Below are positions 1-53,336 of a stretch of DNA of 53,336 bases, piece after piece. Every line of letters starts with the position of its first letter. Position 1 is the stretch's first letter. Position numbers and translations under genes: made by a program. Below the pieces are notes generated by a model. That model was not told where the DNA came from. It was given only the letters and a program-made list of their open reading frames with translations, and searched no databases. The stretch spans positions 1 to 53,336 of the forward strand of contig JBDRMT010000026.1 in the NCBI GenBank assembly GCA_043811855.1, in the 5' to 3' direction. The stretch comes from an archaeon. Lineage in GTDB: Archaea > Nanobdellota > Nanobdellia > Pacearchaeales > GW2011-AR1.

Positions 1-129
1 TTTGTAAACCCTCATCAGGGATTGAAAGAGAAAACTCCTGCAATTAAAGCTGGAATAAAATTAAAGTTAGGTAGAATGAAATTATTTGGACTCATAAAAT
101 TTATAACCAAAACCTCAAGAGACGATTAG
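1..129 (+). CDS. DDE transposase, C-terminal fragment (5' part lies outside the window), IS6-family-like
   Basis: Frame 1 is open from nt 1 to the TAG at 127-129 and reads FVNPHQGLKEKTPAIKAGIKLKLGRMKLFGLIKFITKTSRDD*. The PHQ-L-x-x-KTPA-x-x-AGI tail resembles the conserved C-terminus of IS6-type DDE transposases. It is absent from the ORF track because no start codon lies inside the window. Confidence 0.5.
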   Translation, partial: FVNPHQGLKEKTPAIKAGIKLKLGRMKLFGLIKFITKTSRDD

Positions 130-226
130 TTGTTAATATCCTAAGCAGCCTTTGTTTGATAAGAAATCAGAGGTTTTAATATTTTGAAATCAAAAGATTT
201 AAATATCTTAAAATATCAGAAAATAA

Positions 227-511
227 ATGGATTATTTAGATATGAAAGTAGAAAATTATGAAAGAGGCATAAGATTTAGGTTTTGGTTTTCAAGACCCGT
301 TTTAATTGATGATTTAGAACCTCTCTGGATGCCTGGAGGACCTATTTTTGAAGGGTTAGTAGAAAAAGGATATATGTCTAAGAAAGGAATAAACTCTGTT
401 TATTTTAGAATGGATGAAGTAAGACCTTTTCGTACCCCTCAAGGCACTTTTGAAGTAATGTTTAATTATTATCTTATACGTCCTATTAATCACCCTTTTT
501 CAAAGAATTAA
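227..511 (+). CDS. hypothetical protein
   Basis: 94-codon ORF in an AT-rich, stop-rich background. No motif recognised. Confidence 0.4.
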   Translation: MDYLDMKVENYERGIRFRFWFSRPVLIDDLEPLWMPGGPIFEGLVEKGYMSKKGINSVYFRMDEVRPFRTPQGTFEVMFNYYLIRPINHPFSKN

Positions 512-514
512 TAT

Positions 515-1393
515 TTAAACAACCTTCCCTCTAATCTTATCCATTATTTTTTGAAAACCTAAATGATAATCTCTTACTCTAACTGGAGCACCTGTCAAAG
601 GCCTATTATGAGCTATTGCATTTCTAATAGGTTCCATATCTTGCAATCTGCTGCACCATTCCTTTGTATCAATATAATTAGCAAAAATAGGTTTATTAGA
701 TTCTATAATAATCTTATAATCATAAAAATCTGCAAACAATAATAAATCTACTTCTTTTTCTTCATCTAATCCCTCTTCTCTTCTAGAAGCACACTTTGCT
801 CTTACTTTTTTTGGAACACCCCTTCTCCACCACGCCTCATTAAAATTTTCTTCTAATAATATCCTAATAAACTCCCTCACATTATTTTCAAATAAATATA
901 AAGAATCTCTTTTTGAAACTTCATGACCTCCTCCAGGACTAACATTTTTTGAAAGACATTTTGTTAAATATTCCTTAACAGAAATAGCATTAGGAACTTT
1001 ATAAAAACATAAGGTTTCTTTAAAATAAGGTTCAGCTTCTTTAAACCTTCCCATCTTATATAACAACTCTCCTAAAACTATTTTTGGAGCCCATAAATGA
1101 GGTCCTAATTGAATTGATTTTTTAAATAGCTTTTCAATAGTATCTAAAGATTCAATGTCTTTTAATGACTTTCTCATAAACTCTTTTCCAAGATAATAAT
1201 AATTCATAGGATCTTGAGGATTTTTTCTTATGCTTTCTTTTAAAAATTCTTCAGCTTTCATTTCACAATATCTCACCTTTTTTAGAAATTTATTAAATAA
1301 AATCTCCTTAGTTTTTAATGATTTCTTTACTCTATTATTCATCTCCAAAACCCTTATAAAGAAGTTCGCACAATTAAAGGTATGAACCCCCAA
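515..1393 (-). CDS. TPR-repeat protein with C-terminal Swt1-like HEPN domain (putative RNase)
   Basis: The N-terminal half has TPR-like helices (NYYYLGKEFMRK, LGELLYKMGRFKEAEPYFKE). The C-terminal half follows the Swt1-type HEPN layout (LYLFENNVREFIRILLEE..AWWRRGVPKKVR...) and ends in the R-x4-H motif RNAIAH. The Met at 1342 (MNNRVKK) is a more plausible start than 1393. Confidence 0.65.
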   Translation of the reverse strand: MGVHTFNCANFFIRVLEMNNRVKKSLKTKEILFNKFLKKVRYCEMKAEEFLKESIRKNPQDPMNYYYLGKEFMRKSLKDIESLDTIEKLFKKSIQLGPHLWAPKIVLGELLYKMGRFKEAEPYFKETLCFYKVPNAISVKEYLTKCLSKNVSPGGGHEVSKRDSLYLFENNVREFIRILLEENFNEAWWRRGVPKKVRAKCASRREEGLDEEKEVDLLLFADFYDYKIIIESNKPIFANYIDTKEWCSRLQDMEPIRNAIAHNRPLTGAPVRVRDYHLGFQKIMDKIRGKVV

Positions 1394-1425
1394 GAATTTA
1401 TCAAACCTAAGAAAGCAAAGCTTTC

Positions 1426-2265
1426 TTGGCCTTAAAAATTTTAAAAATGGATAAAGAAAAATTTTTAAAGAACCTGGAAACTGAAATAAAAATATCTAAA
1501 CTTAGTCCCTATACATTAAGAAATTACTTAGATTCTAATAAACAACTGTTAGAATTTTCTAATAAACAACCAAATCAAATAGATCAACAAGATATAAAGA
1601 ATTTCTTAGCAGAAAAAATGTCAGATAAGTCTTCATCCTCAACAATTCTTTTTCTTTCTTCAATAAAATTTGCATATTCTTCTTTATTACAAAGAGATCC
1701 TACTTCAGGGATTAAAAGGCCTAAAAACCAAAAAAAGATTCCAGTAATTTTAACAAAACAAGAAGTTCAAGATTTAATAAATGCAGCAGAAACAATAAAA
1801 TCTCAATTAATAATACAAATGCTGTACTCATCAGGATTAAGAGTTTCAGAAATAGTAAGTGTAAAACCTGTTGATCTAGACTTAATAGAGAATACAGGAT
1901 GGGTTAGAGAGGGAAAAGGAGGAAAGGATAGAATGTTTATTCTTTCAAAAAAACTTTCAAAAAAATTAGAAAAATTTATTAAAAAACATCCTGATTGGAA
2001 GTATTTATTTTCAAAAACAAAACACCTAACAACAAGAAACATTCAGAAGATTGTTCAAAAAACAGCAAAAAAAGCAGGTATTGAAAAATCTGTTCATCCT
2101 CATACCCTAAGACATTCTTTTGCAACACATCTTCTTGATTCAGGAGTAGATATTAGGAAGATACAATTTCTTCTAGGACACTCAAGTATTGCAACAACAC
2201 AAATTTATACTCATATCTCTGGAGAGCAAGTTAAATCAATAAAAAATCCATTGGATAATTTATAA
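1426..2265 (+). CDS. xerA: tyrosine recombinase XerA (XerC/D family)
   Basis: It has an N-terminal SAM-like core-binding domain and a C-terminal catalytic box HTLRHSFATHLLDSGVDIRKIQFLLGHSSIATTQIYTH, which supplies the R..HxxR..Y residues. Confidence 0.9.
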   Translation: MALKILKMDKEKFLKNLETEIKISKLSPYTLRNYLDSNKQLLEFSNKQPNQIDQQDIKNFLAEKMSDKSSSSTILFLSSIKFAYSSLLQRDPTSGIKRPKNQKKIPVILTKQEVQDLINAAETIKSQLIIQMLYSSGLRVSEIVSVKPVDLDLIENTGWVREGKGGKDRMFILSKKLSKKLEKFIKKHPDWKYLFSKTKHLTTRNIQKIVQKTAKKAGIEKSVHPHTLRHSFATHLLDSGVDIRKIQFLLGHSSIATTQIYTHISGEQVKSIKNPLDNL

Positions 2266-2266
2266 G

Positions 2267-2280
2267 AATCTTTTTAAATA
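2267..2280 (+). promoter_or_regulatory. BRE/TATA-like promoter element (AATCTTTTTAAATA) upstream of dfx
   Basis: It is centred about 25 nt upstream of the ATG at 2300 and belongs to the same motif family seen before several other genes and before tRNA-Gly. Confidence 0.35.
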
Positions 2281-2299
2281 AGTATTTCTTTTAAAAATT

Positions 2300-2677
2300 A
2301 TGACAGAAAAAAATCAAATTTACAAATGTGAAGTTTGTGGAAATATTGTTGAGGTTTTACATGAAGGAGGAGGAGAATTAGTCTGTTGCAATCAACCTAT
2401 GAAACTTCAAAAAGAAAATACAGTTGATGCTGCAACTGAAAAGCATGTTCCAGTTTTAGAAGAAGTAGGAGAGGATAGGTTTAATATCAAGATAGGAGAA
2501 ATTCCTCATCCAATGACAAAAGAGCATTATATTGAGTGGATAGAAGCAATTGGAGAGAACAATGAGCATTGTAAAATCTTTCTAAAACCAGGAGATAAAC
2601 CTGAAGCAGAATTTTGTTTTAAAGTTAAAAAAGCAAGGACTTATTGCAACTTGCATGGATTATGGGAAAATAACTAA
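2300..2677 (+). CDS. dfx: desulfoferrodoxin (2Fe superoxide reductase)
   Basis: The N-terminal desulforedoxin motif is YKCEVCGNIVEV...VCCNQPM. It is followed by the neelaredoxin domain (EKHVPV, HPMTKEHYIEWI, CNLHGLW). Confidence 0.9.
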   Translation: MTEKNQIYKCEVCGNIVEVLHEGGGELVCCNQPMKLQKENTVDAATEKHVPVLEEVGEDRFNIKIGEIPHPMTKEHYIEWIEAIGENNEHCKIFLKPGDKPEAEFCFKVKKARTYCNLHGLWENN

Positions 2678-2750
2678 TCATAAATAAAACATAGAAATAC
2701 TTTTAAAATAACTTTCTTATGAACTACTATTAAAAAGGAGAATAAAGAAA

Positions 2751-3614
2751 ATTACAGTTTATTCACACTCAAGATTATCAACATTTGAACAATGTCCTCT
2801 TAAATTTAAATTTAGATACATTGATTATCTTGAACCAGATTTTAAACAATCAATAGAAGGATTTTTAGGAAATAAGGTTCATGATACTTTAGAGTGGATT
2901 TATAGGGAGGTGAAAAATGGAAAAACTTTTGAATTAGATGAAGTAATTCAACATTTTGTTATTTCCTGGAATAATGATTTTACTAATTCTATTAAAATAA
3001 TAAAACCAGATTTAAATTTAGAACATTATTTTAACAAAGGTATAAAATTTTTAATTAATTATTTTATGAAACATAAACCCTTTAAAGACAATACTATTGC
3101 AACTGAAAAGAAAGTTTTTGTTAATCTTGACAATAAAGGAGAATATAAACTAATAGGATATATTGATAGATTAGTTCATAATAGAGATTTAAATATTCTT
3201 GAAGTTCATGATTATAAAACCTCAAGTTCAATAAAATCTCAACAAGAACTTGATAATGATAGGCAACTAGCTTTATATTCAATTGCCATAAGAGAGGAAT
3301 TTAAAGATGCAGAAGATGTTCATCTTATATGGCACTTTCTTGATTTTAATCAAACTTTAACTTCAAAAAGAACCTCAGAACAACTTGAATATTTAAAACA
3401 AGAACTTATAGATTTAATAATCAAGATAGAGTCTACAACAGATTTTCCTCCTAATTTAGGTTGTTTATGTAATTGGTGCGAATTTCAAAGTAAATGCCAA
3501 GAATTTCAAAAAAATATTAATCAAATTCAATTAACTTCTAAAACTTGCCAAAGTAGTTTAGAAGACTTTAATAATCATAATAACAACAATAAAATTGAAG
3601 AAAATGGTAATTAA
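2751..3614 (+). CDS. PD-(D/E)XK nuclease, RecB/Cas4-like with 4Fe-4S cysteines
   Basis: The ORF-track entry starts at GTG 2910, but the same frame is open back to 2712 and encodes ITVYSHSRLSTFEQCPLKFKFRYIDYLEP, the conserved N-terminal Cys block of this family. The core motif is EVHDYKTS. The C-terminus has C-x2-C-x5-C (CNWCEFQSKC). There is no ATG, GTG or TTG in frame in 2712-2909. An ATT at 2751 lies 10 nt after AGGAG, so the start is uncertain. Confidence 0.7.
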   Translation: MTVYSHSRLSTFEQCPLKFKFRYIDYLEPDFKQSIEGFLGNKVHDTLEWIYREVKNGKTFELDEVIQHFVISWNNDFTNSIKIIKPDLNLEHYFNKGIKFLINYFMKHKPFKDNTIATEKKVFVNLDNKGEYKLIGYIDRLVHNRDLNILEVHDYKTSSSIKSQQELDNDRQLALYSIAIREEFKDAEDVHLIWHFLDFNQTLTSKRTSEQLEYLKQELIDLIIKIESTTDFPPNLGCLCNWCEFQSKCQEFQKNINQIQLTSKTCQSSLEDFNNHNNNNKIEENGN

Positions 3615-3780
3615 ACTTATCTTTCCAGAAAATATGATTATTAAGATTCCTGAAAAAATAATGTTTGGTGATTTTGAACTCTTAGAAGAAATCTACTTAG
3701 ACCAAGATGTAGATACTCCTTGCTCAGGATTTGAAGCTTCTGCACCAAGTTCTTTTATGGATAGGGCTTTTGGATTTTAA
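3595..3780 (+). CDS. hypothetical small protein
   Basis: 61-codon ORF that overlaps the nuclease stop by 20 nt. No motif recognised. Confidence 0.3.
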   Translation: MKKMVIKLIFPENMIIKIPEKIMFGDFELLEEIYLDQDVDTPCSGFEASAPSSFMDRAFGF

Positions 3781-3788
3781 ATAAAAGA

Positions 3789-3959
3789 TTATTCCTCTAT
3801 AATAGCATTCTTAACAACAATTGGAACCTGAAATTTATCACCACAACTTAAACATTCACCAGTTATAATTGTAGTTGCTGCTGTTAAAAGTTTACATCCA
3901 GAACTCTTAATTCTAGCAGCCATACCAACGTTAATGTCTTGTCCACCCTTACATTTCAT
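3789..3959 (-). CDS. hypothetical small four-Cys protein (56 aa), below the ORF-track length cutoff
   Basis: Hand translation gives MKCKGGQDINVGMAARIKSSGCKLLTAATTIITGECLSCGDKFQVPIVVKNAIIEE*. It fills an otherwise empty spacer. No family recognised. Confidence 0.35.
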   Translation of the reverse strand: MKCKGGQDINVGMAARIKSSGCKLLTAATTIITGECLSCGDKFQVPIVVKNAIIEE

Positions 3960-4085
3960 TTAAAAATTATAATTTTTAAGTTTAATAGTTTAACGCAATG
4001 GATTTATATATCTTAGAAAATATATGTTAATAGTCTAACTAAATCCTTATAAATTCTTTTAATTTTTCTTTAGTTTATATCAAAA

Positions 4086-6005
4086 ATGTGGTCTTTACAT
4101 GAAAATGAAAAATCTTTAAAACCTCTAGTCTTTTCAAACGGAAAAACTCAAGAAGATATTGTTAAAGAGGTTGTAAACGCAGTTGAACAAGGATTTAAAA
4201 TAATTTTTATTAAAGGAATGTGTGGAACAGGAAAAAGTGCAATTGCTTTAAACCTAGCAAGATATTTTGGAAAAACTTCAATAGTAGTTCCAATAAAATC
4301 TTTACAAGAACAATATACAAATGATTATACTAAAAAACTTCATATTTTAGATAAAAACAATAATGAAAAATTAAAAATATCTTCTGTATTTGGAAGAAAA
4401 AATTTTAAATGCAAATATTTAGATGAAAATGAAGAAATAATTAAAACAGAAAGTGTGAAAAAAGAAAAAAATGCAAAATTATTTGATATTTATGAAGATA
4501 CCAGGCAGATTGAAGCTTTTAATTCAAAAGATGATGAATCTTGTGATAATAATTACCTTCCATGTAAAATTGAAATTAAAGAAAAAAATATTTCTATAAT
4601 AAAAGATTATATTAAACAAAATCCTCTTGTAAAAAAATCTAATTTTTCTTCAATAAATGAGGTTAAGAGAATGACAATTGCTCCTGTCTGTCCTTACTGG
4701 TCCCCCCTATTTCCTAGTGAAATTGATATTACTTTTAAAAATTCTCAGAAAGTATATTATAAGGGTTTAGAAGATATTCAGTTTACAATTCATCAAAGAC
4801 AACCTGGTTGCAAATACTATGAACAATATATTTCCTATGCAAATTCAGATGTTTTAATCTTTAATTCACTAAAATATAAACTTGAAAGTTTAATGAATAG
4901 AAAACCTCAAACAGAACTTGAAATAATTGATGAATGTGATGAATTTTTAGATAGTTTTGCAAATCAAGAAAAAATAACTCTTAACAGATTATTATTTGCT
5001 TTAAACATGGTTTTTACTGATAATGAAAAAACAAGCAACTTAGTCCAGGAACTAATAAGTTTAACAAATAAAATAAAAAAGTATCCTGTTTCAGATAAAG
5101 TTATCAAGGTTTCAGATACAGATATAGAAAAACTATTATTAAATTTTCTAAAAAATAGAGATTTACTTTACGAAACAGAAATTGAAGATTCAAGCTATCT
5201 TCATCATTTAGATGAAGTTTCAAGAATTTTCTATGATTTTTTAGACGAAACTTACTTTTCAGTAGATAAATTTGAAAATGATGTTTCCATAAACCTTGTA
5301 ACAACAAACTTAGAAAAAAGATTTAAAGAATTAACAGAAAAAAATAAAGTAATTATAATGATGAGCGGAACAATTCACTCAGAAAATATTTTAAAAACAA
5401 TTTTCGGATTAGATAATTTTAAAATAATTGATGCAGAAATTCAACATCAAGGAGAACTAATTAAATGTAAACATGGATATGAATTAAATTGTAGCTATAA
5501 TAGTTTCCAAAACAATTTAACCTCAAGAGAAGATTATCTAAAAGCTTTTTCAAAAACAATTGAATGTGCAAAACCCCCTGTTTTAGTTCATTTAACAAGT
5601 TTTTCAGATCTTCCAACAGAATATGAAAAACAAAAACATAGTTTAGAAAGCCTTCCAACTCAACAAGAACTTATAAGAAATCAAAATTTAGATCCCAGAG
5701 GCAAGAGAGTTGAAGATTTTAAAAATAAAAAAACAAACATATTGTTTACGACAAGATGTTCAAGAGGAGTAGATTTTCCAGGAGATACTTGCAATTCAAT
5801 AATAATTTCAAGATTTCCTTATCCAAATATATCTTCACTTTTTTGGAAGATCCTTAAAAAAACAAATCCAGAATATTTTATGGATTTTTATATGGATAAA
5901 GCTAAGAGAGATTTATTACAAAAGATTTATAGAGGATTAAGATCAAAAAATGATAGAGTTTATTTGCTTTCACCAGATATTAGGGTTTTAGGTTTTGAAA
6001 TATAG
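4086..6005 (+). CDS. Rad3/XPD/DinG-family SF2 DNA helicase
   Basis: Recognised motifs: Walker A GMCGTGKSA, Walker B IIDECDEF, MSGT motif, helicase_C_2-like block ILFTTRCSRGVDFPGDTCNSIIISRFPYPN, and motif VI QKIYRGLRS. Four spaced Cys residues between Walker A and Walker B (FKCKY, SCDNNYLPC, VCPYW) are compatible with an XPD-type FeS domain. Confidence 0.75.
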   Translation: MWSLHENEKSLKPLVFSNGKTQEDIVKEVVNAVEQGFKIIFIKGMCGTGKSAIALNLARYFGKTSIVVPIKSLQEQYTNDYTKKLHILDKNNNEKLKISSVFGRKNFKCKYLDENEEIIKTESVKKEKNAKLFDIYEDTRQIEAFNSKDDESCDNNYLPCKIEIKEKNISIIKDYIKQNPLVKKSNFSSINEVKRMTIAPVCPYWSPLFPSEIDITFKNSQKVYYKGLEDIQFTIHQRQPGCKYYEQYISYANSDVLIFNSLKYKLESLMNRKPQTELEIIDECDEFLDSFANQEKITLNRLLFALNMVFTDNEKTSNLVQELISLTNKIKKYPVSDKVIKVSDTDIEKLLLNFLKNRDLLYETEIEDSSYLHHLDEVSRIFYDFLDETYFSVDKFENDVSINLVTTNLEKRFKELTEKNKVIIMMSGTIHSENILKTIFGLDNFKIIDAEIQHQGELIKCKHGYELNCSYNSFQNNLTSREDYLKAFSKTIECAKPPVLVHLTSFSDLPTEYEKQKHSLESLPTQQELIRNQNLDPRGKRVEDFKNKKTNILFTTRCSRGVDFPGDTCNSIIISRFPYPNISSLFWKILKKTNPEYFMDFYMDKAKRDLLQKIYRGLRSKNDRVYLLSPDIRVLGFEI

Positions 6006-6050
6006 TTTTAAATATAATAATATTTAAAAGCTGTTAATCTATTTTATTAA

Positions 6051-6728
6051 ATGGAATCTGAAGAGCAAAATCAGTTATTAAGGCCTAAATTAGCAGCAAC
6101 AAGCCTTTTTTATGATTATTTAAAGGAACCAAGGGATCCTATTAATTATACTTTAGAAGAATTTGGCCATGATCTTGGAGCTTATGCACTTAGAAAAACA
6201 GATGCCGATAGAGTAATGGCTTCTCTAAATTTAATTGCACAAAGTTTAGGAACTGAAAGATTAGAAGCAATTTGTAAAGAAGGCAAAAATCCCTCAGTAT
6301 CTCTTAAAGGTGATAATTTTCCAAATACAACTTTAGAAATGAGTTTAGGATTTTTAAAAAGAGGAAATTCTATTTTTTTAAGCGCTCTTGCACAATCAGC
6401 ATGTAGGATAAATTTAAGTCAATATGAAGGTTCTGAAGATTATGTAGCATGGGAAAATGCTTTAAGAGAAATAAGTGAGAGGGTTAATAGAACTTCAGCT
6501 ACCTGTAATATCACCAGAGATGTACAAGAGGAAAATAAAGATATTCAGATTTTTACTGCAGAGGTAAAACTAACTTATGATAATTGTGGATATCTCCCCT
6601 TACCTAGGGTTAGTAGAAATGCTTTAGAGGTTGTAAGAGCTGTTCAAGATTCATACAATGCAACTGAAAAACTTAAACAAAGAAAACAAAATAGAATTAA
6701 GCAAACTGTTAAGGAATTAACTTCTTAA
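6051..6728 (+). CDS. hypothetical protein (Lys-poor, compositionally atypical)
   Basis: 225-codon ORF. Its amino-acid composition (A/L/R/E/S-rich, few K/I/N) differs from neighbouring genes. No motif recognised. Confidence 0.5.
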   Translation: MESEEQNQLLRPKLAATSLFYDYLKEPRDPINYTLEEFGHDLGAYALRKTDADRVMASLNLIAQSLGTERLEAICKEGKNPSVSLKGDNFPNTTLEMSLGFLKRGNSIFLSALAQSACRINLSQYEGSEDYVAWENALREISERVNRTSATCNITRDVQEENKDIQIFTAEVKLTYDNCGYLPLPRVSRNALEVVRAVQDSYNATEKLKQRKQNRIKQTVKELTS

Positions 6729-6865
6729 AATAAACTAATCTCCCTTTTTCAATCCTCTTATTATTAGTATTATTTTAACTTAAACACGCGAACTACTCTT
6801 ACATAAAATTCTTTAAGGTTACCAGCAAATTCTTTTTATAGAATACTAATAAAAAACCATCCTTT

Positions 6866-7513
6866 TTATTTACTTTCTTCTACAGCTTCTATTTCAACAG
6901 AATCTTTTGAAGTGAATAATTGAGTTATTGAAAATACAATTCTAAATATAAATTCTATTGCAAAAATAAAAATAAGAAAGATGATTATATGATTAAATAA
7001 ACCAGGAATAGCCATAATCTTATCAGTAATAACCCCTAAGTTAAAAAAACTTGAACCTATTATAAATGCAGCTAAAATAGTAAATGGAAGTATTTTAGCA
7101 AGATCTCTAGATAAATCTTCACTAATATAAGAAGTTACTCTTACAGAGGTTATTATTGCAGCAGAAATCAAAAGAATCTGCTGAGTATTTCCAGACTCAG
7201 ATAAAACTAATAAGAAGATTGAAAATATTGAAAACCAAAATAATACTAAAAATGGGAGTATTATTAAATATTCTAAAATATAAAGAAAAAGAGCTAAACT
7301 CTTTTCTGCAACAGGATGAAGAGCATATTCATATTGTCTTAGATTTAGTTCAATTATATCTCTTTTTGCAAGAAACTTATAAAATTTCCAAATAAAAAGA
7401 GCATAAATTAAAATTAAAACCGTATAAACAAATAAATTAACTAATACTTTTTGATCTTCTGGAATAGCACTATAAATGCTATTAAACAATTCTATAAAGT
7501 AATCAAATATCAT
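6866..7513 (-). CDS. integral membrane protein
   Basis: The 215-aa product has several long hydrophobic segments. Confidence 0.55.
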   Translation of the reverse strand: MIFDYFIELFNSIYSAIPEDQKVLVNLFVYTVLILIYALFIWKFYKFLAKRDIIELNLRQYEYALHPVAEKSLALFLYILEYLIILPFLVLFWFSIFSIFLLVLSESGNTQQILLISAAIITSVRVTSYISEDLSRDLAKILPFTILAAFIIGSSFFNLGVITDKIMAIPGLFNHIIIFLIFIFAIEFIFRIVFSITQLFTSKDSVEIEAVEESK

Positions 7514-7561
7514 CTTAACCTCTTCTTTCTTATTAAAAAGAAAACTTATTAATAAACCTTT

Positions 7562-7984
7562 TTATCTAAAGCTCTTTTGTCTCTTTTTTCTAGCTTTACT
7601 ATCTCCAGGTTTATAAGCTTCTTTTCTTCTTGTATCTGCAATTAGTAAAGTTTTATCATATTTAATAAATGCTTTTCTTAATGCATCTGATTTTGTAAAA
7701 TTAACTAAAACTCTAGCAATTGCAAGTCTCGCAGCTTCAATTCTACTCTCTGAACCTCCACCTTTAATATTTACAAAAATATCAAATTTAAAATTTTTAA
7801 GAGTTTTTTTTGCAATTTCAATAGGTTCATCAATAACTAATTTTTTAAAAAAATCCAAATTTTCATAAGGAACTTTATTAATTAAGACTCTCCCACTTCC
7901 TTCAACAATTGTAGCTTTTGCAATTGATGTTTTTCTTTTTCCACTAACTGTTAATTTACTTGCTATTGATTTTTTTTCTACCAT
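7562..7984 (-). CDS. rps9: 30S ribosomal protein S9 (uS9)
   Basis: Motifs GKRKTSIA, GGGxxSRIEAARLAIARVL and the C-terminal ...KARKKRQKSFR. Confidence 0.95.
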   Translation of the reverse strand: MVEKKSIASKLTVSGKRKTSIAKATIVEGSGRVLINKVPYENLDFFKKLVIDEPIEIAKKTLKNFKFDIFVNIKGGGSESRIEAARLAIARVLVNFTKSDALRKAFIKYDKTLLIADTRRKEAYKPGDSKARKKRQKSFR

Positions 7985-8047
7985 GTTTAAATTTTCTCCC
8001 AGTTTCTTGGAAATTTAAATGCTTGAATATCTTTGATTTTCATTGTT

Positions 8048-8455
8048 TTATAATTTTTCTGAAAGTTCTTTTAATTCAATATATTTTAATTTTTTAGGAG
8101 CACTTATTTTAACCATTTTTTCACCTTCAAATTCATTAGGAATACCCTCATAACACTTAATTCTTTTAAAAGCTAGTTTTCCTTGACCCCTTCTAAAATC
8201 AGGTAACATACTTCTTATGCTTCTTTTTAAAATCATATGAGGTATTTTTGAAAGCTGTGGACCTTTTTGTGAATGACCTCCTTTAGCTCTAATTTCTTTA
8301 TATTTCTTAATAATATTTTTTTTATTTCCAGTAATAATCACCTTTTCAGAATTTAAGATAACAACATCCTTATCTTCTATTGCCTTCTTAGCAGCATAAC
8401 TGCACAATCTTCCAAAAACAGCTCCACTTGCATCAATAATAAGTTTATCTGCCAT
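8048..8455 (-). CDS. rpl13: 50S ribosomal protein L13 (uL13)
   Basis: Motifs IDASGAVFGRLCSYAAK, MLKRSIRSMLP and the canonical position between L18e and S9. Confidence 0.9.
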   Translation of the reverse strand: MADKLIIDASGAVFGRLCSYAAKKAIEDKDVVILNSEKVIITGNKKNIIKKYKEIRAKGGHSQKGPQLSKIPHMILKRSIRSMLPDFRRGQGKLAFKRIKCYEGIPNEFEGEKMVKISAPKKLKYIELKELSEKL

Positions 8456-8456
8456 T

Positions 8457-8816
8457 TTAACCTATAATCTTAACTCCTTTTAAATCTTTATTTTTGCTAA
8501 TCTCTTCTTTAATACTTTTAATTTCACAGCCTGCTTTTTTTAGTTTTTCTTTTGCTTGTTCTGAAAAACCAAATGCACTAACACTTATTTTTTTGTTAAT
8601 ATCTCCACTTCCTAAAACTTTTCCAATAACTAAAACTTTATCATCTTCAAATTTATCAAGAACATCTAAATTAACACTTTTATATTGGCTTTTAGGTGCA
8701 GATAACTTTTTAGCTAAATCTAATAAATTATTTTTTTTAGCTAGATTAATGCTCTCAACTATTTCTATATTTCTTTTCCTAGTTGCTCTTTTACTTATTT
8801 GTGTTTTACTTATCAT
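8457..8816 (-). CDS. rpl18e: 50S ribosomal protein L18e (eL18)
   Basis: Size, the basic N-terminus, the motif VLGSGDI..KISVSAFGFSEQAKEKLKKAG, and its position between RpoD and L13 as in the archaeal operon. Confidence 0.85.
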   Translation of the reverse strand: MISKTQISKRATRKRNIEIVESINLAKKNNLLDLAKKLSAPKSQYKSVNLDVLDKFEDDKVLVIGKVLGSGDINKKISVSAFGFSEQAKEKLKKAGCEIKSIKEEISKNKDLKGVKIIG

Positions 8817-8918
8817 AGTATAATAAATTTAGTAGAAGCAATATGCTCCTGCTAACGCGATTAACTCGCAGGTATTTTGTAATTTTCCTAGCAATTAGGG
8901 CTTTTTAAAACTTTCGAA

Positions 8919-9002
8919 TGCGGGAAAGAGGATTTGAACCCCTGTAGGCACTAAGCCAATACGACCTTAACGTATCCCGTTTGACCACTCCGGCATTCCC
9001 GC
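8919..9002 (-). tRNA. tRNA-Leu (class II, long variable arm); anticodon reads AAG in my manual fold
   Basis: The reverse complement is gcgggaatgccggagtggtcaaacgggatacgttaaggtcgtattggcttagtgcctacaggggttcaaatcctctttcccgca. The anticodon stem is atacg/cgtat with loop ttAAGgt. It is near-identical to the tRNA at 27193-27276 outside the anticodon arm. CCA is not encoded. Confidence 0.8.
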
Positions 9003-9064
9003 ATTTATAAAATTAGTATAAAACAAGCATATTTATAATTTGTCATTAAATTATTCTTAAAAAA

Positions 9065-9313
9065 TTATGTATAAAATATACCATTTAGTAAAGTAGAATT
9101 TATAAATAAAGATAAAATAATAATTCCTAATCCATAAATAGCAATTTTTCGATCTCTATTAAATAATCCTGAAATACAAAATATTATTCCACTCAACACT
9201 ATAATTGCAAAAATAATAATAAAAAAACCTAAATTAAAAATCATTTGTGATAAAGATAAAACTAAAATTATAATTGATATAAAAAATCCTATTCTTGCAA
9301 CTGTAAACCTCAT
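9065..9313 (-). CDS. small membrane protein
   Basis: 82 aa, almost entirely hydrophobic, with about 3 TM segments. Confidence 0.45.
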   Translation of the reverse strand: MRFTVARIGFFISIIILVLSLSQMIFNLGFFIIIFAIIVLSGIIFCISGLFNRDRKIAIYGLGIIILSLFINSTLLNGIFYT

Positions 9314-9334
9314 TTTTTATACTTCCCTCTATTT

Positions 9335-10000
9335 CTACTTAACAGCTTTATCTAATTCTTTTAAGTTATCTTCTAAAACTTCAATAGATTTTAAAAAAAC
9401 ATCTTTAACTTCTAATTGGCCCCATGCTTCAACATTAATTATTAGTTCTTTAGCTTGTTTTATTGATTTTATTTTCTTAATTTGTTCTTCACCTACTCCT
9501 TTAGTTTTTAATTCTTCATCATCATAACTAACCTTTCCATCATTATCAATATAAACAAAATCTAAAACATCTTCATCAATATTATGCTTATAGAAAATTA
9601 AACCAGGTGAATATTTAATATGATCAATTCCCCTTCCTAATCTTGCATCGCAAACCATTTCAACTTCCTGTTCTTTTCCTAAAATAACAATTGGAATTTT
9701 AAGTTCAGTTCCAACATTAGGTTTAATATCTGTTGAATAAACAATTTTAGGTCCCATTTCTTTTAACTTAAATTTAGTTTCTTTAGAACTTTTTTCAGTT
9801 TTTATTGGAATCAATCCCGTTCTATGAGCTAAAATTTCATCATAAAGAGCAGAATCATTTTTTATAATATCTATTTCATCAATTGCCATAACAGGTATTT
9901 CTAAGATGCTTCTCCTAATGGCATTTGCTAAACCTATTTCCATATCTGTAACAAAGCTTAGTTTTTGCTTTTCCTTATCATAATTTTGTAATTTTATCAT
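9335..10000 (-). CDS. rpoD: DNA-directed RNA polymerase subunit D (Rpo3)
   Basis: Motif LANAIRRSILEIPVMAIDEIDIIKNDSALYDEILAHRTGLIP, and its position downstream of S11 in the archaeal operon. Confidence 0.9.
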   Translation of the reverse strand: MIKLQNYDKEKQKLSFVTDMEIGLANAIRRSILEIPVMAIDEIDIIKNDSALYDEILAHRTGLIPIKTEKSSKETKFKLKEMGPKIVYSTDIKPNVGTELKIPIVILGKEQEVEMVCDARLGRGIDHIKYSPGLIFYKHNIDEDVLDFVYIDNDGKVSYDDEELKTKGVGEEQIKKIKSIKQAKELIINVEAWGQLEVKDVFLKSIEVLEDNLKELDKAVK

Positions 10001-10038
10001 TTTAATTATTGTTAATGTTTGTTTTTAAGCTTTATTAT

Positions 10039-10302
10039 TTAGGAGAGAGGAGAAATATCTCTTCTGTATCCTGGTAAAAAACTCTCTAGTAGTATTTGTG
10101 ATCTTCCCATACCCAATTCCTCTCCTGTTCCCAACCCTACAGAAAATGTTGCAGAAAGATTTCTAACTTGATCTTTATCTAGACTATCCGCCCCTAAACA
10201 ATCATATAACAAAGAAAGTCTCTGCCTTACAAAAGGATTTATTTGATGTGGTCCCAATCTTTCTTCCATTATCCTTTGAAATTGTTGATAACTCATTGCC
10301 AT
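10039..10302 (-). CDS. orphan ORF (87 aa from MAMSYQQ) inserted between S11 and RpoD
   Basis: The open frame is very unlike its neighbours, with almost no Lys and many G/L/R/S/Q. The ATG lies 1 nt after the S11 stop codon. No family recognised. Confidence 0.45.
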   Translation of the reverse strand: MAMSYQQFQRIMEERLGPHQINPFVRQRLSLLYDCLGADSLDKDQVRNLSATFSVGLGTGEELGMGRSQILLESFLPGYRRDISPLS

Positions 10303-10303
10303 C

Positions 10304-10840
10304 TTAAACTCTTCTACCTCTTCTACCACCTTTCTTTTTTGGACCTCCCCTAGGAATCCTTGTTTTATCCATTATACTTATTATTTTAAATCCTGCTCTT
10401 GTTAGTGATTTAATTGCAGCATGTGTACCCGGTCCTGGATTATTTTGTCCAGTTGAAGCTCTTACTTTAACATAAAATCCAGTTATCCCATTATCTCTTG
10501 CTTCTTCTGCAATTTTTTGAGAAATAAACATAGCAATTGTAGGATTTGCTTTTAATCTATCTTGTTTTGTTGACTGTCCTCCAGAATATTTAGCAAGACT
10601 TTTTCCAGACATATCTGTTAAATTCATAATAGTATTATTAAATGTAGTATAAATATTTAGAATTCCTATTCTTTCTTTTCTATCTTTTTTCTTTTCTATC
10701 TTTATCTCTTTCTTAACCTCTTGTTTTTCTTCTTTAACCTCTTTTTCAGATTTTGATTCTTTCTTAGTATCTATTTCCTCTGATGAGCTAGGAGTACTTT
10801 CTTCCTTTTCAACTTTCTTTTCTTTAACTTCTTCTGCCAT
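10304..10840 (-). CDS. rps11: 30S ribosomal protein S11 (uS11) with a roughly 55-aa Lys/Glu-rich N-terminal extension
   Basis: The core reads GILNIYTTFNNTIMNLTD...GPGTHAAIKSLTRAGFKI. It is preceded by MAEEVKEKKVEKEE...KKKDRKER. Confidence 0.95.
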   Translation of the reverse strand: MAEEVKEKKVEKEESTPSSSEEIDTKKESKSEKEVKEEKQEVKKEIKIEKKKDRKERIGILNIYTTFNNTIMNLTDMSGKSLAKYSGGQSTKQDRLKANPTIAMFISQKIAEEARDNGITGFYVKVRASTGQNNPGPGTHAAIKSLTRAGFKIISIMDKTRIPRGGPKKKGGRRGRRV

Positions 10841-10842
10841 TC

Positions 10843-11439
10843 TTATTCTTTCTTCTCTCCATTTACTTCTTCAGCTTTATTCTCTTCCTTAGGTTCTTTA
10901 CTTACTTCTGGTTCTTCTTTTACTTTTTGTTTTTCTTCTTCTAATTCTTCTTTAATTTTTTCAACTTTAGTTTTAGGTTTTTTATCTGTTTTTAATGTAA
11001 TATTTAACTTAACCAAACCTTCTTCTTCTAAACTAACTTGATAAGAAGGAATATTTACAATTTGGTCTCCAATTGAAACATGCTTATGAGTTATTAATTG
11101 TCTTGCTTGTTTTGTAGTAGTTGTTAAACCTTTTTTCTTAAGAATTGTTTGTAATCTTCTTTTTAACCAATCTTCTTTATCAAGTGCTAGAGAATCAGCA
11201 ACACTTTTTACTCCAAAACCTTTTTTATGAAGCTTTTCAACAAAAGCATTTTTTTCTTCATCACTTTTAGTAATTAATTCTTTAGCCTGATTTCTAATTC
11301 TTCCAATAGCAGCATCTGCTTTCCAAATTTCTTTTTTATTTTTCAAACCATACTTATCCTTAAGAACATTTTCTGCTTCAATTCTTGCCTTATCAAAAGG
11401 TCTTTGTGGTCTTGAATATTTTTTCTTTTTTCTTATCAT
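10843..11439 (-). CDS. rps4: 30S ribosomal protein S4 (uS4) with a Lys/Glu-rich C-terminal tail
   Basis: MIRKKKKYSRPQRPFDKARIEAE is the canonical archaeal S4 N-terminus, so I prefer the start at 11439 over the track start at 11463. An S4 RNA-binding domain is present (LQTILKKKGLTTTTKQARQLITHKHV). Confidence 0.9.
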   Translation of the reverse strand: MIRKKKKYSRPQRPFDKARIEAENVLKDKYGLKNKKEIWKADAAIGRIRNQAKELITKSDEEKNAFVEKLHKKGFGVKSVADSLALDKEDWLKRRLQTILKKKGLTTTTKQARQLITHKHVSIGDQIVNIPSYQVSLEEEGLVKLNITLKTDKKPKTKVEKIKEELEEEKQKVKEEPEVSKEPKEENKAEEVNGEKKE

Positions 11440-11441
11440 TT

Positions 11442-11651
11442 TTAAAATAAATAACCCATACAATCTTTAATTTGTTCAAGGGCCTTAGGATGCATCTCAA
11501 CATAACTAGAAGTAAGACTAACAGCAGCAACAGATAAAGATGCTGTAGCAACGAGTAATTCTCTCCTTACCATCCTGTTTCCAAATTCGACTTCTTTTTT
11601 TAAGAGTTGATGTAAATTTTCTAATCCCTCCCAATATTCTTTTCTTCCCAT
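11442..11651 (-). CDS. orphan ORF (69 aa) inserted between S13 and S4
   Basis: It fits exactly into the gap: it starts about 2 nt after the end of S13 and ends 3 nt before the S4 ATG. The product MGRKEYWEGLENLHQLL...VATASLSVAAVSLTSSYVEMHPKALEQIKDCMGYLF is predicted helical. No family recognised. Confidence 0.45.
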   Translation of the reverse strand: MGRKEYWEGLENLHQLLKKEVEFGNRMVRRELLVATASLSVAAVSLTSSYVEMHPKALEQIKDCMGYLF

Positions 11652-11652
11652 T

Positions 11653-12147
11653 TTATTTTTTAGCTCCTTTCTTTTTTACTCCAACAACTGCTTTTTTCTT
11701 TCCCTTAGTTCTAAAATTACTTCTAGTTCTTTGTCCACGAGTAGGATGTCCAAAAGCATGCCTCAATCCTCTATAAGACCTTATTTTCTTTAGTCTTCTA
11801 ATATCAAATTCTTTTTTCATATCTAAACTACTTGTAATTAAATGCCTATCTTCTCCACTTTCAAAATCTCTTCTTCTATTAACTAGAAAATCAGGAAGTT
11901 TAGGATTGTTTAAAAAGTCAGTTATTTTTTTAATTTCTTCTTCATTTAATTCATAAACTTTTTTACTTGGATCCATTTTTAAAATCTTACAAATTGCATT
12001 TGAAATACTCCAAGAAACACCTTTAATATAAGTTAAACCTGTTAAAATATTTTTATTTCCTGGAAGGTCTGTTTGTAGAATTCTAACTATAGAAAACTTT
12101 TTATCATCTTTCTTATCTTGCTTTGTTTTTTGTACTGTTTCTTCCAT
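11653..12147 (-). CDS. rps13: 30S ribosomal protein S13 (uS13)
   Basis: Motifs IVRILQTDLPGNK, YRGLRHAFGHPTRGQRTRSNFR. Confidence 0.95.
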   Translation of the reverse strand: MEETVQKTKQDKKDDKKFSIVRILQTDLPGNKNILTGLTYIKGVSWSISNAICKILKMDPSKKVYELNEEEIKKITDFLNNPKLPDFLVNRRRDFESGEDRHLITSSLDMKKEFDIRRLKKIRSYRGLRHAFGHPTRGQRTRSNFRTKGKKKAVVGVKKKGAKK

Positions 12148-12188
12148 ATTAAATAACTAAAATCTTTAATTTTTATCCTTTATTTATG

Positions 12189-12269
12189 TATAGCAAATGA
12201 CTCAATAAATTGAGCAATATAGTTATTTGCTATATTCAAGAAACATAAATTATTCAAATATTTATGTTT
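12189..12269 (-). terminator. two perfect 10-bp-stem hairpins in the DUF655/S13 spacer (possible operon terminator or processing structure)
   Basis: tatagcaaat (12189-12198) pairs with atttgctata (12225-12234), with an inner ctcaat/attgag pair. aaacataaat (12241-12250) pairs with atttatgttt (12260-12269). Confidence 0.3.
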
Positions 12270-12309
12270 GTTGTTATAATTCATTAAATAAATGCTTTTT
12301 TAAACCTTT

Positions 12310-12858
12310 CTAAGAATATCCACTACCTATAAATAAAAAATATTTCTCTTTTCCAGTTATCTCTTCTATTAATCTTTTTTCAATAGCTTTTCTAGGATCA
12401 GGTAGATTTGTAACCCTTTTCTTTAAATCTCCTAGTGATTCAAATAGTTTCTTTCCTCTTTCATTTAAAATAGCAGTAGTATGCTTTTTTCCAAATCCTG
12501 GAAGTAATTCAAATTGGTGTAATCTTGTATTTATAGCTTCTGCATTATTAAAAAAATCAATAAATTTCTTTTCATTTTCAGAAATTTGTTTATCAATAAA
12601 AGATTGCAACTGTTCTTTTGCAGTTTCTGTTAATTTATTTTCAGGAAGTCTTCCAAGAATATAATAAATTTTTTCCCTTTTTCCTTCTCCAATATAAACT
12701 TTTTCATTAACTTCTAGTTTAACCCCTCTTCTAGGAATTAATTGTAGTAATGTAAAATTCTTTATCCCAATAGCCTGAGCTATAGGCATCATTTTATTTT
12801 CTAAAGGATAACCATAAGGGAGGTAATCTAAAATTATTGCATATTCTTCTTTTTCCAT
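12310..12858 (-). CDS. DUF655/COG1491-family putative RNA-binding protein (S1-like plus HhH)
   Basis: Motifs AIILDYLPYGYP...LLQLIPRRGVKLEVNEKVYIG and LHQFELLPGFGKKHTTAILNER. The L21e-RpoF-DUF655 arrangement is a conserved archaeal neighbourhood. Confidence 0.8.
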   Translation of the reverse strand: MEKEEYAIILDYLPYGYPLENKMMPIAQAIGIKNFTLLQLIPRRGVKLEVNEKVYIGEGKREKIYYILGRLPENKLTETAKEQLQSFIDKQISENEKKFIDFFNNAEAINTRLHQFELLPGFGKKHTTAILNERGKKLFESLGDLKKRVTNLPDPRKAIEKRLIEEITGKEKYFLFIGSGYS

Positions 12859-12938
12859 GTTTAAATTTCCTCATTTCATTTCCCTCAAAGGGAAATTTAA
12901 ATATTTGAAAATCTTGATTTTCATTATTGTTATTAACC

Positions 12939-13250
12939 TCACTTTGCAGATTTAACAATCTCAAGTATTTTATTAGATTCATCCTCATTTAAACTAACAT
13001 CTACAAATATTTTACTAAGATCAAATATATCTTCTGGAAGGAGGTCTACAACCTTAACAATATGTTCTCTTTTTATTTTTATTGAATCAAATTTTTCTAA
13101 TTCTTCTTTAATTTTCTTTGCTTGTTCAGGTTTTGTCTTTAAAAATTTCTTTAAAAAAAGATCTATTTCTTGTTTTTTTTCACTATCTGAAATATCTTTG
13201 ATAATTTTTTGAACTTCATTCATGTTTAAGGGGGTTCTGTCTAGTATCAT
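12939..13250 (-). CDS. rpoF: DNA-directed RNA polymerase subunit F (Rpo4)
   Basis: Supported by size, the motif KIKREHIVKVVDLLPED, and its position directly after L21e. Confidence 0.75.
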   Translation of the reverse strand: MILDRTPLNMNEVQKIIKDISDSEKKQEIDLFLKKFLKTKPEQAKKIKEELEKFDSIKIKREHIVKVVDLLPEDIFDLSKIFVDVSLNEDESNKILEIVKSAK

Positions 13251-13256
13251 TTTTAC

Positions 13257-13544
13257 TTATTTTAACTTCTTTAAATGAATAGGATGAATTATATAAGTTT
13301 TTTCCTTTTTTATATCTTTTATTTTTACTAAATATGACCTTCCTCTCTTTCCACTTATAATCCCACTTCTACCTTGTATTTGTTTTGGAAATTTAGGTTG
13401 AACACTAAGTTCTCTTTTTACAGCTACTCTTTCTCCTTCTTTAAACTCTTGAAAGTAGTTACTAAGCTTAATTTTTCCATGTTCTCGCTTAGATTTTCTT
13501 TTTAGCATGTGATTATTTAAGTTTAATTTACTTACCAAACTCAT
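13257..13544 (-). CDS. rpl21e: 50S ribosomal protein L21e (eL21)
   Basis: Motifs KRKSKREHGKIKLSNYFQEFKEGERVAV and GRSGIISGKRGRSYLVKI. Confidence 0.9.
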   Translation of the reverse strand: MSLVSKLNLNNHMLKRKSKREHGKIKLSNYFQEFKEGERVAVKRELSVQPKFPKQIQGRSGIISGKRGRSYLVKIKDIKKEKTYIIHPIHLKKLK

Positions 13545-13621
13545 AGAATTATAGTGTTTTTAAAGGTTGCTATAAATTTATTTTAATAAGGTCAAAAACA
13601 TAGTTTCTGAGGTATCTATAG

Positions 13622-13786
13622 CTAAAACCTTCCTTGCTCTAAATCTCCTCTCCTGCCTGCTTCTTGCATGTTTTGAACAATTGCATGGAACATCTTATCT
13701 CCAAAAGCACCCTTTCCACATCTTTCACAAAAATCTATTAAACTTTCTTCAGAAATGTCACATTTACAGTAGATACATTTTTTCAT
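13622..13786 (-). CDS. small zinc-ribbon-like protein (54 aa), below the ORF-track cutoff
   Basis: Hand translation gives MKKCIYCKCDISEESLIDFCERCGKGAFGDKMFHAIVQNMQEAGRRGDLEQGRF*. It has CxxC...CxxC pairs. Confidence 0.4.
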   Translation of the reverse strand: MKKCIYCKCDISEESLIDFCERCGKGAFGDKMFHAIVQNMQEAGRRGDLEQGRF

Positions 13787-13863
13787 TTTATGGTTTTTCC
13801 TCTTTTTTATTTTTTGATGAAATTAATTAAGAAATTTAGTTTATAAACTTTTATGTTTAAATT

Positions 13864-14739
13864 TTAACTTTCTCTTTTTCTCCTTTTTCTCCAATTTCTA
13901 TAAATAATCCAAATAATTATAAGGACAATAATTAAAATAATAATCCCTGTAATATTACTTTTTTGCATTAAACCTAACTCAACAGCTTTTTTTTCTGTAT
14001 AAACTTTTACTGGAACTTCAAAACTCTCCTCGTATTCTTTATTAAAAACATCTTTAAATTTTAATATTACCGGAAGGTTAAAATTTTCAGAAATATCTTC
14101 CTTAAAAAAAATTTGAAAATCAACACTATCAAAATCATCACTATCTAAATCTCCTACATAAACATTTTTTTGAGAAAGTAAGCTAAATTTTGTTGATTTT
14201 TCAACTTCAACCTCTAAAAACCTAATATCGCTTAAACCTTTGTTAATGATTTTAATAGAAACTTGATTATCTTTACCTTTTAATAAAAGACTATCTTCTA
14301 CACTTACATCAATAATAGGTTCAGAACGAACATCAAGACTTATTAAAGATTCTTTAACACTTTTTTCACTTTTTCCATCTTCAAGATAACTTATCTGAAC
14401 AGGTATTTTATAAGTTTGAGGTTTAGCATTATTTAATGAAACTAATTCAAAGTTTGCATATTTTAATTTACCCTCTCTTATCTCATCAATACCATATTCT
14501 GAGCTTGAATCAAAAGGTGCAAAAGGAATTTCTTTTAAATCTAAAAAAACACTAACATCACTAACATCAGCATCTCCATTATTTCTTAAACCTATTTCAA
14601 TATGAGTAGATTCTCCTGGTTTAATCCCTGAAGAGTCCATTATAACCGAATCAATAACAAGAGCAGAAATACTACTAAGGCTTATTAAAAAAACACATAC
14701 AAATATTAATAGTTTGTTCATAAAAATATTTAGAAACAA
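13864..14739 (-). CDS. secreted surface protein with C-terminal TM anchor (COG1361/CARDB-like beta-sandwich); paralog of 17051-17944
   Basis: It has an N-terminal signal/TM segment. The block VGDLDSDDFDSVDFQIFF is shared with the paralog (VGDLDSDDFESLDFRLKV). The C-terminus is a TM segment followed by a basic tail, RNWRKRRKRES. Confidence 0.6.
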   Translation of the reverse strand: MFLNIFMNKLLIFVCVFLISLSSISALVIDSVIMDSSGIKPGESTHIEIGLRNNGDADVSDVSVFLDLKEIPFAPFDSSSEYGIDEIREGKLKYANFELVSLNNAKPQTYKIPVQISYLEDGKSEKSVKESLISLDVRSEPIIDVSVEDSLLLKGKDNQVSIKIINKGLSDIRFLEVEVEKSTKFSLLSQKNVYVGDLDSDDFDSVDFQIFFKEDISENFNLPVILKFKDVFNKEYEESFEVPVKVYTEKKAVELGLMQKSNITGIIILIIVLIIIWIIYRNWRKRRKRES

Positions 14740-14882
14740 GATTTATAAGGATTGTTAAGATTGTTTATATACTTATTTCAAGATTATCAATAAAACTTAC
14801 CTTCTTATGATTGAATGTATTGTTACTTCTATAAAAATACAACAATAGAAAGATTTTTAAATCAAGGAGTATAAGAAAAAAC

Positions 14883-15659
14883 ATGGAAGAAACAAGTTAC
14901 GGAGAAATTAAAGCAGGAAAACCTGAATTTGAACCAAGAGACTTACTGGTAGTTCCTCATAAAGAAAATCCCTTAGTTGTTAGTAGGTTTGGACTAAATA
15001 ATTATAAAAATAATTTACAACAAATGAAAGGAAAATTTTCTTGTTTGCCAGATTACCCTCAAATAACCTTTAGACCTGCAATTACTTCAGAATCAATTTC
15101 AGCAGTTGCTTATAATTTTAAAAACATAGCTAAACCACAAATTTTTGACCCTAATTTGTTACAAGCAGGATATATAACAAGAACATCAGAAGGAGTTTTT
15201 GCAAATCCTTTTGATGAACAAGGAAATCCATTAACTGATAAAAAAACTCTTAAATTAAAATTAAATGGAGTTAAGCCAATAAAAGTTGGAAAAGGTAATA
15301 TTTATCTCTGTGAAAATGGATTAGCTTTTGCAGAATATGATTCATTTAAGCAAGGAGTTCAGAGTAGTGAAGATTTTTCAAGATCAGGTTTAGCTAGAAT
15401 ATTAGAACATACTGAACAAGAAACAGCTGAAAACCTTGAAGCTATTTCATCACCTAAAAATTATAAATTAGGAGTAAATGTCTTTGGTTTTGAACCTATT
15501 CAAGAGTCTGTTTTAAGGGTTGCTGGCCTTTTCTCTTGTAGGCTTTCTGGTGTTGGTCAGTTGCTTGTTCTTGGTCGCAACTGGAGCGACGGCAACGGCG
15601 GCTTTGCTTTTGGGGTGTTAAATAATACTGGCGAAGCCAGCGCGCAAAATTCTGAGTAA
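14883..15659 (+). CDS. DGR target (variable) protein; VR lies at the C-terminus
   Basis: 258-aa product with no signal peptide or TM segment. The C-terminal stretch ...RVAGLFSCRLSGVGQLLVLGRNWSDGNGGFAFGV is encoded by the VR. Confidence 0.85.
   Translation: MEETSYGEIKAGKPEFEPRDLLVVPHKENPLVVSRFGLNNYKNNLQQMKGKFSCLPDYPQITFRPAITSESISAVAYNFKNIAKPQIFDPNLLQAGYITRTSEGVFANPFDEQGNPLTDKKTLKLKLNGVKPIKVGKGNIYLCENGLAFAEYDSFKQGVQSSEDFSRSGLARILEHTEQETAENLEAISSPKNYKLGVNVFGFEPIQESVLRVAGLFSCRLSGVGQLLVLGRNWSDGNGGFAFGVLNNTGEASAQNSE
15517..15617 (+). repeat. DGR variable region (VR)
   Basis: It aligns without gaps to 15844-15944 over 101 nt. Of 20 mismatches, 18 are at positions where the TR has A. Confidence 0.9.
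15628..15640 (+). promoter_or_regulatory. GC-rich stem-loop just 3' of the VR (candidate DGR target-recognition hairpin)
   Basis: The sequence is ctggc-gaa-gccag (5-bp GC-rich stem, GAA loop) followed by cgcgc. This is conspicuous in an AT-rich genome, and it begins 11 nt after the end of VR homology. Confidence 0.5.
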
Positions 15660-15810
15660 GGTTTATTAATTTTAATTTTTAAGCTATTATGTCTTAGTTT
15701 GGCTTTTAATCATGCTAGGGCCACATGTATTTTACTTATACTCAAAAGAGCATTAAATACAAATGCAACATTAAGTAAACAAATATTTTGTTAAAATATG
15801 AAGCATTGGT

Positions 15811-15830
15811 GATTTTACTTTAAAGTAAAA
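15811..15830 (+). other. perfect 20-nt palindrome 13 nt upstream of the TR
   Basis: attttactttaaagtaaaat is its own reverse complement, giving a 10-bp stem. Confidence 0.5.
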
Positions 15831-15843
15831 TGCTACATAGTCT

Positions 15844-15944
15844 GGGTTGCTGGCCTTAACTCTAATAGGCTTTCTGATGGTGATCAGTTGAATGTTAATG
15901 GCCACAACTGGAGCGACAACAACAACGGCTATGCTTTTGGAATG
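15844..15944 (+). repeat. DGR template region (TR), non-coding
   Basis: It has 26 adenines, concentrated in AAY-type triplets when read in the VR frame (LNSNRLSDGDQLNVNGHNWSDNNNGYAFGM). It lies 25 nt upstream of the RT start codon. Confidence 0.9.
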
Positions 15945-15969
15945 GCTCTAGCAACTAAGATTTATTAAT

Positions 15970-17031
15970 ATGAAAACTTACAAAAATATCTATACTCAAA
16001 TTTATAATATCAGTAATTTGCTCTTTGCTTGGAGAAAAGCAAGAAAAGGAAAAACAAAAAAACCTTATGTAATTGAATTTGAAAAAGATATTATAGGAAA
16101 CTTATTCAAGATTCATAAAGAATTAAAAAATCAAACTTACAAACCCCTACCATTAGAAACATTTATTTTACGAGATCCAAAAACTCGTAAAATTTCAAAA
16201 GCAGATTTTAGAGATAGAATAGTTCATCATGCAATAATTAGAGTTTTAGAACCAATATTTGAACCAACTTTTATTTATGATTCTTGTGCAAATAGAAAGG
16301 GCAAAGGAAACTTATTTGCCTTAAAAAGATTTTATCAATTTTCAAAGAAAGTTTCTGAAAACGGAAAAACAAAAGGAATTTTTAATAATAATCAAATTAA
16401 AGGTTATTGTTTAAAAGCAGACATAAAACATTATTTTCATGAAGTTGATCATGAATCTCTTTTGAATATAATTAAAAGAAAAATATTTGATAAAAGAGTT
16501 ATTTTGTTAATTAAACAAGTCTTAAATAATATTGCGAGGGGGACGAAACAGTTCAAAATTCACAATTTTACAAAAGGCATGCCTTTAGGAAATTTAACAA
16601 GCCAGTTTTTTGCAAATATTTATTTAAATGAATTAGATTATTTTGTAAAACATGAATTAAGATGTAAGTATTATATTAGGTATGTTGATGATTTTATTTT
16701 ACTTTCTTCTTCAAAATCACAACTTGAAATTTGGAAACAAAAAATTAGTAAATTTCTTAATAAAAAATTAAAATTAGAACTTCATACAGATAAATCAAGA
16801 ATAATTTCTCTTTCAAAAGGAATTGATTTTGTTGGATTTAGAAACTTTTATTATCATAAGTTATTAAGAAAAAGAAATATTAGAAAGATGAAATATAAAA
16901 TAAGATTATTTAATAAAAAAGAGATATCTTATGAAAAATTAATTGAAAGTTTTCAGGGATGGCAAGCTTATGCAAACTGGGCAAATAGTGATAATTTAAT
17001 AAAAAAAGTTTTAAAAGAGATTAAAATATAA
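15970..17031 (+). CDS. DGR reverse transcriptase
   Basis: RT motifs are present: RDRIVHHAI, KADIKHYFHEVDH, LGNLTSQFFANIYLNELD (the DGR-type I/LGxxxSQ signature) and RYVDDFILL (the YxDD box). No maturase/X, endonuclease or intron RNA domains are evident. Confidence 0.9.
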   Translation: MKTYKNIYTQIYNISNLLFAWRKARKGKTKKPYVIEFEKDIIGNLFKIHKELKNQTYKPLPLETFILRDPKTRKISKADFRDRIVHHAIIRVLEPIFEPTFIYDSCANRKGKGNLFALKRFYQFSKKVSENGKTKGIFNNNQIKGYCLKADIKHYFHEVDHESLLNIIKRKIFDKRVILLIKQVLNNIARGTKQFKIHNFTKGMPLGNLTSQFFANIYLNELDYFVKHELRCKYYIRYVDDFILLSSSKSQLEIWKQKISKFLNKKLKLELHTDKSRIISLSKGIDFVGFRNFYYHKLLRKRNIRKMKYKIRLFNKKEISYEKLIESFQGWQAYANWANSDNLIKKVLKEIKI

Positions 17032-17050
17032 AAAATTATATAATAAAGAA

Positions 17051-17944
17051 CTACCTACGAAATTTTCTTTTTTTCTTAAATTTCCTATAAACAAACCAGG
17101 CAATAATCAAAACAATAACAATTAAAATAAAATAACCTGCAACCCCTCCATTACTTATGCCTAATTCTTTTGCAGTATACATTTCTAAGTCTAAAATAAT
17201 CTCCTTTTCATAATCATTATTTAGTGAATCTTTATAACTTATTTTTAAGGGTAATTCTACATCTTTCTTAGTATTTATTACTTTTAGTCTAAAATCTAAA
17301 CTTTCAAAATCATCACTATCTAAATCACCAACATATTGTCTTGAATTTGAGATAGTCCTATAATCAGAACTTTCTCCTAACTCAACTGTTAAAAATTTAA
17401 TATCTGCTAATCCATAATTAATAAATCTAATAGTTACATCTCCAATATTATTTCCCTGATAAATTTCTGAATTTTCAACTTCAACAAAGAATTTAGGTAC
17501 TCTTTGAACTATAATCCCAAAAGTGTCATTATCTTCTCTTTCATCACCAATATGATTAACATAATCAATAAGAATCTCTGCATTATAAATTCCTTCTTCA
17601 ACACTAGGATCATAAATTATATTATAAGTAAAAATTCTTGATTCTCCTGAAGGTAATCTTGCAACCTTTCTCCTACTAATGTCTTCATAAAAATAAATAT
17701 TATTAGGCAAATATATCTCAGTTCTTAAATCTAATATTGAAAAGTTTCCGGTATTTTCAATTTCAAGTTTTAATTCTTTTAAATTTTCTTGATCACTATC
17801 AATAATATCCACACTTTTTATAAAAACAATATGTCCAAAATTAAGTCTATATTGTCTTTCAAAATCAAGAGCATAAACAAATCCTACAATTAGTAAAGAG
17901 AATATTATTAAAACACCAAATATCATCAACTCTTTTTTTACCAT
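17051..17944 (-). CDS. secreted surface protein with C-terminal TM anchor (COG1361/CARDB-like); paralog of 13864-14739
   Basis: It has a signal/TM segment at the N-terminus, the shared VGDLDSDDFESLDF block, and a C-terminal TM segment followed by KFKKKRKFRR. Confidence 0.6.
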   Translation of the reverse strand: MVKKELMIFGVLIIFSLLIVGFVYALDFERQYRLNFGHIVFIKSVDIIDSDQENLKELKLEIENTGNFSILDLRTEIYLPNNIYFYEDISRRKVARLPSGESRIFTYNIIYDPSVEEGIYNAEILIDYVNHIGDEREDNDTFGIIVQRVPKFFVEVENSEIYQGNNIGDVTIRFINYGLADIKFLTVELGESSDYRTISNSRQYVGDLDSDDFESLDFRLKVINTKKDVELPLKISYKDSLNNDYEKEIILDLEMYTAKELGISNGGVAGYFILIVIVLIIAWFVYRKFKKKRKFRR

Positions 17945-17979
17945 GTTATAGTAATCTATATTTTCTTTTATTTAAAAAC

Positions 17980-19200
17980 TTATTCATATCTTAGTGCATC
18001 AACTGGTTTTAATTTGCTTGCTTGATAAGAAGGTAAAACTCCTGAAACTAGTCCTACAATAAACGCAAAAGCTAAACTTCCAACAATTATCCAAGGATTC
18101 ATAGAAGCTCTTAGTAAAGTAGATCCAATATAAACAAATGCAATATATTCAATAGATTTTGCAATTATTATTCCAATTACTACACCTGCTAATCCTCCTA
18201 CTAATCCTAAAATTCCAGCTTCAATAACAAATATTGATAATATATCAGAATTTTTTGCACCAATAGCTTTCATAGTTCCAATTTCTTTTCTTCTTTCTAA
18301 AACAGAAGTATACATTGTATTTGCAATTCCAATTCCTCCAACAATAACTGAAATTGATCCAATTCCCAATAAAAATGCAGTTAAAATATTTAAAATATTA
18401 TTAAAAGTACCTAAAAGTTCTTCAGGTGTAAGAACTGTAAAATCCATTGTTTCTTCTTTAACATCTCTAAACTTCATTAATTTTCTTTCAGCTCTTTCTG
18501 CAACTTCATTCATATCTTCTCCTTTTTTAATTTGTGCATAAATAAAATCAACTCTTTCTCCAGAATTAAATAAGCCTTGAAAATCTTTATAAGAAATATA
18601 AACTTGTTGATCATCTTGAGGATTTCCAACAGCATCTAAAACTCCAACAACTTCAAATTCAACATCATTTATAATAATGATATCTCCAGCTGAAACAGGT
18701 TTATCAAATATTTTTCTATATTTATAATTATAACCTATTGCAGCTTTTCCAGATTCTCCTTCCCTTATGAATCTTCCATCTTCCATATCAAGCCCTGTAG
18801 ATTCAAAAACCAAATCTAATTTATCTCCTTCAGTAGGTAAACCCATTACTGAAAAATATCTTGTTTGGTCCTTAAATTCAAATTTTGCATTTCCCATAGT
18901 AAAATAAGTAACTCCCTCAACACCCTTTACTTTTTCAATAATATCAACATCATCTAAAGTTAATTCAACAGCATTTCCAGTTGAACCAGGAGCTCCTGCC
19001 TGCCCTTTAGGTTGTATAAAAAACTTATCTGTTCCTAATAATTCAAACTGTTCATTAACAAACTCATTTAAACCTAAAGATAAACTTAATAAAACAAAAA
19101 TAGTTAAAATTGCTAAAAATATTCCTAATAATGTTAAAATACTTCTAGCTTTTCTTTGCAATAAACTTCTATAAGCTATTTTAAAATAATCTTGTATCAT
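17980..19200 (-). CDS. ABC transporter permease, MacB/FtsX family
   Basis: It has an N-terminal TM segment, a large periplasmic-type domain, and an FtsX C-terminal 3-TM block (GIANTMYTSVLERRKEIGTMKAIGAKNSDI). It ends ...YQASKLKPVDALRYE. Confidence 0.85.
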   Translation of the reverse strand: MIQDYFKIAYRSLLQRKARSILTLLGIFLAILTIFVLLSLSLGLNEFVNEQFELLGTDKFFIQPKGQAGAPGSTGNAVELTLDDVDIIEKVKGVEGVTYFTMGNAKFEFKDQTRYFSVMGLPTEGDKLDLVFESTGLDMEDGRFIREGESGKAAIGYNYKYRKIFDKPVSAGDIIIINDVEFEVVGVLDAVGNPQDDQQVYISYKDFQGLFNSGERVDFIYAQIKKGEDMNEVAERAERKLMKFRDVKEETMDFTVLTPEELLGTFNNILNILTAFLLGIGSISVIVGGIGIANTMYTSVLERRKEIGTMKAIGAKNSDILSIFVIEAGILGLVGGLAGVVIGIIIAKSIEYIAFVYIGSTLLRASMNPWIIVGSLAFAFIVGLVSGVLPSYQASKLKPVDALRYE

Positions 19201-20414
19201 GATCTCAATGCATCAACTGGCTTTAATTTACTTGCTTGATAAGAAGGAATTAATCCTGAAAAAACTCCAATTAAAAAAGAAAAAATTACCATTGAAACAA
19301 TGAATAAAATAGAAATATTAACTCTTATGATTTCATTTCCAAAAAAACTATTTGCAGCTCCTGCAGCACCTAAAGATAATAAAGTTCCTATTAAGACTCC
19401 AATTACCCCTCCTACAAAACCCATTAATCCTGATTCAATAACAAATATTGATAATATATCAGAATTTTTTGCACCAATTGCTTTCATAGTTCCAATTTCT
19501 TTTCTTCTTTCTAAAACAGAAGTATACATTGTATTTGCAATTCCAATTCCTCCAACAATTAAAGATATCATTGCAATACCAATAACAACTAAATTAACAG
19601 AAAAAAGAATATCTCTTACAGCACCAATAGCTTCTAAAGGTGTTTCAACAGAAAAATCTTCTTCACCTTCATCTAAATTTCTATCGTTTCTTAAAGCTTT
19701 TTCAATTCTTTGTCCAACTTCTTCAATTTCATCAGGATTTTCAACCTGAGCAACAATTAAATCAATTTCATCATCAATATCTAACAAATCTTTCATATCA
19801 TCATTTAACATTACAATAACGTCATTAGTCTGAAAACTACTGCCTTTTTTCAAAATACCAATAACCTCAAAATTTTCTCCTTGTATCTTTAAATTTTTTC
19901 CAACCTCTATTTCTTTACCAAAAGTTGTTTCTTTTGCAATATTTTGACCAATAACAATCTTTCCATTATCTCCTTGTTTTAATAATCTTCCTTCTTCAGC
20001 AACTAAATCTCCTGCACCATAAACCACATCCATCTGTTCTTCTTCTTCAGGAATATCTCCAATATAATTAAAACTAGCAACTTTGTTATACTCAACCTTA
20101 ACAACCCTAATCAATCGTTGAACAACTACATCAACCCCCCTTACACTTTCAATAACTTCTACATCATGTTCATTTAGTTTTTCAACAACAGTACTTCCAG
20201 GAGGTCCAAATCCTGTTCCTGCATTTTGAATAGTTAATTTATCTGTTGAAAGTGTTGCAAATTGAGCAGTAACTGCATCCTGAAGCCCTTGCCCCAACCC
20301 TACAAGAGCAACAACAGCAGCAATCCCAATAAAAATACCCAACATTGTTAACCAGCTTCTTAACTTCCTTCGCCTTAGATTATTTGTAGCTAGTTTAAAA
20401 AAATCTATTATCAT
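19197..20414 (-). CDS. ABC transporter permease, MacB/FtsX family (paralog)
   Basis: It has the same architecture and an identical GIANTMYTSVLERRKEIGTMKAIGAKNSDILSIFVIE block. It overlaps the downstream permease by 4 nt. Confidence 0.85.
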   Translation of the reverse strand: MIIDFFKLATNNLRRRKLRSWLTMLGIFIGIAAVVALVGLGQGLQDAVTAQFATLSTDKLTIQNAGTGFGPPGSTVVEKLNEHDVEVIESVRGVDVVVQRLIRVVKVEYNKVASFNYIGDIPEEEEQMDVVYGAGDLVAEEGRLLKQGDNGKIVIGQNIAKETTFGKEIEVGKNLKIQGENFEVIGILKKGSSFQTNDVIVMLNDDMKDLLDIDDEIDLIVAQVENPDEIEEVGQRIEKALRNDRNLDEGEEDFSVETPLEAIGAVRDILFSVNLVVIGIAMISLIVGGIGIANTMYTSVLERRKEIGTMKAIGAKNSDILSIFVIESGLMGFVGGVIGVLIGTLLSLGAAGAANSFFGNEIIRVNISILFIVSMVIFSFLIGVFSGLIPSYQASKLKPVDALRS

Positions 20415-20533
20415 TTTGCAAAATCTCCGTATTTTGTGAAATTCAAAACCTACAAAAGGTTTTGTTATAAAATATAATCAGAACCAGAGTTTATATGTTT
20501 TATTGAAAAATAAATTAACTATGAGGTTTTTTA

Positions 20534-21217
20534 CTAATTTTTACTAAGTGTATGAGGAACTCCTTTTAAGGTTTGTCTAATAAAACTCATTTCTTCTTCA
20601 CTTTTTGAATCTGTAAAAAGATTATATAAACTAGTAATACCTGAAAGATAATGGCCAAGAACTCTTTGACCGTAATTTATCCTAACTTCATATTTTCCTT
20701 CTTGAAGAGCTTTTAAACTTTGATGATTTGCATCAAGTTCTACAATATTATGAGCAGTAATAGGACGAATCTTATTTTCTATCCATGCATCTCTGAATTG
20801 AACAGTATCAAAATAAGGAATTCCTATTGCAACTTGTCTAAAATGAGTTCCCTCATGTTCTCTTAATAAGTGTCTTATTTCACCTTCTGTATAATTTTTA
20901 GAAAATAACCTCGTACCAACAAATAAAGGAGGTTTATTTCCAGAACCTAATAAATAAGATGCTGTTGGAAATCCTGCTATTGAATTAGAAAAACTTCTTT
21001 GCATTAAAGGTTGATTAACAACCTGAGAAGCTATTTCTTCAGAAGCACCTAATCCTCTTAATTGCTCTTCAAACCATTCCTTAGCTAATTTTCCATCTGG
21101 ATCATAACAAATACCTTCACAATAAGGAATTGGTTCTGATAAAAGCTCTGCTAAGAATCTAGGCCTTTTAGATTCATCAATTTTTGCTTCTTCTAGACTT
21201 ATTTTTTGATTAACCAT
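20534..21217 (-). CDS. hypothetical protein with HExxH motif (possible zinc metallopeptidase)
   Basis: The sequence LLREHEGTHFRQ contains H-E-G-T-H. Composition is Lys-poor and atypical for this window. The start at 21217 (MVNQKIS) overlaps the upstream gene by 8 nt; the track start is 21271. Confidence 0.4.
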   Translation of the reverse strand: MVNQKISLEEAKIDESKRPRFLAELLSEPIPYCEGICYDPDGKLAKEWFEEQLRGLGASEEIASQVVNQPLMQRSFSNSIAGFPTASYLLGSGNKPPLFVGTRLFSKNYTEGEIRHLLREHEGTHFRQVAIGIPYFDTVQFRDAWIENKIRPITAHNIVELDANHQSLKALQEGKYEVRINYGQRVLGHYLSGITSLYNLFTDSKSEEEMSFIRQTLKGVPHTLSKN

Positions 21218-21620
21218 TTGTTTTAAGTTTCCATTCTGGAATAATTTCTTGCATTCTTGAAATATGATCACTGTTTATTCCAATTGAGTAATGTTTACTT
21301 GATCTTGAAAAAACTGCCACTTTATCCGCCGTTTGAACATCTGCATAACCCATGCCAACAGCTTGATATCTTGTTCCAGTAGGGCTTGGAATCTCAGTTC
21401 GGACTCTTGTTTCTCCCATTCCAACATTTCCATCAGGATGACTATCCCCTACAATTAATTCATATTCAATGCCTAGCCCATCTAACGTGTCTTTTAGTAT
21501 ATTTGCATGTAAAACTCCTCTACCTAACCTCAAACAGGAATCTCCATCTATCTCCATCTGTACTACCTTGTATAACCCATCTTCTTGAGGCCAATTTACT
21601 AAAGAGATTTTTTCTTCCAT
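21210..21620 (-). CDS. hypothetical protein (compositionally atypical)
   Basis: 136-codon ORF, G/D/V/R-rich. No motif recognised. Confidence 0.45.
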   Translation of the reverse strand: MEEKISLVNWPQEDGLYKVVQMEIDGDSCLRLGRGVLHANILKDTLDGLGIEYELIVGDSHPDGNVGMGETRVRTEIPSPTGTRYQAVGMGYADVQTADKVAVFSRSSKHYSIGINSDHISRMQEIIPEWKLKTNG

Positions 21621-21698
21621 AACTAATGTAGAAATAATTACCCTTATAAATCTTTCTATTAGTTACCACTAAAAAGTAACATATAATATTAAGAAGTC

Positions 21699-22388
21699 TT
21701 ACTTATTAACAATCTTTCCATCTCTTAAATGATAAATCTTATTAGCATGTTTAGCAACATACATATCATGAGTAACTAAAATAATTGTTTTTCCTTCATC
21801 ATTTAGCTTATTAAGCATTTTTGCAACTTCTTCTCCTCTTTTGGAATCTAAATTTCCAGTAGGTTCATCAGCTAAAATAACTTCAGGATCATTTGCAAGT
21901 GCACGAGCAACAGCAACTCTTTGCCTTTCCCCTCCTGATAATTCACCAGGAAGATGAGTTAATCTATGACCCATTCCTAATTTTTCTAATAATTCTTTTG
22001 CTTTTTCTTTTCTTTCTTCACCACCAACCCCTTGAAAAATCATAGGTAACATTACATTTTCTAATGCATTTAATGTAGGTATTAAATTAAAAGTTTGAAA
22101 AACAAAACCTATTTTTCTACCTCTTATTTGTGCTAATTCTGATTCTCCTAAATGTTCAATATTAATATTATCTAAAAAAATATCTCCTTTGGTTGCAAAG
22201 TCCAAAGCACCAACAAGATTCATCATTGTACTTTTTCCACTTCCACTTGGACCAACAATAGCAATAAAATCTCCTTTTTTAACTGTAATATCCACATCAT
22301 CAACAGCCTTTATAGTTTCATCACCTAAAAAATAACATTTATCAACTTTTCTTAATTTAATTATTTCATTATTTTTTTCTTTTACCAT
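21699..22388 (-). CDS. ABC transporter ATP-binding protein (MacB/LolD-like)
   Basis: Motifs: Walker A GPSGSGKST, Q-loop, signature LSGGERQRVAVARAL, Walker B ILADEPTGNLD, and the H-loop VTHD. Confidence 0.95.
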   Translation of the reverse strand: MVKEKNNEIIKLRKVDKCYFLGDETIKAVDDVDITVKKGDFIAIVGPSGSGKSTMMNLVGALDFATKGDIFLDNINIEHLGESELAQIRGRKIGFVFQTFNLIPTLNALENVMLPMIFQGVGGEERKEKAKELLEKLGMGHRLTHLPGELSGGERQRVAVARALANDPEVILADEPTGNLDSKRGEEVAKMLNKLNDEGKTIILVTHDMYVAKHANKIYHLRDGKIVNK

Positions 22389-22438
22389 TATATATAATAA
22401 ATAAAAGAGTATTTATAATTAATTATTATAATAAGAAA

Positions 22439-23476
22439 TCATCTACAACTGCAATCAGTGACTATTTCTCTTTCTCTAATGGGTTCAAAACCTCTATGAA
22501 AAGGCATAGGTCCAACAAATCTTGTATTATCTTTTTCTTTTATTTCAAAAGGTGTAAGTCCAACAAATCTTCCATTAACATATGCAACAGCAATATAATC
22601 TCTAACTCCTCCATTTCTTTGACGAAGAAGATAATCTCCAATATCATCAGATTTAAATGTAAGACTGCCTCCCCCTATAGTTGAAGTAGTTCTATAAACA
22701 TTCCTTCCATCAGTATTAAAGACTCTTAAATCAAGCCTTTTTCCTTCCTGGTCTGGAAGAGAAGTTGATGCCATTACTCTTAAAGGTTCTCCAGGAAAAA
22801 ACCTATCATCTAAACCTTGAAAATCTTCAGGATAATTAATAACTCCATCGTTTTGTAGATTATGCATATCATTTGCAGTAAATAAATTAAATCCAGGAAT
22901 AGAATAACTATGTTTTTCTCCTGGTTTTATTCCTGAATTCATACCATTTACATCAATTTCAACCTTGCCAGCAAGTTTTCCATTAAGAGTAGCATACAAT
23001 GTAAAGGGTCCCGTCCTTTCTCCACTTAATCCTAATAATACAGGCATAACATTCTGTTGAATTACCCTAAGATCATCACCTGCTAAATGATAAGGTCGAC
23101 TCCTTTCTGGGATTAGACTTTTTCTTTCTCCCCTATGTAAAGCATATAATCCTAATATTTTTCCATTAGACTCTCCTGATAAACAAAGGACAGTAAGAGC
23201 TTCATCAACTCTAAATTCATTTTTAATTCCTACAGCTTCATGAGGATAATTTACTCTATGATCTCCATTAAAATCAAACACATTATTGCAAGCAACCACA
23301 TGAAAACTAGGACTTATAAGATTAAAATCAGGTTCAGGTAAAGGAGTAAATTCAGGAATAGGAACTATATCTGGAATTGTTTGAGGTCCAACTCGAGGTT
23401 GTTGTGCATTTGCAAAAGAAGGTAGTACTAATGCAACTAACCCCCCAGAACCTTTTAAAAAATCTCTTCTATTCAT
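22439..23476 (-). CDS. secreted protein with twin-arginine (Tat) signal peptide and an internal two-domain duplication
   Basis: The N-terminus MNRRDFLKGSGGLVALVLPSFANAQ is Tat-like. There are two related modules (...NGDHRVNYPHEAVGIKNEFRVDEALTV... and ...NDGVINYPEDFQGLDDRFFPGEPLRV...). Composition is Lys-poor. Confidence 0.55.
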   Translation of the reverse strand: MNRRDFLKGSGGLVALVLPSFANAQQPRVGPQTIPDIVPIPEFTPLPEPDFNLISPSFHVVACNNVFDFNGDHRVNYPHEAVGIKNEFRVDEALTVLCLSGESNGKILGLYALHRGERKSLIPERSRPYHLAGDDLRVIQQNVMPVLLGLSGERTGPFTLYATLNGKLAGKVEIDVNGMNSGIKPGEKHSYSIPGFNLFTANDMHNLQNDGVINYPEDFQGLDDRFFPGEPLRVMASTSLPDQEGKRLDLRVFNTDGRNVYRTTSTIGGGSLTFKSDDIGDYLLRQRNGGVRDYIAVAYVNGRFVGLTPFEIKEKDNTRFVGPMPFHRGFEPIREREIVTDCSCR

Positions 23477-23535
23477 TAAAATTATTAACCTTAAATCTAT
23501 TTAAATCTATGTTACCATTTTTTTCTGATGAAAGA

Positions 23536-24471
23536 TTATAAGTCTTTCATTAGCCTTTCAATTTCTTCCCAAGTTTTAAATTTATTTAACTCTCTTCTTA
23601 ACTTACTACTTCCACTTAAACCCTTTGTAAATTCTTGTGCTTTTAATTTAGCATCAACTAAACTAAAAATTTTATATTTTTTACATAACTTAATATATTC
23701 AAAATAATCTGCAATCTTCTCTTTTTTAATTTGGAAAACTTGATTTCCTTTTAAGTACTCATTAATCTCTTTAAAAATAAATGGATTACCAATTGCAGCT
23801 CTTCCAATCATTACATAATCACAACCAGTTTCATCCAACATATCCTTAGCATCTTTTCCATTCCAAACATCTCCATTTCCTATAATTGGAATTTTAACAG
23901 CTTGCTTTACTTTTTTTATAATATTCCAATCTGCTTTTCCACTATAACCTTGTTCAACAGTTCTTGCATGAACAATAACAGCACTTACTCCTGCACTTTC
24001 ACAAATCTTTGCAATTTCAACAGCATTTTCTTTTTTATTAATTCCAGTTCTAATCTTTACAGTAATGGGAATCTTAACAGCCCTAACTAGTTCCTCAACT
24101 ATTTCTTTAATTTTATTTTTTCTTTTTAATAAAGCTCCTCCACTTCCTTGAGACATAATTTTTTTTGAAGGACAACCTAAATTAAAATCAATTATATTAA
24201 AATTCTTTTCCAAGATATTTGCTGCTTTAATAATGTTTTCAACATTCTGACCAAAAATTTGAGCAACAACAGGTTTTTCTTTTTTATTTGTTAAAGCTAG
24301 ATTCATAACAGATTTATTTTTCTTAGCAATAGCATTTGCAGAAAGTAACTCAGTACTAGCTAAACCTGCTCCATATTTTTTACATAATAATCTAAAAGCT
24401 AAATTAGTAATATTATGCATAGGAGCTAAAATCACTTTTGACTTAAGTTTAGGAAATTCTTTGTTTACCAT
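23536..24471 (-). CDS. dus: tRNA-dihydrouridine synthase
   Basis: Motifs LAPMHNITNLAFR, IDFNLGCPSKK, VKIRTG, VHARTVEQGYSGKADW, MIGRAAIGNPFIF. Confidence 0.9.
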   Translation of the reverse strand: MVNKEFPKLKSKVILAPMHNITNLAFRLLCKKYGAGLASTELLSANAIAKKNKSVMNLALTNKKEKPVVAQIFGQNVENIIKAANILEKNFNIIDFNLGCPSKKIMSQGSGGALLKRKNKIKEIVEELVRAVKIPITVKIRTGINKKENAVEIAKICESAGVSAVIVHARTVEQGYSGKADWNIIKKVKQAVKIPIIGNGDVWNGKDAKDMLDETGCDYVMIGRAAIGNPFIFKEINEYLKGNQVFQIKKEKIADYFEYIKLCKKYKIFSLVDAKLKAQEFTKGLSGSSKLRRELNKFKTWEEIERLMKDL

Positions 24472-24504
24472 ATATTTTATATATTATCCTACCTTTAAAA
24501 TCTT

Positions 24505-24768
24505 ATGAAATCAAAAAAACTATCAAAACAAGAGATTCAAGAGCAAATAAAAGAGATTTTTTCAAAAAAACCTAATCAAAAAGAAATTAAAAAAGCTAAA
24601 AAACTAGCAATGTCAAAAAACATAAAATTAGGTTCTTTAAAGAAAATGTTTTGTAAAAAATGTTTCACTTTCTTTACACATAATAATTCTCAAATAAAAA
24701 TTAAAAAACCTTTTAAGATAATTAAATGTAAAGAATGCGGTTATGTTAGTAAGTATAAATTATCTTAA
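24505..24768 (+). CDS. rnp4: RNase P protein component 4 (Rpp21/Rnp4)
   Basis: The N-terminus is basic. The zinc ribbon is FCKKCFTFF...IKCKECGY. Confidence 0.75.
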   Translation: MKSKKLSKQEIQEQIKEIFSKKPNQKEIKKAKKLAMSKNIKLGSLKKMFCKKCFTFFTHNNSQIKIKKPFKIIKCKECGYVSKYKLS

Positions 24769-25253
24769 AATCTTTCAAACTTTTTAATTTTCTCAATAAC
24801 ATCACTACTAGAATATCCCTCAATTAAATCTAAACAAATCATTTTTCCTCCATAACCTTCAATTAACTCTTTTTCCTCTCTAATTCTTTCACATAATCCT
24901 GCTCCCCCTTTTGTATGAACTTCAGGTTTAAGAGTTTTTAAAATTTCTAAAGGATTATCATCATTAAAAATAATAACATAATCAACACCTTTAATATGTC
25001 CAATTACAAATGCTCTATCTTTTTCATTATTATAAGGTTTTGGAAATCCTTTAAACTTTCTAACAGATTCATCAGAATTAATAGCAACAATAAAAATATC
25101 CCCCAACCTTGACATTTCTTTTAAAATATGAATATGTCCTTTATGAATTATATCATAGCATCCATTTGTTGTAACAATACTTTTACCTTCTTTACGAGCT
25201 TGTTCAACAATTTCTTTTAATTCTTCTAATGTCTTTAAATTACCTTGTTCCAT
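24765..25253 (-). CDS. cytidylyl/adenylyltransferase, RfaE/HldE domain II-like (heptose-1-phosphate adenylyltransferase-like)
   Basis: The motif GKSIVTTNGCYDIIHKGHIHILKE..GDIFIVAINSDESVRKFKG...HTKGG matches the HldE C-terminal domain pattern. Confidence 0.75.
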   Translation of the reverse strand: MEQGNLKTLEELKEIVEQARKEGKSIVTTNGCYDIIHKGHIHILKEMSRLGDIFIVAINSDESVRKFKGFPKPYNNEKDRAFVIGHIKGVDYVIIFNDDNPLEILKTLKPEVHTKGGAGLCERIREEKELIEGYGGKMICLDLIEGYSSSDVIEKIKKFERF

Positions 25254-25386
25254 AAATAATAATCTATAATCATATTATAAAAAGAAATCTGTTTTAGGAT
25301 ATAAGTATCTCACAAACACAACACGCGAGACTTCTCTTAACTGCCCAATAGTTTATAATTATAATAATTACTAAGAATATAAATAA

Positions 25387-25584
25387 TCAGAATTTCTTGA
25401 ACTTATTAATTATTTCTAGATTATCAACCTGTCCTAAAAAAATAGCCCTGCAACAATATCTTTCTATTCCAAGATCATCTAAAACTTCTTTAGAATCCTC
25501 ATCTTTTTCAGTTCTTTGTTTAAATTCTTCCCAAAGGTGACCTAATGGTTTTCCACAACTAAAACAACGGACCGGAATAATAAT
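25387..25584 (-). CDS. rpoN: DNA-directed RNA polymerase subunit N (Rpo10), apparent ATT start
   Basis: Not in the ORF track. Hand translation gives (I/M)IIPVRCFSCGKPLGHLWEEFKQRTEKDEDSKEVLDDLGIERYCCRAIFLGQVDNLEIINKFKKF*, a canonical RpoN sequence. The frame has an in-frame TAG 4 codons upstream of the ATT and contains no ATG, GTG or TTG. GGAG lies 6 nt before the ATT at 25584. Confidence 0.85.
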   Translation of the reverse strand: MIIPVRCFSCGKPLGHLWEEFKQRTEKDEDSKEVLDDLGIERYCCRAIFLGQVDNLEIINKFKKF

Positions 25585-25602
25585 CTTAATCTCCTATCAT
25601 AT

Positions 25603-26880
25603 CTACAATTTTAATTTATTTAGGTATATTTGTTTTGGATAATTTTTAGAGTAAACATAACCCAATCTCTCCAAAACTCCTACTTGAGCATAGACTTTTT
25701 TCTTTTTTAAAGCTTTCGATAGGTCATTATTTGTAATTCCAGGCCTATTTTTTATTAATTCAAGAATATCTTTAAATCTTTTTTCTAAATCACCTCTTTT
25801 ATAGTAGATAAGACTAGAATTATTTATTTTTTTTGAATGAATTATGTAGGAGAGTATTTTGTTCTTAAAGGCCTCTTTATTATTGGTAACGAGATTTATT
25901 CCATCATCTCTATTAAATAAATTTAATCTTTTAAGATGGGTTTTGAAGATTTCCCTCATCTGTGGGTCTTTACAAGACCACCTAAAACAAGAATCTTCTA
26001 AAAAAATATTCCCTTCAGCATCAAATAATCCTGCAAAAAATATATTGAAATTTTTGATTTTGTAGAGAAATTCATTTAAGTTTGATTCAAGATATCTAAA
26101 AAAAGAAGCTAAGATACCATTTGCTGCATGAACAGAAAAAGAAACACCCTTCTCTTTCTGTTTGATCCAATAGATTTTATCATATTTTATTATTTTAGGA
26201 ATAATTTCTTTAATACCAATATAAAGGAAGATCTCTATATCTTGATGCAATCTATGTAGATATTTTTTAGAAAAGGACAGTATGTTCTTTTCAAGATTAA
26301 CAATTCCAAATCTTTTTCCTCCTGCTTTATCTCCTACCCACAATCCAAAAAAATATAAGAAATCATCATCTATCTTAATTTTCTTTGGCAATTTAATAAT
26401 AAACTCTTTCTTTTTTTTATTTGAATGGGTTGTATAACTAACTTCTAAAAAATCTCCCTTACTCTTAACATAATTAAATTTTCTAGCTCCAAAATCAATT
26501 AATTTTTTATATGACAGAAACCACCTCTCAAGGTCAAGATACTTATCATTTAAAATTTCCTTAAATGGGGGAATATCTCTTTTCCATTCTTTTAGAGTTT
26601 CAATTCTTACTTTCCTTCCATTGTCCATGGATTTTTTAATTTGATCTCTTCTATAAAATTTAGATAATGTGTTTTTTTCTATTTCTTGCTTTGAGATAAT
26701 TTTTGTATCAACAATTTTCTTAATGGTTTTTTCAGAAATTGAAAAAACATAACCATTTTTATAAGATCTAAATGTAGAGGCAGGAATTTTAATAGAATCG
26801 CTTGCTTTTCTAGAATTTCTAAATTTAACTCTAAGATTTCCAAATACCTGTTTCATAAAATCTGGTTCTATTTCAAACAT
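25603..26880 (-). CDS. free-standing double-motif LAGLIDADG homing-endonuclease-like protein with C-terminal winged helix
   Basis: The two LAGLIDADG blocks are LYFFGLWVGDKAGG and FFAGLFDAEGNIFLE. The C-terminal ILELIKNRPGITNNDLSKALKKKKVYAQVGVLERLGYVYS resembles a wHTH. Confidence 0.7.
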   Translation of the reverse strand: MFEIEPDFMKQVFGNLRVKFRNSRKASDSIKIPASTFRSYKNGYVFSISEKTIKKIVDTKIISKQEIEKNTLSKFYRRDQIKKSMDNGRKVRIETLKEWKRDIPPFKEILNDKYLDLERWFLSYKKLIDFGARKFNYVKSKGDFLEVSYTTHSNKKKKEFIIKLPKKIKIDDDFLYFFGLWVGDKAGGKRFGIVNLEKNILSFSKKYLHRLHQDIEIFLYIGIKEIIPKIIKYDKIYWIKQKEKGVSFSVHAANGILASFFRYLESNLNEFLYKIKNFNIFFAGLFDAEGNIFLEDSCFRWSCKDPQMREIFKTHLKRLNLFNRDDGINLVTNNKEAFKNKILSYIIHSKKINNSSLIYYKRGDLEKRFKDILELIKNRPGITNNDLSKALKKKKVYAQVGVLERLGYVYSKNYPKQIYLNKLKL

Positions 26881-27010
26881 AAGGTCATTATTTTTTGATT
26901 TAATATATAATTAAGGTTGTTAAACTATATAAACTTTACCCTTAAGAAACATCAAATAGGAGTAATCATTATAGACCAACAAAAAGTTAAAAAATATAAT
27001 AAAAAATAAA

Positions 27011-27126
27011 TGAAGACAACATCATAGCTTTACTTCATTTCTGAAACTAATACTAATGACATAGCCTGCTTAACTTCTCTGTTCGGAATGGAAAGAGGTG
27101 TGACCAGACTATTGTGGTCGTCTTCA
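27011..27126 (-). rRNA. rrf: 5S ribosomal RNA
   Basis: The reverse complement begins tgaagacgaccacaatagtctggtcacacctctttccattccgaacagagaagttaagcaggc. It contains the universal 5S core CC(A/C)TTCCGAAC...GAAGTTAAGC. The ends pair as helix I (tgaagac/gtcttca). Confidence 0.8.
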
Positions 27127-27192
27127 ATAATATCTAAAACTTATGCTTTATAAACCTTTTTATACCTTCTTTTATTACCAATTTTATATCCT

Positions 27193-27276
27193 GCGGGGAT
27201 GCCGGAGTGGTCAAACGGGATTGGCTCAAAACCAATTGGCTTAGTGCCTACAGGGGTTCGAATCCTCTTCCCCGCA
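27193..27276 (+). tRNA. tRNA-Leu (CAA), class II
   Basis: The sequence is gcggggatgccggagtggtcaaacgggattggctcaaaaccaattggcttagtgcctacaggggttcgaatcctcttccccgca. The anticodon stem is attgg/ccaat with loop ctCAAaa. Confidence 0.9.
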
Positions 27277-27296
27277 TCTAATATATTTGCAGAATT

Positions 27297-27581
27297 CTAA
27301 TTTAACATACTAAAAATCCCTTTTTGTAATATTAATATGGCAATTATAATCACAATTACCTTAGGTAATGCAACAACAAGTCCAATTAAAATAAGTATTG
27401 CAAAAATAATATCCATAACACTTGCAACATCTAAACTTGCAACAAAAACCAGCCCTTTTACTAATAAAAATAAAGCTAATATTAAAACTATTCCTCCAAG
27501 AAATTCAACATGGAAAATTCCATATACCCAGAATAATATTCCTACTGCCAGGTCTAATGAACCCAATATCTTAACTATCAT
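27297..27581 (-). CDS. small membrane protein
   Basis: The 94-aa product is fully hydrophobic with 3 TM segments. It is preferred over the overlapping plus-strand ORF 27337-27591. Confidence 0.5.
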   Translation of the reverse strand: MIVKILGSLDLAVGILFWVYGIFHVEFLGGIVLILALFLLVKGLVFVASLDVASVMDIIFAILILIGLVVALPKVIVIIIAILILQKGIFSMLN

Positions 27582-27606
27582 GATTTTTTAGTATGAGAAA
27601 GTCTTT

Positions 27607-28620
27607 TTAAATACTACTATTTCCATATCTTTCTAAAACTTCTTTAGGATTAGTTGTAGCAGTTCCCATCTTCTCAACAACCAACCCTGCAATCATGTTT
27701 CCAAATCTTGCTGAATTATAAATATTCATTCCACATGCAAATCCTAATGAAACTCCTGCAGTTAAACTATCTCCTGCACCTGTATGATCTGAAACTTCTC
27801 TAGCATAAGTTTCTAACATTTTTGAATTTCCATTATCATAAATAAAAACTCCTTCTCTATCACAAGTTATTATAACATATTTTGGGTTCATTTTTTCCTG
27901 AATTTCTTTCCCAATTCTAAGTAAATCTTTTATTTCAGGAATTCCTAAACCTAACATTCCTCCTGCTTCTTTTCTGTTTGGACAAATAATAGTACAATTT
28001 TTAAAATTCTCAAAATTACCTGGTTTTAAATCAGCAATAACAGGAACATTAAATTGATTAGCTAAACTAATTATCTTTTTACTTAAACTCTCTCCATTAG
28101 AATTACTAACAAAAAATCCTTTATTATAATCAGATAAAACAATTGCATTGTAGTTTTTTATTTCCATTCTTAATATCTCTAAAAGTCTTTCTTGTAAGTT
28201 ATTAGAAATTTCAATAGGTTTGCCTTCTTCTTCATCTAATCTAAAACTATACTCTCCTTCATCATCATAAAATCTATTTTTTACAATAGTTTTTATTTCT
28301 TGGCTAAAAATAATTTTAGGATTTATCCTTTTTTCTTTTAATGTTCTTTCAATTTCCCTACCTTCAAAATCTTCTCCAACAATTCCATAAAAATCACAAT
28401 CTGAAAAAGGAGCTATATTGCTTGCAACATTTGCTCCTTGTCCTGGAATATTTTTTGAATTTTTTTTATCAGTCATACTAACCCTTAATAAAGGAACTCT
28501 TTTTTTATCAGGGTTTAATCTTTCTCTCTTACAATTGATATCTCTATCTAGCACAGCATCACCTATAACTGCAATTTTTAAACCTTTCATCTTCATAATA
28601 ATGTCTTTTAGTTCATCCAT
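27607..28620 (-). CDS. PfkB-family sugar kinase, RfaE/HldE domain I-like
   Basis: Motifs KIAVIGDAVLDR, the pfkB signature DHTGAGDSLTAG, and an overall ribokinase-like length. Confidence 0.8.
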   Translation of the reverse strand: MDELKDIIMKMKGLKIAVIGDAVLDRDINCKRERLNPDKKRVPLLRVSMTDKKNSKNIPGQGANVASNIAPFSDCDFYGIVGEDFEGREIERTLKEKRINPKIIFSQEIKTIVKNRFYDDEGEYSFRLDEEEGKPIEISNNLQERLLEILRMEIKNYNAIVLSDYNKGFFVSNSNGESLSKKIISLANQFNVPVIADLKPGNFENFKNCTIICPNRKEAGGMLGLGIPEIKDLLRIGKEIQEKMNPKYVIITCDREGVFIYDNGNSKMLETYAREVSDHTGAGDSLTAGVSLGFACGMNIYNSARFGNMIAGLVVEKMGTATTNPKEVLERYGNSSI

Positions 28621-28717
28621 TTTTTATATCTTAAACAACATGCCTTATAAAAATAATTGTGCTTGAGTTAGTAATTAAGTTATAAAAATATTAGTTTCTA
28701 AAAAATAAAAACTTAAG

Positions 28718-28999
28718 TTAATTTCCACACTTATCCTTTGGAAAAGGGCTACGTTTTTTAATATAATCCAACTTATTTTGAGAATCTTCTTTATTATCAG
28801 GAGCATAACCATGAGCGCCACTTCCCTCTCCTGAAAGTATTATACTTGATCCACTTTCTTGTTTAGGAGCATAACCATGAGCGCCACTTCCCTCTCCTGC
28901 AATTTTTCCATGTGCACCACTTCCGCTTCCAGAACATCCACTCATTAAAATAACTCCACCTGCTAATAAACTTAACAATCTACTTGTCTTTTTTCTCAT
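28718..28999 (-). CDS. putative lipoprotein with Gly/His repeats
   Basis: The signal plus lipobox-like sequence is LLAGGVILMSGC. The motifs GSGSGAHG, GEGSGAHGYAP and GEGSGAHGYAP follow. Confidence 0.55.
   Translation of the reverse strand: MRKKTSRLLSLLAGGVILMSGCSGSGSGAHGKIAGEGSGAHGYAPKQESGSSIILSGEGSGAHGYAPDNKEDSQNKLDYIKKRSPFPKDKCGN
28799..28899. repeat. exact 35-nt direct repeat (period 66 nt) inside the lipoprotein gene
   Basis: aggagcataaccatgagcgccacttccctctcctg occurs at 28799-28833 and 28865-28899. It encodes the GEGSGAHGYAP repeats. Confidence 0.9.
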
Positions 29000-29146
29000 T
29001 AAATATTAAAGTTTATAGAATTAATAAATGTTTTTATCATAAAATAAGGATATTAAAAATTAAAAATCTTTGCAAATTTAATCTATTTGTCAATAAAAAA
29101 CACAAAACACAAACATTAAAATAACCTTAATTTCTATTTTTCCTAT

Positions 29147-29222
29147 GCCCTTGTAGCTCAGTTTGGATTAGAGCACTTCTCTCCTAAGGAAGGGGTCGCA
29201 GGTTCAAGTCCTGCCAAGGGCG
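29147..29222 (+). tRNA. tRNA-Arg (CCT)
   Basis: Acceptor stem gcccttg/caagggc, D stem gctc/gagc, anticodon loop ctCCTaa, T arm gcagg-ttcaagt-cctgc. Confidence 0.9.
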
Positions 29223-29265
29223 TTCTCTCATAAAACCTTATAAACCTATTAATTTAGAAATTATT

Positions 29266-31689
29266 ATGAAAAATAAAATATATGATTGTACAGGAATTGG
29301 ATCAGCAATACTAGACATAGTCTTTGAAGTGCCTGATAGTATCTTAGACGAACTTAACTTAAATAAAGGAGAAATGCATTTAGTAGATAAAGAAAAAAGT
29401 AATGAAATCTTAGAAAAATTATCTTCTTATGAATCAAGAATAGTTCCAGGAGGGAGTGCATCAAACACTGTTGCAGGAATTAGCTTTTTAGGAGGCAAAT
29501 CAGGTTTTATTGGAAAAATAGGAAAGGATAAACATGGGGAAATATACAAAGAAGTAACTAAAAGATTTAATGTTGATAATGATTTATCAGATCATGAATC
29601 AGAATCAACAGCAATTGCAATAACTTTTATAACTCCAGATAAACAAAGAACCTTTGCAACTTATTTAGGAGCTTGTTTGCATCTAAATCAAGATAATATA
29701 AATAAAGAGAAAATAAAAAATAGTAAGATTATACATTTAGAAGGATATCAACTAGATATCCCAAACATAAAAGAAAATTTGTTAGATATTTTAAAATATG
29801 CTAAAAAAAACAAAACTCTTGTATCTCTTGATTTATCAGATTCTGCTTTAATTTTAAGGCATAAAGATTTCTTAGATAATTTATTAAAAAATTATGTTGA
29901 TATTGTTTTTGCAAATGATGATGAAGCAAAAACATTTACAAATAAAGAACCAGAACAAGCCTTAGATGAACTTTCAAATTATTGTAATACAGCAATTGTA
30001 AAACTAGGTGAAAAAGGAAGTTTAATTAAAAAAGATAATAAAATCTATAAAATACCTGCTCAAAAAGTAAAAGTTGAAAATACAAATGGTGCAGGAGATA
30101 TGTATGCTGCAGGAATATTATATGGAATTGCAAAAAATCAAGATTTAAAAAACGCAGGTAATTTAGCAAGCAATGCAGCAGCATTAGTTGTTTCAAATAA
30201 AGCCGCAAGACTTGAAGATGATCAAAAACAGATAGTAAACCTTTTAAAGGATAAATACAGTTCAGAAATACTGAAAATGGACGAAACAGAAAATTATAAG
30301 GTAAGAGACATTTCCTTAGCAGAATTTGGAAGAAAAGAAATAGAAATTGCAGAAAAAGAAATGCCTGGTTTAATGGCAATTAGAGAAAAATATGGCCCTA
30401 ATAAGCCTTTAAAAGGAGCAAGGATAACAGGAAGCTTGCATATGACAATCCAAACAGCAGTTTTAATAGGAACTTTAGTTGAATTAGGAGCAGATGTAAG
30501 ATGGGCTAGTTGTAATATTTTCTCTACTCAAGACCATGCTGCAGCTGCAATAGCAGAAACAGGAGTTCCTGTTTTTGCATGGAAAGGTGAAACACTAAAA
30601 GAATATTGGTGGTGCACTAAAAAAGCATTAGATTTTGGAGAGAGTTTAGGTCCAAATTTAATTGTAGATGATGGAGGAGATGCAACTTTAATGATTCACA
30701 AAGGAGTAGAAGTTGAAAAAAATCCTAAGTTATTAGAAAAAGATTATTCAGATGAAGGAGAAGATTTTAAAGAACTTATGCTAAGCTTAAAAGAAATTTA
30801 TCAAGAAGATAATCAAAGATGGACTAATATTGTTAAAGAAATGAAAGGAGTTTCAGAAGAAACTACCACAGGAGTTAATAGATTATACCAAATGTTAAAT
30901 GAAAACAAATTATTGTTTCCAGCAATTAATGTTAATGATTCTGTTACAAAATCTAAATTTGATAATTTATATGGATGTAGAGAAAGTTTAGCAGATGGTA
31001 TAAAAAGAGCAACAGATGTTATGATTGCAGGAAAAACAGTTGTTGTATGTGGTTATGGAGATGTAGGAAAAGGTTGTGCTCAAAGCATGAAAGGTTTTGG
31101 AGCAAGAGTTATTGTAACTGAAATTGATCCAATTTGTGCATTACAAGCAGCAATGGAAGGATATGAAGTCAAGACAATTGAAGATAGTTTAGATGAAGCA
31201 AATATTTATGTAACAACAACAGGTAATAGGGATATTATTAGGATTGAACATATGGAAAAAATGAAAGATCAAGCAATTGTTTGTAATATTGGACATTTTG
31301 ATAATGAAATACAAATGGATAAATTAGAAAAATATCCAGATATTAAAAAAATAAATATAAAATCTCAGGTTGATAAATACAAATTTCCAGATGGACATGA
31401 AATATTTATTTTAGCAGAAGGAAGATTAGTTAATCTAGGATGTGCAACAGGTCATCCAAGTTTTGTTATGAGTAATTCATTTGCAAATCAAACTCTTGCT
31501 CAAATTGATTTATGGACTAAAGATTATGAAGTTGGGGTTTACATGCTTTCAAAAGAATTAGATGAAGAAGTTGCAAGACTTCATTTAGATAAACTTGGAG
31601 TAAAACTTACAAAACTAACTCAAGAACAGGCAGACTATCTTGGAATAAAAAAAGAAAGTAATTTTAAACCAGACCATTATAGGTATTGA
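29266..31689 (+). CDS. ahcY: fusion protein: PfkB-family (adenosine/nucleoside-type) kinase plus S-adenosyl-L-homocysteine hydrolase
   Basis: The N-terminal roughly 330 aa are ribokinase-like ([20 protein letters not shown]). From about aa 343 the sequence is canonical SAHH ([33 protein letters not shown], the NAD site GYGDVGKG, and [13 protein letters not shown]). It is one uninterrupted frame. Confidence 0.85.
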
Positions 31690-31711
31690 TTATCCTTAAT
31701 TCTAAAAAGAC

Positions 31712-31723
31712 AATCTTTAAAAA
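31712..31723 (+). promoter_or_regulatory. BRE/TATA-like promoter element AATCTTTAAAAA upstream of tRNA-Gly
   Basis: The TATA centre is about 27 nt upstream of tRNA position 1. Confidence 0.45.
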
Positions 31724-31746
31724 TACACTAAAACTACTAAAAATAT

Positions 31747-31817
31747 GCGCTGGTAGTTTAGTGGTAGAATCACTGCCTTCCAAGCAGTTGGCCCGGGTTC
31801 GAGTCCCGGCCGGCGCA
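31747..31817 (+). tRNA. tRNA-Gly (TCC)
   Basis: Anticodon stem actgc/gcagt, loop ctTCCaa, T arm ccggg-ttcgagt-cccgg, and an acceptor stem with one G-U pair. Confidence 0.9.
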
Positions 31818-31884
31818 TTTAATTATAAATTTATAAGATAAAATAGTAAACTTTTAAAAACCCTGATTTTATCATTTTATTATC

Positions 31885-32955
31885 ATGTCAGAACATACAG
31901 AAGAAGAAACAGAGAAATCAGAAGAACAAGAAGATAGTTCTGAAACTAAGGAAGAAACTAGTAATTCACAAAATGAAGATTCAAGCAAACCAGAACCTAA
32001 AGAAGAACCTATTAAACATGAGTCTCATAAACCTAAAAAAGAACCAAAAGAAAAAATCCCTTTTAAAGAAAGATCAGGTAAATGGTATGATAAAAACTAC
32101 AAACTTCTTTTATTAATTCCCCTAATACTCCTTGTTTTATCTCTTGTACAATTAGGAATACAATATCAACAAACAGGAGATTTTATTAATAAAGACATAA
32201 CCTTAACAGGAGGAACTTCAATAACTATTTTTACACAAGATTCTGAGATATCTACAGTCCAACTCTCAGAGTATTTATCTTTATCTGGAAAAGTTCAAGA
32301 TTTTTCAGTAAGAGAATTATCTGATTTTAGATCAGGAAAACAAAAAGCAGTTATTATTGAATCAGTTTTAGAATCTAATGAATTAAAACCTCTTATAGAG
32401 GAATTTATAAATTATAATCTTGATTCTGAAAATTCATCTATAGAATCTACAGGTTCTTCTTTAGGAGAATCTTTTTATAATCAACTAAGATTTGCAATTT
32501 TAATCTCATTTATTTTAATGGCAGTTATAGTTTTTCTTATCTTTAGAAATATAGTACCAAGTACTGCTGTAGTTATTTCAGCATTTGCAGACATTATTAT
32601 GACTCTTGCTTTTATTGATATTTTAGGAATAAAACTTTCAACAGCAGGAATTACAGCAATTTTAATGCTTATTGGTTATTCAGTTGATAGTGATATTATG
32701 CTTACCACAAGATTATTAAAAAGACATGGAGAAATAAACAAGAACTTAAAAGGAGCTTTTAAAACAGGTATAACTATGACATTAACCTCTATTGTTGCAC
32801 TAATAGCTGCACTTTTAATAACCCAATCTTTTTCAAGTGTTTTAGAACAAATATTCACAATTTTGTTAATTGGACTTGCTTTTGACATACTTAACACTTG
32901 GATTACAAATGCTTCAATATTAAAATGGTATTTAGAAAAACATAGGAGAGAATAA
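31885..32955 (+). CDS. secF: protein-export membrane protein SecF with a roughly 65-aa acidic/Lys-rich N-terminal extension
   Basis: The C-terminal 6-TM SecF block is FAILISFILMAVIVFLIFRN...MLIGYSVDSDIMLTTRLLKR. Confidence 0.85.
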   Translation: MSEHTEEETEKSEEQEDSSETKEETSNSQNEDSSKPEPKEEPIKHESHKPKKEPKEKIPFKERSGKWYDKNYKLLLLIPLILLVLSLVQLGIQYQQTGDFINKDITLTGGTSITIFTQDSEISTVQLSEYLSLSGKVQDFSVRELSDFRSGKQKAVIIESVLESNELKPLIEEFINYNLDSENSSIESTGSSLGESFYNQLRFAILISFILMAVIVFLIFRNIVPSTAVVISAFADIIMTLAFIDILGIKLSTAGITAILMLIGYSVDSDIMLTTRLLKRHGEINKNLKGAFKTGITMTLTSIVALIAALLITQSFSSVLEQIFTILLIGLAFDILNTWITNASILKWYLEKHRRE

Positions 32956-32956
32956 A

Positions 32957-34456
32957 ATGAATTGGAAAATTTGGTTATTAATAATTTGTATTTTAGGATC
33001 AGTCTTAGCTATATTTCCTTTAGATTTTTCAAAAGGAGTTCAAGTAGTTTCAGTTGAAGATGGTTCACAAGCATTTGAACAAGGATTAAGACAAGGAGAT
33101 ATTATAATATCCATAGATGAACAAAAAATAACAAATTTTGAAGATTATAAAAATGCACTTTCAAATTTCCCAACAGATGAAAAAATAAGATTAACAATAA
33201 CAACTAAAACAAATTTGTTTATTCTTTTTGTTGATGAAGCTCCAAAAATATCTGTTAAAGATATAGAACCTCATAGAGTTAAGACAGGATTAGATTTATC
33301 AGGAGGAGCAAGAGCATTAATAACTGCAGAAGAAAAAGAACTTACAGATAGTGAGTTAAATGATCTTGTTGCAGTAACAAGTGAAAGATTAAATATCTAT
33401 GGATTAAAAGATGTTCAAATACGTCCTGTTAAAGATCTTTCAGGTAAAAATTTTATGTTAGTTGAAATAGCAGGTTCTACTCCTAATGAATTAGAAAAAC
33501 TTATTGCTCAACAAGGAAAATTTGAAGCAAAAATTGGAAATCAAACTGTTTTTGAAGGAGGAGATAAAGATATTACTTATGTCTCAAGAACAGGTGAACA
33601 ATCAGGTATTTATTCTTGTGATAAATCTCAAGAAGGAGAATCTTGTAGATTTAGATTTGCAATATCTTTAAGTGAAGAAGCTGCAAAAAAACATGCTGAT
33701 ATTACCTGTGAGTTAGAATTAAGTACTGAAAATCCTCAATATCTTGAACAAAAATTAGATCTTTATTTAGATGAAGAATTAGTAGACTCTTTATTTATTG
33801 GAAAAGATCTTAAATGCTCAGAAACAACTCAGATATCTATAAGTGGTGCAGGAACAGGTGTAACAAGAGAAGAAGCTTATGATAATGCTCTTGAAGATAT
33901 GAAACATCTTCAAACAGTTTTAATTTCTGGAAGCTTACCTTTTAAATTAAAAATAGAAAAATTAGATACTATTAGTCCTTTATTAGGAAAAGAGTTTATT
34001 AATACAATATTAATTGCAGGTATTATAGCAATTTTAGCAGTAGGAATTATTGTTTTTATAAGATATAGAAAAATAAAACTATCTTTAGCAGTAATTTTAA
34101 CAAGTTTAGCAGAGGTTTTGATTATACTTGGAATTTCTGCTTTATTTAGTAGAAATTTAGATCTTCCAGCAATAGCAGGTATTATTGCAGCAATTGGAAC
34201 AGGTGTTGACTCTCAAATTATAATTTTAGATGAATCTCAAATGACTGCTATGTCTTTAAAAGAAAGAATCAAAAGAGCTTTAGCAATCATATTAGGAACT
34301 TATGTAACAACATTATTTGCACTTCTTCCATTATTATGGGCAGGAGCAGGATTATTAAAAGGATTTGCAATAACAACAATAATTGGTATATCTATTGGTG
34401 TATTCATAACAAGACCAGCATTTTCAGAAATTGTTAAGAAGATTTTAAAAGATTAA
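32957..34456 (+). CDS. secD: protein-export membrane protein SecD
   Basis: It contains GLDLSGGARALI, a large extracytoplasmic domain and a C-terminal 5-6 TM block (GIIAAIGTGVDSQIII). It starts 1 nt after the secF stop. Confidence 0.85.
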   Translation: MNWKIWLLIICILGSVLAIFPLDFSKGVQVVSVEDGSQAFEQGLRQGDIIISIDEQKITNFEDYKNALSNFPTDEKIRLTITTKTNLFILFVDEAPKISVKDIEPHRVKTGLDLSGGARALITAEEKELTDSELNDLVAVTSERLNIYGLKDVQIRPVKDLSGKNFMLVEIAGSTPNELEKLIAQQGKFEAKIGNQTVFEGGDKDITYVSRTGEQSGIYSCDKSQEGESCRFRFAISLSEEAAKKHADITCELELSTENPQYLEQKLDLYLDEELVDSLFIGKDLKCSETTQISISGAGTGVTREEAYDNALEDMKHLQTVLISGSLPFKLKIEKLDTISPLLGKEFINTILIAGIIAILAVGIIVFIRYRKIKLSLAVILTSLAEVLIILGISALFSRNLDLPAIAGIIAAIGTGVDSQIIILDESQMTAMSLKERIKRALAIILGTYVTTLFALLPLLWAGAGLLKGFAITTIIGISIGVFITRPAFSEIVKKILKD

Positions 34457-35301
34457 ATCATACCTCTTTCTTCCATAAATCTTTTACAAAATTCAATATT
34501 TTTTTTAACACCTTCTTCTAAACTAACTTTAGGATTATATCCTAATTTTCTTATTTCAGAAATATCAACACTAACCTGTTGAGGTTGTGCAATTTCTTCA
34601 TCTTTAATAACTATCTTACTAGAACTTCCTGTTTCTTTAATAATAAACTCAGCTAAATCATAAACATTATGCTCTTGCTCTCCACTAATATTATATTCTT
34701 TATTCCATTCTGAATTTATCACTAATATCATAGCATCAATAAAATCATCAATAAAAGTAAAATCTAAAGTTTTTGTTTTTGGATTCCCATAAATTTCTAA
34801 ATCTCTTCCTAATAAAGCATTTGTAATAAAAATATACATTAATCTTCTTGTATCATCTTTAATAGACCCATAAACAGTTGAAGGTCTTATTATTAAATAA
34901 TCAATACCATAACATTCTTTATATGCTTTTGTTAATTCTTCACCATAAATCTTACTTGCAGTATAAGGGTTTTTTTCTTTGCTTAGAATTCTTGATGATG
35001 AAAAACAAATAAACTTTGGAATTTTATTTTTTCTGCAAAATTCTAAAACAGTTTGAAAATCCCTTACATTTTCCAAACCAAGCAGAGGATTTTCAATAAT
35101 TTGGTTTATTTTACAATTAGATGCACAATGAATAAACATATCAACATTAGCTCCTAGAGCTAAAGTAAAATTATTTAAAATTTTAACTTCTCTTCCTTCT
35201 CTCTTATCAATGCCCATTACAACTTTATGACCTTCTTGCTCAAGTCTTTTTTTTAAATAACTTCCAATTAATCCTCTATGTCCTGTTATTATTATATTCA
35301 T
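34453..35301 (-). CDS. NAD-dependent sugar epimerase/dehydratase (SDR family)
   Basis: Motifs MNIIITGHRGLIGSYL (Rossmann GxxGxxG) and the YxxxK pair YTASKIYGE. Confidence 0.8.
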   Translation of the reverse strand: MNIIITGHRGLIGSYLKKRLEQEGHKVVMGIDKREGREVKILNNFTLALGANVDMFIHCASNCKINQIIENPLLGLENVRDFQTVLEFCRKNKIPKFICFSSSRILSKEKNPYTASKIYGEELTKAYKECYGIDYLIIRPSTVYGSIKDDTRRLMYIFITNALLGRDLEIYGNPKTKTLDFTFIDDFIDAMILVINSEWNKEYNISGEQEHNVYDLAEFIIKETGSSSKIVIKDEEIAQPQQVSVDISEIRKLGYNPKVSLEEGVKKNIEFCKRFMEERGMI

Positions 35302-35322
35302 AAAAAAGCTTAATTACCAAAG

Positions 35323-35334
35323 TTTTTAAAGATT
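35323..35334 (-). promoter_or_regulatory. BRE/TATA-like promoter element (AATCTTTAAAAA on the minus strand) upstream of 34453-35301
   Basis: The motif sits 22-33 nt upstream of the ATG at 35301. The 16-nt string aaagtttttaaagatt and its spacing to the ATG are the same as upstream of gmd. Confidence 0.4.
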
Positions 35335-35336
35335 TA

Positions 35337-35795
35337 TTGACTGTTAGGATTATGTACATAAAATACCATATAATCATAGGAGCAATTGTATCAATAATTC
35401 TTTACTTATTATTTCCAATAACAATTATCCAAGCAGTAATAATCTTTCTAGCTTCTTTTTTAATTGACCTAGATCACTTCGGGCCTTATTATAAGGAAAC
35501 AAGAAATCTCAACCCAAAAAAAGCAACAAAATATTATATTGATTCAGAAAAAAAATGGATAAAAATGAATAAACATGAAAGAAAAACTTATCTTCATTTT
35601 TTAATAATCTTTCACGGATTTGAATTCTGGATAATCCTCCTAGTTCTTGCATTTTTCTTTCCAATATTCTACTTTATCTTATTAGGAATTGCAATTCATA
35701 TGGTTTTAGATTATATTGATATGATAAAACTTAAATATCCTTTTTATTGTAAGTTCAGTCAGGTTTATGTTTATCTTAAAAACAAGAAAAAGTAA
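35337..35795 (+). CDS. integral membrane protein (possibly DUF457/YdjM-like)
   Basis: It has four hydrophobic segments, with conserved-looking LIDLDHF and HMVLDY motifs. Confidence 0.5.
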   Translation: MTVRIMYIKYHIIIGAIVSIILYLLFPITIIQAVIIFLASFLIDLDHFGPYYKETRNLNPKKATKYYIDSEKKWIKMNKHERKTYLHFLIIFHGFEFWIILLVLAFFFPIFYFILLGIAIHMVLDYIDMIKLKYPFYCKFSQVYVYLKNKKK

Positions 35796-35804
35796 ATTTT
35801 TTAT

Positions 35805-36602
35805 TTAAGCTGCTTGAGCATGTTCTTTTAATCTTGCATGAATAGCATTAGTCAGTACATAAAGTTGTTCAGTTCTTCGTGAATCTAAATCAATTCTTGC
35901 ATCTTCAATTTTTCTTTGTGATGCTGGATGAGTATAATTAATTTTAAATCCAATAACTTTATATCCTTGAATAATAGCATCTGCAACAGGCACAAAAATA
36001 GATTCCCAATCATCTCCATATCTTCCATCATAAGTTAAAAAACAGTTTTCAAAAACTTTTCTAGTACCAATTCTAGGTCCACTCCAAAGATCAAGATTTT
36101 CTTCATAACCTAAATATTCATTTAACAATCTACTTACAGCTAGATTACCTGCGTTTTCTGCATATTGTTGTACTTTTGGATAAGAATTTAAAGGTCTCCT
36201 ATCTGGAATAACAAGATCAGCTCTTTCTTCAGCTATTGGTATAATTGTTTTCCATAATTCAGGAATAAAATTTGATTTTTCAGGTTCTGTCCATACAATA
36301 ACTTCATTACTAAAATCAAGACCCTCTCGAAATGCTTCTCTTCTTCCAACTCCCATTCCTGTCTTTTCTTGATCATAAATAGCTACTCCAAGAGCAGCAA
36401 ATTTATTTAATAATTTATAATGAGAACCTCCATCAACAACAACAATTCCATATCCTCTATCAGAAGCTCTTCTTATCATATTTAATGCTAACTCACTTCT
36501 AATTTTATCGTTAGCATTTCCTTCAGGATTAGGATACCAAGTAGTTGTAGCAATAGTAGTCTCTTCTGCAATTGCTCTTTCTAAATCACTAAATAATATC
36601 AT
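35805..36602 (-). CDS. hypothetical protein, possibly GT-A-like glycosyltransferase (compositionally atypical)
   Basis: IVVVDGGSHYKLL and VWTEPEK loosely resemble GT-A nucleotide-binding and acidic motifs. Composition is Lys-poor. The functional call is weak. Confidence 0.35.
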   Translation of the reverse strand: MILFSDLERAIAEETTIATTTWYPNPEGNANDKIRSELALNMIRRASDRGYGIVVVDGGSHYKLLNKFAALGVAIYDQEKTGMGVGRREAFREGLDFSNEVIVWTEPEKSNFIPELWKTIIPIAEERADLVIPDRRPLNSYPKVQQYAENAGNLAVSRLLNEYLGYEENLDLWSGPRIGTRKVFENCFLTYDGRYGDDWESIFVPVADAIIQGYKVIGFKINYTHPASQRKIEDARIDLDSRRTEQLYVLTNAIHARLKEHAQAA

Positions 36603-36651
36603 AATAAAAATCCATTTTTAATATTTTTAAATATTTAGATAGTATAATTGT

Positions 36652-38874
36652 CTAGAAATTCATTACTTTGTTTTTAGATTTAATATACTCAAGTGCTTTT
36701 CTTCTTTCATTTTTTAGTTGTTCATCTGTCATAACATCATGTTCAAATGTAAAATCTCTGTCTATTTCTCCTTCTTTTAAACCTAAAGTCATATTGTAAA
36801 TAGAAAAATCCTCTGTTTTTAATTTAATTCCATACTTTTTAGGGTTAGTATAAATATCTGATCCTGGATAAGGAACAAAAGTAGATACATTAACAGCATG
36901 AGGATGAGTTTTTTCAACAAACTGAATAAGTCTATCTGCAAAACCTGGTTTTTCTCCAGGAAGTCCAATAATAAAAAATAAACGAACCTTTATCCCTGCA
37001 TCATGAGTCATTTTAATAATATTTTCTGCTTGTTCTAAACCTATATTTTTACCAACTTTATCTAAAACCTCTTGTGTTGGAGATTCTATACCATAAGCAT
37101 TTTCCTCACAACCAGCTTTTTTTAAATGATAAAGAATTTCAGGGTCTACATAATCAACCCTAGTTTCTATTCTAAATCTAATTCCAAGAGGAGCAATTTT
37201 TTCACAAATTTCTATTAATCTCTTTTTATTTACTGTAAATGTGTCATCCATTATCCTGAAATTTTTAATATCATGATATTTAATAATCTCTTTTATTTCT
37301 TCAACTACATTATCAGGACTTCTAAACCTAACTCTTTGATGCCACATTATATCACTTGCACAAAACGAACAATTATTTGGACATCCTCTTGAGGTGATAA
37401 TTGCTGCTGTTGGACCTGCACCAACAAAAAGAGCATTTTCTGAAAAACAATTCTCAAAAGGAAGAAGATGTCTTGCAGGAAAAGGCACAGAATCTAAATT
37501 TTCAATAGGCTCTCTTTGATAAAATCTTTTATTATTGTTCTTATCTTCATAATCTTTTAATAAATCAAGAAAAGCAAGTTCACCTTCTCCAATAACAACT
37601 TTATCAAAAATATTACTTATTTTGTTTGAATTTGCAGTAGCATGTATTCCTCCAATTACTATCCATGAATCAGGATTTTTCTTTTTTATAATTTCTGCAA
37701 TTTTCTCAGATAAATAATAATCAGGAGTAGCAGCATTAATACCATAAACATCTGAATCTCCAATAAGTTTTTCAATCTCATCAAATTTTTTATTTCTTAA
37801 GTCTGTTATCTTTACTAAATATCCATTTTTTTCTGCAACTGCAGCTAAATAAAGAATTCCAATAGGAAGATTTCTCATGTCATCTCCAAGATAAGGATTT
37901 GAAGGAATTATTAGTTCTACTTTTGGTTTTAAAGGCTTTTTATTAAGTTCCTCTAAATACCATTTAATTGTTTTTCTTAAACCTTCTTTAAAACTTATTT
38001 TAGCTTTAAATCCAAATTCTTGCTCTGCTTTTGAAGTATCTAAACATCTTCTAGGTTGACCATCTGGTTTAGTTGTATCCCAAACAATTTCTCCTTGAAA
38101 ATTTGTTAGTTCTGCAATAATATTAACTAGCTCTTTTATTGTTGTTTCTTGCCCTGAACCAATATTAATAGGTTCGCTTTTATTATATCTCTCTATAGCT
38201 AAAATAATTGCATTAACAGCATCTTCCACATAAAGAAATTCTCTTGAAGCACTTCCAGTACCCCAAATTTCAACTTTATCTTTATTTTCTACAAATTTTT
38301 TAATTAAAGCAGGAATAACATGTGAATTTTCAGGATGAAAATCATCTCTAGGACCATAAAGATTAACCATTAACAAATGAATTGCATTAAATCCATATTG
38401 TTGCCTATAACCTTGGCTTTGAACCATCATCATTTTTTTAGTTAATCCATAAGCAGCATTTGTTTCTTCAGGATAACCTTCCCATAAATTTTCTTCTTTA
38501 AATGGAACAGGAGTAAATTTAGGATATTCGCAAACAGTTCCCATTCCATAAAATTTTTCAACATTATTTAACCTTGCATATTTTTGAATAAAAGTATTCA
38601 TTAAAATATTATTATCATAAACACTTCCAGGATTTTTTTTCATATAACCAATACCCCCACCATCAACAGCTAAATGAATAACTATCTGAGGTTTTGAATC
38701 TTCAAACAATCTCTTTACATCTCCTTCTTTTGTTAAATCATATTCATTTCTTGAAAATGTAAAAACATCTGCTCCTAATCCCTTCAACTTTTCAACTAAA
38801 AAACCTCCTACAAAACCCATGCCTCCTGTAACTAATACTCTCTTCTCACTCCAAAATTCTTTATCCATTTTCAC
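36652..38874 (-). CDS. fusion protein: GDP-L-fucose synthase/ColC-like SDR plus cobalamin-binding (class B) radical SAM domain
   Basis: The N-terminal roughly 315 aa resemble Fcl (VLVTGGMGFVGGF, AAYGLTKKMM, HVIPALIKKF). The remainder is a B12-binding-type domain (IGILYLAAV...VIGGIHAT) followed by the radical SAM motif SRGCPNNCSFC. It is a single open frame of 740 codons. Confidence 0.8.
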   Translation of the reverse strand: MKMDKEFWSEKRVLVTGGMGFVGGFLVEKLKGLGADVFTFSRNEYDLTKEGDVKRLFEDSKPQIVIHLAVDGGGIGYMKKNPGSVYDNNILMNTFIQKYARLNNVEKFYGMGTVCEYPKFTPVPFKEENLWEGYPEETNAAYGLTKKMMMVQSQGYRQQYGFNAIHLLMVNLYGPRDDFHPENSHVIPALIKKFVENKDKVEIWGTGSASREFLYVEDAVNAIILAIERYNKSEPINIGSGQETTIKELVNIIAELTNFQGEIVWDTTKPDGQPRRCLDTSKAEQEFGFKAKISFKEGLRKTIKWYLEELNKKPLKPKVELIIPSNPYLGDDMRNLPIGILYLAAVAEKNGYLVKITDLRNKKFDEIEKLIGDSDVYGINAATPDYYLSEKIAEIIKKKNPDSWIVIGGIHATANSNKISNIFDKVVIGEGELAFLDLLKDYEDKNNNKRFYQREPIENLDSVPFPARHLLPFENCFSENALFVGAGPTAAIITSRGCPNNCSFCASDIMWHQRVRFRSPDNVVEEIKEIIKYHDIKNFRIMDDTFTVNKKRLIEICEKIAPLGIRFRIETRVDYVDPEILYHLKKAGCEENAYGIESPTQEVLDKVGKNIGLEQAENIIKMTHDAGIKVRLFFIIGLPGEKPGFADRLIQFVEKTHPHAVNVSTFVPYPGSDIYTNPKKYGIKLKTEDFSIYNMTLGLKEGEIDRDFTFEHDVMTDEQLKNERRKALEYIKSKNKVMNF

Positions 38875-38937
38875 TTAGTTTAAAATAATATTCCATTTAT
38901 AATGTTTTTTCTTTTATAGAATATACCTTAATACTAT

Positions 38938-38951
38938 AATCTTTATAAATA
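38938..38951 (+). promoter_or_regulatory. BRE/TATA-like promoter element (AATCTTTATAAATA)
   Basis: It is centred about 25 nt upstream of the ATG at 38971. Confidence 0.35.
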
Positions 38952-38970
38952 ATCTTTCATACTATTTTTT

Positions 38971-39684
38971 ATGAAAACTAAGATTCATCATCATTATGCA
39001 GCAACAATTGTAAAACCTAATACAGGTTGTGATTTTTTCCTTGTAAAGTATGATGCTACTTATCCAATTGAATTTTTAAGAGGAAGAGCTAATCTTCTTG
39101 GAGGAAATGCTAGTACTGAAGATATATCTCCTCAAGCAACCTTAGAAAGAAACATAAGAGCAAAATTCTCAACAAAAGAATCAGGAAATGCCCCCCTTTT
39201 AGATCTTGTTGCACATCTAGGAAGTGTTCCAATTTGTGATACTCCAATTAGAAAAACCTCTTCAGGAGAGGGTAAAAAAGAAAGAATAAGAGAGGCTATA
39301 CTAACAGGCTTAAGACCTTATGAAGATTATATGTTAACAGTTCCTTGTTTAAATGAAGAAGGTTACAAACCTCCAATGATATTTAGTTGTTTTTTAACAA
39401 CCTTAGACCCTATAGATTTTAATTTAATAAGAGAATATCATAGAGAACATGGCACTCTATTAAATATAGGAGAATCTTGGATCTATAGATTAAATGATTT
39501 GACTGAAGAAAATCCTCTTACTGCTTGGGCAACAGGAATTGCAATAGGAGATTTTATGAAGGTTTCAAAGCCAATCCCCAACCCAGATCATGTATTAATT
39601 GAACATTTAGGACCTCCTAGAGAATTATATAGAGCTTATACAAAAGAATTTGATTATGATTTTCCAGAAGGAGGATTTAGATAA
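38971..39684 (+). CDS. hypothetical protein (possible degenerate Nudix-like fold; compositionally atypical)
   Basis: GGNASTEDISPQATLERNIRAKF keeps the G-x5-E-x7 spacing of a Nudix box but lacks the REUxEE core. This is a weak call. Confidence 0.3.
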   Translation: MKTKIHHHYAATIVKPNTGCDFFLVKYDATYPIEFLRGRANLLGGNASTEDISPQATLERNIRAKFSTKESGNAPLLDLVAHLGSVPICDTPIRKTSSGEGKKERIREAILTGLRPYEDYMLTVPCLNEEGYKPPMIFSCFLTTLDPIDFNLIREYHREHGTLLNIGESWIYRLNDLTEENPLTAWATGIAIGDFMKVSKPIPNPDHVLIEHLGPPRELYRAYTKEFDYDFPEGGFR

Positions 39685-39695
39685 TCTTCTTAAAA

Positions 39696-40841
39696 TTATA
39701 TTCTTTCACTTAAAATTTCTTTTATTGATTTAATCATATAATCTATTTTATCATTATTCATATATTGATTATTTGGAAGATAAATTCCTTTGTTATCAAT
39801 TATATCTGCCATAGTAGTTTTATCTTGCTTATAAAATTTATTCTTAAAAACAGGTTGCTTTAGTAAATTACCTCCAACAACAGGTCTACATTCAACTCCT
39901 TTTAATGGAAGGTTTTCTAAAACAAAATCTCTTTCCTCTTTACTTTTAAGAATAACAGCAAAAGAAAAAGAAGATGTTTCATTTAAATTAACTTTTTGAG
40001 ATTCTAAATCTAAATCTTTAATTTTTTCTAAAAAATAATTATGATTTTCAATTCTTTTTCTTATAAAACTATCTAATTTATTTAACTGAACTATTCCTAT
40101 TGATGCGTTTAAATTAGTATTTCTAAAATTATATCCAAAAACATCAAAAGTAAAATTTTTATTCTTATCAGGATATTTACTATGTCTTGTTGTACCTCTT
40201 GTCCAACCATGAGATCTCATAGATTTTAATAATTCATAAAATTCAAAATCATCTGTAACAACCATTCCACCTTCAATTGTTGTAATATGATGTCCAAAAT
40301 AAAAACTAAAACTTGCCATTTTTCCAAAATTTCCTACTTTAATTCCATTAAATCTAGCACCAAGACTTTCACAACAATCTTCTATTAAAATCAATCTATT
40401 TTTATCACAAATTTCTTTTATTTCTTCAATCTTAGCACTCTGACCAAGAAGATGAACTAAAAAAACAGCTTTTGTTTTTTCACTAATCATTCTTTTTAAA
40501 GAATTCACATCAAGATTAAAACTTTCATCAACATCACAAAAAACAGGATTCATTCCATTCTGAAGTATCGGATATACTGTTGTTGGCCAAGTAACACTTG
40601 GAACAATAATCTCATCATCATTTAAAAATCCACATCTTTGTTTTAATAAACTTATCATCAATAAATTTGCACTACTACCACTATTTACCATAACTGCATA
40701 TTTAGAACCATTCCATTCTGCAAATCTTTTTTCAAAATCTTCAACAACTCTACCATGAGTATACTCTTTGCTGTTTAAACACTCATTAACAGCTCTGATT
40801 TCTTCTTCACCAATAGAATCTTCCATTAATTTTATTTTCAT
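39696..40841 (-). CDS. PLP/PMP-dependent sugar 3-dehydratase of the DegT/DnrJ/EryC1 family (ColD/E1-like)
   Basis: It has the family fold (NSGSSANLL, IEDCCESLGA). At the position of the usual Schiff-base Lys the sequence reads SFSFYFGHHITTIEGG. His replacing Lys is the hallmark of ColD and CDP-hexulose 3-dehydrase E1. Confidence 0.7.
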   Translation of the reverse strand: MKIKLMEDSIGEEEIRAVNECLNSKEYTHGRVVEDFEKRFAEWNGSKYAVMVNSGSSANLLMISLLKQRCGFLNDDEIIVPSVTWPTTVYPILQNGMNPVFCDVDESFNLDVNSLKRMISEKTKAVFLVHLLGQSAKIEEIKEICDKNRLILIEDCCESLGARFNGIKVGNFGKMASFSFYFGHHITTIEGGMVVTDDFEFYELLKSMRSHGWTRGTTRHSKYPDKNKNFTFDVFGYNFRNTNLNASIGIVQLNKLDSFIRKRIENHNYFLEKIKDLDLESQKVNLNETSSFSFAVILKSKEERDFVLENLPLKGVECRPVVGGNLLKQPVFKNKFYKQDKTTMADIIDNKGIYLPNNQYMNNDKIDYMIKSIKEILSERI

Positions 40842-40845
40842 GTTA

Positions 40846-41916
40846 TTAGTTTTTATTATTTCTACATTTCAAATAAAATTCATCTTCAGCTTCTTTTAGA
40901 TCTTGATAAACCATTAATCTAACTAGTTCATAAAACTTAATTTTAGGTTCCCACCCTAATTTTTCCCTTGCTTTTGTAGGATCTGCTAGTAAATTATCAA
41001 CTTCTGCAGGCCTAAAATATCTAGGATCTATTTCAACAATAACTTTTCCATTTTCATCTAAATATTTTTCATTAACTCCTTGTTCTCCATTTGACTTAAT
41101 ATTTAAACCCACAGATCTAGCTGCTTCTTCTAAAAACTCTCTAACAGAATGATTTTCACCTGTTCCAATAACATAATCATCTGGCTCTTGTTTTTGTAAC
41201 ATTAACCACATAGCTTCAACATAATCTTTAGCATGACCCCAATCTCTTTTAGCTTCTAAATTTCCTAAAAAAACCTTTTCTTGTAAACCTAACTTAATTT
41301 TAGCTAAGGCTCTTGTTATTTTTTTTGTAACAAAAGAACCTCCTCTTCTTTCAGATTCATGATTAAACAAAATTCCATTACAAGCAAATAAATTATAAGA
41401 TTCTCTATAATTTTTTGTTATATTATGTGCAAAAACCTTTGCACAAGCATAAGGACTTCTAGGATAAAAAGGAGTCTTTTCATTTTGAGGACTTTCCATT
41501 ACTTTTCCAAACATTTCAGAAGAACTTGCTTGATAATATTTTGCTTCAGGACAAAACTTTCTCATAGCATCAAGAACCCTCAATGTTCCTAATCCTGTAA
41601 CATCAGCAGTATTTTCAGGAATATCAAAACTAACTCTAACATGGCTTTGTGCACCAAGGTTATAAATCTCATCAAATTTATTTTTCCTTAGTATATCACT
41701 TATTGAACTTGAATCTGTTAGATCTCCAAAAGTCATTATTAATCTTACATCCTTATCATGAGGATCATTAAAAATATGATCTATTCTTCCAGTATTAAAT
41801 GAACTACTCCTTCTGATTATGCCATGAACTTCATAACCTTTTTCTAAGAGAAACTCTGCAAGATAACTTCCATCTTGTCCTGTTATTCCAGTTATAAGTG
41901 CTCTTTTTCTCTCCAT
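40846..41916 (-). CDS. gmd: GDP-mannose 4,6-dehydratase
   Basis: Motifs [60 protein letters not shown]. Confidence 0.95.
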
Positions 41917-41937
41917 AGAAAGTCTATCTATAAAAAG

Positions 41938-41949
41938 TTTTTAAAGATT
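41938..41949 (-). promoter_or_regulatory. BRE/TATA-like promoter element (AATCTTTAAAAA on the minus strand) upstream of gmd
   Basis: It lies 22-33 nt upstream of the ATG at 41916. It is part of a 21-nt string, tataaaaagtttttaaagatt, that is repeated exactly at 44050-44070. Confidence 0.45.
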
Positions 41950-41993
41950 GTTATATGTATTTATATATGATTAAATTGGAAATGCCTTATATT

Positions 41994-43106
41994 TTACATA
42001 AAATTTGGATGATAAATTGGATCTCTTACAGAGGCTAATATTTCCCCTATATTCATATCTCCTAATATTTGGTTTGTTTTTATACCATATAAAAATTCAT
42101 TTATTTTCTCAAATCTACAATGTTTTTGACAATCTTTAAGATTAATTCTTTCATAAGCTTTTTTCCTTTGCTCTGATGCCCAAATCTCTTTAAAACTCTG
42201 CTTTGACAAGTCTCCATAACAAAACTCTTCTTTATTTTTTAAAACATAACAAGGATATACTTTTGCATTTGGAGAAACTACTGTATAAAAGTGATGCACA
42301 TTACATTCTTTATAGGTTTCGCAAGCTTTTTTTTCAGAAAGTAGTTCAAAACGGTTTGTTGTAGCAGAAACAAGAAAATTCTCATCACTTAACTGGACAC
42401 ATCTTTTTAATTCTTCCATTATAGAATCTAATTCTTCATCTTGGGGTTTTTGCATATTTCCCCAATTATAAAAAGGTCTGATTCTAATATTATCTACACT
42501 AAGTTCTTTTGCTAGCTTTGTTGCATTATAAACTCCCTTTATAGTATGTGGGCCAACTAAGTAGCAAATTCCTATAAGTATCTCACTTTTATTTTGTTTT
42601 TTTGCAAGAACTAATTTTCTAACATTATCAACTACTTCTTTAAACACTTCCTCACCCATTCCATGAGTTTTTTTATAAATATCTGGTCCATCTGCATCAA
42701 GACTAATTCTCATAAATGAACAACAATTAACTATCGCATCTATAAGATCATCAGACATACCATAACCATTAGTACTAATAGCACACTCAATATTATTATC
42801 ATTAATAAATCTCAATATTTCTGCTAAATTTGGATGACAAATAGGGTCTCCTCCCCCTCCAAGAACAATAGTTTTGATTCCAACCTCTTTGAATTGTAAG
42901 ATTATATTTTTAGCTAAATCAAGATTTAGGGTAGTATTATCCGCACCTATCCCAGTATCAAAACATAACGGACATTTATTATTACATTTATTTGTAAGAG
43001 TAAAATCAATTGCATGAGGAAAGGTGTTTCCTGTTTCTTTCCATTTTAGCAAACTATCTAAATGTTTCATAAGTTTATAACTGCTGTAAATAGTCTCTTT
43101 TTTCAT
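41994..43106 (-). CDS. radical SAM protein with C-terminal Cys-rich (SPASM/twitch-like) region
   Basis: The CX3CX2C motif is CNNKCPLC. C-terminal cysteines include CYVLKNKEEFCYG...CQKHC. Confidence 0.8.
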   Translation of the reverse strand: MKKETIYSSYKLMKHLDSLLKWKETGNTFPHAIDFTLTNKCNNKCPLCFDTGIGADNTTLNLDLAKNIILQFKEVGIKTIVLGGGGDPICHPNLAEILRFINDNNIECAISTNGYGMSDDLIDAIVNCCSFMRISLDADGPDIYKKTHGMGEEVFKEVVDNVRKLVLAKKQNKSEILIGICYLVGPHTIKGVYNATKLAKELSVDNIRIRPFYNWGNMQKPQDEELDSIMEELKRCVQLSDENFLVSATTNRFELLSEKKACETYKECNVHHFYTVVSPNAKVYPCYVLKNKEEFCYGDLSKQSFKEIWASEQRKKAYERINLKDCQKHCRFEKINEFLYGIKTNQILGDMNIGEILASVRDPIYHPNFM

Positions 43107-43109
43107 TTT

Positions 43110-44006
43110 TTATTCCTCAGTATTTTTAATACTGTAAAAAGTATTTTTAATATTTTCTATTATTTTTGGCAATTTTTCTTTAAAAACTTCTTGCGGACTC
43201 CATCCAAATAACTCTTTTGCTTGATGATTATTAAAAGCAAACCCATAATCTCCTCCTTCCATATTTTCTATTTCTATGTTTGGATCTAACATTCTTATGA
43301 ATTGTAAAATTGAAATTAAATTAGAATTACCTCCACCTGCATTAATCTTTTTACCATAATGATTAGAATCTAAAAATAATTGTATTAATCTTCCTAAATC
43401 ATCAACATGAAGAACATCTCTAACTTGTTTTCCTTTATTATTCACTCTTATTTTTTCTCCTTTTAAATAATTTTTAATTATACTTGTAATCCAATTTCCT
43501 TTAGAAGAATCAAAATCAGTATAACAAGTAGATAATCTTATTACAATACTCTTAGGCACACATTCTGAAATAAGTTCTCCAATCAACTTTGTTTTAGAAT
43601 ATGCAGTTTCAGGAGCAAAAGGTTGACTATCATCAATAAAACGTTTAAGAAAATAATAATCTTTTTTTTCAACAACATCTGATTCTTTTACACAATTACC
43701 AAAAACATCCTTTGTAGAAATATAAACAAGTTTTACATCTAAATCTTGAAGTGCATTAACTAGATTATGCATTCCTGCAACATTTACTTTATAACTTTGA
43801 TCATTTATTTTAAATGTTTTGTTAGCTTTATCAGCAATTGTAGCACAATTAACTACAGCATCAATCTTATTTTTTATAATAACCTCTTGATTAAGTGATA
43901 ATATATCTTGTTTTCTTCCCCACCCAATCACATTATTTTTTTTGCTTAAAAAAGAGTACAACCCTCTTCCTAAATAGCCTTCATGTCCTATTAAGAGTAT
44001 ATTCAT
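43110..44006 (-). CDS. NAD(P)-dependent sugar epimerase/reductase (SDR, RmlD-like)
   Basis: Motifs MNILLIGHEGYLGRGL and the YxxxK pair YSKTKLIGE. Confidence 0.75.
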   Translation of the reverse strand: MNILLIGHEGYLGRGLYSFLSKKNNVIGWGRKQDILSLNQEVIIKNKIDAVVNCATIADKANKTFKINDQSYKVNVAGMHNLVNALQDLDVKLVYISTKDVFGNCVKESDVVEKKDYYFLKRFIDDSQPFAPETAYSKTKLIGELISECVPKSIVIRLSTCYTDFDSSKGNWITSIIKNYLKGEKIRVNNKGKQVRDVLHVDDLGRLIQLFLDSNHYGKKINAGGGNSNLISILQFIRMLDPNIEIENMEGGDYGFAFNNHQAKELFGWSPQEVFKEKLPKIIENIKNTFYSIKNTEE

Positions 44007-44058
44007 TCTAAAAACTCCTTCTTTTAAATATAAACATAGAATCTCTATTTATAAAAAG

Positions 44059-44070
44059 TTTTTAAAGATT
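44059..44070 (-). promoter_or_regulatory. third copy of the AATCTTTAAAAA element, in a divergent spacer
   Basis: It lies within the exact 21-nt repeat at 44050-44070. It is 53-64 nt from the minus-strand ATG at 44006 and about 66 nt from the plus-strand ATG at 44136, so its assignment is ambiguous. Confidence 0.3.
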
Positions 44071-44135
44071 ATTACATATTACTGATATAAATCTACCCTA
44101 GTTAATTATTTAAACTAATATATTTCTATAATAAA

Positions 44136-45563
44136 ATGAAGACTATTCTGACTGAAAAAAGAGAAGAAAAAAGAAAACAAAGGGTAATGTTTGCAATTGC
44201 TCCATGGGATATGTGGGGAGGAGAAGATGACAGCGGATATCCTACAGGAATAGCTTATTTAGCAGCAGTTTTAGAAAGAGAAGGTTATGAAGTTTCTGTT
44301 CTTAATCTAACATATACAAGATATGAAGATGTAATAGAGGATGTTAAAAGAAAAATAAAAGAAATAAACCCTGATATTTTTGGAATAAATATTATGACTA
44401 ATAGTAGGAATTCAGCATTAAAATTACTAAATGTTGTCAAAGAAATAAATCCAAATATTCCTATTATTGCAGGAGGAGTTCATACTACAATTTTACCTGA
44501 ACAAGTTCTTAATAATTTTCCAGTTGATTTTTTAGTTTTAGGAGAAGGTGAAATAACCTTAACTGAATTAGTTTCAACCTTAAAAGAAAAAAAACCTCTT
44601 AAAGATTTTAAAAAAATAAAAGGAATAGCATTTAAATATAATGGAGAGATTTTAACTACAGAAAAAAGAGAGAGAATTAGAGATCTTGATTCTTTACCTA
44701 TTCCAAAACATGAGCTTTTTTCAGAAATAATAGAAAAAAGTGGAGAAGCATCAGTAATGACTTCAAGAGGATGCCCTTATGCTTGCTCATTTTGTCCAAG
44801 TTCTGTTCATTGGGGAAGATATATGATTCAGAGAAGTGTAGAAAACGTTTTTAAAGAAGTACAGTATCTTATTGAAAGATTCCCAAGTTTAAAATCTATT
44901 TTCTTTTTTGATGATGAATTTATTTGTAATAAAGAAAGAGTTATAAAATTGTGTAAAATGATGATTGATAATAATGTTAATATTGGTTGGACTTGTTTAG
45001 GAAGAGTTACTTCAATAGATGAGGAATTAGTAAGTTGGATGAAAAGAGCAGGTTGCAAAGAAATGATTTTTGGTGTTGAAAGTGGTTCTCAAAAGATTTT
45101 AGATGCCTTAGGTAAAAAAGTTAAAATTCATCAGATTGTTGAAGCCTTTAGAATTTGTAAGAAATATAAAATCCCAACAAGATGTTTAACAATTATTGGT
45201 TTACCAGGAGAAAATTCTCAAACAGTTAAAGAAACAATTAAGTTAGTTAAAAAAGTAAGAGATACTTCTGAACCTGCAATATTACTTGTTTTTCCAGGAA
45301 CAAGAATCTATGAAATAGCCAAAGAAAAAGGAGTTTTAGATGATGAATACTGGTTATCTGATAAATTAGTGCCTTTTTATACTGGAGAACATTCAAAAAT
45401 GCAACTATGGTGGTGGTCTTTTAAAGTAGGATTTTATAGTCGTTTATATGCTAAACCCTTTAGCCTTTTTGAATTTTTTAATCGTAAAATCCTTCAAAAA
45501 TTAGATAATATTCAGGGTTTTAAAAGAATTTTTAAAAGATATGTAACAAATAAGACTGATTAA
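44136..45563 (+). CDS. cobalamin-binding (class B) radical SAM protein
   Basis: The B12-domain pattern is GIAYLAAVLE...IIAGGVHTT...VLGEGE. The radical SAM motif is SRGCPYACSFC. Confidence 0.85.
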   Translation: MKTILTEKREEKRKQRVMFAIAPWDMWGGEDDSGYPTGIAYLAAVLEREGYEVSVLNLTYTRYEDVIEDVKRKIKEINPDIFGINIMTNSRNSALKLLNVVKEINPNIPIIAGGVHTTILPEQVLNNFPVDFLVLGEGEITLTELVSTLKEKKPLKDFKKIKGIAFKYNGEILTTEKRERIRDLDSLPIPKHELFSEIIEKSGEASVMTSRGCPYACSFCPSSVHWGRYMIQRSVENVFKEVQYLIERFPSLKSIFFFDDEFICNKERVIKLCKMMIDNNVNIGWTCLGRVTSIDEELVSWMKRAGCKEMIFGVESGSQKILDALGKKVKIHQIVEAFRICKKYKIPTRCLTIIGLPGENSQTVKETIKLVKKVRDTSEPAILLVFPGTRIYEIAKEKGVLDDEYWLSDKLVPFYTGEHSKMQLWWWSFKVGFYSRLYAKPFSLFEFFNRKILQKLDNIQGFKRIFKRYVTNKTD

Positions 45564-45564
45564 G

Positions 45565-47247
45565 ATGGTTATAAAGAATTCAAAAATAATAAGATATTTT
45601 AAGGATAAGAGAATTCTTATTGCAGGAGTAAATGTTGAAGATCAAGAAGCAAACAACATAGATTTACATTCATTATTTAAAACTGCATTCAAAAAAGTAA
45701 TAACCTTTGATTTAAGAAAACAATATTTTTTACATGGTAGCAAAACTTTAAATGAAAACTTTATAAATATTTTAAAAAAAGAAACTCCAGAGTATATACT
45801 TCTTATATTAGGTTATGATGAACTTGATTTAGAGTCTCTAAAAAAAATAAAAGAAATATGCCCAAATACCAAGGTTTTTATACAATATGGTGATGATCGA
45901 TGGAAATTTGATGACTGGGCAAGATACTACTCATTGTTCTCAGACTATGTATTAACTACAGAAAAAGAAAACTCTTATTATAAAGAAGATGGAATAAATG
46001 ATGTTTACCCCTGGTATGGAGTTGATATAAAACTTTTCAAACCTAATAATCTAAAAAAAATCTATGATACTTCTTTTATTGGATGCCCAATGTCAAATAG
46101 AGGGGATTATGTCAAATTCTTAACAGATAAAGTAAATATAAAATTATTTGGAGGAGGATGGGATGCATATCCAGAACTAAAAAAAGTTTATAAAGGCTAT
46201 TTAGATTCAGAAGAATATTCTAATACTATCAACAAGACTAAAATAAATATAAGTTTTTCAAAATCTTATTATCCTGGAAGAGGAGATACTCATTTTAAAT
46301 CAAGACTTTTTGAAGTTTTTGCTACTAACTCTTTTTTACTTGTAGAATATTATCCTCAATTAAAACTTTATTATAATAAGTACTATGATAAGATATCATT
46401 CAACTCAAAAAATGAACTTCTTAAAAAAATAAAATATTATCTTGAGAATGAAGAAGAAATGAAAAAAATGACAGAATATTTTTATAAAGAAACAATTAAA
46501 AATTATTCTTGGGAAAAACAATTAGAAAATCTACTACATATTCTATATAAAGATAGGGATAGAAAACCAAAAAAAGAACTTCCAAAATTAAAAAACAAGA
46601 TTATAGAATTAAATGAAGAAGACCTTAAAAAACCATCAGACTATTTAAAACAAAAAACAAAAAGTTTTGATTATATATGTTTTAAAAAAGATGAAACTTT
46701 ACCTTCAAAATATAAAACTTATTTTCAAATATATTCTTTAGAAAAATCTAAAAAACAAATAAGTTGCTGTGATTATCATCTTTATTCAAAAAAGCTAGGA
46801 GATTATATGCTTTTTACTGCAAAAAGAGCCTTTGAAACCATTGAAGATAAAAATAATTTTAATAAATTGTTAAATATAAATCAGATAGCAGTAACAAAGA
46901 ACTTCTTTTTTAATAATCTTAAAAAATTCAAAAAAATATTTAATAATGATACTATAGATTTTATTAATAATGATAATACTGTTTTTATTTCCATACCCTT
47001 AGTGCAAATTAAAAACCTAAGGATCAAGAGTGATAATGAGATTAATAAAGCTTTTAGAATGAAATTTTTTGATAAACTTTATCTATTAATTCAATCTAAA
47101 AAAATAATATCAAATAGATATATTTATGATTTTTTTATAGAATCTCTGTTTAGAGGAGATTTTTTGTTACTAAAGTCATTTTTTGGATATATCTTTAACA
47201 AAGAAAATTTAATAAGGCTTGTAGCAGTTAAAAGAAGTGTAAACTAA
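45565..47247 (+). CDS. CgeB-like (DUF3880-type) glycosyltransferase with extra C-terminal domain
   Basis: HFKSRLFEVFATNSFLLVEY and LKKIKYYLENEEEMKKM resemble the CgeB/Glyco_trans_1_2 C-terminal region. The last roughly 230 aa are unassigned. Confidence 0.5.
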   Translation: MVIKNSKIIRYFKDKRILIAGVNVEDQEANNIDLHSLFKTAFKKVITFDLRKQYFLHGSKTLNENFINILKKETPEYILLILGYDELDLESLKKIKEICPNTKVFIQYGDDRWKFDDWARYYSLFSDYVLTTEKENSYYKEDGINDVYPWYGVDIKLFKPNNLKKIYDTSFIGCPMSNRGDYVKFLTDKVNIKLFGGGWDAYPELKKVYKGYLDSEEYSNTINKTKINISFSKSYYPGRGDTHFKSRLFEVFATNSFLLVEYYPQLKLYYNKYYDKISFNSKNELLKKIKYYLENEEEMKKMTEYFYKETIKNYSWEKQLENLLHILYKDRDRKPKKELPKLKNKIIELNEEDLKKPSDYLKQKTKSFDYICFKKDETLPSKYKTYFQIYSLEKSKKQISCCDYHLYSKKLGDYMLFTAKRAFETIEDKNNFNKLLNINQIAVTKNFFFNNLKKFKKIFNNDTIDFINNDNTVFISIPLVQIKNLRIKSDNEINKAFRMKFFDKLYLLIQSKKIISNRYIYDFFIESLFRGDFLLLKSFFGYIFNKENLIRLVAVKRSVN

Positions 47248-47256
47248 TCTAATTTA

Positions 47257-47430
47257 AAATGAAATCAAAAAACATATTAATAAAACCTGTGAAAATCAAG
47301 AATATTATTAACTTATACAATTACAAGGAGAGTATACTGGAATCTATAAGCAAGAATACACTAGCACCCTAAGTTTGTAGGATATTAATACATAATAAAA
47401 TTTAAACCAAAAATAAATGAAATCAAAAAA
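47257..47430 (+). repeat. spacer element bounded by an exact 16-nt direct repeat that contains the start of the flippase gene
   Basis: aaatgaaatcaaaaaa occurs at 47257-47272 and 47415-47430. The internal block 47298-47390 is homologous to 51378-51470. Confidence 0.8.
47259..47372 (+). CDS. candidate 37-aa peptide ORF inside the spacer element
   Basis: The product is MKSKNILIKPVKIKNIINLYNYKESILESISKNTLAP*. It shares in-frame KNIxNLYNxK and SKxxLA blocks with the ORF at 51351-51473, including synonymous differences. Confidence 0.35.
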   Translation: MKSKNILIKPVKIKNIINLYNYKESILESISKNTLAP

Positions 47431-48994
47431 AGAAGGACCTGGTGAAATTGATAATTATCTTAAAAGGCTAGTTAAAACTTCTATTTTTGTTTTTTTAAGC
47501 TTAATACTATCTAAAATATTTACCTATCTTTACAGAATTATAATTGCAAGATCTTTTGGAGCAGAAGTATATGGATTATATTCTCTAGCTATGATGGTTA
47601 CTGGAATTTTAATAGCTTTTTCAGCATTAGGATTAGGAGCTGGGATTTTAAGATATTTTTCTTATTATAGAGGGAAAAAGGAAACAAGTAAAATAAAATA
47701 TATTTTAAGATCTTCTTCAAAAATATTAATCTTATCAAGTATATTTTTTATGCTATTTCAGTTTTTTTCAGCAGAGTTTATTGCTGTAAATCTATTTCAT
47801 GATGAAAGTCTTATATTATACTTAAAATGGTTTAGTATTACAATCCCCTTACTAACAATAGGATATATTTTTATATACGCTTTAAAGTCCTTTGAAAAAA
47901 CAAATTGGTCTTCTTTTTCAGAAAATATCTCTCAAAACTTAGTTCAATTTATTTTTATTGTGTTATTAATCTTTTTAGGTTTAAGAGAAATTTCAATAAT
48001 GTTTTCACATATTGCAGGAGCTGCATTTTTATTTATAATAGGGTTTATAATTTGTAAATATAAATTACCTGAAATTTTTAAGAGTTATAAATTAAATAAA
48101 AAAGAAAAAAGCAAGGTAAGAAAAGAATTATTTAACTATTCTTGGCCATTAATGCTTTTTACAATAATTTCCTCGTTTTTCTATTGGATAGATACATTTG
48201 CAATAGGTTATTTTCAAAATACACTTGAAGTTGGACTTTATAATGCAGCAGTCCCAATAGTTTCTCTTCTTTATATTGCTCCAACAATATTTGTCCAACT
48301 GCTTTTTCCACTAATTACAAAAGAATATGCAAAAAAGAATTATAATACAATAAAAGAGCTTAGTAAACAAGTAACAAAATGGATATTAATCTTAAATTTA
48401 CCAATGTTAGCAATTATGCTCTTATTTCCTGGAACAATTCTAAATATTCTTTTTGGAGCAGAATTTGTAACTACAGCAACAGAAAACGCTTTAAGGTTAT
48501 TAGCAATAGGAGTATTTTTTCCTGCAACACTCTTTATATCAAACAACCTAATATCTATGGCAGGAAAATCAAAAACAATCCTTTTAAATATGGTAGTTGT
48601 AGCCATAGTTAACATAGTATTGAATATTCTTTTAGTTCCAAAATATGGAATAGAAGGTGCAGCATTTTCAACAATGATTTCATCTGTTTTACTTGGATTA
48701 ATGTTCTTACTTCAAGGAAAATATTATTTATCAATAGTCCCATTTAGAAGGAAAATGTTAAGAATAGTTCTTGCAATAATTATTCCATCTATTATAATCT
48801 TTTACTTAAGAACCATAATTGAAATAAATATTTTAAATGTAATCACTGTTGCAATATTCTTTTTATTAATCTATATTCTATCCATAATAGTAACAGGATG
48901 TTTAGATAGAAATGATATTATGATTATAGATTCTTTTTTAAAAGGACATAAAAATTTAAAAGGTCTTTTTCATAGTGTTGAACATAAAGTATAA
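47417..48994 (+). CDS. wzx: oligosaccharide/polysaccharide flippase (Wzx, MOP superfamily)
   Basis: 525 aa with about 14 TM segments and the typical polysaccharide-biosynthesis-protein layout. Confidence 0.8.
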   Translation: MKSKKEGPGEIDNYLKRLVKTSIFVFLSLILSKIFTYLYRIIIARSFGAEVYGLYSLAMMVTGILIAFSALGLGAGILRYFSYYRGKKETSKIKYILRSSSKILILSSIFFMLFQFFSAEFIAVNLFHDESLILYLKWFSITIPLLTIGYIFIYALKSFEKTNWSSFSENISQNLVQFIFIVLLIFLGLREISIMFSHIAGAAFLFIIGFIICKYKLPEIFKSYKLNKKEKSKVRKELFNYSWPLMLFTIISSFFYWIDTFAIGYFQNTLEVGLYNAAVPIVSLLYIAPTIFVQLLFPLITKEYAKKNYNTIKELSKQVTKWILILNLPMLAIMLLFPGTILNILFGAEFVTTATENALRLLAIGVFFPATLFISNNLISMAGKSKTILLNMVVVAIVNIVLNILLVPKYGIEGAAFSTMISSVLLGLMFLLQGKYYLSIVPFRRKMLRIVLAIIIPSIIIFYLRTIIEINILNVITVAIFFLLIYILSIIVTGCLDRNDIMIIDSFLKGHKNLKGLFHSVEHKV

Positions 48995-48996
48995 AA

Positions 48997-49857
48997 ATGG
49001 TTTCAATAAAAAGTAAGATTTATAGTATGCTTCCAAAGAACATGCAAAAAAAAACAAAAAGTTTTTATTATGATTCTATTTTATATCCTATTAACAAGCT
49101 TAAAAATAAAATAAAATATGGTGAATCTGATTTTTTTGATACAATCTGTATAGAAACAACAACTCATTGCAATTTAAGATGTGATTTTTGCCCAAATAAG
49201 ATATATGAAAGAGGAACATTAAAAAATAAAAAACTTATGGATGAAGAACTCTTTAAAAAAATAATAAATCAACTTGCAGAAGTAAAATTTAAAGGAACAA
49301 TCATGCCTCATTTTTATGGAGAACCTCTAACAGATGAAAGACTTACTGATTGGGTTTCTTATATAAAAGAAAAACTTCCTAAATCAAGAATTGAAATAAA
49401 TTCAAACGGTATTTTATTAACTCCAGAAATTTATAAACAACTAATAAATGCAGGAGCAGATAGCTTTACAATTTCTCAATACACTCCTGAAATGACAGAG
49501 GGAATGAAACAAGTATTTGAATATCTTAAAAAAAGACCTAAAGAAAATAAAATAAATTATAGAGTTTTTAAGGAAGATACTGCTATTTGTAATAGGGGAG
49601 GAGAGATTGAAGTTAAAAAACCTTGGGAAAAACCCTTGTGTACTTATCCTATTAATTTTATAAATATTGATTATAATGGAAATATGGTTATATGTTGTAA
49701 TGATTATCATAGTTCTATAAAATTAGGAAATCTAAATCAAGAAAGATTAATAGATATCTGGTTTAAACCTTATTATAAAAATCTTAGAAAAAGCTTAAGA
49801 AAAGGAGTTTATGATCTTTTAATTTGCAAAAGGTGTGTAGGTGAAATCACCTCTTAA
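48997..49857 (+). CDS. radical SAM protein with C-terminal Cys cluster (SPASM/twitch-like)
   Basis: The CX3CX2C motif is CNLRCDFC. C-terminal cysteines include CNRGG, CTYP, VICCNDYH, CKRC. Confidence 0.8.
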   Translation: MVSIKSKIYSMLPKNMQKKTKSFYYDSILYPINKLKNKIKYGESDFFDTICIETTTHCNLRCDFCPNKIYERGTLKNKKLMDEELFKKIINQLAEVKFKGTIMPHFYGEPLTDERLTDWVSYIKEKLPKSRIEINSNGILLTPEIYKQLINAGADSFTISQYTPEMTEGMKQVFEYLKKRPKENKINYRVFKEDTAICNRGGEIEVKKPWEKPLCTYPINFINIDYNGNMVICCNDYHSSIKLGNLNQERLIDIWFKPYYKNLRKSLRKGVYDLLICKRCVGEITS

Positions 49858-49883
49858 TATCAATTCTCTCAACCCAATAGAAT

Positions 49884-49895
49884 AATCTTTAAAAA
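49884..49895 (+). promoter_or_regulatory. BRE/TATA-like promoter element AATCTTTAAAAA
   Basis: It is centred about 25 nt upstream of the ATG at 49917, which would give a leaderless or near-leaderless mRNA. Confidence 0.45.
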
Positions 49896-49916
49896 GGATT
49901 TTTATATTGTATAAAA

Positions 49917-51347
49917 ATGGCAAAAGTCTTACTAGTTCAACCAAACAAAAATCTGCAATTAAATACAACTTTCTATAAAACAGAAATGCCTATTAGTCTA
50001 GTTTATATGGGAACTGCAATTGAAGAGAAACACGATGTAAAAATCTATGATAGAAACTTAAATGTTAGTGATTCTGATTTTTTAAGATTTTTAAAAAGAT
50101 ATAACCCAGACATAATTGGTTTCACACTAATGACTTCTGAAATGATAATTGATTTTATGCATCTTGGAAAAATAATTAAAAAAGAATTTCCAGAAAAAAT
50201 AATTATTGTAGGAGGAGTGCATACAACAATAGAACCTGATTCAGTTTTAAATGAATCTTATGTAGATTATATAATAAGAGGAGAAGGTGAAGAAACATTT
50301 TTAGAGTTCTGCAATACTTTTGATAAAAATCCTAGAGATTTAAAGAAAATTAAAAATATTAATCATAATCCATTAAGACCTTTTGTAAATATGGATGATT
50401 TAGAACTTCCAAATTATAATTTAGTTAATTTAAAGAAATATGGAACTTATTTTATACATCTAAGTAGAGGATGTCCAGGTAATTGTACTTTTTGTTATAG
50501 TTGTGGAATGTGGGGGGTTAATAATAGGCCTTTAGTTAGAAGTTATGGGACTGAAAAAATAATGAATTTTTTTAAGAAAGTTGTTAATGAATATGATTTA
50601 AAGTATTTTACAATTTCTGATGATAATTTTATACCTTTTAAATCAAGAGCTATTAAGGTTTGTAATTTTTTAAAGGATTATAATGTACATTTTTTCTGTT
50701 ATGGAAGAGCAGATTATGTAAGTGATGAAATATTAAGACCTTTAAAAAAAGCAGGATGTCATACTATCCAAATAGGAGTTGAGTCTGGAAGTCAAAGAAT
50801 CTTAGATCTTCTTAATAAAAGAACAACAATAAAACAAAATGCTGATGCAATCGCTTGCTGTAAAAGAAATAAAATACACTGCGATGCTAGTCTTATGATT
50901 GGAATGCCAACAGAAACTAGAGAAGATTTAAAGATGACTCTAGATTTTCTTAAAAAAACAAGACCCAACACAGTAAATTTAAAAGTTTATAATCCTCTTC
51001 CTGGTCCTCCTTTATTTGATTATTGTGTTGAAAAAGGTTTATTAAAAAAACCAGAAAATCTAGAAGGTTGGAGTAAATGGGCAGGAGGTTTTTTCAGAGT
51101 CCAACATAATGTTAGTGAAATTCCAAATCAAGAACTTATGGCAGCTTCAAGAGAAGGAGAAAGTATAGATTATTATAAAAATAAGTTTAAAAAATTTATA
51201 TACTGGTTAAAAGCAGGAAATTGGGATTATGTATTAAGACAATCAAGATTACTTGTAAAGACTCCAAGAGGGTTAAAAATACCCTTAATAGGTTATTTAA
51301 AAGCTCCAGATACTTATGATGAAAATAAGCCTGAAAGAAATTTTTAA
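49917..51347 (+). CDS. cobalamin-binding (class B) radical SAM protein (paralog of 44136-45563)
   Basis: The B12-domain pattern is LVYMGTAIEE...IIVGGVHTT...IRGEGE. The radical SAM motif is SRGCPGNCTFC. Confidence 0.85.
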   Translation: MAKVLLVQPNKNLQLNTTFYKTEMPISLVYMGTAIEEKHDVKIYDRNLNVSDSDFLRFLKRYNPDIIGFTLMTSEMIIDFMHLGKIIKKEFPEKIIIVGGVHTTIEPDSVLNESYVDYIIRGEGEETFLEFCNTFDKNPRDLKKIKNINHNPLRPFVNMDDLELPNYNLVNLKKYGTYFIHLSRGCPGNCTFCYSCGMWGVNNRPLVRSYGTEKIMNFFKKVVNEYDLKYFTISDDNFIPFKSRAIKVCNFLKDYNVHFFCYGRADYVSDEILRPLKKAGCHTIQIGVESGSQRILDLLNKRTTIKQNADAIACCKRNKIHCDASLMIGMPTETREDLKMTLDFLKKTRPNTVNLKVYNPLPGPPLFDYCVEKGLLKKPENLEGWSKWAGGFFRVQHNVSEIPNQELMAASREGESIDYYKNKFKKFIYWLKAGNWDYVLRQSRLLVKTPRGLKIPLIGYLKAPDTYDENKPERNF

Positions 51348-51349
51348 AA

Positions 51350-51602
51350 AATGAAAAACAATAAATTAAAATTTAAAAAGAATATTAGGAATTTATACAA
51401 TCATAAGGGGATATGTGGTACTCTAGAAAGCAAGAGTAGCCTTGCGTGTAATGTTTATGAAATACTAATATAATCTATAAAATATGAATATAAAAGTTAA
51501 TATAAATAAAATAAATAACTCTTAAACTTACATGCTTAAACTACTCTTGCTAGTAAGATTATAAAATACTGAAACTAACACAAAACAATGAAAAACAATA
51601 AA
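51350..51602 (+). repeat. second spacer element, bounded by an exact 16-nt direct repeat that contains the start of the downstream GT gene
   Basis: aatgaaaaacaataaa occurs at 51350-51365 and 51587-51602. The internal block is homologous to 47298-47390. An internal 11-nt inverted repeat pairs agcaagagtag (51429-51439) with ctactcttgct (51541-51551). Confidence 0.8.
51351..51473 (+). CDS. candidate 40-aa peptide ORF inside the spacer element
   Basis: The product is MKNNKLKFKKNIRNLYNHKGICGTLESKSSLACNVYEILI*. It is a paralog of the ORF at 47259-47372. Confidence 0.35.
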   Translation: MKNNKLKFKKNIRNLYNHKGICGTLESKSSLACNVYEILI

Positions 51603-52802
51603 AGAAAAAAAAGAATCATATTTTACTTTGCAATGGAACCTCAAGTTTATCAATATAAATTTGCAAAGGCTTTAAGAGAAAGAGGTTATGAAACAATTTT
51701 ATTTACAATATCTGAAAAATATAAAATAAACTATGATTTTTATAACCAGGCATTTGATAAAATTTATTGTTCTGATTTTGAATTTAGAGGAGAAAATATA
51801 AAAAACATAAAATATCTTCTAAAGAAAGGACCCAAACTTCTTTATTTTTTAATAAAATCAAAACTAATAAAACCCGATGTAGTTATTGGTCTTTCAGGAA
51901 TAAATTGGCAAGTAAAATTTGCAAGAAAATATTTTTATAAAAAAATTCCTTTTATATTTTTTACTCATGATATGAGATCTCATTTTTTTGAATCAAAAAA
52001 AAGTGCTTTAAAACAAAATCTAGAATTTGAAATAGAAGCAGAAAAATATAATTTTGAAAATGCAGATGGAATAATTCATAAAGGAGCTCCAGAAGGGTTA
52101 GAAGCTATTCAAGGAAGAATCTTTAACAAGGTTAAATTACCAAAACTTCAACTAAGCTTTGAACCTTATTGCTCTAAAGAATTTCAAGTACCTATAAATA
52201 AAGATAAACTTTCAAAAAAAGATAAAGAATTACATTTAGTATATGTAGGTTTTTTTTGGACTAATCAAGGAGAAGCAGGTTCACATTTCTTTAACAAACT
52301 ATTAGACCAAAAAATTCATCTTCACTTATATATTACAGGAATAGGAGATGATCTTTCAAAAGAAGAAAAATTAGATTATCTTAATGATTTTTTTCCAGGA
52401 TGTAAAGAAAATAAATATTTTCATATTCATCCAACCCTTCCTCCCAAGGATTTAATTCCAGAAATTTCTAAATATGACTTTGGATTATTTCCATTGATTC
52501 CTCTTTCAAAAGAAAATATAGAACCAAAGTTTTGCGCATCAAATAAAATAGCTTCTTATTTAGAAGCTGGATTACCTCTAATAACTCCTGAGGAACTTAT
52601 TTTTTTAAATAAAACCTTAAAATCTTATGGATTAGATATAATTTATAATGATAAAAACATAATGGGTTTAAATAAGAGGTTAAAAAAATTAGATTACGAA
52701 GATTTAATTAATAAACTTAAAAAAATGAGAGAAGAATATAGTATAGAAAAAAATATTAACAAACTTCAAGAGTTTATTGAGGAGGTAATTAAAAATAAAT
52801 AA
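51588..52802 (+). CDS. GT-B-fold glycosyltransferase (GT4-like)
   Basis: The C-terminal CASNKIASYLEAGLPLITPEE resembles the GT4 sugar-donor-binding helix. The overall length and N-terminal Rossmann-like half also fit. Confidence 0.5.
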   Translation: MKNNKRKKRIIFYFAMEPQVYQYKFAKALRERGYETILFTISEKYKINYDFYNQAFDKIYCSDFEFRGENIKNIKYLLKKGPKLLYFLIKSKLIKPDVVIGLSGINWQVKFARKYFYKKIPFIFFTHDMRSHFFESKKSALKQNLEFEIEAEKYNFENADGIIHKGAPEGLEAIQGRIFNKVKLPKLQLSFEPYCSKEFQVPINKDKLSKKDKELHLVYVGFFWTNQGEAGSHFFNKLLDQKIHLHLYITGIGDDLSKEEKLDYLNDFFPGCKENKYFHIHPTLPPKDLIPEISKYDFGLFPLIPLSKENIEPKFCASNKIASYLEAGLPLITPEELIFLNKTLKSYGLDIIYNDKNIMGLNKRLKKLDYEDLINKLKKMREEYSIEKNINKLQEFIEEVIKNK

Positions 52803-52811
52803 AAATTAAAA

Positions 52812-53240
52812 ATGAAACCTCCCCAACAAAAAATTGCCCATTTTGATGATCATGCTAGATTTTATGATATAGTTATAAAAACAAATCCTAGATACCTAGC
52901 CATGTTAGATTTCCATCTTGCCTCATTAGATGCTTGTGATGATGTTTTAGATAGTGGAGCTGGAACAGGAAACTTAACTCTTCCACTTTTACAAAGAGGT
53001 AAAAGAGTTTGTGCTGTAGATAATAGTGATGATATGATAACTCAATTAAGAGAAAAATGTAAAGAATATTCTTCAAGATTTGAAATCAGAAAAAGAGATT
53101 TAACTCAACCTTTAGATTTTCCTGATGGATCTTTTGATGGAACTGCATCATGCTATGTTGTACCTTATGTTAATGAACCTGTTTATTTTAGTGAAAACTG
53201 TAGTATCCTGTTATTATTTCCCAACGATAAGTTAAATTGA
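52812..53240 (+). pseudogene. class I SAM-dependent methyltransferase, apparently 3'-truncated by IS insertion
   Basis: Motif I is VLDSGAGTGNLTL, and DNSDDM and DGSFDG are present. After ...CYVVPYVNEP the frame runs into unrelated sequence (ENCSILLLFPNDKLN*), only 4 nt before the stop codon (53245) of an oppositely oriented transposase. At 142 aa it is short for the family. Confidence 0.55.
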
Positions 53241-53244
53241 TTCT

Positions 53245-53336
53245 TCATTTTTTTAGTTTTCTTATAAATGCTTGTGAGGGTGTTTCTAGTATATCAAACT
53301 TAAGAGATCTATGAGGTCTTCTATCATTATACCATT
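53245..53336 (-). CDS. DDE (rve-type) transposase/integrase, C-terminal fragment (the rest lies outside the window)
   Basis: The minus-strand translation from the window edge is WYNDRRPHRSLKFDILETPSQAFIRKLKK*. The WYN-x-x-RPH-x-SL...TP tail is typical of IS481/IS3-type transposases. Confidence 0.55.
   Translation of the reverse strand, partial: WYNDRRPHRSLKFDILETPSQAFIRKLKK

Follow-up and report, generated by a model that had tools for sequence, protein, structure and literature searches.

Two short stretches in a glycan gene cluster of a DPANN archaeon are each bordered by two copies of the start of the gene that follows, and each carries a small ORF in the neighbourhood of radical-SAM enzyme genes. 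This arrangement raises the question of whether the ORFs encode small peptides such as RiPP precursors, or whether they are by-products of another process that placed the same kind of sequence at two gene junctions. To answer it, the two stretches, hereafter inserts A and B, have to be considered together with the gene starts on either side of them and with the corresponding junctions in related organisms.

Two inserts between duplicated gene starts

The proteins nearest to those of the host come from Nanoarchaeota and Pacearchaeota MAGs, and its GC content is ~27%. In the window, by which we mean the whole 53-kb stretch of DNA that was analysed (53,336 nt), the genes around both inserts form a nucleotide-sugar/glycan cluster. 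It encodes a GDP-mannose 4,6-dehydratase, a GDP-fucose synthase fused to a B12 radical-SAM domain (36652-38874), an RfbH/PseC-like aminotransferase, an epimerase, two SPASM radical-SAM proteins and two B12 radical-SAM proteins, two glycosyltransferases (GTs), a Wzx flippase and a methyltransferase. The fusion between the GDP-fucose synthase and the B12 radical-SAM domain points to sugar substrates.

All features of the two junctions lie on the forward strand. At the first one to be described, a gene for a B12-binding radical-SAM protein of 476 aa (49917-51347, stop codon 51345-51347) is followed 3 nt past its stop by the 16-mer AATGAAAAACAATAAA (51350-51365), whose ATG at 51351 opens a 40-codon ORF (51351-51473) that reads into insert B and encodes MKNNKLKFKKNIRNLYNHKGICGTLESKSSLACNVYEILI. 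Insert B comprises the 221 nt between the two copies of the 16-mer (51366-51586). The second copy (51587-51602) holds the true ATG, at 51588, and codons 1-5 of the gene for a Gtf3_C-like GT of 404 aa (51588-52802), the N-terminus of which is confirmed by its homologues. At the other junction, the 16-mer AAATGAAATCAAAAAA (47257-47272) has an ATG at 47259 that opens a 37-codon ORF (47259-47372). It is followed by insert A, 142 nt long (47273-47414) and homologous to insert B, and is then repeated at 47415-47430, where it contains the true start, 47417, of a gene for a Wzx-type flippase (47417-48994). The sequence-only reading had described the 16-mers around insert B, the ORF that starts in the first of them with its 40-aa peptide, and an insert of the same type before the other gene start, likewise flanked by the duplicated start of its downstream gene. 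These descriptions were borne out, the kinship of the two inserts being supported by alignment and nhmmer.

The local alignment of inserts A and B scores 48, compared with 25 +/- 4.1 (maximum 42) in 1000 dinucleotide shuffles and with a maximum of 37 among 930 real segments of the window. With copy A alone as the query, nhmmer recovered copy B (E = 0.0086). The homology is ungapped over ~47296-47393 in copy A coordinates, the two copies staying 4080 nt apart throughout, and is made up of a first conserved block, a patch of 19 nt that is of equal length and unrelated in sequence, and a second block. In insert B, block 1, AAGAATATTA..AA.TTATACAAT.A.AAGG.GA, is located at 51378-51410 and is identical at 28 of 33 positions to 47298-47330, and block 2, AAGCAAGA.TA..CT.GC....AA.GTTT..., spans 51428-51473. 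Altogether, the insert cores are ~72% identical, and the repeats that flank each of them are 16/16 identical. The upstream repeat and the core are separated by 25 nt in insert A and by 12 nt in insert B, and the ends of the inserts differ between the copies.

Copy B alone contains a long imperfect hairpin (51412-51568), which is an inverted duplication of block 2 and has block 2 as its left arm. The 11-nt inverted repeat reported earlier within it (51429-51439 with 51541-51551) is exact, and the shorter copy A has no such structure, as had been claimed. The RNA fold of the insert B hairpin has an energy of -36.1 kcal/mol (z = -3.3), equalled by none of 200 shuffles, and copy A has no significant fold (z = +1.25).

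Exact direct repeats of at least 15 nt spaced 30-400 nt apart occur three times in the whole window, namely as the two 16-nt start-codon duplications and as a repeat of 35 nt within the gene for a small lipoprotein. The two duplications are thus the only non-coding close exact repeats of this length in the 53 kb, and third-order Markov simulations gave a chance expectation of 0.22 such 16-mers per window. An assembly artefact is rejected, since an independent Logan contig (SRR27458547) shows 100% identity across 11,371 nt and 16 nt is below any assembly k-mer. A local tandem duplication of the junctions is excluded as well, because the inserts resemble neither the 3' ends of the genes that precede them nor the 5' ends of those that follow. 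The best similarity between an insert and a gene end, that of insert A to the GT start of the related locus L072, was reached by 11 of 300 shuffles, uncorrected for 14 tests.

Gene junctions in relatives and a candidate insertion element

Homologues of the GT align with it from residue 1 (e.g. MEKKKRIVFY and MKNKKRIIFY versus MKNNKRKKRIIFY), and the same holds for the flippase and its homologue (MKNTKKKE versus MKSKKEGP). The starts found in the downstream repeats are therefore the true N-termini of both proteins. In related Nanoarchaeota, the corresponding junctions are short. In L072, a B12 radical-SAM protein, 80% identical to that of the window and aligned to its last residue, is encoded 29 nt upstream of a GT that is 62% identical, with no insert-like sequence at the junction. 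In L002, the GT gene starts 9 nt past the upstream stop, and the ATG of the flippase gene overlaps the stop of the gene before it. In L073, the flippase gene and its upstream neighbour overlap by 4 nt. The gap before the GT gene is at most 57 nt in 12 of the 15 relatives that have a co-directional gene upstream, and in-silico removal of the insert and one repeat from the window leaves spacers of 3 nt (B) and 11 nt (A). The compactness of the orthologous junctions strengthens the view that A and B are insertions into gene junctions that were formerly tight. Nothing similar to the module was found upstream of the orthologous genes in relatives, nor were other start-codon duplications found in 430 kb of related loci. 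When we looked for strain variants with or without an insert, the four flanking proteins were each alone in their own 90% cluster, the GT cluster having as its two further 'members' only unrelated fragments of 33 aa.

The reading that we favour, and to which we would give roughly an even chance of being right, is that both inserts are the footprints of a small non-autonomous insertion element that generates a target duplication of ~16 bp. A non-coding module of ~140-220 nt, represented by two diverged copies, would on each occasion have inserted into a compact junction of the glycan operon. The duplicated target, ~16 nt, spans positions -1/-2 to +14/+15 of the downstream gene and would result from a staggered cut of ~16 nt followed by fill-in. 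The downstream copy of the repeat would keep the start codon and the first five codons of the gene intact, and the upstream copy, 3 nt (B) or 11 nt (A) past the preceding stop, would open an ORF that reads into the insert. To the displaced GT gene, insert B would in addition supply a leaderless promoter, for which it has a canonical box at the right spacing (see below). Since the repeats are perfect and the cores have diverged, each insertion would have happened after the two copies had split, and the module should have additional source copies.

The sequence-only reading had also seen a site preference in the likeness of the two duplicated targets (AATGAAA..CAA.AAA). Part of their location is accounted for by the fact that few insertions into a compact operon leave every gene intact, and those over a start codon do. 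Within the range of tolerated positions, both duplications lie at the extreme downstream end (~3/20 positions for B and 3/28 for A; p ~0.02 as an estimate), which supports the idea and suggests a real target preference of the insertion.

The known copies of the module are the two found in one operon of the 53-kb window, and their termini are unlike. No terminal inverted repeats join the insert ends in either copy, the inverted repeats that we found being internal. A search with nhmmer for further copies, identical to the one that finds B from A, gave none in 430 kb of Nanoarchaeota/Pacearchaeota loci and in 44 kb of newer loci. Phage and plasmid records contained no match to the inserts. Four core patterns were compared with genome, metagenome and viral collections and retrieved nothing beyond chance, with 14 matches that do not extend past the pattern. 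In locus L012, one pattern matches 24 of 24 nt beside the 3' end of an apparent tRNA gene and no further, a match that we judged to be due to chance. As for genes that might have moved the module, the recombination-type genes of the window are just a Xer-like tyrosine recombinase and the reverse transcriptase of a diversity-generating retroelement (DGR), and no transposase, casposase or other candidate integrase was found in its 53 kb.

MITEs and other small non-autonomous insertion elements of prokaryotes can carry promoters, as exemplified by the Correia elements of Neisseria. The inserts share several features with them: they are short (~150-220 nt) and non-coding, they are located at gene boundaries, they come with a target duplication and they possibly have an outward promoter. 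The target-site duplication typical of MITEs and DDE-type elements is seen as perfect 16-nt repeats around both copies, and the orthologous sites are empty. In contrast with those elements, the inserts have neither terminal inverted repeats nor conserved ends, only two copies and no parent transposase were found, and the duplication is 16 nt long, versus the usual 2-10 nt for MITEs. The Rickettsia palindromic elements, abundant palindromes that have inserted in frame within genes, offer another parallel. Like them, the inserts are short, are found at or in coding sequence of a compact AT-rich genome and are read as incidental peptide segments. Unlike them, they leave the gene intact thanks to the duplication, and it is solely from the duplicated start that they are read.

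A third comparison is with casposons. The A. boonei casposase duplicates 15 bp of target when it integrates at its natural site and, in vitro, 15-16 bp at some off-target sites; the duplication overlaps a gene end and so regenerates the gene (PMC5137440). The inserts likewise have a long target duplication of fixed length, which at 16 nt is within the ~14-16 bp that characterize casposons and which regenerates a gene end. However, casposons are large, have terminal inverted repeats and encode Cas1 and PolB, and none of these features was seen here; in the scanned proteins of the window, we noticed no Cas1 homologue. Their target also differs, as the inserts lie at the 5' ends of protein-coding genes and not at a tRNA 3' end. 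Inverted repeats and Cas1 not having been seen, the likeness to casposase products is a resemblance and not membership. Retroposition by target-primed reverse transcription is marked by an A-rich target, a duplication of 7-20 nt, a constant 3' end with an A tail, a variable 5' end and a reverse transcriptase that can nick. In the inserts, A-rich sequence is seen at the targets and at the 3' ends, and the 5' ends differ; a poly(A) is absent, the 3' portions cannot be clearly aligned, and the sole reverse transcriptase of the window is that of the DGR.

We would class the inserts as an unusual variant among small insertion elements, here in a DPANN archaeon. A bolder version of this assignment, which we consider unlikely, is that they represent an undescribed type of small archaeal mobile element. 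Such an element would be devoid of terminal inverted repeats and would make a fixed stagger of ~16 bp over translation starts (AATGAAA..CAA.AAA). It would regenerate the gene, deliver a leaderless promoter and in doing so split compact DPANN operons, perhaps being moved by a casposase-like integrase or a reverse transcriptase. Few mobile elements have been described from DPANN archaea, whose genomes are very small and densely packed, and surface-glycan loci count among the most variable that these organisms have. A short element that spares the gene, its long duplication rebuilding the start codon and its sequence possibly bringing a promoter, would be a simple route to the rewiring of surface-glycan operons.

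Recombination or regulation

The main rival to an insertion element is a recombination scar left by the exchange of modules in a mosaic glycan locus, although we regard it as improbable. According to this explanation, divergent gene modules with their own promoter regions were joined by homology-facilitated illegitimate recombination, and the left join fell just inside the first codons of the resident gene, whereby the gene start was duplicated. Glycan loci are indeed mosaic, and the gene order differs among the window, L002, L072 and L073. Across junction B, identity to L072 falls from 80% in the radical-SAM protein to 62% in the GT, and the same cluster contains a promoter-plus-ATG module of 43 nt in two places, 41914-41956 and 44035-44077, with 88% identity; both observations favour a scar. 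On the other hand, the incoming and the resident gene would have needed identical first 16 nt while differing elsewhere. Illegitimate joins are not expected to yield two perfect 16-nt duplications at the same position relative to the ATG, and a scar leaves it unexplained why the inserts are homologous although the genes that flank them are unrelated.

The possibility that the inserts have been kept as functional regulatory modules seems to us somewhat less probable again. In such a module, an upstream ORF or leader and an internal promoter would uncouple the flippase and GT genes from the genes upstream, and blocks 1 and 2 would be protein- or RNA-binding sites or form a small structured RNA; where the inserts came from is left aside. 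The promoter, which is part of the favoured reading as well, can be assessed against the other genes of the window. Most of those preceded by a gap have a TATA-like box upstream (consensus ATATTTAAAA). In 12 of 31 genes, the end of the box is 20-23 nt away from the ATG, a spacing that suggests that transcripts may be leaderless in this genome. Insert B contains a canonical box, AGATTATAAA, on the forward strand at 51556-51565. It ends 22 nt before the ATG at 51588, the modal leaderless spacing of the genome, and is the best match to the promoter matrix in the insert (score 8.2, top 0.13% of window positions). Judging from this motif, insert B may give the displaced GT gene a leaderless promoter of its own. 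In copy A, the best boxes are at gaps of 9, 17 and 25 nt and none is at the canonical spacing, so that the flippase gene may still depend on the upstream transcript.

The other features cited for a regulatory module concern the blocks and the repeats. The upstream repeat copies are perfectly preserved, and the two blocks keep a fixed spacing of 19 nt, with no indels over 95 nt. Block 1, however, matches the genome's own promoter matrix poorly, and nothing comparable stands before the orthologous genes in relatives. A 7-bp stem (47321-47327 with 47374-47380) is maintained through two compensatory pair changes; covariation between two sequences is only suggestive, though, and the consensus fold energy is -4.4 kcal/mol. 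The lack of a significant fold in copy A argues against a structured RNA, and Rfam models matched nothing in the inserts, whether gathering thresholds or E values up to 10 were applied. The fixed 19-nt spacer had made it attractive to read the blocks in terms of transcription, with block 1 as an internal promoter and block 2 as the start of the transcript. With scores of at most 2.9 for block 1 on the promoter matrix, this assignment was rejected.

The small ORFs

With their short ORFs beside B12 and SPASM radical-SAM genes, and two Cys residues in one of these ORFs, the junctions are reminiscent of RiPP clusters with radical-SAM/SPASM enzymes, and the sequence-only reading had compared them, speculatively, with precursor/maturase clusters. 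That the ORFs at 47259-47372 and 51351-51473 encode real small peptides, RiPP precursors included, appears very improbable to us. Most likely, the 37- and 40-codon ORFs are by-products of the duplicated start and not RiPP precursors, as the frame opened by the ATG of the upstream repeat just continues into the insert as far as the first stop.

The two ORFs do align in frame over KNI(I/R)NLYN(Y/H)K and SK(N/S)(T/S)LA, as reported, and 16 of the 32 aligned codons are identical, which would be in keeping with real peptides. The three synonymous differences from which constraint at the protein level had been deduced also exist. The constraint itself does not withstand the full tally, in which 4 codon changes are synonymous versus 16 non-synonymous, and the nucleotide differences at codon positions 1/2/3 number 11/13/15, with no bias towards third positions. 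Furthermore, the first five codons of each ORF are the duplicated start of the downstream gene, and their nucleotide identity is explained by the duplication and not by a peptide function. The DNA homology runs in register through the stop codon of copy A (TAA in A, AAT in B), such that the in-frame stop occurs where the homology of the DNA goes on. Of the two ORFs, to which a variable, Cys-bearing C-terminal part had been attributed, one has two Cys residues and that of copy A contains none.

Each ORF starts where re-initiation after the upstream stop codon would be possible, a placement that suits translated peptides. However, the search for a peptide family that the sequence-only reading had proposed gave nothing real. 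A word-indexed profile search with the two peptides in 5.8 billion protein clusters found no homologue, and when 1.84 billion representatives were searched exhaustively with HMMER, the two matches obtained were both spurious tandem-repeat proteins. By tblastn, no relatives of the peptides were detected in 500 kb of related loci. The proximity of B12 and SPASM radical-SAM genes could also be taken as a sign of RiPP maturation, but the PqqD-like domains that the sequence-only reading had advised looking for were not detected in these enzymes. According to Pfam, the five radical-SAM proteins of the cluster have solely B12-binding, Radical_SAM and SPASM domains and no PqqD/RRE domain, and none of the radical-SAM proteins reaches a curated NCBIfam cut-off for RiPP maturases, the best scores falling far short (e.g. 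ApyD, 157.7 versus 750; CcpM, 39 versus 500). The company that they keep, with the dehydratase, the fused GDP-fucose synthase, the aminotransferase, the epimerase, the GTs and the Wzx flippase, is that of a glycan pathway. The junctions thus differ from RiPP clusters in that they have no precursor family, no RRE, no membership of a maturase family, no purifying selection and a glycan context, and the comparison with such clusters did not hold up.

ORFs of 30-50 codons are commonplace in this AT-rich DNA, with 56 ORFs of at least 30 aa in 13 kb, which also weighs against a coding role for the two considered here. A duplicated start codon can create plausible small ORFs beside radical-SAM genes that might be mistaken for RiPP precursors, and caution is called for in this respect in genome mining. 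The core is kept in the same frame in both ORFs, which is the most open of the three. This speaks for real peptides, but as evidence of coding it is weak, the same frame being expected by chance one time in three. The shared frame of the core is not something that a pure by-product model predicts.

Start-region copying and the junction at insert B

A 43-nt module comprising a promoter and an ATG occurs twice, at 41914-41956 and 44035-44077, with 88% identity between the copies, both of which are minus-strand promoters. One of them drives the gene for GDP-mannose dehydratase, which is leaderless. The other is located upstream of an epimerase gene. Its copied ATG begins an ORF of 9 codons, after which come an AGGAG motif and, at 44006, the real start of the epimerase gene. 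This module is a further instance of start-region copying within the glycan cluster.

As for the junction at insert B, the second of the two homologous short inserts of the cluster, we compared the window (49917-52802) with the closest syntenic relative, the Nanoarchaeota contig L072 (234-2902). Identity falls from 80% in the B12 radical-SAM gene to 62% in the glycosyltransferase gene over this junction. Either a breakpoint of recombination or a difference in evolutionary rate could account for the drop.

The insert core

The cores of inserts A and B share a 7-bp stem, formed by 47321-47327 and 47374-47380 in A and by 51401-51407 and 51454-51460 in B. Two of its base pairs differ between the copies in a compensatory manner, one changing from UA to CG and the other from CG to UA, and the stem is thereby preserved in both. 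Coming from a comparison of only two sequences, this is suggestive at most. Of note, a 24-nt stretch within block 1 of the insert B core (AAGAATATTAGGAATTTATACAAT) is identical at 24 of 24 nt to positions 9213-9236 of Ga0209536_100000003, an unrelated contig of 42% GC, shortly 3' of the apparent 3' end of a tRNA gene. As the match to block 1 does not extend past these 24 nt, it is probably a chance occurrence.

Radical-SAM fusion and other elements of the window

The minus strand encodes a 740-aa protein (36652-38874) in which GDP-L-fucose synthase (Fcl) is fused to a B12-binding radical-SAM domain. This fusion suggests modification of nucleotide sugars by the cluster's B12 radical-SAM enzymes.

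Outside of these genes, a complete diversity-generating retroelement occupies 14883-17031. Its variable repeat (15517-15613) is situated at the 3' end of an ORF (14883-15659), followed by an Rfam RT-16 RNA (15692-15841), the template repeat (15844-15940) and the reverse transcriptase gene (15970-17031). Template adenines are the site of 16 of the 18 mismatches between the two repeats.

The window also harbours a plus-strand gene (29266-31689) whose 807-aa product joins a PfkB-family sugar/adenosine kinase to S-adenosylhomocysteine hydrolase. On the minus strand are found a stand-alone 5S rRNA gene (27011-27125) and a tandem pair of paralogous MacB/FtsX-type permease genes (17980-20414; 76% identity across 300 nt). 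A 93-aa lipoprotein-like ORF (28718-28999), also on the minus strand, contains the internal repeat GEGSGAHGYAP and yields the window's only long close repeat besides the start-codon duplications at inserts A and B, a repeat of 35 nt at 28799 and 28865.
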